Below are positions 1 through 32,000 of a stretch of 32,000 bases of DNA, piece by piece (position 1 is the stretch's first letter; each line of letters opens with the position of its first letter). The stretch is from Acaryochloris thomasi RCC1774. GTDB taxonomy: Bacteria > Cyanobacteriota > Cyanobacteriia > Thermosynechococcales > Thermosynechococcaceae. The notes below the pieces were generated by a model. It made no database searches, was not told where the DNA came from, and saw only the letters and a program-made list of their open reading frames with translations. A program made the translations under genes and the position numbers. The DNA is taken from assembly GCF_003231495.1 (NCBI RefSeq), contig NZ_PQWO01000015.1:101861-133860 (forward strand), read 5' to 3'.

Positions 1-34
1 ATCGCTCAATAGGCTAGAGCAGGGCGATATCAAG

Positions 35-262
35 ATGCGCGTTAGCTCAGTTGAGGCGAACCGCGAACTACGAAAACTCAACACAACTAGCCTGGGTGTC
101 ATTTACTCGCTGATATTTAGCATTTTGTTTCTGTGTGCAACGCAGTTACTCATTGCGAATCTGACCGGCATCGCAACGGCCCTAGCTGCTTTTGCTGCCA
201 TTCCACTGACGTTGCTGCTGAGATTGCTGCTGTTTAAGCTGGATCGCTCTAGCGTGACTTAG
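35..262 (+). CDS. hypothetical small membrane protein (75 aa)
   Basis: ATG ORF with two hydrophobic stretches (GVIYSLIFSILFLCATQLLIANL and ALAAFAAIPLTLLLRLLLF). No family recognised. Upstream context is cut by the window edge. Confidence 0.3.
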   Translation: MRVSSVEANRELRKLNTTSLGVIYSLIFSILFLCATQLLIANLTGIATALAAFAAIPLTLLLRLLLFKLDRSSVT

Positions 263-345
263 TCTTTTGTAGTTCTCTCACTCATTTCGAGGGTGCCCTG
301 ATCGGTTACTGTGGGTGTTGACCTCTGGGGGCTTAGGAGTGGGAG

Positions 346-924
346 ATGCAAGTCTTACAGCTTTCACCAAGAATAGTTCTAAATTTGAGTGTAGTGGGCC
401 TTATATTTATAGCCCTGACTGCCTGTAGAACAAACGATGTAGACGCCGAGCTTCCAAAATTAGAACCGACGATTCAGCTTCAAAGTTCGGCGTTTGCTGC
501 CGACACGTCAATCCCCTCAGAATATACCTGTGATGGAGAGGATCGCTCTCCACCGTTGAGCTGGGATGCTGTACCGTCAGAGGCTCAGAGCCTGATCTTG
601 ATTGCGGATGATCCAGATGCGCCGGGTGGGACGTTTGTCCACTGGGTTCTTTATGATCTTTCTCCTCAAACGCTGCAGCTTCCTGGTGGTGTTACCCCCG
701 TTACCCAAGGCCCTCAGCAAAGTGTTCAAGGCAAAAATAGTTTTGGAAAGATTGGCTACCGGGGCCCCTGTCCACCCTCAGGAACGCATCGGTACTTCTT
801 TAAGATCTATGCTCTCGACCAGAAAATCGAGATAGAGCCGGGAGCCAAGAAGAACAAAGTTTTATTAGCCGCGAAGGAGCATATCATCGCCACGGGTGAA
901 TTGATGGGGCGATATTCACGCTAA
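346..924 (+). CDS. YbhB/YbcL (PEBP, Raf-kinase-inhibitor-like) family lipoprotein
   Basis: PEBP motifs DDPDAPGGTFVHWVLYDL and GYRGPCPPSGTHRYFFKIYALD. The N-terminal signal ends in the lipobox LTAC. A purine-rich GGAGTGGGAG lies just upstream of the ATG. Confidence 0.85.
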   Translation: MQVLQLSPRIVLNLSVVGLIFIALTACRTNDVDAELPKLEPTIQLQSSAFAADTSIPSEYTCDGEDRSPPLSWDAVPSEAQSLILIADDPDAPGGTFVHWVLYDLSPQTLQLPGGVTPVTQGPQQSVQGKNSFGKIGYRGPCPPSGTHRYFFKIYALDQKIEIEPGAKKNKVLLAAKEHIIATGELMGRYSR

Positions 925-1559
925 GGCCGATAGCCTGTTTCCGTCACAGTGGATAGATGTTTACGTAACAATATGCGCTTGGAACGTCTAAGACGGGGCC
1001 AAAGACCTTGCTGCTCAGAACGACAATATTGAGCCTTCGTATACAGTTGCTGCGCAGCAATGTTAGTCTCCAGCACATTGAGATAGAGAAAGTGGGTCTG
1101 CCAAGCCGTCGCGGCTTGTTCACAGGCCAATAGCAAGTGTTGGGCGACTCCCCGACGACGGTGGTTAGGAGCAACAGCTAAGTTAGAAATATAGGGCACC
1201 GGCTGGCGGAGCAACCAGAGCGATCGCAATGTAACTTCCACCGTTCCAATAATGTTGTTCTGTGCTGACGGGTCTCCCGGCCCCGTCTTTACGGCAATAA
1301 AACAGGCGTGCTTTGGGGATTGCGTGATGAATCGCGTCCGCAAGTCTTGATAAATGCCAACTCGCAACACAGGCAGTGCCCAGTGCCAGTAGCTGGTGGG
1401 GGGATAAAAGCTTTCGCAGAGAAGCTGCGCGACTCTTAAAAGGTCCCGATCTTCAACGGTGCGAATGCTGAAGCTTGGGCCGCTTAAGACCTGTGAGCCG
1501 TTCGCCCAAAGGGCTGGCGAGTTAGAGATCACCGGACCCGTCATCCACTTAACTGACAC
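921..1559 (-). CDS. GNAT family N-acetyltransferase
   Basis: Acetyl-CoA-binding signature NLAVAPNHRRRGVAQHLLLACEQ (Q/RxxGxG/A type). The ORF starts at GTG 1559, with an alternative ATG at 1544. Its stop overlaps the PEBP stop. Confidence 0.8.
   Translation of the reverse strand: MSVKWMTGPVISNSPALWANGSQVLSGPSFSIRTVEDRDLLRVAQLLCESFYPPTSYWHWALPVLRVGIYQDLRTRFITQSPKHACFIAVKTGPGDPSAQNNIIGTVEVTLRSLWLLRQPVPYISNLAVAPNHRRRGVAQHLLLACEQAATAWQTHFLYLNVLETNIAAQQLYTKAQYCRSEQQGLWPRLRRSKRILLRKHLSTVTETGYRP
1220..1227. repeat. HIP1 octamer palindrome GCGATCGC (first of 15 perfect copies)
   Basis: Copies start at 1220, 2031, 3373, 7888, 13247, 15123, 15301, 16463, 20284, 21046, 21875, 22524, 26066, 26532 and 29031. 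Confidence 0.95.
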
Positions 1560-1603
1560 CTACGATTAGTTCGGACGTGGGGCCTGCCCCCATCTGCCAA
1601 GCG

Positions 1604-2530
1604 CTACTGCGCTTCAGGTTTACTGAGCGTCTCAGGTTCTTCTACCTCGAGGTCACCCGCCGGACTCTGACCAGCATCAGAGGCGAGCTGGGCAATGGTC
1701 TCTCGAATTTTAGGGAGCTTGAACACCATCTTGGTATCTTCAACCAAGCGCTCACCCCATAGATTTTCAACCAAGAAATCAACGTCACCATAGCGACTGT
1801 CCATCTCTAGAGCTTTCTGAGCCAGCGTGAGCGCCTGATCTTGATTACCCTGCTTATAGTGAGCTACGGCCAGTGCCAACAGCGGCTCACCAGTTTTTTC
1901 ATCGATTTCAGTCGCTTTCTGCCACTGACGCATGGCTTCTTTAACCTCGCCTGATTCATATTGAACCAAGCCAATGTTATTCAAGGCGGGCCAAAACTTC
2001 TCGTTCTGCGCGATGGCCTTTTGGTAGGTTGCGATCGCATCATCAAACTGCTCGAGCTTATAGTAGGTATTACCCAAATCGAATAGCGGCTCCAGCTGAT
2101 CTGGCTTCAGCTTCAGACCAGACTTGAGCGAATCAGCCGCAGCAGGATAATCTGCTTGACTAAAATAAGCAGACCCCAAGCTAAACAGCACGCCTGGGTT
2201 CGAGTCATCCAGAGCCAGAGATTTATTGAGAGCCGAGATGCCCTTCTCTGACTGCTCAAGATTAAGATACAGCCCTCCCAACAAGGCCCAGCCTTCAGGT
2301 GCCTTAGGGTTCAACTGCGCCGCGAGCTGCGCCCTTGAGAGAGCCGACTCAAACTGTTGGAACTGCGTCAGATAAACAGCTTCCTTGAGCAGATCCTGTC
2401 CAGTCTTTTCGAGAGACTGTGCATCAACCGAAATAGTCCGCGGAACGATAGCCTGACCGATAGCTGGTGAGACTGCACTGCCTAGCCCAAGACAGATCAT
2501 CAAAGGAATAAGTGTTGATCGATAGAGCAC
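1604..2530 (-). CDS. secreted tetratricopeptide (TPR) repeat protein
   Basis: Repeated 34-residue A/Y/L patterns (e.g. LGSAYFSQADYPAAADSLKSGLKLKP, LGNTYYKLEQFDDAIATYQKAIAQN). N-terminal signal peptide MLYRSTLIPLMICLGLGSAVSPAIGQA. GTG start. Confidence 0.85.
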   Translation of the reverse strand: MLYRSTLIPLMICLGLGSAVSPAIGQAIVPRTISVDAQSLEKTGQDLLKEAVYLTQFQQFESALSRAQLAAQLNPKAPEGWALLGGLYLNLEQSEKGISALNKSLALDDSNPGVLFSLGSAYFSQADYPAAADSLKSGLKLKPDQLEPLFDLGNTYYKLEQFDDAIATYQKAIAQNEKFWPALNNIGLVQYESGEVKEAMRQWQKATEIDEKTGEPLLALAVAHYKQGNQDQALTLAQKALEMDSRYGDVDFLVENLWGERLVEDTKMVFKLPKIRETIAQLASDAGQSPAGDLEVEEPETLSKPEAQ

Positions 2531-2713
2531 AGTCTGTAACCATAATTGACGACAAAAGCTTAGTTGCTAGCTTAGCTTAAATTTTCATCCCCGTAGTGAA
2601 CGCACGATACTTCCCCCATCGACGTACGATATCCAGCGCCTGACGGACTCATATTGTTACAATTACCTGTGGTCTTTTAATCAACACGAGGCATTTTAGT
2701 GGATCCCATACTC

Positions 2714-2878
2714 ATGCAAGAGCGAATTGTGTTCATCGAATCCAAGCGCGACATGTTGGTCAAACTGTTAGAACAACCCGATCTGGGGACCCTCAGAATT
2801 GACGTAAACCAAGCTTTAGAAGAGATGGACGACTTGATCGATGAGTTCAAGAAAACATTCCCCTCTACATCTGTGTAG
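2714..2878 (+). CDS. possible small acidic helical protein (54 aa), below the ORF-track size cutoff
   Basis: My own translation: MQERIVFIESKRDMLVKLLEQPDLGTLRIDVNQALEEMDDLIDEFKKTFPSTSV, stop TAG 2876-2878. In-frame GTG at 2699 is an alternative start. No clear SD and no family recognised. Confidence 0.3.
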   Translation: MQERIVFIESKRDMLVKLLEQPDLGTLRIDVNQALEEMDDLIDEFKKTFPSTSV

Positions 2879-3113
2879 CTGCCATACGAACTAGAGTATC
2901 AACCACCCGTTGCAATCAAATCTTTAGTCCTTCCTGCTTATTTATTTTGTTGATTTCGTTTGGCCCTAATGAAAGCAACTACAGCTGTCCTTGACAAACC
3001 ATTGACGGAAAGTCGTTAAGACAAGTTCACCTCAATTCTCAGGAGAAGTTCATTTTTGACAGCAGATTGCCCATACTAAGCTCGAAGCCTTTATCCAAGT
3101 TTTCGAAGCTAAC

Positions 3114-4052
3114 GTGACTGCTGATACAACCCCTCAACTCCTAATAAGCGCACCCACTGGTATCAAGCGGCTGCAGCTTCTCGCTCAGACAAGCTGGACT
3201 CTGGGCCGCCATCCCTCTAGCCTTATTCAACTATTAGACAACAGTATCTCCAGGCATCATGCCAGGATTGAAGTTTTACAGGGTCGGCATTTCTTCCTCG
3301 TCGATTTGGGTAGCCGGAACGGATCAACCGTCAATCAACAGCCGGTCTCCAAACCCGTCTTGCTTAAGCACGGCGATCGCATTCACCTCGGCCAAACCGA
3401 ACTGTTTTTCGAACAGAGCCTGTTCTATCCTGCAGATGTTGCAGCAATGGATAGAGCAGACATTGTTATGCTGCACCAATCATCACTGCAGGGCAAAATT
3501 TGGCAGGAACTTTTGCTCTCCCAAAATCTATCACTGCGCTGGGAAACTGGAGCAACAAATCTCAGACACGACATTGAACATCGAGTCAAAACTCAGAAGC
3601 TTCCTAAGATTCTCATCATTGACGTACAGGCCTATAGCGGTAGCTTGGCTTCATTCTGCCGCTGGAGTCAGGAGCACCATCCCGACCTAGCGATTCTACT
3701 GTTCGATAGCACCCAGCGTCAGATTGCTCTCGAAGAACGCCAGCAAATGACGGCCCTCGGGTGCATTGACTTTTTGCCAGCCTTCCGTGAGCCGAATCTT
3801 CTAGACAACGTAGCCGGTGTAGTTGTTCATCTCAATTTAGTGTCACGCGCCTTCCGAGACACAACGCTGCGCCAAGACAAACTTTTCCTGACGCTTAAAA
3901 AACTAGAGGAGCTGCTGCAGTTGGCCTCCAATTTGCCTGTCGCAGCCAGCGTACCTGTCCCCCAACCGGTTGCGGTTCCACATCAGGAGGTCGTTACACC
4001 ACCAACCCTAGAGATGCAGGATATGACCATGATTACTCGACATTCAAAATAA
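3114..4052 (+). CDS. FHA domain protein with a receiver-like (probably pseudo-receiver) central domain
   Basis: FHA signature WTLGRHP...SRHHARIEV...FLVDLGSRNGSTVNQQPV...GDRIHLG (aa 27-100). Residues ~116-245 show an alternating beta/alpha pattern (IVMLHQ, KILIIDV, LAILLFDST, GCIDFLPAF). GTG start. Confidence 0.8.
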   Translation: MTADTTPQLLISAPTGIKRLQLLAQTSWTLGRHPSSLIQLLDNSISRHHARIEVLQGRHFFLVDLGSRNGSTVNQQPVSKPVLLKHGDRIHLGQTELFFEQSLFYPADVAAMDRADIVMLHQSSLQGKIWQELLLSQNLSLRWETGATNLRHDIEHRVKTQKLPKILIIDVQAYSGSLASFCRWSQEHHPDLAILLFDSTQRQIALEERQQMTALGCIDFLPAFREPNLLDNVAGVVVHLNLVSRAFRDTTLRQDKLFLTLKKLEELLQLASNLPVAASVPVPQPVAVPHQEVVTPPTLEMQDMTMITRHSK

Positions 4053-4081
4053 CGGCAAACATCTACGGGCTTAGGGCAAGA

Positions 4082-5023
4082 TCATGCCGGTGATGCTAGC
4101 TTGTGGAACGTCTCGCCAGATTGTTCAATCCAGCCATAAATCATACCGGAAGTAGAATGCCGTGCAGCACATCGCCCCTGACGATCAATAACGATCACGC
4201 CGCCTAAACCATTGACCTTAGAAACGAGGTACCCAATTCCTGCTGCAGCAGCATCGTGGGCATTAAGCCCCTGGAAATCAATCAAATCTGCAATTGTCTT
4301 CGCCAGTACAGTCCGCAGAAACTGTTCTCCATAGCCGGTCGCGGAAACAGCACAGGTTGTGTTATCGGCGAAAACACCCGCTCCGATCACCGGCGTATCC
4401 CCCACCCGTCCCCATCGCTTGTTCACAATGCCACCAGTGGATGTACCTGCGGCTAGGTTGCCTTCAAGATCTCTAGCAACAACACCAATCGTACCGAACT
4501 TCTCCTGGGGCTCTTCGGTGTCTTCATGGTCAAGAACCATCCGTCCTAACTTTTGAGCCTCTTTTAGCTGACGAACGCGAGCATCTGTTATGAAATAGTG
4601 CTCAGGCCAAAACTTGATATTATGAAACTCAGCGAATTTCATGGCTCCGTGCCCAGCTAACATGACATGTTCGCTATGTTCTATGACTTGACGAGCAAGT
4701 GAAATAGGGTTTTTGATGCCCTTAATACTGGCCACGGCTCCGGCGGATAGATCTACACCATTCATGAGAGCCGCATCCATTTCGACTTCACCATACTCAT
4801 TGAGAACCGAACCTCGACCGGCATTATAGAGGGGATCGTCCTCTAGCAGGGCTGCACAATATTCAACCGCATCTAAGGCCGTTCCTTCTTGCTCAAGAAT
4901 TTTTCGCCCCTGCTCTAAAATCCCGCAAATGCTGCGCTCAAATTCAGCCTCATTCCCCTCACGCTTAATGTGCTGTAGTGCACCCGCCCCACCGTGAACC
5001 ATCAGGGAATAGGAATTTGACAT
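4082..5023 (-). CDS. isoaspartyl peptidase / L-asparaginase (plant-type, Ntn hydrolase)
   Basis: HGGAG near the N-terminus, autoprocessing/nucleophile site FGTIGVVARD, and GTSTGG and GAGVFADN motifs. I chose ATG 5023 (MSNSYSLMVHGGAG). The track ORF extends to TTG 5044. Confidence 0.9.
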   Translation of the reverse strand: MSNSYSLMVHGGAGALQHIKREGNEAEFERSICGILEQGRKILEQEGTALDAVEYCAALLEDDPLYNAGRGSVLNEYGEVEMDAALMNGVDLSAGAVASIKGIKNPISLARQVIEHSEHVMLAGHGAMKFAEFHNIKFWPEHYFITDARVRQLKEAQKLGRMVLDHEDTEEPQEKFGTIGVVARDLEGNLAAGTSTGGIVNKRWGRVGDTPVIGAGVFADNTTCAVSATGYGEQFLRTVLAKTIADLIDFQGLNAHDAAAAGIGYLVSKVNGLGGVIVIDRQGRCAARHSTSGMIYGWIEQSGETFHKLASPA

Positions 5024-5160
5024 TGCGAAGACCAGAAGGGGCAATGGTTTATCTTAAACCAGCACCCAACCTAGCACCAACTCATTGTCTAGAGAAGATA
5101 ACTTGAGATTCTAGCTTTGTTTCTAGCTACGTCAGGACTACTTATATCCAGGCGTAATGC

Positions 5161-6339
5161 CTAATTCCATGCCTGACCCACATTCGAAATCGACTCTAAT
5201 GGATGAAAAGAAGGCGGCAAAGTGGATTCCTGGAGCTGAGTCCCCATCAGACGCTGCTTTAAAGTTGTGCGTAGCTGATCTTGTTGAGTATGGGAGCCTG
5301 CAAGGAGACAGACGACTTTACCCATATGGACGTTGCCCCAGTTGACGATGATGACTCCAACGCCGGTTTGGGCATCAAACTCAATCCCGCTCAGGTCAAT
5401 ATCGTTGAGCGCACGAAGGGGTGTCGTAAATGTCTCACAGATCCAGCTTTGGATATCGAGCTTCTGGGCGACACCCGTGGGGTAGGAAGCTCCGTTGTAG
5501 CGAGGGTTGCATTCAATCGCATAGTAGCGAGGACCGCGGGAGCTAAAGACCACAGCGACATCAAAAGCAAAGATCTCCTGCATCCCCTGATCAACCATCC
5601 ACTGAGCCATTGGCTCGACTAAATCCCACGGCTGGTATTCGGTGGGGTAGCGATTGCCGCTGTGGGAGCAGCCGTCTAAAATCTGTTCGGTGGCGGCGTG
5701 TCTCTCCAAGCCATCTTCAGTGACTCGATACTGAAGATTAAGAAAGGAAGCCGCTAAAACTTCTTCTTGAATTTGAAAGGAAACATTATCTGGCATATCG
5801 TATAGCGCCAGAGAAAGCTGCTGCCGGTCTGCACAACGAACAATTCCCATCCCATCAACGGATACAGATGGCTTAACGTAGCAGGGATAAGGGATCTCAG
5901 AGTTCAATCTCAGCTCTGACTTCTGAGCAAAGCACAAGGTCTTAGGCACCGTCACCTGGAGCTGATGTGCCAGCTCCATGAAGTTATTTTTGTTGTTCAT
6001 GCACTGAACAACATCATGCCAGCGCTGGTTCTCTTGGCGAAACTGCTGGCTCCGGTAGCTCTCTTGATTCTCTGCATCTCCGAAGTAAAAAACAGAAGTC
6101 TCTAGCTGAGGATGGGCCAGTCGGACTGCTGAAGATACATCCCAAATCACGTTCTGACTATGGCGTAGACCAATGCGTTCGTAGTGCCCAACAATAGCCT
6201 GCCACTCTCCCCTCAGCGCTGGATGTAGCTGCACAATATCATTCTGATCGGTCAAGCCTAGAACGCGCCCCGAATACAAGTAATTGCCAGTCACCTGCTG
6301 GTGCGTGCAGTTCATGATGTCGTGGTTAAAAATTTTCAT
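5161..6339 (-). CDS. ATP-grasp domain protein (392 aa), substrate unknown
   Basis: ATP-grasp hallmarks: YVKPSVSVDGMGIVR (Lys plus flexible Gly loop), FQIQEEV, and the Mg-ATP site YYAIECNPRYNGASYP (ExNPR). Confidence 0.75.
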   Translation of the reverse strand: MKIFNHDIMNCTHQQVTGNYLYSGRVLGLTDQNDIVQLHPALRGEWQAIVGHYERIGLRHSQNVIWDVSSAVRLAHPQLETSVFYFGDAENQESYRSQQFRQENQRWHDVVQCMNNKNNFMELAHQLQVTVPKTLCFAQKSELRLNSEIPYPCYVKPSVSVDGMGIVRCADRQQLSLALYDMPDNVSFQIQEEVLAASFLNLQYRVTEDGLERHAATEQILDGCSHSGNRYPTEYQPWDLVEPMAQWMVDQGMQEIFAFDVAVVFSSRGPRYYAIECNPRYNGASYPTGVAQKLDIQSWICETFTTPLRALNDIDLSGIEFDAQTGVGVIIVNWGNVHMGKVVCLLAGSHTQQDQLRTTLKQRLMGTQLQESTLPPSFHPLESISNVGQAWN

Positions 6340-6735
6340 AGCAATTAGCGACTAATCCACTTACAAAGGTCGTGACACTATCGATGCAGAGCTTGAAACT
6401 TGGGAAAAGCTGACTCACGTAGAGATCAGGGTTTGCTCCGTCCGACGAAACATCTGTTGATCTAACAACTGTTCAGCTAGAAATAGGAATGGGCTGCCAA
6501 TGAATATGGCTATCAATCAAAAACGGCCTTGAGACATGCGATACATAAAGGTTATTCATGCAACACGCCTAATGCCTTTAGTCTCTAGACGGGATACTCC
6601 GCAATTTTGTAGAGAGCTATTCAATAAAACCCGAAATGGTATCGGATTTTACTGTTCTAGATATAACACAGATATTTGAGTCACAGCAGCAACTTAAAAT
6701 TGATCCTTAGGGGGCATGTCATCAATGTTTGACAT

Positions 6736-6763
6736 AGGCTGTTTCTCTCAGGAGAAACAGCCT
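6736..6763. other. perfect 12-bp stem / 4-nt loop hairpin in a long intergenic gap
   Basis: AGGCTGTTTCTC (6736-6747), loop TCAG, GAGAAACAGCCT (6752-6763). Every position pairs. No flanking U/T tract on either strand. Confidence 0.6.
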
Positions 6764-6918
6764 TGAGGTACAACCGTCTGAGAGTTTTAGAGAGCAAGGG
6801 TATCCTAGACAAATTGCAATGCATCACACCAATATTTTCTGCCCAAAGAATATATTGTCTTAATATTTCAAGTTTTCTAAACTTTCGAGATCTGGAAGCT
6901 GGACAGTTCGGAAGGCAT

Positions 6919-8397
6919 TCACGAGTTGGACAACACCCAGGTATCTTTGCTGCCGCCACCTTGGGTTGAGTTAACAACAAGGGAGCCTTTTTTAAGGGCA
7001 ACGCGCGTCAATCCACCCGGATGCACATAGATGTCTTCGCCACGATGAAGAACATAGGGCCGCAGGTCAACGTGTCGTCCTTCTAGGGTTCGATTCACAG
7101 CGGTCGGAATCCGAGATAGATAGATAGTGGGTTGGGCAATATAGGCTCTCGGTTGAGCTTTGATAAGCTGCGCAAATTCTTCCCGCCCTGCTGAGCTAGC
7201 GTGGGGACCAATCAGCAATCCTTTGCCTCCTTCACCACCGGCAGGTTTGATCACTAACTGATCGAGATGTTCTAAAACATACTGACGATCCTGTTCTCGC
7301 CAGCACAGATAGGTGGGCACGTTGGGCAGCAGAGGGTCTTCGCCCAGATAGTAGCGAATCATCTCAGGGACGTAGGCATAGATCACTTTATCGTCAGCAA
7401 CGCCGGTTCCAAAGGCGTTGGCAACGATTAATCGTCCTTGCTGGCACAGCTCGATGATGGCTGCGAGTCCAGAGGCGTGACGGGTGCCGAAATCGAGTGG
7501 TTCAAAGAAGTCGGCGTTACGCCGTCGATAGAGAATCTCAATTCGCTGCAGTCCTGTGGGGGTTCTGCGATGGAGGGAGTCATCTGCAATGACGAGGTCT
7601 TGCGGTTCAACGAGGGCCACTCCCATCTGCTCTGCTAAAAAGGCATGTTCAAAATATGCGGACTCAATGGGGCCGGGGGTGAGCACCGCAATGTTGGGTG
7701 CGGTACTGCTGTCTGAGGCGAGATTGAGGAGCGTTGAGCGTAGCTGTTGAGGATAGTGGGCAATGGGTTCGATGCCAATAGACTGGGGTGGCGGCAGGAC
7801 TCGGGTCAAGGCTTCTCGGTTTTTGATCACGTAGGCGATTCCTGAGGGGACGCGCAGGTTGTCTTCTAAAACGTGCCAGGTGCCGTTGCGATCGCAAATC
7901 AGATCAATCCCGCTCACGTGGCACCAGACCCCATTTCGAGGCTGCATTCCTATACAGTCCGGCAAAAACCGTTCTGCCGACTCCACAACCGCTCTCGGAA
8001 TTTTGCCGTCATTAATGATCTGCTGTTTGCCGTAGACATCGGCACAAAACAGATTGAGGGCCGCCACTCGCTGCTTGAGACCGGCCGACAGCCGCTGCCA
8101 CTCCGTTGCTGAGATCACGCGGGGAATCACATCAAAGGGCAAAACACGCGGTTCGCCATCAAAGGTAAAGGTTGCACCTAATTGGGCGAGAACCTCTTCA
8201 GCCCTGGCATTGGCCTGCACCAGATCGCCTGCCGATAGCTGCTGTAGCCACTGCACAATCGATTCCATATCAGGGCGAGGACGCCCTGGAGCAGAGAAGT
8301 ATTCGTCATAAAACTGCTCGGGATCGTAGGTATCAAACAGCACGGCTTTTAGAAGTACAGACTGCTGAAGATTGTGACACAGCCTTTGACATCTCAC
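6919..8397 (-). CDS. circularly permuted type-2 ATP-grasp protein (CP_ATPgrasp_2; DUF404/DUF407 family)
   Basis: Family-typical blocks VIPRVISATEWQRLSAGLKQRVAALNLF, VLEDNLRVPSGIAYV, TGVADDKVIYAYVPEMIRYYLGEDPLLPNVPTY, GGLTRVALKKGSLVVNSTQGGGSKDTWVL. GTG start at 8397. An in-frame GTG at 8343 (MLFDTYDPEQFYDEYF) looks more family-typical. Confidence 0.9.
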   Translation of the reverse strand: MRCQRLCHNLQQSVLLKAVLFDTYDPEQFYDEYFSAPGRPRPDMESIVQWLQQLSAGDLVQANARAEEVLAQLGATFTFDGEPRVLPFDVIPRVISATEWQRLSAGLKQRVAALNLFCADVYGKQQIINDGKIPRAVVESAERFLPDCIGMQPRNGVWCHVSGIDLICDRNGTWHVLEDNLRVPSGIAYVIKNREALTRVLPPPQSIGIEPIAHYPQQLRSTLLNLASDSSTAPNIAVLTPGPIESAYFEHAFLAEQMGVALVEPQDLVIADDSLHRRTPTGLQRIEILYRRRNADFFEPLDFGTRHASGLAAIIELCQQGRLIVANAFGTGVADDKVIYAYVPEMIRYYLGEDPLLPNVPTYLCWREQDRQYVLEHLDQLVIKPAGGEGGKGLLIGPHASSAGREEFAQLIKAQPRAYIAQPTIYLSRIPTAVNRTLEGRHVDLRPYVLHRGEDIYVHPGGLTRVALKKGSLVVNSTQGGGSKDTWVLSNS

Positions 8398-8407
8398 TGT
8401 ATTCAGC

Positions 8408-9919
8408 TCACTTCATGTCGTAGCCAAACAAGTTAGGGTCCACATCAGTCAGCTGCAAATCGGCCAGACCATATTCAGCCCAGCGTCGATCAACAATCGC
8501 AGCCGTCTCAGGATCTGGAGTCAGGGGTTCGCTCCATTCACGGTCGGTCTCAGGATAGATCTTGGTGGTGGCATCAATCCCCATCTTGCCACCCAAACCA
8601 GGCTGAGCCGTGGCAAAGTCAAGGCTATCAAAGGGATTGTCCGGCAAAATAAAGACGTCGCGCGCCGGATCAACCTGAGAACTGATCGCCCACACCACCG
8701 CGCGCGGATCGCGGATATTAATGGTCTCATCCACGACAATCACAAACTTGGTGTAGGAAAACTGGGGGAGGGCGCTCCAGAAGGCTAATGCCGCTCGACG
8801 CGCCTGCCCTGGATAGGATTTCTTGATGGAAATAATGGCAGCTTTATAGCTGAGCGCTTCCATCGGTAGAAAGAAATCAACAATCTCAGTGACCTGCTGC
8901 CGCAGGATTGGCGTATAAATTCGATTGAGGGCGATGGCCATCATGGCATCTTCCTTGGGTGGGCGTCCGCTGAAAGCCGTTAAGTAGATCGGATTCTTGC
9001 GATGGGTAACGCAGTTGAAGCGAATCAGCGGGGCCTTCTCATTGACGGGGCCGTAGAAACCGATGTGATCTCCTGCGGGGCCATCCACCGCCACGTCACC
9101 AGGGGTAATCGTTCCTTCAAGAATCATTTCGGCATCAGCAGGAACTTCTAAATCCACCGTTTTACACTTGGAGAGGTTAATGCCTTTACCGCCGTAGAGT
9201 CCGGCAAATAGCCATTCTGATAAATCGATGGGTAGAGGAGTGGCTGCCGCCATGATCACGAGGGGATCTACGCCGAGTGAGATCGCAACCTCTAGCTTCT
9301 CCCCCCGCTCCGCAGCTTTCCGCAGATGTCGCGTGGCTCCCCGCACCGACAGCCACTGCACCGTCATCGTATTTTTAGACTGAATCTGCAGCCGATAGAC
9401 ACCCACATTAGGAATCTTGCTCTCTGGATCGCGGGTAATCATCAGACCCAGCGTGATCACTTTGTCCGCATCACCTGAATAAACGCGCAGCATTGGAACT
9501 TGGGTCAAATCAACCTGCTCATCCTTGAGCACCACCTGATGACAGGGCGGGAACAAGTCACGATCGGGCTTGGCGCGCACCACATCAAAAAGCACCTTAC
9601 CAAAGTTCACCGTCTGCGCCAGCGTCTTTGGCGGCTTCGGTTGATAGAGTAGCGCTAGCTTTTGCCCTAGTGCCTCAAGCTCTTCCGGCTGCTCCACATT
9701 CATCGCCCAGCAAACCCGCTCCACCGTGCCCATCAGATTGACGGCGACAGACTGATCAGTTCCCTTTACATTCTCAAATAGAAGAGCCGGACCACCCTGC
9801 TGCAGCATGCGATTGGCAATTTCAGAAATTTCTAAATCAGGGTCTACCAGCGCCGTAATCCGCCGCAATTGTCCTCGCTGCTCTAGAAGCTTGATAAATC
9901 CCCGTAGGTCTCTAGCCAT
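8408..9919 (-). CDS. ubiD: UbiD family decarboxylase (4-hydroxy-3-polyprenylbenzoate decarboxylase type)
   Basis: N-terminus MARDLRGFIKLLEQRGQLRRITALVDPDLEISEIANR and full-length (503 aa) UbiD-like blocks (GVYRLQ, GGKMGIDATTK). ATG start. Confidence 0.9.
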   Translation of the reverse strand: MARDLRGFIKLLEQRGQLRRITALVDPDLEISEIANRMLQQGGPALLFENVKGTDQSVAVNLMGTVERVCWAMNVEQPEELEALGQKLALLYQPKPPKTLAQTVNFGKVLFDVVRAKPDRDLFPPCHQVVLKDEQVDLTQVPMLRVYSGDADKVITLGLMITRDPESKIPNVGVYRLQIQSKNTMTVQWLSVRGATRHLRKAAERGEKLEVAISLGVDPLVIMAAATPLPIDLSEWLFAGLYGGKGINLSKCKTVDLEVPADAEMILEGTITPGDVAVDGPAGDHIGFYGPVNEKAPLIRFNCVTHRKNPIYLTAFSGRPPKEDAMMAIALNRIYTPILRQQVTEIVDFFLPMEALSYKAAIISIKKSYPGQARRAALAFWSALPQFSYTKFVIVVDETINIRDPRAVVWAISSQVDPARDVFILPDNPFDSLDFATAQPGLGGKMGIDATTKIYPETDREWSEPLTPDPETAAIVDRRWAEYGLADLQLTDVDPNLFGYDMK

Positions 9920-10294
9920 GACTCTCTCATTGTGGATACATCCTTCATTATTGCGAGAAGTGAAGTTATACGGGGATTTTATTGACTCCTATTTGTGACT
10001 TATCGGGGGTGGGAAGGTCTCACTGAAGAGTAATAGCCCCATTCCAGAAAGGCTAGCTCGGTTAAATTTTTTATACAGACTGCGGGGAAATGCCTCATTA
10101 ACTGCAAAACTCAGTTGTCAGGTTTTATTCCACTATTTTCACAATAAACATGACCTTAAAAAACCTTGCCCACCCCCTTCGCATCTGAGTCCATCCATCT
10201 TGCCTTCATGGGCAGGGGACTTTATCTTAATGGAGGCCGTGCAATCGCCTTAGGATAAAAGTGTTCTGAGCGTTTTGTTCTCTGCTGACAGCTT

Positions 10295-11377
10295 GTGAGC
10301 AACTCTCGAAATTTGAACGTGTCAGGAAATCGCAGGTACTATAGCAAGGCCATCACCTTAATGGAACAGGTTGTTGACAGAGAGAAGAAAACGCGTCAGA
10401 CAACCCTGACAGCGCCAACGACAGGTCTCCTGGCTAGCGGTTTGAAAGACTATTGGTACGCTGTTGAATTTTCTTCTAAGCTTCAGGACGCAACCCTCAT
10501 CTCCTTTGAACTTTTTGATCAGCCCTGGGTTCTTTTTCGAGATCGCCAGGGGCAAGTTGGCTGTATCCAAGACGAATGCGCTCACCGTGCCTGCCCGCTA
10601 TCTCTAGGGCAAGTGGTAGACGGAACCGTGCAGTGTGGCTACCACGGTTGGCAGTACGATGCCAGCGGTAGCTGTACCCACATGCCATCTTGTCAGCACA
10701 TTCAGGTGCAGATCAAAAGCCTACCCTGCCAAGAACAAAATGGGATGATTTGGGTCTGGCCAGGTTCAGCACAGCCAACGGAACTGTCTGAACACATTTA
10801 TCAGCTTCCAGAGGGGTTTCAGCTCCATGCTGAAGTCGCGATGGAGCTACCCGTTGAGCATGGCTTACTGCTGGAAAATCTCCTGGACCTTGCCCATGCA
10901 CCTTTCACTCACACCGGTACGTTTGCTAGGGGCTGGTCTGTACCTGACTTAGTAAGGTTTATGACCCCCCAGACTCCCCTGACGGGACATTGGGATCCTT
11001 ACCCCATTGAAATGTCCTTTGAGCCACCTTGCTACGTGATCAGTACCATTGGTCTACGCGGCAAAACCTGCGGTCGCCATCTGCATCAGCTACACTGCTG
11101 CCTACCCGCAGGTCAGGGTAAAACCCGACTGCTCTATCAACTTTCGCTGGATTTTTATGGCTGGGCCAGATTTCTGCCTGGTAAAGATCGGTTCTGGCGC
11201 TCGATGGCCCAGCGCGTGATTGACGAAGACCTGCGGTTGGTCGTAGGTCAGCAAGATCGACTTGCTGCAGGCGCGGACATTTGGCGAACACCTGTGGGAT
11301 ATGACAAGTTAGGGATTAGCTATCGTCGCTGGCGCAATCAGATTGAGCAAAGCAGCCCTGATTGGCAGGAACGGTAG
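10295..11377 (+). CDS. Rieske [2Fe-2S] non-haem-iron oxygenase, PAO/CAO/Tic55-like
   Basis: Rieske motif CAHRACPLSLGQVVDGTVQCGYHGW (CxH...CxxH) and mononuclear-iron motif ENLLDLAHAPFTH (Ex3Dx2Hx4H). GTG start at 10295, alternative ATG at 10361. Confidence 0.85.
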   Translation: MSNSRNLNVSGNRRYYSKAITLMEQVVDREKKTRQTTLTAPTTGLLASGLKDYWYAVEFSSKLQDATLISFELFDQPWVLFRDRQGQVGCIQDECAHRACPLSLGQVVDGTVQCGYHGWQYDASGSCTHMPSCQHIQVQIKSLPCQEQNGMIWVWPGSAQPTELSEHIYQLPEGFQLHAEVAMELPVEHGLLLENLLDLAHAPFTHTGTFARGWSVPDLVRFMTPQTPLTGHWDPYPIEMSFEPPCYVISTIGLRGKTCGRHLHQLHCCLPAGQGKTRLLYQLSLDFYGWARFLPGKDRFWRSMAQRVIDEDLRLVVGQQDRLAAGADIWRTPVGYDKLGISYRRWRNQIEQSSPDWQER

Positions 11378-11408
11378 CCATCAGCGGCTTTCTAACATGG
11401 GCATATTG

Positions 11409-11429
11409 GCACTCGACGGCTGCGAGTGC
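11409..11429 (+). terminator. candidate stem-loop terminator downstream of the Rieske gene
   Basis: GCACTCG (11409-11415), 7-nt loop, CGAGTGC (11423-11429). It starts 32 nt after the stop and is followed only by TTAAAG, a weak U tract. Confidence 0.35.
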
Positions 11430-11517
11430 TTAAAGAATTCGCAATATACTGCAGTCTCAAGTTTGGCTGCGGGCATAATAAGTCAAACTTAAGCAAAACT
11501 TAATCAGGGGTACCGTT

Positions 11518-11820
11518 ATGGTCTTGCATCCTGAGTTTAAGCGGAGTACGCTTCAGTTCTGGCGGCAGATGGAAATGTTCCATGTGTTTATCGGCCATCC
11601 TGAACTGGAGGTAGAAGTCTCCTACGACCTAAAGCCGATTCAACGCATCTTTATTCATTCTGACCACTGTGCTTTAGAGGTACCTGAGGTTCCGGCCATT
11701 ACGTTTCGGGCAACGGTGATTGATACGCTGCCCATCGAATCAGTGGAAACCATCATCCGCCGGTTTAGTTTTAATGCTGCAGACCAATCGTATATCGCCA
11801 CCCTCGGCATGATTGGCTAG
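11518..11820 (+). CDS. hypothetical protein (100 aa)
   Basis: ATG ORF preceded by CAGGGG about 7 nt upstream. No shadow gene on the other strand. No family recognised. Confidence 0.5.
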   Translation: MVLHPEFKRSTLQFWRQMEMFHVFIGHPELEVEVSYDLKPIQRIFIHSDHCALEVPEVPAITFRATVIDTLPIESVETIIRRFSFNAADQSYIATLGMIG

Positions 11821-11830
11821 CGCGGTTTTC

Positions 11831-12392
11831 CTATTCTTTCAGCCAAGCAAACAGTTCTTTGACCGTTAAGTCAAAGGCTTCAGCAAAATCAGGCACGGGT
11901 AACTTCGCCTCCATTTCTTCGTAGAAGGCGGTCGACTGATTAGGGCAGTAAACAAAAACCAACTGTTCTGCGGGGTCGATGAGCCACCCCATTTGAGTGC
12001 CATGACTGAGACAGTGCAAAATATTTTTCACAACTTCTGTATAACTTTGTCCCGGCGACAAAATCTCGATTGTCCAGTCAGGCACAAGAGAAAATATATT
12101 TGTAACTTCTCCCTTTTGATCACGGGGAATACGGTCCTAAAGGAGAACGGCAATATCAGGAACAGTAGAGCGATCTCCAAAGGTACAGCGCAGTTCAGGG
12201 AATGTCCGAGCTATTCGCTGCGCTTTGACGACAGAGTTGAGGGCCGATACTAACTCCTTGAATGACGCTATGTTTTCCTTGCGACATCGGCTTTTGAATA
12301 ATATTTCCATCAATGTACTCACCGGCAGGTTCTGTTTCTGGTAGGTCCAGAAAAGCTTCCAGCGTGAGTACTTTTTGAGGTACTTGAAGCAT
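11831..12392 (-). pseudogene. Uma2 (DUF820) family endonuclease, disrupted by one frameshift and one in-frame TAG
   Basis: Three track ORFs join into one Uma2-like sequence: LTLEAFLDLPETEPAGEYIDGNIIQKPMSQGKHSVIQ | ELVSALNSVVKAQRIARTFPELRCTFGDRSTVPDIAVLL * DRIPRDQKGEVTNIFSLVPDWTIEILSPGQS...GWLIDP. The frame changes near 12255-12262. An in-frame stop lies at 12137-12139. Confidence 0.8.
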
Positions 12393-12393
12393 G

Positions 12394-13629
12394 TTAGTGA
12401 GATTCTGAACTAAATTTTTCGATACAGCGCAGAAAAATTTCTACCCCTATCCCTAAAGCCGTTTCGTCGAAGTCGAAGCGAGGATGGTGGTGGGGATAGG
12501 CTAAGCCACGTTCCTTATTAGCTGCGCCGACAAAGAAGTAGCAGCCTGGCACTTCCTGCAAAAAATAAGACATATCTTCACCGCCCATAGTCTGACACTC
12601 AGGAACAACGCCCACCGGGGTTTCGATAACGGTTTCAGCCACTGAACGCACTAGCTGTGCCATCTTGTCATCGTTGATCACGGCCGGATACAAGGGCCAA
12701 TAGTTGAGGTCGTAGGTCGCGCCGTGGCTTTGGCAAATTCCGGCAACAATGTCTTCGACGCGCTTGCCAATCACGTTTTCTAGTTCGGGGTTGAAGTAGC
12801 GCACCGTGCCGGTCATGCGGGCGGAGTCGGCAATCACGTTATTGGCAACCCCCGCATGGAGTTCGCCTACGGTTACAACGGCAGACTCTAGCGGATTGAC
12901 GGTGCGAGAAACAATGGTCTGCAGCGCATTCACAATTTGAGCCGCCACTACGACAGAATCAACGGTCTGGTGGGGCATCGCTCCGTGACCGCCTTTTCCT
13001 TGGATGTGACATTCAAATAACTCGACTGCCGCCATCAGGGGACCGCTGCGGACACCAATGGTTCCGAGGGGCAAGTTGTTCCAAAGATGGAGACCGATAA
13101 TGGCGTCTACGTCAGGATTTTTGAGCGCCCCTTCTTCAATCATGGGCTTGGCTCCCCCCGGCGATTCTTCGGCGGGTTGGAAGATCAGTTTGAGGGTGCC
13201 TTTCAAGTGCTCACGGCTTCGGGAAAGGTGGTAGGCAGTGCCCAGTGCGATCGCAACATGCCCGTCATGACCACAGGCATGCATCCGGCCATCATGCTTA
13301 GAGCGGTAGGGAACCTGATTGGCCTCTTGGACCGGCAGCGCATCCATATCGGCCCGAATCGCCAACACCGGCCCCGGCAAATCCCCCTCAACGGTGGCAA
13401 TGATTCCAGTTTTTGCTACCCCTGTTTGATGATCAATGCCCCATTCCGTCAACTTTTGGGAGACAACCTCTGCGGTACGAAATTCTTCAAAGCCTAGTTC
13501 AGGATGCTGGTGAAGATCGCGGCGCCAATTGACAAGATCAGCCTGAAGCAACTGGATTTCGGGTCGAATGTGGGGGGTAAACGTGACAGGAGTCGTAACC
13601 ATATACGCTATTGAAGGGAATATCTTCAC
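12394..13629 (-). CDS. M20D family amidohydrolase (N-acyl-amino acid / hippurate hydrolase type)
   Basis: WRRDLHQHPELGFEE, IRADMDALP, HACGHDGH and QPAEE motifs. GTG start at 13629, alternative ATG at 13602. Confidence 0.9.
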   Translation of the reverse strand: MKIFPSIAYMVTTPVTFTPHIRPEIQLLQADLVNWRRDLHQHPELGFEEFRTAEVVSQKLTEWGIDHQTGVAKTGIIATVEGDLPGPVLAIRADMDALPVQEANQVPYRSKHDGRMHACGHDGHVAIALGTAYHLSRSREHLKGTLKLIFQPAEESPGGAKPMIEEGALKNPDVDAIIGLHLWNNLPLGTIGVRSGPLMAAVELFECHIQGKGGHGAMPHQTVDSVVVAAQIVNALQTIVSRTVNPLESAVVTVGELHAGVANNVIADSARMTGTVRYFNPELENVIGKRVEDIVAGICQSHGATYDLNYWPLYPAVINDDKMAQLVRSVAETVIETPVGVVPECQTMGGEDMSYFLQEVPGCYFFVGAANKERGLAYPHHHPRFDFDETALGIGVEIFLRCIEKFSSESH

Positions 13630-13689
13630 TATAGCTTTCTCTTTCTGACCGCTTGGGTGAAGGCTGCAAGCTTGAACGACTCTTAACCT

Positions 13690-14511
13690 ATGGCTGATTT
13701 ATTTCCACTGCAAGGTCGCACTGCTGTTGTCACGGGCAGTACGCGGGGCATTGGCCTCATCATGGCTCAGGCGCTCATTGCCGCAGGAGCGAATGTTGTG
13801 GTGTCCTCACGATCAGAGACTGGGGCCGTCTGTGAGCAGCTTGAACGGAATGCGTTGGCTCCGGGCACGGGCCAGATCATGGGCACCACCTGTGACGTTA
13901 CCTCTTTAGGACAGGTGGAACAGCTAGCAGCTAAAACCATTGAAAGGTTTGGGCAAATTGATATTTGGATTAACAATGCCGGAATTGCCAGTCCCTATGC
14001 TCAGACCCTTGATATCCCCATCGAGCGCTGGAAACGGGTGGTGCAGACGAATCTTTACGGCACCTATCATGGAACAACGGTCGCTCTCCAGCACATGTTA
14101 GAGCGTAACCAAGGCAAGATTGTGAATGTGTTCGGTGCCGGCGATCGAGATAGCCGCGTCGATAAGTATGGCTACATGAGTGCCTATGCCACGTCTAAAT
14201 CGGCGGTACGACGATTCACATTGGTCATGGCGGAAGAATACAAACAGACCCCGATCTCAATTTTGGGACTACGGCCTGGTTTAGTGGCAACTGACTTGAT
14301 GACCAAGATTGAGCCACTGACCGATGAAGCAGCCCAGCGTCTCAAGGGGCTAAGTTTTGCTTTATTTCTATTTACGACACCTGCGGAGCAGATCCAGACC
14401 ACTATCGTCAAGATGGTCTCTAGCACCACGGATGGGGTTAGCGGCCAGGTTTATCGCTGTCGGGTCACAGTCCCTACTATTGTTCAGCGCTGGATAAAGC
14501 GATCACGGTGA
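13690..14511 (+). CDS. SDR family oxidoreductase
   Basis: Cofactor motif VTGSTRGIG, NNAG, and catalytic YATSK (YxxxK). Confidence 0.9.
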   Translation: MADLFPLQGRTAVVTGSTRGIGLIMAQALIAAGANVVVSSRSETGAVCEQLERNALAPGTGQIMGTTCDVTSLGQVEQLAAKTIERFGQIDIWINNAGIASPYAQTLDIPIERWKRVVQTNLYGTYHGTTVALQHMLERNQGKIVNVFGAGDRDSRVDKYGYMSAYATSKSAVRRFTLVMAEEYKQTPISILGLRPGLVATDLMTKIEPLTDEAAQRLKGLSFALFLFTTPAEQIQTTIVKMVSSTTDGVSGQVYRCRVTVPTIVQRWIKRSR

Positions 14512-14527
14512 TCGAGACTGCAGCGCA

Positions 14528-15013
14528 CTACTGCGGCATATATTTTTGCACAACAGACCAGCCCGACAGTGAAACGAGTGCTAGCGCGACAAACAGAAGG
14601 CTGTTGATTCTGAGATGTAACGGTCGCGCCCAAGGACGTTGAGGGTGAATGCGCGTCGCCGACCAGGCAGAAGCGAAGGAAAGAGCAACCACAATTAATC
14701 CGACCGGAAGATGCCATGAATGGCCCAGGCTTCCGTAGTGGCCCAGTGTACCCACTAGACCAATGGCAAGTAGATTCACAATCAGCAGTACGAGGGCAAT
14801 GCCTAAGCCTCGATGCAGAATACGAAGCCATTTCTGGGGTCTCGCACCGGGAGCAAGTCTCTGCCTTCTCAGCACCAGACCAACAGCGGCCAACCCAAAA
14901 AACAGCATGACAGTGAGGCCCATAGACCAGGCTGCAATTCGCCAGAGCCACATAAAGGAGGGTAAGTGCACGATGTTACTCCCACGATCACGAGTGCAAG
15001 CAAATGGTAGCAA
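14528..15013 (-). CDS. integral membrane protein, DUF4079-like
   Basis: Four hydrophobic helices with conserved-looking His residues (ILHRGLGIALVLL, GHSWHLPVGLIVV). Preferred over the overlapping 14484-14951 frame, which is Cys/Arg-rich and non-protein-like. The start is uncertain: TTG 15013, GTG 14971 or ATG 14953. Confidence 0.55.
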   Translation of the reverse strand: MLPFACTRDRGSNIVHLPSFMWLWRIAAWSMGLTVMLFFGLAAVGLVLRRQRLAPGARPQKWLRILHRGLGIALVLLIVNLLAIGLVGTLGHYGSLGHSWHLPVGLIVVALSFASAWSATRIHPQRPWARPLHLRINSLLFVALALVSLSGWSVVQKYMPQ

Positions 15014-15177
15014 AATCCTTGGTCATCGTTTTTAATAAGTGGGTGTTTCTTGTGATCTCAGTAACCTTCAGGCTATGTTTCGCTCGGTAAAATGTTGGGT
15101 ATAAATACCTTTTTCAATACTTGCGATCGCATTTTTAATGCCCTCCCCTCTTTCGGCAAGTGAAGGCAGACACCTCC

Positions 15178-15483
15178 CTAACTTCGCCGAATCTCGAACC
15201 GCTCAAAGTTTTGCAGTGACTGCTCCTCAATGACCACTGACTCGACCCGAGCTGCAGGTGGACCGCTGTCCAACCAATCTACAAGCTTCTGGACCTGAGT
15301 GCGATCGCCCTCGACCATCGCCTCCACCTGTCCATCGGGCAAATTGCGGACCCAGCCCACCAGGCCAAGACGGGTCGCTTGCTCCTGAGTCGTATAGCGG
15401 TAGCCCACACCCTGCACACGCCCTGAAATAATTGCGTGCTGGCAGATAGCGCTACTTGATGTCGAAGAGTTAGAGGGTACCAT
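15178..15483 (-). CDS. acyP: acylphosphatase
   Basis: Signature ISGRVQGVGYRYTTQEQATRLGLVGWVRNLPDGQVE, and about 100 aa in length. Confidence 0.9.
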   Translation of the reverse strand: MVPSNSSTSSSAICQHAIISGRVQGVGYRYTTQEQATRLGLVGWVRNLPDGQVEAMVEGDRTQVQKLVDWLDSGPPAARVESVVIEEQSLQNFERFEIRRS

Positions 15484-15531
15484 CCGTCTTCTACTGAATT
15501 GCTTTTCACATCATTTAGGGAATAAGTATGC

Positions 15532-16542
15532 CTAAGCTTTGACGGGTGAAGCCTCCATGCCCAGCTCACGCCGGAGCAGCTCTACAGACTGTGTATCAAT
15601 GTAGGTTTTACAGTAGATCACCTTAGGCCGTCGAATCAGATCAGGTTCAGCTTCAGCCATTGCGGCTCTGAGGGTCTGGCAACTAGCGCGATCACTAATA
15701 ATCGTTTGCGAGTGACGAATCAAGGCACTCAGCCGCTGGGTGTCATGGCACTGAGCCGTCATCACATAGAGATCGTCACCCCGCAGGCTAGAGATCATAA
15801 CTTCCGCAACGCCCAGGGTGCCAGAACTCAGGCTGACCAGTCCCAACCGCCCCTCTTTAGGCAGCTCTTTGATCAGCTCTAGCTCATCGCTGTAGTTATA
15901 AATATCGATAGGAATTACCCGAAAGGCTTTCAGATCGTCATCCTGACGCGCCTCGACAATATCATGGGCTTCTTTAGCAAAGTAGCGGACCGTGACAATA
16001 GTGGCTGCGGCCCGCCTCTGAAGGGATGCGTCTAGCTCCTCTAACGGAATCAGCTTAATCGGGATCGAGAGGGCCAGATCTAGCTCTTGGACGATAATCT
16101 CTCCAGCGCCGAGATCGTGCTGCGGTACGGTCACGATCAGTTGTGAGCTGGCGCGCAGACGCTCCTTAATCGCAGCTAGCAGCATGCTCTTGACTTCCCC
16201 TAGGGAGTAGCCCTGCTGCAAAAAACCATCCAGGCTTTGCTCAATCAACTCTTCAACGGGAACGTCGGCTTGCTCTTTGCTAATCGGAATTGGCTCTTGC
16301 CCCAACGCCCGCACGTAAATGCCGGACCCCATCTGAGCTTCGACAAAGCCTGCCGTTTCTAAGCGTTCGTAAACTTTACTAATAGTGTTGCGATGTAGCC
16401 CTGTCTGCATCGCAAGCTGACGGGTGCTGGGCAGGCGGTAACCCGGTGAAAATTGTCGAGATGCGATCGCAAAGCAGATCTGGTTAAAAAGCTGGGTAGA
16501 CGCTGGAATTTCACTATCGGATTGAATCTGGAACTGCACCAT
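15532..16542 (-). CDS. GntR family transcriptional regulator with a long non-standard C-terminal domain (PlmA-subfamily-like)
   Basis: N-terminal winged HTH: GYRLPSTRQLAMQTGLHRNTISKVYERLETAGFVEAQMGSGIYV. At 336 aa, the C-terminal ~250 aa show no FadR/HutC/MocR/YtrA features I recognise. That fits the cyanobacteria-restricted PlmA group, but the assignment is tentative. Confidence 0.8.
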   Translation of the reverse strand: MVQFQIQSDSEIPASTQLFNQICFAIASRQFSPGYRLPSTRQLAMQTGLHRNTISKVYERLETAGFVEAQMGSGIYVRALGQEPIPISKEQADVPVEELIEQSLDGFLQQGYSLGEVKSMLLAAIKERLRASSQLIVTVPQHDLGAGEIIVQELDLALSIPIKLIPLEELDASLQRRAAATIVTVRYFAKEAHDIVEARQDDDLKAFRVIPIDIYNYSDELELIKELPKEGRLGLVSLSSGTLGVAEVMISSLRGDDLYVMTAQCHDTQRLSALIRHSQTIISDRASCQTLRAAMAEAEPDLIRRPKVIYCKTYIDTQSVELLRRELGMEASPVKA

Positions 16543-16700
16543 ATGGGCCTCTCTGAAAGCCGCAGACGCAGCTTAGCACAGCCCTTGTCCTCTTGTGGGA
16601 CTTCAAACTAGAGACCAGCAGCATTCTCGCTGCTCCACAAATCCTGCGAAAATATAGCAGAAACCGATAAACGGCGATTAATTCCTCCACAACAGATCCG

Positions 16701-17447
16701 ATGGCTGATATAGAAATTCACACTCAAGCCCTGAAAATCCCCAATGGCTCGTTACAAATTGATGCATATCTAGCGGTCCCAAGCGAGCCCGGTCCCTACC
16801 CCGCCGTGATTGTCTGGCAGGAAATATTTGGCGTCAACGCCCATATTCGCAACGTCACCGAACGGATTGCACAGTTGGGATATGTTGCCATCGCCCCCGC
16901 CATCTATCAACGGCAGGCCCCAGGATTTGAAGTCGGCTACAGTCCTGAAGAAGTAGAGCTAGGACGACAATACAAGATCCAAACGACAGCCACAGAACTG
17001 CTCAGTGATGCCCAAGCCACAATTGACATGCTCCATACCCTTGAACAAGTCCAGAATGACTGCATCGCCTCCATTGGCTTTTGCTTTGGTGGCCACGTTG
17101 CCTATCTGGTGGCCACGCTGCCTGCAATTGCGGCTACAGCCGTCTTCTATGGCGCTGGCATCGCCACCCTAACACCAGGAGGCGGCCCTCCCACCCTGAC
17201 TCGGACCCCAGAGATCAAAGGGACGCTATATGGCTTTTTTGGTAATCAAGACGTGCTGATCCCTAATCCAGAGGTCGATCAAATTCGTCAAGTGCTTCAA
17301 GAAGCTGGCGTTGAGCATCGGATCACTCAATACCCTGCCAGACATGGTTTTTTCTGCGACCAGCGCGACAGCTACCAGCCCACCGCAGCAGCTGATGCTT
17401 GGCAGCAGTTTCAAGAATTGCTGGCAGGAACCTTTGCAAATCGCTAG
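16701..17447 (+). CDS. dienelactone hydrolase family protein
   Basis: Alpha/beta-hydrolase with a nucleophile-elbow Cys (IGFCFGGHVAY) and C-terminal HGF. 248 aa. Confidence 0.85.
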   Translation: MADIEIHTQALKIPNGSLQIDAYLAVPSEPGPYPAVIVWQEIFGVNAHIRNVTERIAQLGYVAIAPAIYQRQAPGFEVGYSPEEVELGRQYKIQTTATELLSDAQATIDMLHTLEQVQNDCIASIGFCFGGHVAYLVATLPAIAATAVFYGAGIATLTPGGGPPTLTRTPEIKGTLYGFFGNQDVLIPNPEVDQIRQVLQEAGVEHRITQYPARHGFFCDQRDSYQPTAAADAWQQFQELLAGTFANR

Positions 17448-19543
17448 CTATCTGTCTCCAGTGAGAGCTGTTTGGCCCCTGTAGACTTGGCGCTGGAAGA
17501 ACGGCGACGGCGGCGGCGTTTGGGATCAGCTTTAGGCACCTCTGTCTTAATTTCCTCGGCCCTGAGTTCCTCAACCACAGCTTCCTGCGTCGAGACTTCT
17601 GGGGATGTCGTATCTGACTCTGAGATCACAGCAGGCACCTCGGTCGCCGTCGCAGGGGCGACATCCGAGACCTTGATCGGGGGTGCGGGTGACTCTGACT
17701 TAGATCTGCGTCCTCGCCTAGGTTTAGACTCCGCTTGAGGCGTAGCCTCGGCCTCAGGCGTTGAATCGTCTGTTTTATCCTTCAAAGACACAACTTTGAC
17801 CGGAGGTGTTTTCTCTTCACCAGGCAAACAAACATCAACGGTCACCGACTTCGGATTTTTAATGGTGCCGTCATACAGTGCCAAAGGTGAGATGCCCATG
17901 AACCCGTAGACAATCTGTTCCTCAGCGGTCATGGTGATGCTAATGAGCTCGGGGGGCGCTTCTTCCTGCTTTCTACTGGTCTCTGAACGGCTGGGTCGGG
18001 AGCGGTCAGGGCTAGTCTTCGTCGGCAATACGACGCCATTAGATTCAGCAGGCTTAGGCGGCTTTTTCTCAGATCCAGACCGCATCCGCGAAGAGGTGCG
18101 AGATAGACTATCGCCGAGTCTGGCCCGTCGCCGTCGTTTGCGAGTCCCCTGCTCCTGATAGCTAGGATGATTGGTTAAATCTAGCTCCTGTAAATTCTTA
18201 GAGGGGTCCAGCGATGGCGAGCCTACATCAGGAAGCGAAGGAGCCGCTCGCCGCGAGGAGCGTCGGGGGGCGGAGCGTTCAACGGATTCGCCCACTTCTT
18301 CTGGGTCAGAACCCGGTAAATGTGCAAGATGACCGAGTCCACCGCAGGTGGGGCAGGGCTGGCCAAACAGCTCATAGATGTTTTGTCCCTGCCGCTTGCG
18401 AGTCAGCTCAACAAGGCCAAGTTCAGAAAGCTGGGCAATCTGAGGGCGCGACTTGTCGGGTTTAATGGCTTTATTGAAGTGCTCCAGCACCTGGAGCTGA
18501 TCTCGGCGCGAGTCCATATCAATGAAGTCAATGATAATCACCCCGGCGATGTTACGCAGCCGTAACTGACGGGCAATCTCGGTGGCGGCTTCACAATTAG
18601 TCCACAGCACGGTTTCTCGGGCGGTGGCCGACCGCGTGAAGGAGCCAGAGTTGACGTCTACCACCGTTAGCGCTTCGGTGCGTTCAATGATGATGTAACC
18701 ACCGGAGGGTAAATCAACCCTCGGCTTAAGGGCTTCGCGAATGGCAGCGTTGACGCGGAAGTACTCCAGAATGGACGCTGCTTCGTGATGCTGGTCAACG
18801 AGTACCCCCTGGGGCAACCGACTTTCATTCCAGGACATCAGGTGCTGTTTAACGCGCTTGAGGCCGGGACTCGAATCAATCACGATCCGGTTAACGTCAT
18901 CGCTGTAAACGTCTCTCAACACCCGCTGGACGAAATCGTCATCTCGATCTAGCAATGAAGGAGCGCGGGAAGAACTAGCCTGCTGCTGCACAGATTCCCA
19001 TTGCTTCTGCAGCATTTCTAGATCTTCGATGATCGCGTCTTCAGGCACATCTTCGGCTTCGGTCCGCACCAATAGGCCCATACCGGCAGGCTTCACTAAA
19101 ATACCGAGGGCGCGTAGTCGATTACGCTCTTCTTCATTGCGAATCCGGCGCGAGAGGTTAACGCCTCGGCCTGAGGGCATTAAGACGAGATACCGTCCTG
19201 GCAGTGAGAGGTTCCCCGTTAGACGCGGTCCTTTATTGCCGGTGGGCTCTTTCATCACCTGCACCAGCACTTTTTGCTGAGGCGTCAGTAGCTCGGTAAT
19301 TGCGCCAGCAGAGCGCTTCAGACGTACCGGTCCGAGGTCACTCACGTGGATAAAACCGTTCTTTTCGGTGTCGCCTAGGTTGACGAAGGCGGCATCAATA
19401 CCGGGCAAGACATTCTCAACGACCCCGAGATAGATATCACCGACTTGGTGGCTGCCGGTGGCCACAATAATTTCTTGAATTTGGTCTTCTGAAAATACAG
19501 CAGCAATTCGATGCTGTTCGGCAATGATGATTTGCTTGGACAT
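17444..19543 (-). CDS. rne: ribonuclease E (cyanobacterial type: compact catalytic N-terminal half plus disordered Arg/Pro/Ser/Glu-rich C-terminal half)
   Basis: S1 domain GDIYLGVVENVLPGIDAAFVNLG, DNase-I-like/5' sensor blocks, and Zn-link CPTCGGLGH. C-terminal KRRRRRRSSSA motif. Confidence 0.92.
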   Translation of the reverse strand: MSKQIIIAEQHRIAAVFSEDQIQEIIVATGSHQVGDIYLGVVENVLPGIDAAFVNLGDTEKNGFIHVSDLGPVRLKRSAGAITELLTPQQKVLVQVMKEPTGNKGPRLTGNLSLPGRYLVLMPSGRGVNLSRRIRNEEERNRLRALGILVKPAGMGLLVRTEAEDVPEDAIIEDLEMLQKQWESVQQQASSSRAPSLLDRDDDFVQRVLRDVYSDDVNRIVIDSSPGLKRVKQHLMSWNESRLPQGVLVDQHHEAASILEYFRVNAAIREALKPRVDLPSGGYIIIERTEALTVVDVNSGSFTRSATARETVLWTNCEAATEIARQLRLRNIAGVIIIDFIDMDSRRDQLQVLEHFNKAIKPDKSRPQIAQLSELGLVELTRKRQGQNIYELFGQPCPTCGGLGHLAHLPGSDPEEVGESVERSAPRRSSRRAAPSLPDVGSPSLDPSKNLQELDLTNHPSYQEQGTRKRRRRARLGDSLSRTSSRMRSGSEKKPPKPAESNGVVLPTKTSPDRSRPSRSETSRKQEEAPPELISITMTAEEQIVYGFMGISPLALYDGTIKNPKSVTVDVCLPGEEKTPPVKVVSLKDKTDDSTPEAEATPQAESKPRRGRRSKSESPAPPIKVSDVAPATATEVPAVISESDTTSPEVSTQEAVVEELRAEEIKTEVPKADPKRRRRRRSSSAKSTGAKQLSLETDS

Positions 19544-19970
19544 TCAATTTCCTCGAAAGCTGCCAGCCCTCAGACCTAGGATTCATCCGAGGCACGGTTG
19601 GGGCTGACGTGACAAATTTGAGAGTAGAGAAAGGCGATTTACCGTGAACCCTAGAGGTTGCTCGAAGGCTATTTCTAATAAATTCATTAAGTTGTAAGAA
19701 GCCTTGGAATTGCTTGAGAGATCGTTCATTTCAAGCACTGCATCTGATACGCTAGCAAGCCATTGAAATGCAAATTTTCAACAACGGCATTCACTGCATG
19801 ATGCAAGCTTAAGTCTAGCATCTTAGACAGAAAAGCTGACGCGCTTGCCAGAAGTCAACCGATTAGAGCGTCCGTGGGGGCTAACTCAGGTTCTAACTTC
19901 TACGAACAGTCTGCAAGAGCTTTAGTTGCCAAGCATTATAGCGTGGAGTTGTCCCCCTCAATGCTGAGTT
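19544..19970 (-). promoter_or_regulatory. 427-nt untranslated region between cobS and rne (rne promoter/long leader candidate)
   Basis: No credible ORF. This is an unusually long gap in a string of otherwise tightly spaced co-directional genes. No specific element was identified. Confidence 0.35.
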
Positions 19971-20759
19971 TTAGATAAAGTTTGTGGAGTGCAGTATCGG
20001 CAAGGTGAAAACGCACAGCAGTAGAGCTTCGGTCCATTCGACGATGGCACCATAGACGTCGCCGGTCATGCCGCTTAATTGCTGATTGAACCATAGTCCA
20101 GTACCGGCAGAGATGAGTGCTGCGGCAATGAGCGTTAGACCGGCTTCCAGCGGCGTGTCTATTAAGGCGTGAAAGCTAGCAAGTCCAGTCAGGATCATGA
20201 GGCCAGGAATAAAATCCCAGGGCAGTTGGAGATGTTGTCGATGAAAAGCGCCTTTGCCCTCTGGCTTGAGGTAGGGGTAAGTTGCGATCGCAACCATTTG
20301 TCCCCATCGCCCCCAAGCGGCAGCCAACATCAACACCAGAGGTCGGTATACAGGGACCGCGCTGAGCGCACAGACCTTAAGCGACAGAATGATCACCGCC
20401 ACCATGACGCCAAAGGCACCGCTGCGACTATCGGCCATCACCTCTAACCGACGATCTGGCTGCATGACCGCCAAACCATCAGCAGTATCCATCGCGCCGT
20501 CTAAGTGAAGGCCACCCGTGAGGCCCACCCAAAGTGCCACAATCAAGGCACTGCGAGGTAGCAAAGGCATCTGCAGCAGTCCGAGGCCAAAATCCGCTAA
20601 CCCCAACAACGCACCCAGCACTAAGCCAATGCCTGTAGCCCATCGGGCAATGCGAGTGAACTGCAGCGGTAGCTTAGCCGGTAGCGGCAGGCAGGTATAG
20701 AAAACCCACGCACCCCCCACTTGCTGAAAGGCGGCGGTTAGACTTGCCCTAAGTTCCAT
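19971..20759 (-). CDS. cobS: adenosylcobinamide-GDP ribazoletransferase (cobalamin synthase)
   Basis: Polytopic membrane protein with the CobS motif GGLHLDGAMDTADG. 262 aa. Confidence 0.9.
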   Translation of the reverse strand: MELRASLTAAFQQVGGAWVFYTCLPLPAKLPLQFTRIARWATGIGLVLGALLGLADFGLGLLQMPLLPRSALIVALWVGLTGGLHLDGAMDTADGLAVMQPDRRLEVMADSRSGAFGVMVAVIILSLKVCALSAVPVYRPLVLMLAAAWGRWGQMVAIATYPYLKPEGKGAFHRQHLQLPWDFIPGLMILTGLASFHALIDTPLEAGLTLIAAALISAGTGLWFNQQLSGMTGDVYGAIVEWTEALLLCVFTLPILHSTNFI

Positions 20760-20776
20760 TGATCAGCAAATCGCCT

Positions 20777-22168
20777 CTAGCTAGAGGCTACGCCAGAACT
20801 ACGGCGCTTAATCGGACTAGGGGGAGGCGTCTTCTTCACTGGCTTCGGTGAGTTGAGAGCGTCCAGCTTCTCACCCACAGCCGGATAGCGATCAAAGGCC
20901 ATCTGTAGAGCCGCCGCCGCCACCGCACTCGTGTCGTACTCTTCACCCAATTGAGAAACCAGTGGCAGGAAGGAAGCTAATCTTTCCCCAGTCAAAATGC
21001 CGTGAATCTCTTCAGTGAGCTGTTCAATGCGCTGAGCTTCGATTTGCGATCGCGTCGGCGTCGGCAGAACCGGAATCGTCTGATTGACGTGCTTCTCAAT
21101 CCCACGCAACTTCCAAAGATCAAGCGGGTGAATTAAAGAAATAGCGGTTCCTTCGTTTCCGGCTCGGCCAGTGCGGCCAATGCGATGCACATAGCTCTCA
21201 GGGCTATCAGGCAAATCATAGTTAATCACGTGAGTTAAATCGTCAACGTGAATTCCACGAGCAGCAATATCGGTAGCGACAACCCAACGAATCTGGCCCT
21301 GACGGAATCGGCCGAGCAGGCGCTCTCTCTGCCCCTGGCTCAAGTCGCCATGATACTCATCGGCACTGTAGCCTGCCCCCTGAAGCTGCTGAGTTAGATT
21401 GGCTGCATCTCGACGGGTGCGAACAAAGATAATCGCAGAGGCTGGGTTCTCTAGCTCTAAGACCGCCTGCAAAACAGTCGGACGCGCCCAAACCCGAGGA
21501 ATCTTATAGGCAATTTGATTGATGCGAGAGGGTGCAGCCTTAGGCTGCTCCACCGTGATCGTGACCGGATCGTTTAGGAACTGCTTCGTGAGCTTGTAGA
21601 TCTCTGGCGGCATCGTCGCTGAGAAGAACGCCGTCTGTCGCTCCTTCGGAATTTGCTTCAGGATCTTACGAACATCAGGGATAAATCCCATATTCAGCAT
21701 CTCATCAGCTTCGTCGAGGACAAACCACTGGACCTGAGCCAAAGAGAGTTCGCCACGACTGAGCAGGTCTAACATCCGTCCCGGAGTACCGACCACCACT
21801 TGAACACCGCGACGAAGCTGAGAAATCTGGCGATCAATAGCTTGTCCACCGTAGATAGCAAGCACCCTGAGGTCGCGATCGCTTTTAAAAGAATGAATAG
21901 CTTGGCGCACCTGAACCGCGAGTTCTCGAGTGGGCGTCAAAATTAAAGCCTGAATCGCACCCGATGCTGGATCGACACGCTCTAAAATCGGCAAAGCAAA
22001 AGCTGCAGTTTTACCGGTACCGGTCTGAGCCTGACCAACCATATCCTTCCCTTCCAGCAACAGGGGAATGGTTTGCGCCTGAATCGGGGTCGGCTCTTTA
22101 AAGTCTAAAGCCTCAAGACACTCGACACGATGCTGCGAAAGACCGAGCTGGCTAAACGAATGGGTCAT
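20777..22168 (-). CDS. crhR: DEAD-box RNA helicase, CrhR-like
   Basis: Q motif, AQTGTGKT, PTRELA, DEAD (VLDEADEM), SAT, HRIGRTGRAG, and the CrhR-type C-terminal extension GERLASFLPLVSQLGEEYD...AAAALQM. It sits directly downstream of rimO, as in Synechocystis. Confidence 0.9.
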   Translation of the reverse strand: MTHSFSQLGLSQHRVECLEALDFKEPTPIQAQTIPLLLEGKDMVGQAQTGTGKTAAFALPILERVDPASGAIQALILTPTRELAVQVRQAIHSFKSDRDLRVLAIYGGQAIDRQISQLRRGVQVVVGTPGRMLDLLSRGELSLAQVQWFVLDEADEMLNMGFIPDVRKILKQIPKERQTAFFSATMPPEIYKLTKQFLNDPVTITVEQPKAAPSRINQIAYKIPRVWARPTVLQAVLELENPASAIIFVRTRRDAANLTQQLQGAGYSADEYHGDLSQGQRERLLGRFRQGQIRWVVATDIAARGIHVDDLTHVINYDLPDSPESYVHRIGRTGRAGNEGTAISLIHPLDLWKLRGIEKHVNQTIPVLPTPTRSQIEAQRIEQLTEEIHGILTGERLASFLPLVSQLGEEYDTSAVAAAALQMAFDRYPAVGEKLDALNSPKPVKKTPPPSPIKRRSSGVASS

Positions 22169-22250
22169 GCAATCTCCTATGGTTATCCATTAGGCGATGC
22201 CACTCGCCCATCTCTATCTTGCAATAAAATGTTACAAAAAGCGATATCCC

Positions 22251-23597
22251 TTAAGGATTATTACAGAGATGGCCGTGGAGATCGTAGGCATCCGCTGCGA
22301 CAATCTCAACAGGGACAAGGCTTCCAAGGCGTACCGCCTGATTTTGGGATCCGCCTTCCTGGGGGTGAATATAGACGAGGCCATCCACATCGGCAGCAAA
22401 TCGAGACGATCTCCCAATTAGTTTTCCCGTTCCAGGGTGCTCTTGCTCCACTAGCACATTGACAATCTGCCCCACCTGCTGAAGGTTTCGCTCTAAAGAG
22501 ATCGGCTGCTGAATCTGCATGATGCGATCGCGGCGAGCATCCATGATCTCCTGCGGCAGCTGGTTCGGCAGGTCATGGGCCGCAGTGCCCTCCTCCGGGG
22601 AAAAAGTGAACACACCCACATGGTCAAACTGGTGGCGCTGGACAAACTCACACAGATGCTCAAAGTGGGCCTCCGTCTCGCCAGGAAATCCCACAATAAA
22701 AGTTGTTCTTAAGACAGCATCTGGGAGCGCAGCTTTGAGGCGTTCAATAATCTTGTCGTTTACCTGACCTTGCCAAGGGCGATTCATCGATCGCAGAACT
22801 TCAGGATGAGAGTGCTGCAGCGGCAGGTCAAGATAGGGCAGCACGTTACCTGTTTCTTGAATGGCTTCCAGGACTGCCGGGGTGAGCCCCGTCGGATAGG
22901 CATAGTGCATCCGAATCCACGACACATCGACTTTGCCTAACGCCCGCAGCAGCTCGGCTAAATGAGGCTTGCCATAGATATCTAAGCCATAGTTGGTCGT
23001 GATTTGAGAGATCAGACTCAATTCCTGGACGCCTTGAGCTGCAAGCTGTTCTGCTTCCGCCACAATTGATTCAATAGACCGAGACCGCTGCTTGCCGCGC
23101 AGGTGAGGAATAATGCAAAATGCGCAGCTATAGTCGCAGCCTTCAGCAATCCGTAGGTAGGCCATCCCTTCGGTGGTCGTGCGATAGCGGGGGACTGTTT
23201 CGTCCGCAATATAGGTTGGCTCAGGCGTGACTTCCGTAACGCGATTCCCCTGTTCAACCTGTTCAATTACATCCACAATTTTGTGATAGTCGCCCGTTCC
23301 CACTAGGGCCACGGCTTCGGGCAATTCTTCAAGCAATTCTTCTTGAAAGTGCTGAGCCATACAGCCCGTGATCACAATTTTCTTATCGGCCTCGGCCAGT
23401 TCCACTAAGGTGCGGACCGATTCTTGCCGCGCTTCTTGAATGAAGCTGCAGGTATTGACGATCACGTAGTCAGCCATAGCTTCATCGCTATCAACGCCAT
23501 AGCCTGCCTCCACTAGAAGCCCCAGCATATGCTCGGTATCAACGCGATTTTTTTCACAGCCCAGATGGGTAACTGCAATCGTAGATTTATCGGCCAT
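22251..23597 (-). CDS. rimO: ribosomal protein S12 methylthiotransferase RimO (radical SAM)
   Basis: UPF0004 N-domain ([16 protein letters not shown]), radical-SAM cluster CDYSCAFC, and a C-terminal TRAM-like region. Confidence 0.92.
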
Positions 23598-24077
23598 AGA
23601 AATTAAGACAAAGCTTTGAAGTTTCCCTAGGTCATCCTAGCCTATTGAAGTCGGACAGATTTCCAGACCCCAGATTGGCCAGAAGGTGATGATTTATGCA
23701 CCCATAAGATATCTTCAATGATTAATCCAGTATCCTTTACCCCATAAGCGTCACGAGCATTTCTCTATCAATTTCATCACCAACATTTTGGCTCTCAGAT
23801 ATCTTCACAAGTTCCTCAAGGTTCTAGCTTAGGGTGCTGTTAGTGTCAGGCGGATAACTCTGAAAACGCTAGCGCAGAGTCCCTAACCTTTGTTCAGACA
23901 CCTACGGGGTAAACATTAAAGTCGTTCAACTTTGCAATTAAATCTTTCAACTCAGCATCTATTGCGAACAAGGAACTGGGGTCCGAGGCCGTTTTATAGC
24001 TTGCTGTGATGGTTCGTAATCAACCCCACCTGTCAGAGAAAGAAACCAGCACACCATCACGGAACGAAGCAAAATCG

Positions 24078-24458
24078 ATGTCTACTAAGCAGATATTAGT
24101 GATCGATAACGAATGCTATATCCAGGAAATTATCCAAATTGCCCTCGAAACAATTAGCGGATGGCAGGTGTTCACAGCCGGTTCTGGACGCGAGGGACTA
24201 GCAATGGCGGAGCAAAGCCAACCCGATGCAATCCTGCTGGACGTAATGATGCCCGACATGGATGGCCTGACCACCTTTGCCAAACTACAGGAGAACAATA
24301 AAACTCAAGCCATTCCCGTCATTCTATTGACTGCTAAGGTACAGGCAGCCGATCAACAACGGTATCGAGACCTGGGTGTAAAAGCGACTCTATCCAAGCC
24401 CTTCGACCCCCTGCAGCTACCCACTCAGATCTCAGATGTACTAGGTTGGGCCACATAA
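24078..24458 (+). CDS. single-domain CheY-like response regulator
   Basis: KQILVIDNE, phospho-acceptor context AILLDVMMPDMDG, ILLTAK, and KP (SKPF). I chose ATG 24078. The ORF is open from GTG 24006 / ATG 24009. Confidence 0.85.
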   Translation: MSTKQILVIDNECYIQEIIQIALETISGWQVFTAGSGREGLAMAEQSQPDAILLDVMMPDMDGLTTFAKLQENNKTQAIPVILLTAKVQAADQQRYRDLGVKATLSKPFDPLQLPTQISDVLGWAT

Positions 24459-24488
24459 AACTATTTGCTATTGAAGTGTTCCTACTTC

Positions 24489-24758
24489 TTATTTGCTTTT
24501 CAAAGCAGTGTCTTTGTGCAGACTAGAATAAGCCTCAACAACTCGTTCTAGCAGCCTAATCGACGGTGCATGACGCCAAGAGAATCGACAACTTTCACAA
24601 ACCTGCATCCGATTGCTACAAATGATCTGACTGGGAGCATCCCACTTCGGTATCTGACGATTAAAATCGCAGCTAGAAAAACCAAAATTGCCTGCGCAGG
24701 TTAAAGACAATGCGTGAGTCCGCGTAGGCGGCTCCCTTCTATGTAGTCGCGATTTCAA
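24489..24758 (-). CDS. questionable Cys-rich ORF (89 aa, TTG start)
   Basis: Contains CAGNFGFSSC and CSNRMQVCESC spacing that could bind metal. However, it has a TTG start, no SD and no family I recognise. Confidence 0.2.
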   Translation of the reverse strand: MKSRLHRREPPTRTHALSLTCAGNFGFSSCDFNRQIPKWDAPSQIICSNRMQVCESCRFSWRHAPSIRLLERVVEAYSSLHKDTALKSK

Positions 24759-25082
24759 TCGCCCGGCGTTTCTGCAAAAATGGGGTGCTCTCCATCTGAC
24801 TTACATGCATAATACGGCTGATCCGTTGCTAGAGAATGACTCATAAAATGTAGAACCTAAGTCAAGAGGAGCTGCTGTCGAAGAGTATTGCCAGGATAGT
24901 GACAACCCTGTAGAAGGGGTTCATGAAGACATTTTTTTTGACGGTGACATCTTTTTTTCAGAACTCCGGCAAGCCAATTAAATCATAGTCAAATCATGGG
25001 GAAGAACAAGATCAAAAGCATAAATTCTCTAGAAATTTTGAATCTACATTAGTAGCCAAGTATTACAGCGGCCCATTCTTTA

Positions 25083-25370
25083 TCAGCCTTTATGGTAAGA
25101 GTCACCTTTACTGTTTTGGCTATAATTTATCTTCTGCCTTGCTTTATCCACCTTGAGATCCCGTGCCATAACCTCCATTCCGTTAAGGGCTAAGATAGCG
25201 GCCTCTTCCTCGCTAGCCGTTTCCATCTCTACAAAGGCGAAGCCTCTATGACGGCCGGTATCGCGATGGGTGGGAATATTGACTTGTTTAACGGTGCCAT
25301 ATGCTGAAAAAACGTTGCTGATGTCTGCCTCAGCCATGTCGAAAGACAGATTACCAACATAAATTGACAT
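25083..25370 (-). CDS. RRM-type RNA-binding protein (cyanobacterial Rbp family, no Gly-rich tail)
   Basis: RNP2 IYVGNL and RNP1 RGFAFVEM. 95 aa. Confidence 0.92.
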   Translation of the reverse strand: MSIYVGNLSFDMAEADISNVFSAYGTVKQVNIPTHRDTGRHRGFAFVEMETASEEEAAILALNGMEVMARDLKVDKARQKINYSQNSKGDSYHKG

Positions 25371-25563
25371 CGTAGTTACTCCTAGAGAAAGGGCAGTTAT
25401 AAGCGATATTTACAATGTGATAAGTCAAGGGAAATATACTTAAACCCGATTTCATACTTTGCGATCGAGATGTAGTTAATTTTCGCTCTAAGATATCAAG
25501 GGAATGCATCTATCGACTTAGGGCACGGGATTTTTCAGTTTCTATCTTGAACCTATAATTCAT

Positions 25564-25583
25564 TTGTGAGGAAATTGTGAGGA
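25564..25583. repeat. tandem direct repeat TTGTGAGGA-AA-TTGTGAGGA (11-bp period)
   Basis: Exact 9-mers at 25564-25572 and 25575-25583 in the divergent rbp / DUF1830 intergenic region. A TATAAT hexamer lies at 25554-25559 on the + strand. Confidence 0.6.
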
Positions 25584-25818
25584 TAGAGAAATAGCGTTAA
25601 CGTCTTCAGTCCAATAAAGAGATGAGACTTCTTTTGTGATTCTGTTCTATACGCTCAACTCTCTCGATAGAAATCTTGAGTTGGTTTCTCGAAGGGACTC
25701 AGGATACTCTCACAGCTTTCACACATTGATCAATTAATCTCTTACATAGCAGGCGAAAGACTTGAATGCTGAAGTGAAGCACGGCAACAACGTAATCGAT
25801 GAAACGGAGCAGGCCGTC

Positions 25819-26109
25819 ATGCCACCTCAATTGAGTACAGAAATTGAACGTCCCAAGACTTTAACGCTGAACAGGAGGGACCTGTATTGCTATACCAACG
25901 ATACGAAACAGATTCAGATTATACGAATAGCCAGAGTCTCTGATAATTTCTTGGAGCGGACTGTCTTGCCCAATTGTCAGATCTTGTTTGCAGCAACGGC
26001 CGATGCTGAACTTGAAGTCTATACCTACGATGTTGCAACAGCGATTTTAACGGAACGAATTACTTGCGATCGCTTGATTACCCGTCAGCCTCTCAATGCT
26101 TCAAGATAG
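25819..26109 (+). CDS. DUF1830 domain protein
   Basis: LYCYTNDTKQIQIIRIARVSDNFLERTVLPNCQILFAATADAELEVYT matches my recollection of the DUF1830 pattern (CxYxN...QIxRI...FERxVxPxxxxLFxA). ATG 25819 chosen. The track ORF starts at TTG 25762. Confidence 0.7.
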   Translation: MPPQLSTEIERPKTLTLNRRDLYCYTNDTKQIQIIRIARVSDNFLERTVLPNCQILFAATADAELEVYTYDVATAILTERITCDRLITRQPLNASR

Positions 26110-26148
26110 AGGGCTGAGTTCTGCCGAGTTGACTCGATCAGGGGTTCG

Positions 26149-28434
26149 TTAAACTCGAAAAATCTCAAACTCGTCTTCTGGCCGCCCCACCCCTAAGGAT
26201 CGCTCCCCTTCAAAGGCATCAGCCGCACCGCTGGCAAAGTTAGCCACCGTGCCCAAAATAGGTAGACGAGAGCTACTAAGAGACTTAAGGGCCTTGAGTA
26301 CCAGTGAGTGCTGCGTTCGACCAATCCCCACAACCAGCAATAGGCCGTCAGCCTGCCAGCTCAGATACTGAGCATCCGTGTAATCCAAAAGGTGAGCCGT
26401 ATCATAGACAACCAGATCAAACATATTCTGGAACTGGCCCATTAAATACTGCATTTGAGCTGAAGCCAGTAGCTGACTGGCCCCAGCCAGGGACTGACCT
26501 GAAGACAGAATAAACAAGTTAGCGTGATGGGGCGATCGCTGGATGTACTGGGTCGGGTCGAGCTTCTTGTGCAGGATTTCACTCAACCCCTCAAAATTCG
26601 GTACCCCTAAATAGCTATGGAGCTGAGGCATGGCCATATTAGCATCCACTAGCAGCACCCGCTGCCCCGTGCTGGCGGCGACCTGCGAAAGATGCATAGC
26701 AGCCGTCGTTTTGCCATCGCGTGACGTGACGGAGCTCACCACTAACGACTGAATCGGCATCTCAGAGTTTAAGAACTTCAGCTTCGCATACAGAGCTTCG
26801 GCTGCGCGTCTGAGCATCTGTTGAGACTGTTTAGGGCTATGCAGATCGCCAATCTCATGGGTCTCTAGAACTGAGGCTGTCTCACTAAAGGGCAAAGCCC
26901 CTAATAAAGGTAGTTGAGTCTCATCTCTTAAATCTGCAGTGCTGTGAAAGACATTCTGTCGCTTCTCTCGGAGCAGCGACAGCCCTATCCCCAGCAACAG
27001 ACCGCCTAAGACGCCCAGCGCTAACTTGGCGGGTCGGCTTTGCCCTAGCGAGACAGGATCACCGTTCTGATCGCGACGAATCCCTGGGCTAACGGCAAGC
27101 TGCCAGGGAATCTGCTGCTGAGCATCTTCGACCTTGAGATTTTCTTGGTTTTCGAGCAGCTGATTGAGTGATTTGGTTGCACCCCCCAACTCACGCTGGA
27201 TCTCGTTATACCGACGCTGAATGGCAGGAAACTGCTGCAGCTTTCTGTCCACGGCCTCAGAGGCCTGCTGAGCAGCTTGACTCTGGACTTCTAGCACCTG
27301 GATATCATTTAGGGTTTCGACGAGTTGCTGGCTGAGACCTCGCTGTAGTGAGCCTTGAAAATTGGGTACGTTGCTGGCGCTGCCGTTCCCAGCCAAATTT
27401 TGGCTCGCTAGGTTGCGTGTCTCTTGACTTAGAAGGGTCTTTAGGTTGGCTTGCTTGGCCCTGAGGTCCTGCATTAGGGGGTTGTCATCGGTCAACGTGG
27501 CAGCCTGGGCTGCAATTTCAGTTTCAACCTGCTTCAGCTCCCCGATCAGTTGCTGATATCGAGGGTTCTCCGTGAGTGAAGAGGCCGCAATTGCTTCGCT
27601 AGGGGCTAGCCCTAGTTGTCCTTGTAGGTTGGCATACAGCGATTTTTGGGCCTGCAGCCTCCGCCGTACATCGAGCCGTTGAGACTCTAAGTCTCTTGCC
27701 TGCTGGGCTAACCCAGCACCCTCCGTATCAGGATTGGTGATTCGGTACTTTTGCTGTAGTTCCTGTAGCTGCTTTTCAAGGTTGGCAACGTTCTGACGGG
27801 CTTCAGGTAACTTTTTAGAGATGAAGGAAATCCCTTCGCCCAGATAGGTTTGTCGCTCCTCCTTACTATATTGAATATAGCCACTCGCCAGCTGCTCAAG
27901 GACAAAGTTTATCTGCTGAAGATCTGGATCTTGATAGGTGACGCCAATCAGTTTCGTTTTACCTGAGGAATCTTCAACCCGCTTAACGTTGAGGGTACCC
28001 GTAAGGCGGTTATGGTCAAGGTCGGCATAACGGGCCTGAATTTTGCCAATAATTTTGTTCAAGACGGTGGGGCTTTTGAGCAATCGAATCAGAGTAGCGT
28101 AGTCGGTCTCTGCTGATCCTGGCTGACTTTGCGGTGAAGAGGCAGCGGAATTCGTCAGCCGTCCTTCTGCGCTTAATGGCTCCACCAAAAGCTGAAACTC
28201 TCCCTCATACTGACGAGGCTGGCGCCAAACCAAGTAAAAGACTAAGCCAGAAATGCCCAAGGTTGTCGCTAAAATCAAGAGGAGGTTCCGGCGCAGAAAA
28301 CGCGAGACGGCCCCCACTCGCAGACCTTTTTTCGATGCCCCTTTGAAAGGAGCCATATGCTTGAAGGCTAGATCTTCTGATTGCTCATAAGCTGTAAGAA
28401 GGGACACGGTTGTCTCGTCGGGGTCAGTTCTCAT
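26149..28434 (-). CDS. GumC/Wzz-Wzc-like polysaccharide co-polymerase with C-terminal P-loop (BY-kinase-like) domain
   Basis: TM1 LLLILATTLGISGLVFYLVW, a ~400-aa coiled-coil-rich periplasmic region, TM2 LALGVLGGLLLGIGLSLL, then SSVTSRDGKTT (Walker A) and DLVVYDTA (Walker B). Confidence 0.85.
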   Translation of the reverse strand: MRTDPDETTVSLLTAYEQSEDLAFKHMAPFKGASKKGLRVGAVSRFLRRNLLLILATTLGISGLVFYLVWRQPRQYEGEFQLLVEPLSAEGRLTNSAASSPQSQPGSAETDYATLIRLLKSPTVLNKIIGKIQARYADLDHNRLTGTLNVKRVEDSSGKTKLIGVTYQDPDLQQINFVLEQLASGYIQYSKEERQTYLGEGISFISKKLPEARQNVANLEKQLQELQQKYRITNPDTEGAGLAQQARDLESQRLDVRRRLQAQKSLYANLQGQLGLAPSEAIAASSLTENPRYQQLIGELKQVETEIAAQAATLTDDNPLMQDLRAKQANLKTLLSQETRNLASQNLAGNGSASNVPNFQGSLQRGLSQQLVETLNDIQVLEVQSQAAQQASEAVDRKLQQFPAIQRRYNEIQRELGGATKSLNQLLENQENLKVEDAQQQIPWQLAVSPGIRRDQNGDPVSLGQSRPAKLALGVLGGLLLGIGLSLLREKRQNVFHSTADLRDETQLPLLGALPFSETASVLETHEIGDLHSPKQSQQMLRRAAEALYAKLKFLNSEMPIQSLVVSSVTSRDGKTTAAMHLSQVAASTGQRVLLVDANMAMPQLHSYLGVPNFEGLSEILHKKLDPTQYIQRSPHHANLFILSSGQSLAGASQLLASAQMQYLMGQFQNMFDLVVYDTAHLLDYTDAQYLSWQADGLLLVVGIGRTQHSLVLKALKSLSSSRLPILGTVANFASGAADAFEGERSLGVGRPEDEFEIFRV

Positions 28435-28751
28435 GGAGACCTCTCAATTTACAGTCCTTCTTGAATCAGCGATTTCCATGCTCCACATGTACCAGAAGCA
28501 TCTTCCCTAGACCCCCTCATTCTAGGAAAAGTTTGCTCACTCTATCTTTCTCAAGTTCAGGAACTGATTGCATAGATAGCATGATTTACGACGAGAGGTC
28601 TATGGAATCGGTTTCCAAGTCTCTTGTCTTGTGGGGGGTGAGGTGATGCAAAGTGATATTTGACTGCCAGATCTGCGGTCCCATCAATCATGACACGGAC
28701 ATCTCTCACTCGCCATCTGCTGTTTGGAACAGTCACCAACACTTCCGGCGA

Positions 28752-29276
28752 TTAGAGGGAGTCACTACAGTCAACAAGGTGGGGCTGAGTGGGTCGGATT
28801 GTTTCTCGCTCAAGGTCAACGGCCCAAGCCTGCAGAACCTGATTGGTCTGATCTTTCATCACGGCAAAAACCGGCTGCTTGCGCTTTCGAGTATGTCTAC
28901 AGGTCGCACTGATGCTCTGCTGATCATTATTGAGGCGCGCTAAGGTCCGAATCTGAACAACTTTCCAGATGGCTTTTTTCTCAGGGGTATAACCCACTAA
29001 ACGCTGCAGCAAAAGGTAGGAGGCTTCGTTGCGATCGCAAATCACTCCCCCATACTCAACAGCCTGAGTTTTACCCAAGAGCGCATCACTGTAGCCCGGA
29101 CAGAGTCCCGTTGGCAGCTCAACATATTCTTGCCCCTCCAGCTGCAGAACATCCTGAGCAACCCTAGAAACCCTGCAGCCTAAAGCTGCCTGCCCTAAGA
29201 CAAAGGAGCCGAGACAAACAGAAGCTGCAACAGAAGGAATCCACAACAGAGGCCGCCTAGGAAACACGGTCATCAT
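28752..29276 (-). CDS. hypothetical secreted protein (174 aa, 6 Cys)
   Basis: ATG-ATG start and an N-terminal hydrophobic signal-like segment (LLWIPSVAASVCLGSFVLGQAALG). Located upstream of and co-directional with the Wzc-like gene. No family recognised. Confidence 0.55.
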   Translation of the reverse strand: MMTVFPRRPLLWIPSVAASVCLGSFVLGQAALGCRVSRVAQDVLQLEGQEYVELPTGLCPGYSDALLGKTQAVEYGGVICDRNEASYLLLQRLVGYTPEKKAIWKVVQIRTLARLNNDQQSISATCRHTRKRKQPVFAVMKDQTNQVLQAWAVDLERETIRPTQPHLVDCSDSL

Positions 29277-29461
29277 CCTGCTTGCCCCTCTGATAATGAC
29301 AGGCTCAGATCATCATTGATTTTGAACTGAAACAATACGCTTACAGGCTCCTGCACTCGACACCATTTTTGCCACAGTTGACCAAAGCCCAATGCAGCCC
29401 TACGGATTCTAGCAAAAACCCTCAACTTCCAGGAACCCAAATACTACGTATTATTACGCAG

Positions 29462-29522
29462 GCATAAATAGCTACATCAATACTGGCATAAATAAAAACA
29501 ATTATCTGCATAGATAAAAACA
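29462..29522. repeat. three spaced direct repeats GCATA(A/G)ATA(AAAACA) in an A/T-rich divergent control region
   Basis: GCATAAATA at 29462-29470, GCATAAATAAAAACA at 29486-29500, and GCATAGATAAAAACA at 29508-29522. Periods are 24 and 22 bp. Confidence 0.5.
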
Positions 29523-29931
29523 TCTTTTAATCTATTTTGTTTTACATAGAATGGATAAATTTATAATTTTTCTGCGGACAGGAAAGAAAAAACTTTCTGC
29601 CCTGCAACCCTTACTGAAAGAAGGATAGAGAAATCCATTCTTGGCGAAAAATTATCTAGGGCACGAAAAAATGTCTTTTCTCAGTATTGTTAACTACAGC
29701 AGAAAGAGCTTCTAAATCCGGAGATCGTTTTATATTACTCTGCGGGTATAATAGGAGTATGAGGCACGAACCAATTAGACTCAATCGCGATTCTAAAGAT
29801 GCCTAAACATAATTTTTGACATCGCTTCCCCAGCTCAAAGATGACGTCGGATTGCCGAATACCGCTGTGTTCTCTTACTGAGAGGACCTGCGGAACACCC
29901 TGCACTATTTTTAGCAACCTAGGAGACTCTT

Positions 29932-30924
29932 GTGTTGACCAAGTCCTCCCGAACTCGGGAAAAACTTCGTATCGGGGAAGTGCTGATGCAGCAGGGCCTG
30001 ATCAATCAGGCTCAACTGACTGCAGCTCTAGCTGAGCAAAAGCATAGCGGCACTCAGCTAGGAGAAATCTTGGTCAGTCACGGTTGGGTTAATCGAACAC
30101 AGCTTCGACAGGCACTCAATGAGCAGCGTTGGAGAAACCTAATTGCAACAGTACTGCTCTCCACAACAACTTTGCTTCCTAGCGCAACTCAGCTGGTTAC
30201 AAACACTCCTGTGGTCGCTCATAGCAGTCCGATTGAACAGGACGACATCTTGCAATTTCGGAATGATAGACCGGAGCGACTGCCTAAAAAGATGAATCCA
30301 GTCGCGGCAAACTATGAGCATGACACAAGCTATATGAGCCTCATAGATACAGGAGGCGCTGAAACTGCATCAGCCAGTCAGGCAAAGCCTGCTACCGAAA
30401 GTGTCCTTGCACAGCAACCGCTCCAAGACAATCCAACCGTTTCATCTCCCCTTCAGGGCTTCTGCCATCCTTTAAACGGTCAAGGCTGGCTGAGTCAGGG
30501 AATTCGCGGCCGGACCCATCAAGGCCGCATGGAGTATGCCTACGATTTAGCAGCTGACATTGGCACACCTGTTTATGCAATGCGTCCAGGTCGAGTGATT
30601 GCAGTTCAGGACAAGTACCCTGATACCGGGGGGGGCAAAGAGAATATTGCGAAGTTCAATTACGTTTGGGTTGAGCATGACGGTGGGTATCGATCTGCCT
30701 ATATTCATCTACAGCAAGGATTTGTTGGCAGCATCGGCATCAAAGCCGGAGACTGGGTCGAAGCCGGTCAACTGATCGGCTACAGCGGCAACTCAGGATG
30801 GAGCACCGGCCCCCATCTACACCTAGAAGTGCAAAGGCCAGGAAGAAATACGCGCCAGTTTACCAAGACGGCTCCCTTTGCTATTGCTGGCACCTGTGAC
30901 AACGGTCAACTAGCTCGCAAATAG
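29932..30924 (+). CDS. membrane-anchored M23 family metallopeptidase with N-terminal tandem MshEN (T2SSE_N)-type motifs
   Basis: GTG start with AGGAG 6 nt upstream. aa 13-36 and 42-65 fit the MshEN 24-mer motif. Hydrophobic segment at aa ~70-90. M23 motifs THQGRMEYAYDLAADIGTPVYA and GNSGWSTGPHLHLEV. Confidence 0.85.
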   Translation: MLTKSSRTREKLRIGEVLMQQGLINQAQLTAALAEQKHSGTQLGEILVSHGWVNRTQLRQALNEQRWRNLIATVLLSTTTLLPSATQLVTNTPVVAHSSPIEQDDILQFRNDRPERLPKKMNPVAANYEHDTSYMSLIDTGGAETASASQAKPATESVLAQQPLQDNPTVSSPLQGFCHPLNGQGWLSQGIRGRTHQGRMEYAYDLAADIGTPVYAMRPGRVIAVQDKYPDTGGGKENIAKFNYVWVEHDGGYRSAYIHLQQGFVGSIGIKAGDWVEAGQLIGYSGNSGWSTGPHLHLEVQRPGRNTRQFTKTAPFAIAGTCDNGQLARK

Positions 30925-31090
30925 AACGGCCAGAACACCTCACACATATAGGCTACGAGAAAGTTCCTGCACCTCTGCAGCCAGAATTCTTACAGAAGTA
31001 GGCTCTATTTCTGAGATCGTAGAGAGATCGCATTTTTTGAGAGTTTCTCGTCGTCCACCTACTTCCTTAACTACATGACCTGAAATTAAA

Positions 31091-31810
31091 ATGCCAGAAC
31101 CGACCAGTGCCTCTAGCCCCCACCTTGATTCCCGCACCCAGTGGGTTTCAATTTTTTCCTTGCGATTGGCAGGCTACGTCTTGCTGGCACTCTCAGCTTT
31201 TGACGTGGCAACGATTATGTTCCCGCCAGATTTCTTCAACCCGCAATGGGAATTTTATACGCTGGGAAAACTGGTGGATAAGGTTCCGGTTCCTTTGATC
31301 GGTCTCGCTTTAGTTTTCTACGGTGGGTTGCGCTATCGTCGGCCTCTTGAAAAGCTCTGCCTGCGTCCCTTAGCTTTAATCGCCGTTATCGTCGGAGTTG
31401 GCTATTTACTCCTAATTCCACTCGGCATCTCTAACAGCATTCGCCTGCAGCATTTGAACCGGGCCCAACAATCTCTACAGCAGAATGAGCAAAAATCCCG
31501 CTATCGGCAACTAGAACAGCAGATTCAGAATGCTTCCCCCGATCGGGTGCTCCCCTTAGCCCGCCGCTGGAGATTGGTATCGGCAGAAGCAGATCAGGAT
31601 GCGCCTGAGGACGTGAAGGCAAAGGCGCTCTCTCAGCTACAAAAGAACCAAACATTACAGCAGCAACAGAGTCTTGCCGCGGATAAAACGAAGCAACAGC
31701 AGCATCTCAAAAATTCGATAAAGTGGATTGTGGGCGCACTGCTGGCGGGTTCCTGTCTCATTTACTTGGGCATCGGCGCAAACAAGGCCTTTTTACTAGG
31801 ACTCCAGTAG
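31091..31810 (+). CDS. membrane protein with Gln-rich coiled-coil insert (possibly HpsJ family)
   Basis: Three N-terminal and one C-terminal hydrophobic helices flank a Q-rich segment (QQSLQQNEQKSRYRQLEQQIQ ... QKNQTLQQQQSLAADKTKQQQH). The PxFFNPQWEF...VPVPLIGLALVFYGG block recalls cyanobacterial HpsJ annotations. The family call is from memory only. Confidence 0.6.
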   Translation: MPEPTSASSPHLDSRTQWVSIFSLRLAGYVLLALSAFDVATIMFPPDFFNPQWEFYTLGKLVDKVPVPLIGLALVFYGGLRYRRPLEKLCLRPLALIAVIVGVGYLLLIPLGISNSIRLQHLNRAQQSLQQNEQKSRYRQLEQQIQNASPDRVLPLARRWRLVSAEADQDAPEDVKAKALSQLQKNQTLQQQQSLAADKTKQQQHLKNSIKWIVGALLAGSCLIYLGIGANKAFLLGLQ

Positions 31811-31947
31811 ATTCTTCGCTCTTGATCGGTATCCAAATGCTTGAGATCGACTGCTATGGCAATAGTTGGCTAGGTTAGGACCTACATTCCGCAGGTAGTG
31901 TAAATTTCGGATAATGAAGCAGTGCAAGCTTCATAGAGTTTTTCCAG

Positions 31948-32000
31948 ATGTCAGAACTTCAGGTCGAAACGTTGGACCATCTAGGCTTAGTAGCCGGTGT
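31948..32000 (+). mobile_element. 5' end of a transposase gene (DUF4277-type N-terminus, IS1634/IS4-like), truncated by the window edge
   Basis: My own translation MSELQVETLDHLGLVAGV. The LDHLGLVAG motif is typical of DUF4277 N-termini of IS1634/IS4-type transposases. Only 17 codons are visible. Confidence 0.5.

Follow-up and report, generated by a model that had tools for sequence, protein, structure and literature searches.

The open reading frame at 29932-30924 (forward strand) of the window, the whole stretch of 32,000 nt of Acaryochloris thomasi RCC1774 DNA that was analysed, encodes a protein of 330 aa in which an MshEN_N module is joined to an M23 peptidase domain by a hydrophobic segment and a disordered linker. 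We consider it somewhat better than an even chance (probability about 0.55) that this is a bitopic protein whose c-di-GMP-binding MshEN_N module tethers a periplasmic wall peptidase and positions it at the site of exopolysaccharide (EPS)/PEP-CTERM export. The identities of the domains, the conservation of residues, the synteny and the co-variation of cysteines were computed; ligand binding, topology, catalysis and the mechanism of localisation are inferred.

RESULTS

The gene, its start and its relatives

The coordinates and sequences of the gene were rechecked and are as follows.

29932-30924, + strand: CDS; MshEN_N, hydrophobic segment, disordered linker, M23 peptidase domain
29921-29925, + strand: AGGAG, Shine-Dalgarno-like, 6 nt ahead of the GTG start (letters read directly)

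The preliminary description of this DNA had placed the start at GTG 29932 with AGGAG six nucleotides before it, and the sequence bears this out. An in-frame TAG at 29920-29922 bounds the open reading frame, so that no start lies farther upstream, and the only start candidates 5′ of motif 1 are GTG 29932 and TTG 29935. A translation start at M19 or later, which had been named as a finding that would count against the reading, is very unlikely since orthologues share the conserved residues 1-18 (MLTKSSR..K.RIGE). Scans for promoters and terminators near 29932-30924 gave background levels only, and neither a c-di-GMP riboswitch nor any other Rfam family was found in the 32-kb window.

The protein is 100% identical to the RCC1774 protein annotated as ‘Lysostaphin’, and 120 full-length relatives share 49-82% identity with it. 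The proposed domain order (MshEN motifs, hydrophobic segment, linker, M23) was recovered by profile searches, PDB matches, AF2 modelling and Foldseek. This architecture is not new. It was catalogued in 2016 as ‘MshEN_N - Peptidase_M23’, with A. marina NlpD AM1_1153 as an entry, in Acaryochloris and Crinalium (Wang et al. 2016, Suppl. Table 4; PMC5013675); we found it in at least 10 cyanobacterial genera or families, with at least four copies in A. marina. The preliminary description knew of no characterised example. Our literature search likewise found neither such an example nor experiments on this fusion, although the fusion itself had been listed in 2016 (AM1_1153). A phmmer search with aa 1-90 returned 4895 representatives. 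Elsewhere, MshEN_N is also found directly before a membrane segment, with outputs that include C39-like peptidases, beta-helix and Ig/fn3 domains.

The N-terminal MshEN_N module

The consensus of Wang et al. (2016) reads RLGxx(L/V/I)(L/V/I)xxG(L/V/I/F)(L/V/I)xxxxLxxxLxxQ and is present in two copies in a 53-residue unit. The corresponding features are as follows.

29968-30039, + strand: MshEN motif 1, aa 13-36, RIGEVLMQQGLINQAQLTAALAEQ (NCBIfam profile, conservation in 113 relatives)
30040-30054, + strand: inter-motif spacer KHSGT, 5 residues (length kept, sequence varies)
30055-30126, + strand: MshEN motif 2, aa 42-65, QLGEILVSHGWVNRTQLRQALNEQ (conservation in 113 relatives)

In a six-frame search of the 32-kb window the relaxed form of this motif occurred exactly twice, both times within 29932-30924, against a mean of 0.06 in shuffled sequences. 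The NCBIfam model NF053729.1 (‘c-di-GMP_motif, MshE-related’) matched aa 13-65 over its full length (1-53 of 53) with 68.1 bits versus a cut-off of 38 (E=4e-19). Against the PDB, phmmer identified Vibrio cholerae MshE (5HTL, E=7.5e-8) and Thermus thermophilus PilF (E=3e-14). AF2 placed helices at 14-20, 26-39, 43-49 and 55-84, the four-helix arrangement of MshEN_N. For an AF2 model of aa 1-92 (pLDDT 68) the best PDB match was 5HTL, MshE with c-di-GMP (5HTL_B, 0.7 Å over 52 columns, 40% identity; Foldseek probability 1.00, with an E of only 0.036 because the domain is short). The c-di-GMP-bound PilF GSPII-B followed at 0.8-1.0 Å, and the top 17 matches were all MshEN/GSPII. The letters, the NF053729 profile and the PDB matches thus confirm the tandem 24-residue motifs where they had been reported, as well as the five-residue spacer, which is variable in sequence and has a length of 5 aa in 112 of the 113 relatives.

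Conservation follows the consensus closely. In an alignment of 113 sequences with 45% mean column identity, the consensus positions of both motifs, among them G3, L6, G10, L17, L21 and Q24, are near-invariant and the ‘x’ positions vary. In motif 1, G15, L33 and Q36 are invariant, R13 is present in 103/113 and L18, G22, I24 and L29 in at least 96%; in motif 2, no relative departs from G44, L62 and Q65, and L43, L47 and G51 are near-invariant. The RCC1774 protein departs from the 24-residue consensus at I14, M19, Q42 and W52 and retains all the ligand-contacting positions. Q42, the first residue of motif 2, falls outside the relaxed residue set of Wang et al.; 100 of the 113 relatives have K here. 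According to published data, c-di-GMP is contacted by the backbone at Gly3/x4, by Gln24 and by the Leu triads, mutation of a position-1-type residue shifts the affinity less than 5-fold, and isolated VcMshEN_N 1-62 binds c-di-GMP with a KD of 0.35 µM (PMC5013675). Motif conservation, taken together with these data on the module, suggests that the RCC1774 module would bind one c-di-GMP.

It could be argued that an MshEN-derived fold no longer senses c-di-GMP and is used by a housekeeping peptidoglycan endopeptidase only for anchoring in the cytoplasm or for dimerisation. MshEN domains are often degenerate, e.g. XpsE (PMC5013675), and motif 2 of the RCC1774 protein lacks the position-1 Arg. Some paralogues retain only half a motif (NIWVGERLVQQGM) and clearly cannot bind, and the presence of several paralogues per genome suggests partly redundant wall enzymes. 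We regard such a loss of sensing as unlikely, since the ligand-contacting positions and the 5-aa spacer stayed near-invariant across the 113 sequences while other positions drifted, and none of the XpsE-type binding-killing substitutions is found in the RCC1774 module.

With the threshold relaxed to E≤10, Pfam PF05157 (T2SSE_N) still did not match the protein, and no more than a weak match to DUF4388 was obtained. The preliminary description had held that the lack of a T2SSE_N match would refute its reading. The match is indeed lacking, but the test is not a valid one because PF05157 covers MshEN_N plus MshEN_C and the protein has the 53-residue N subdomain only; the matches to NF053729 and to the fold are strong. 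The protein is thus ‘MshEN_N only’ in the classification of Wang et al., without MshEN_C, and is not a T2SSE_N domain protein.

Membrane segment, linker and topology

The module is followed by two features.

30127-30189, + strand: RWRN and hydrophobic segment aa 70-86, LIATVLLSTTTLLPSAT (AF2 helix, hydropathy)
30190-30426, + strand: disordered linker aa 87-165, poorly conserved (AF2 pLDDT, alignment)

The hydrophobic segment noted earlier is present at aa 70-86, but it is short (17 residues) and weak. Its KD19 is 1.33 and its Hessa sum about +5.1 kcal/mol, compared with 1.9-2.6 and -1.8 to +2.5 for the clear TM helices of the window. AF2 places the last MshEN helix and this segment in one continuous helix, aa 55-84. 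On the N-terminal side of the segment R68 is present in 107/113 relatives and N69 is invariant; position 87 is K/R in 92/113. We consider aa 70-86 a probable weak signal-anchor, marginal by hydropathy. The linker has a pLDDT below 50 for aa 87-155 and is ~80 aa long here; across relatives its length is 40-102 aa, with a median of 65.

The hydropathy of aa 70-86 is typical of signal peptides, not of TM helices, and the h-region of ~13-17 residues is Ser/Thr-rich and is followed by Pro/small residues (LLPSAT). This would also fit an internal signal peptide whose Sec/SRP export, possibly with cleavage and release, is gated by the c-di-GMP-bound MshEN. The folded module with its nucleotide would then either permit or prevent targeting, and c-di-GMP would set the amount of peptidase that arrives in the periplasm. 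Since the MshEN helix is contiguous with the hydrophobic segment, the ligand would bind right at the targeting signal. We nevertheless think gated export improbable. It is without precedent for MshEN, no AxA-type cleavage site is conserved (relatives have LPSLPK, APNLPQ or VTAFPK), and the R68-N69 junction together with the conserved K/R87 resembles fixed membrane boundaries.

Evidence on the compartment of the M23 domain came from cysteines. In each of the 32 loci with a Cys in the strand GFCHPL the C-terminal tail contains a single Cys, and in all eight loci without the strand Cys it contains none. This co-variation of C178 and C322 argues for a disulfide, which in turn implies an oxidising compartment; we propose the C178-C322 bond from the co-variation in sequence only. 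Members of the same M23 subfamily were also found following ordinary N-terminal anchors and as parts of very large secreted S8-peptidase fusions. The co-varying cysteines and these anchored or secreted paralogues suggest, indirectly, that the M23 domain is extracytoplasmic. The hydropathy of aa 70-86, which falls under the usual TM thresholds, would allow a wholly cytoplasmic protein whose hydrophobic stretch is hidden inside a soluble fold or at a dimer interface. Against this stand the co-variation, the homologous domains that follow clear signal anchors or form part of secreted multidomain proteins, and the extracytoplasmic location of M23 substrates, and we give a cytoplasmic protein hardly any weight.

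The M23 domain

The C-terminal domain contains the following features.

30445-30903, + strand: M23/LytM domain with the subfamily-specific N-terminal strand GFCHPL and a C-terminal Cys (Pfam, Foldseek)
30517-30546, + strand: HQGRMEYAYD, H196-x8-D205, atypical first metal-ligand region (lysostaphin alignment)
30814-30822, + strand: HxH, H295-L-H297 (invariant in 113 relatives)

Pfam PF01551 matched aa 200-305 with E=1.7e-21 (76.6 bits versus a gathering threshold of 28.7), which confirms the earlier call of an M23 domain. Foldseek matched ShyA, StM23, Csd1, lysostaphin and LytM at E values of 2e-9 to 1e-6. It also matched the degenerate LytM domains of DipM (7QRL) and EnvC (4BH5, 8C0J), with TM-scores on a par with those of active enzymes, and NCBIfam gave weak matches to the ActS, EnvC and SpoIIQ models.

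Eight residues, H196, D205, H249, H259, H295, H297, C178 and C322, are invariant in 113 relatives. The HxxxD motif is absent: D205 is present, and E201 occupies the canonical His position (MHYGVD in lysostaphin versus MEYAYD). Among 120 relatives, 94 have E at this position, 16 have A and 1 has T; the secreted S8-fusion paralogues have Q/E. A role for E201 as a substitute zinc ligand is weakened by Ala/Thr in ~14% of relatives and by Gln in the secreted paralogues. Five residues upstream of position 201 lies the invariant H196, giving H-x8-D, and the additional catalytic His, H259, and the HxH are both present. We propose from this pattern that H196 may be a metal ligand in an unusual H-x8-D...H...HxH site.

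The preliminary description had called the domain a cell-wall endopeptidase. The M23 fold, D205, H259 and HxH are in keeping with that, but with the canonical first zinc His replaced by E201 catalytic competence is not assured. In Bacillus subtilis SpoIIQ, the loss of this one ligand reportedly can leave a LytM domain non-catalytic. A protein of this kind would combine a c-di-GMP-binding module with a non-catalytic LytM factor, as in EnvC, NlpD, DipM or SpoIIQ, acting as an activator of a periplasmic amidase or as scaffold of an envelope-spanning complex, an interaction that c-di-GMP would tune via localisation. The E, A or T at position 201, the comparable TM-scores of DipM and EnvC and the weak NCBIfam matches would all agree with it. 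We judge a non-catalytic factor to be a real but minor possibility. D205, H259, H295, H297 and the extra H196 are invariant in 113 relatives, and we know of no such conservation of ligand residues in EnvC- or NlpD-type domains. The H-x8-D variant also occurs in the large secreted S8-peptidase fusions, which resemble lytic enzymes, and M23A enzymes such as LasA have a long H...D spacing too.

Gene neighbourhood

The M23 gene sits between genes for a Wzc-like kinase and an HpsJ-like protein.

26149-28434, - strand: Wzz/Wzc-like polysaccharide co-polymerase tyrosine autokinase (Pfam Wzz and AAA_31)
28752-29276, - strand: 174-aa hypothetical protein with an N-terminal hydrophobic segment, divergently transcribed, a conserved neighbour
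31091-31810, + strand: HpsJ-like protein, cyanoexosortase A-associated (NCBIfam NF050013, 226 bits versus a cut-off of 140)

The Wzc-like gene matched the NCBIfam models eps_fam, Wzc and XrtA-associated tyrosine autokinase below cut-off, and it is also found upstream in loci L003/L019, L006, L007 and L034. The 174-aa neighbour matched no Pfam or NCBIfam family and had 6 word-index homologues only. By tblastn it adjoins the M23 gene in 11 further loci that were retrieved, upstream at 38-68% identity in L001, L002, L003, L006, L007, L008, L009, L012, L019 and L027 and downstream at 34% in L032. The HpsJ-like A gene starts 166 bp downstream of the M23 gene. It follows either the M23 gene or an M23-CrtA-CrtA-associated series in L001, L004, L006, L007, L008, L011, L012 and L027. 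The full order M23 - CrtA - CrtA-associated - HpsJ-like A was seen in L001/L012, L008, L004/L011 and L027, where the models used were TIGR03763 for CrtA, TIGR04153 for CrtA-associated and NF050013 for HpsJ-like A. L012 is the orthologue of A. marina MBIC11017. Orthologues lie directly before cyanoexosortase A in A. marina, Acaryochloris CCMEE 5410, IP29b_bin.137, Petrachloros mirabilis and Acaryochloridaceae SU_2_1. Cyanoexosortase A itself was absent from the 32-kb window and, in the closest relative, from the 5 kb downstream. This EPS/cyanoexosortase A context is new and was not part of the preliminary description.

Two wider readings of the context were rejected. The family as a whole is not tied to exosortase loci, as the association holds for one part of the tree only; distant paralogues (~50% identity) lie in unrelated gene contexts without the CrtA neighbourhood. 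Nor is the protein a PEP-CTERM exosortase substrate, as its C-terminus (...PFAIAGTCDNGQLARK) has neither a PEP motif nor a hydrophobic tail.

DISCUSSION

Proposed mechanism and significance

We picture a single-pass inner-membrane protein with its N-terminus inside and its C-terminus outside. A cytoplasmic stand-alone MshEN_N would hold one c-di-GMP, and its last helix would pass without a break into a short signal-anchor rich in Ser and Thr. Beyond it, some 80 flexible residues would tether the M23 (LytM-type) domain, stapled by the C178-C322 disulfide, in the periplasm. There the domain would most likely cleave peptidoglycan cross-links through the H-x8-D...H...HxH metal site. c-di-GMP would set the location, clustering or partner binding of the protein at the cytoplasmic face of the membrane, and high c-di-GMP would lead to local wall remodelling at the site of exopolysaccharide/PEP-CTERM protein export. 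A role at such a site is suggested by the neighbouring Wzc-like kinase and HpsJ-like protein and by the cyanoexosortase A of the orthologues.

The preliminary description had envisaged direct c-di-GMP control of the peptidase. As allostery this is unlikely, since the tether is disordered and variable in length (~80 aa here, 40-102 aa in relatives) and the membrane segment is marginal. Control by location or clustering is more likely and fits the anatomy better. We also put forward, tentatively and with a good deal less confidence than the account of the protein itself, that proteins with MshEN_N before a membrane segment may form a general and so far unrecognised one-polypeptide, ‘inside-out’ class of c-di-GMP receptors, with enzymes or adhesive domains as extracytoplasmic outputs. 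In the present protein c-di-GMP would then be coupled to a local opening of peptidoglycan for cyanoexosortase A/EPS export.

Light colour drives c-di-GMP in cyanobacteria, and the messenger in turn controls aggregation, EPS and motility, but few of its effectors are known. The routes by which c-di-GMP signals reach the periplasm are, to our knowledge, understood for very few systems, essentially LapD, and we know of no peptidoglycan hydrolase that is a direct c-di-GMP receptor. If the inside-out reading is true, the RCC1774 protein would be the first case of direct control of a peptidoglycan hydrolase by a cyclic dinucleotide. A c-di-GMP-positioned wall peptidase beside the uncharacterised cyanoexosortase A system would link three fields with few connections so far: signalling by second messengers, remodelling of the wall and PEP-CTERM/EPS export. 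What limits the value of the finding is that the architecture was already catalogued in 2016 and the functional reading is a deduction. The family nevertheless offers a compact test case, with a 53-residue sensor, one membrane pass, a tether and one enzyme domain.

Comparison with known systems

The nearest described protein is AM1_1153 (‘NlpD’) of A. marina (Wang et al. 2016 Nat Commun 7:12481, Suppl. Tables 3-4), a protein of identical architecture from another member of the genus. The RCC1774 protein can be aligned with its N-terminal sequence, MYLVRIGKVLT..QKLGELIL..EQRCRNFLACSLTLSTLGP. The A. marina MBIC11017 sequence whose N-terminus equals the printed AM1_1153 (L025) is ~51-52% identical to the RCC1774 protein. 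The gene context of AM1_1153, a paralogue, is unrelated (close relative P0112/L088), whereas the RCC1774 gene belongs to the clade of the Wzc/cyanoexosortase A loci.

MshE (5HTL) and PilF GSPII-B likewise have two 24-residue motifs, a 5-residue gap and four helices, and the predicted fold of the RCC1774 module agrees with theirs to 0.7-1.0 Å over 52 residues at 40-44% identity. In MshE and PilF, MshEN_C is present and cytoplasmic secretion or pilus ATPases are regulated. The RCC1774 protein, in contrast, has MshEN_N only, joined to a membrane segment, and its predicted output lies across the membrane. MshEN_N also feeds exopolysaccharide systems in Escherichia coli NfrB (GT2 - MshEN, a c-di-GMP-activated glycosyltransferase) and Methylobacillus EpsG (MshEN_N - AAA_31 tyrosine kinase), architectures given in the same table as AM1_1153 (PMC5013675). 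The RCC1774 N-terminus matches the MshEN parts of the NfrB, PRK15489 and EpsG models. Direct allostery is plausible for NfrB and EpsG because their output domain is cytoplasmic, while that of the RCC1774 protein is predicted to be periplasmic. The Methylobacillus eps locus includes the prototype exosortase EpsH.

In the LapD-LapG system of Pseudomonas fluorescens, a cytoplasmic c-di-GMP receptor governs the activity of a periplasmic protease across the inner membrane. The likeness is one of concept only, without homology. LapD is built from a degenerate EAL domain, a HAMP relay and, in the periplasm, a folded domain by which a separate protease is sequestered; the RCC1774 protein, unlike LapD, is one polypeptide with no relay domain and a disordered tether. 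In Sinorhizobium meliloti RgsP-RgsM, a c-di-GMP-related membrane protein and a membrane-anchored M23 metallopeptidase act in wall growth (PMC6107284). These are two proteins, RgsP is a c-di-GMP phosphodiesterase and not an MshEN receptor, and they serve polar growth rather than EPS loci.

Finally, the RCC1774 M23 domain has the fold and the D...H...HxH in common with the M23B peptidases lysostaphin, LytM, ShyA, MepM and Csd1 as well as with the degenerate LytM factors EnvC, NlpD, DipM and SpoIIQ. It is set apart from these by Glu, Ala or Thr in place of the HxxxD His, by H-x8-D, by the GFCHPL strand and by the C-terminal Cys.

Reading frame and start codon

Coordinates, sequence and the AGGAG/GTG spacing of the M23 gene agree with the preliminary description. 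The gene and its upstream region contain the following features:

29277-29931, intergenic region of 655 bp between a divergent 174-aa gene and the M23 gene
29921-29925, + strand, Shine-Dalgarno-like AGGAG, six nt before GTG 29932
29932-30924, + strand, ORF of the M23 protein, read directly in the sequence
30463-30465 and 30895-30897, + strand, codons of Cys178 and Cys322, a co-varying pair
30517-30546, + strand, H-x8-D first metal-ligand region, from alignment

The ORF encodes a protein 100% identical to the Acaryochloris thomasi RCC1774 protein annotated 'Lysostaphin'. An in-frame TAG at 29920-29922 makes a translation start further upstream impossible, and GTG 29932 and TTG 29935 are the only candidate starts before motif 1. 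A start at M19 or later had been named as a finding that would count against the MshEN assignment; it is very unlikely, since residues 1-18 are kept in orthologues. No Rfam family or c-di-GMP riboswitch was found in the intergenic region, and its promoter-like sites did not exceed background.

A conserved MshEN_N module

Two 24-residue MshEN motifs (aa 13-36 and aa 42-65) separated by five residues were confirmed. NCBIfam NF053729 ('cyclic di-GMP-binding domain, MshE-related') covered the full length of the 53-residue unit, aa 13-65 (68.1 bits, with the cut-off at 38; E=4e-19). The same residues matched the MshEN portions of the NfrB, PRK15489, EpsG and PilB models, and a phmmer search of PDB sequences returned Vibrio cholerae MshE (5HTL, E=7.5e-8) as well as three GSPII domains of T. 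thermophilus PilF. In a six-frame translation of the 32-kb window the relaxed motif of Wang et al. occurred twice, both times in the M23 protein, versus a mean of 0.06 occurrences in composition-matched shuffles; a tandem motif by chance is excluded. The profile originally proposed as a check, Pfam PF05157 (T2SSE_N), did not match the M23 protein, while the MshE-related profile did so strongly. The PF05157 miss is not a valid refutation, since the protein has the 53-residue MshEN_N only, without MshEN_C; 'MshEN_N only' proteins are a separate class in Wang et al. (PMC5013675).

For an AF2 model of aa 1-92 (pLDDT 68), the best PDB match was 5HTL with c-di-GMP (rmsd 0.7 Å, 52 columns, 40% identity), followed by c-di-GMP-bound PilF GSPII-B structures (0.8-1.0 Å). 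The top 17 structural matches were all MshEN/GSPII domains; the shortness of the domain keeps the E-values weak (0.04).

Among 113 full-length relatives (mean column identity 45%), Gly3, Leu21 and Gln24 never vary in either motif, at least 87% of sequences keep Leu6, Gly10 and Leu17, and the spacer is five residues long in all but one (112/113). The motif 'x' positions and the spacer sequence vary freely. These conserved positions are exactly the ligand-contacting positions of the MshE crystal structure, and their conservation is the strongest argument for function of the module. A rival reading is that the module is degenerate and non-sensing. Gln42, at position 1 of motif 2, does deviate from the motif; most relatives have Lys there, and mutation of the equivalent charged residues changed affinity less than five-fold (PMC5013675). 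Isolated VcMshEN_N (1-62) binds c-di-GMP with a KD of 0.35 µM (PMC5013675), and binding by the module of the M23 protein is predicted.

An H-x8-D variant of the M23 domain

The C-terminal M23 peptidase domain of the preliminary description was borne out by Pfam (M23/LytM, E=1.7e-21) and by fold matches to ShyA, StM23, Csd1, lysostaphin and LytM (E 2e-9 to 1e-6). Asp205, His259, His295 and His297 are invariant among relatives. The canonical first zinc-ligand His is absent, with Glu201 in its place (MHYGVD in lysostaphin, MEYAYD here); this residue is Glu in 94/120 relatives, Ala in 16 and Thr in 1, and Gln or Glu in secreted S8 fusions. Five residues upstream of Glu201, an invariant His196 creates an H-x8-D arrangement across the subfamily. 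Catalysis is likely, since M23A enzymes such as LasA also have a long H...D spacing, but it is not assured, since Bacillus subtilis SpoIIQ is non-catalytic through loss of this one ligand. The rival reading, a non-catalytic LytM factor, would follow the SpoIIQ case.

The H-x8-D subfamily also includes loci L045, L050, L051 and L053-L056, and forms the C-terminus of >1000-aa secreted S8-peptidase fusions in Microcoleus, Leptolyngbyaceae and Synechococcales. In the membrane-anchored members of the subfamily, two Cys residues co-vary.

Topology

Directly after Gln65 the sequence reads R-W-R-N (R68 in 107/113 relatives, N69 invariant); next come the hydrophobic residues 70-86 and, in most relatives, K/R. 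In the AF2 model aa 55-84 form one continuous helix, so that the last MshEN helix runs directly into the hydrophobic segment. The segment was present as described, but as a membrane span it is marginal: its KD 19-mer maximum is 1.33 and its Hessa sum about +5 kcal/mol, whereas the Wzc-like, HpsJ-like and CobS proteins nearby have clear TM helices with values of 1.9-2.6 and -1.8 to +2.5 kcal/mol. The segment looks like the h-region of a signal peptide or like a weak signal-anchor; c-di-GMP-gated export via an internal signal peptide is a rival reading.

Two independent lines suggest that the M23 domain lies outside the cytoplasm. The same subfamily also occurs behind ordinary strong N-terminal anchors and within the secreted S8 fusions. 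In addition, Cys178, in the subfamily motif GFCHPL, co-varies with Cys322 in the C-terminal tail: every one of the 32 loci in which the first Cys is present has a single tail Cys, whereas the 8 loci that lack it (L032, a full-length MshEN-M23 protein, and seven secreted or other M23-only paralogues) all lack a tail Cys too. This co-variation points to a structural disulfide, and so to an oxidising compartment. A cytoplasmic M23 protein, which the marginal hydropathy might allow, is very unlikely.

Gene neighbourhood

The M23 gene is embedded in an EPS-type neighbourhood, which the preliminary description had missed:

24006-24458, + strand, stand-alone response-regulator receiver of 150 aa (E=2e-24 to Pfam Response_reg), some 1.7 kb past the Wzc-like gene and only perhaps part of the EPS locus
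26149-28434, - strand, Wzz/Wzc-type tyrosine autokinase, upstream of the M23 gene
28752-29276, - strand, conserved 174-aa hypothetical protein without family, with an N-terminal hydrophobic segment, upstream and divergent
31091-31810, + strand, cyanoexosortase A-associated HpsJ-like protein (NF050013, 226 bits versus 140), directly downstream

The two closest relatives, L006 and L007, share the gene order Wzc, 174-aa protein, M23, HpsJ-like A. In five genomes (A. marina, Acaryochloris CCMEE 5410, IP29b_bin.137, Petrachloros mirabilis and Acaryochloridaceae SU_2_1) the orthologue lies directly 5' of cyanoexosortase A (CrtA, TIGR03763), a CrtA-associated gene (TIGR04153) and HpsJ-like A, and a Wzc-like gene is close to it in Altericista and Lyngbya. 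The window has no CrtA, and neither do the 5 kb downstream in L006. CrtA/Wzc-linked loci are spread over several basal branches of a rough NJ tree; more distant paralogues (about 50% identity) have unrelated gene contexts.

Exosortases process PEP-CTERM proteins, which tie EPS to the cell surface. The M23 protein has no PEP-CTERM tail and is therefore ruled out as a sorting substrate. The sole cyanobacterial exosortase study found in our literature search, on cyanoexosortase B, names neither an M23 protein nor c-di-GMP (PMC12188702).

Distribution and related architectures

With one genome scanned for each GTDB species, full-length MshEN_N-M23 relatives turned up only in cyanobacteria. Acaryochloris is among the carriers, and A. 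marina MBIC11017 has at least four full-length copies (L012, L018, L021 and L025), one on plasmid pREB2. Other carriers are further Acaryochloridaceae and Thermosynechococcaceae, Petrachloros, Altericista, Kovacikia, Stenomitos, Cyanosarcina, Lyngbya confervoides and Leptolyngbyaceae. On another contig, A. thomasi RCC1774 encodes a 397-aa paralogue (P0007) with two complete tandem 53-residue modules before the membrane segment. Five M23 ORFs of Acaryochloris spp. (L036, L037, L039, L040 and L041) begin with only a half motif (NIWVGERLVQQGM), after which come a Pro/Gln-rich stretch and a far stronger TM helix; these N-termini appear to be decayed modules that would no longer bind c-di-GMP.

An exhaustive phmmer search with aa 1-90 gave 4895 cluster representatives at E<=1e-3. 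Many of the best matches have 2-4 MshEN_N modules, a hydrophobic segment directly after them and then an extracytoplasmic-type domain:

P0154 and P0158, C39-like cysteine peptidase
P0195, beta-helix
P0226, Ig/fn3
P0140 (deltaproteobacterial MAG), about 150-aa region without domain assignment

None of these is among the eight 'MshEN_N only' architectures of Suppl. Table 4 of Wang et al. Such layouts suggest that there may be a general class of membrane-anchored MshEN_N c-di-GMP receptors with periplasmic outputs.

Proposed role and comparison with known systems

The preliminary description proposed a periplasmic peptidase under direct c-di-GMP control. Its domain layout is supported, but the tether opposes direct allosteric control: aa 87-155 are disordered in the AF2 model (pLDDT <50), and linker length ranges from 40 to 102 residues across relatives. 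The sensor module would sit against the inner membrane face, followed by a Ser/Thr-rich single span and a long, floppy, variable-length tether bearing a disulfide-stapled enzyme domain. This anatomy disfavours allosteric transmission and favours control by position, clustering or partner binding. Most likely, c-di-GMP bound to MshEN_N would recruit the protein to the cytoplasmic side of the EPS/PEP-CTERM export machinery (Wzc-like kinase, CrtA and HpsJ-like protein) or cluster it there, and the tethered M23 domain would open peptidoglycan locally at high c-di-GMP.

Overall, the observation is confirmed and its interpretation partly supported. Domain identities, residue conservation, synteny and Cys co-variation come directly from the analysis, while ligand binding, topology, catalysis and recruitment are inferred. 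The preliminary description knew of no characterised example of the fusion. Full-text searches found no paper combining MshEN with M23 and no M23 peptidase described as itself a c-di-GMP receptor, but the architecture has been on record since 2016, when Wang et al. listed 'MshEN_N - Peptidase_M23' in Suppl. Table 4 for A. marina NlpD (AM1_1153, ABW26190), without a reference and with the range Acaryochloris and Crinalium, and aligned the AM1_1153 N-terminus in Suppl. Table 3 (PMC5013675). This makes the window gene a new member of an architecture that is known but uncharacterised, and novelty is modest. Added here are the conservation evidence, the H-x8-D variant, the disulfide-based topology argument, a broader taxonomic range with paralogy, and the link of one clade to a cyanoexosortase A/Wzc locus. 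Biological interest is moderate, given a new link to exosortases and a hypothesis that lends itself to a clean test. The nearest case found in the literature is the Sinorhizobium meliloti pair of RgsP, a c-di-GMP phosphodiesterase, and RgsM, a membrane M23 protein. NfrB and the EpsG tyrosine kinase are precedents for an MshEN_N module that passes c-di-GMP signals into an EPS system.
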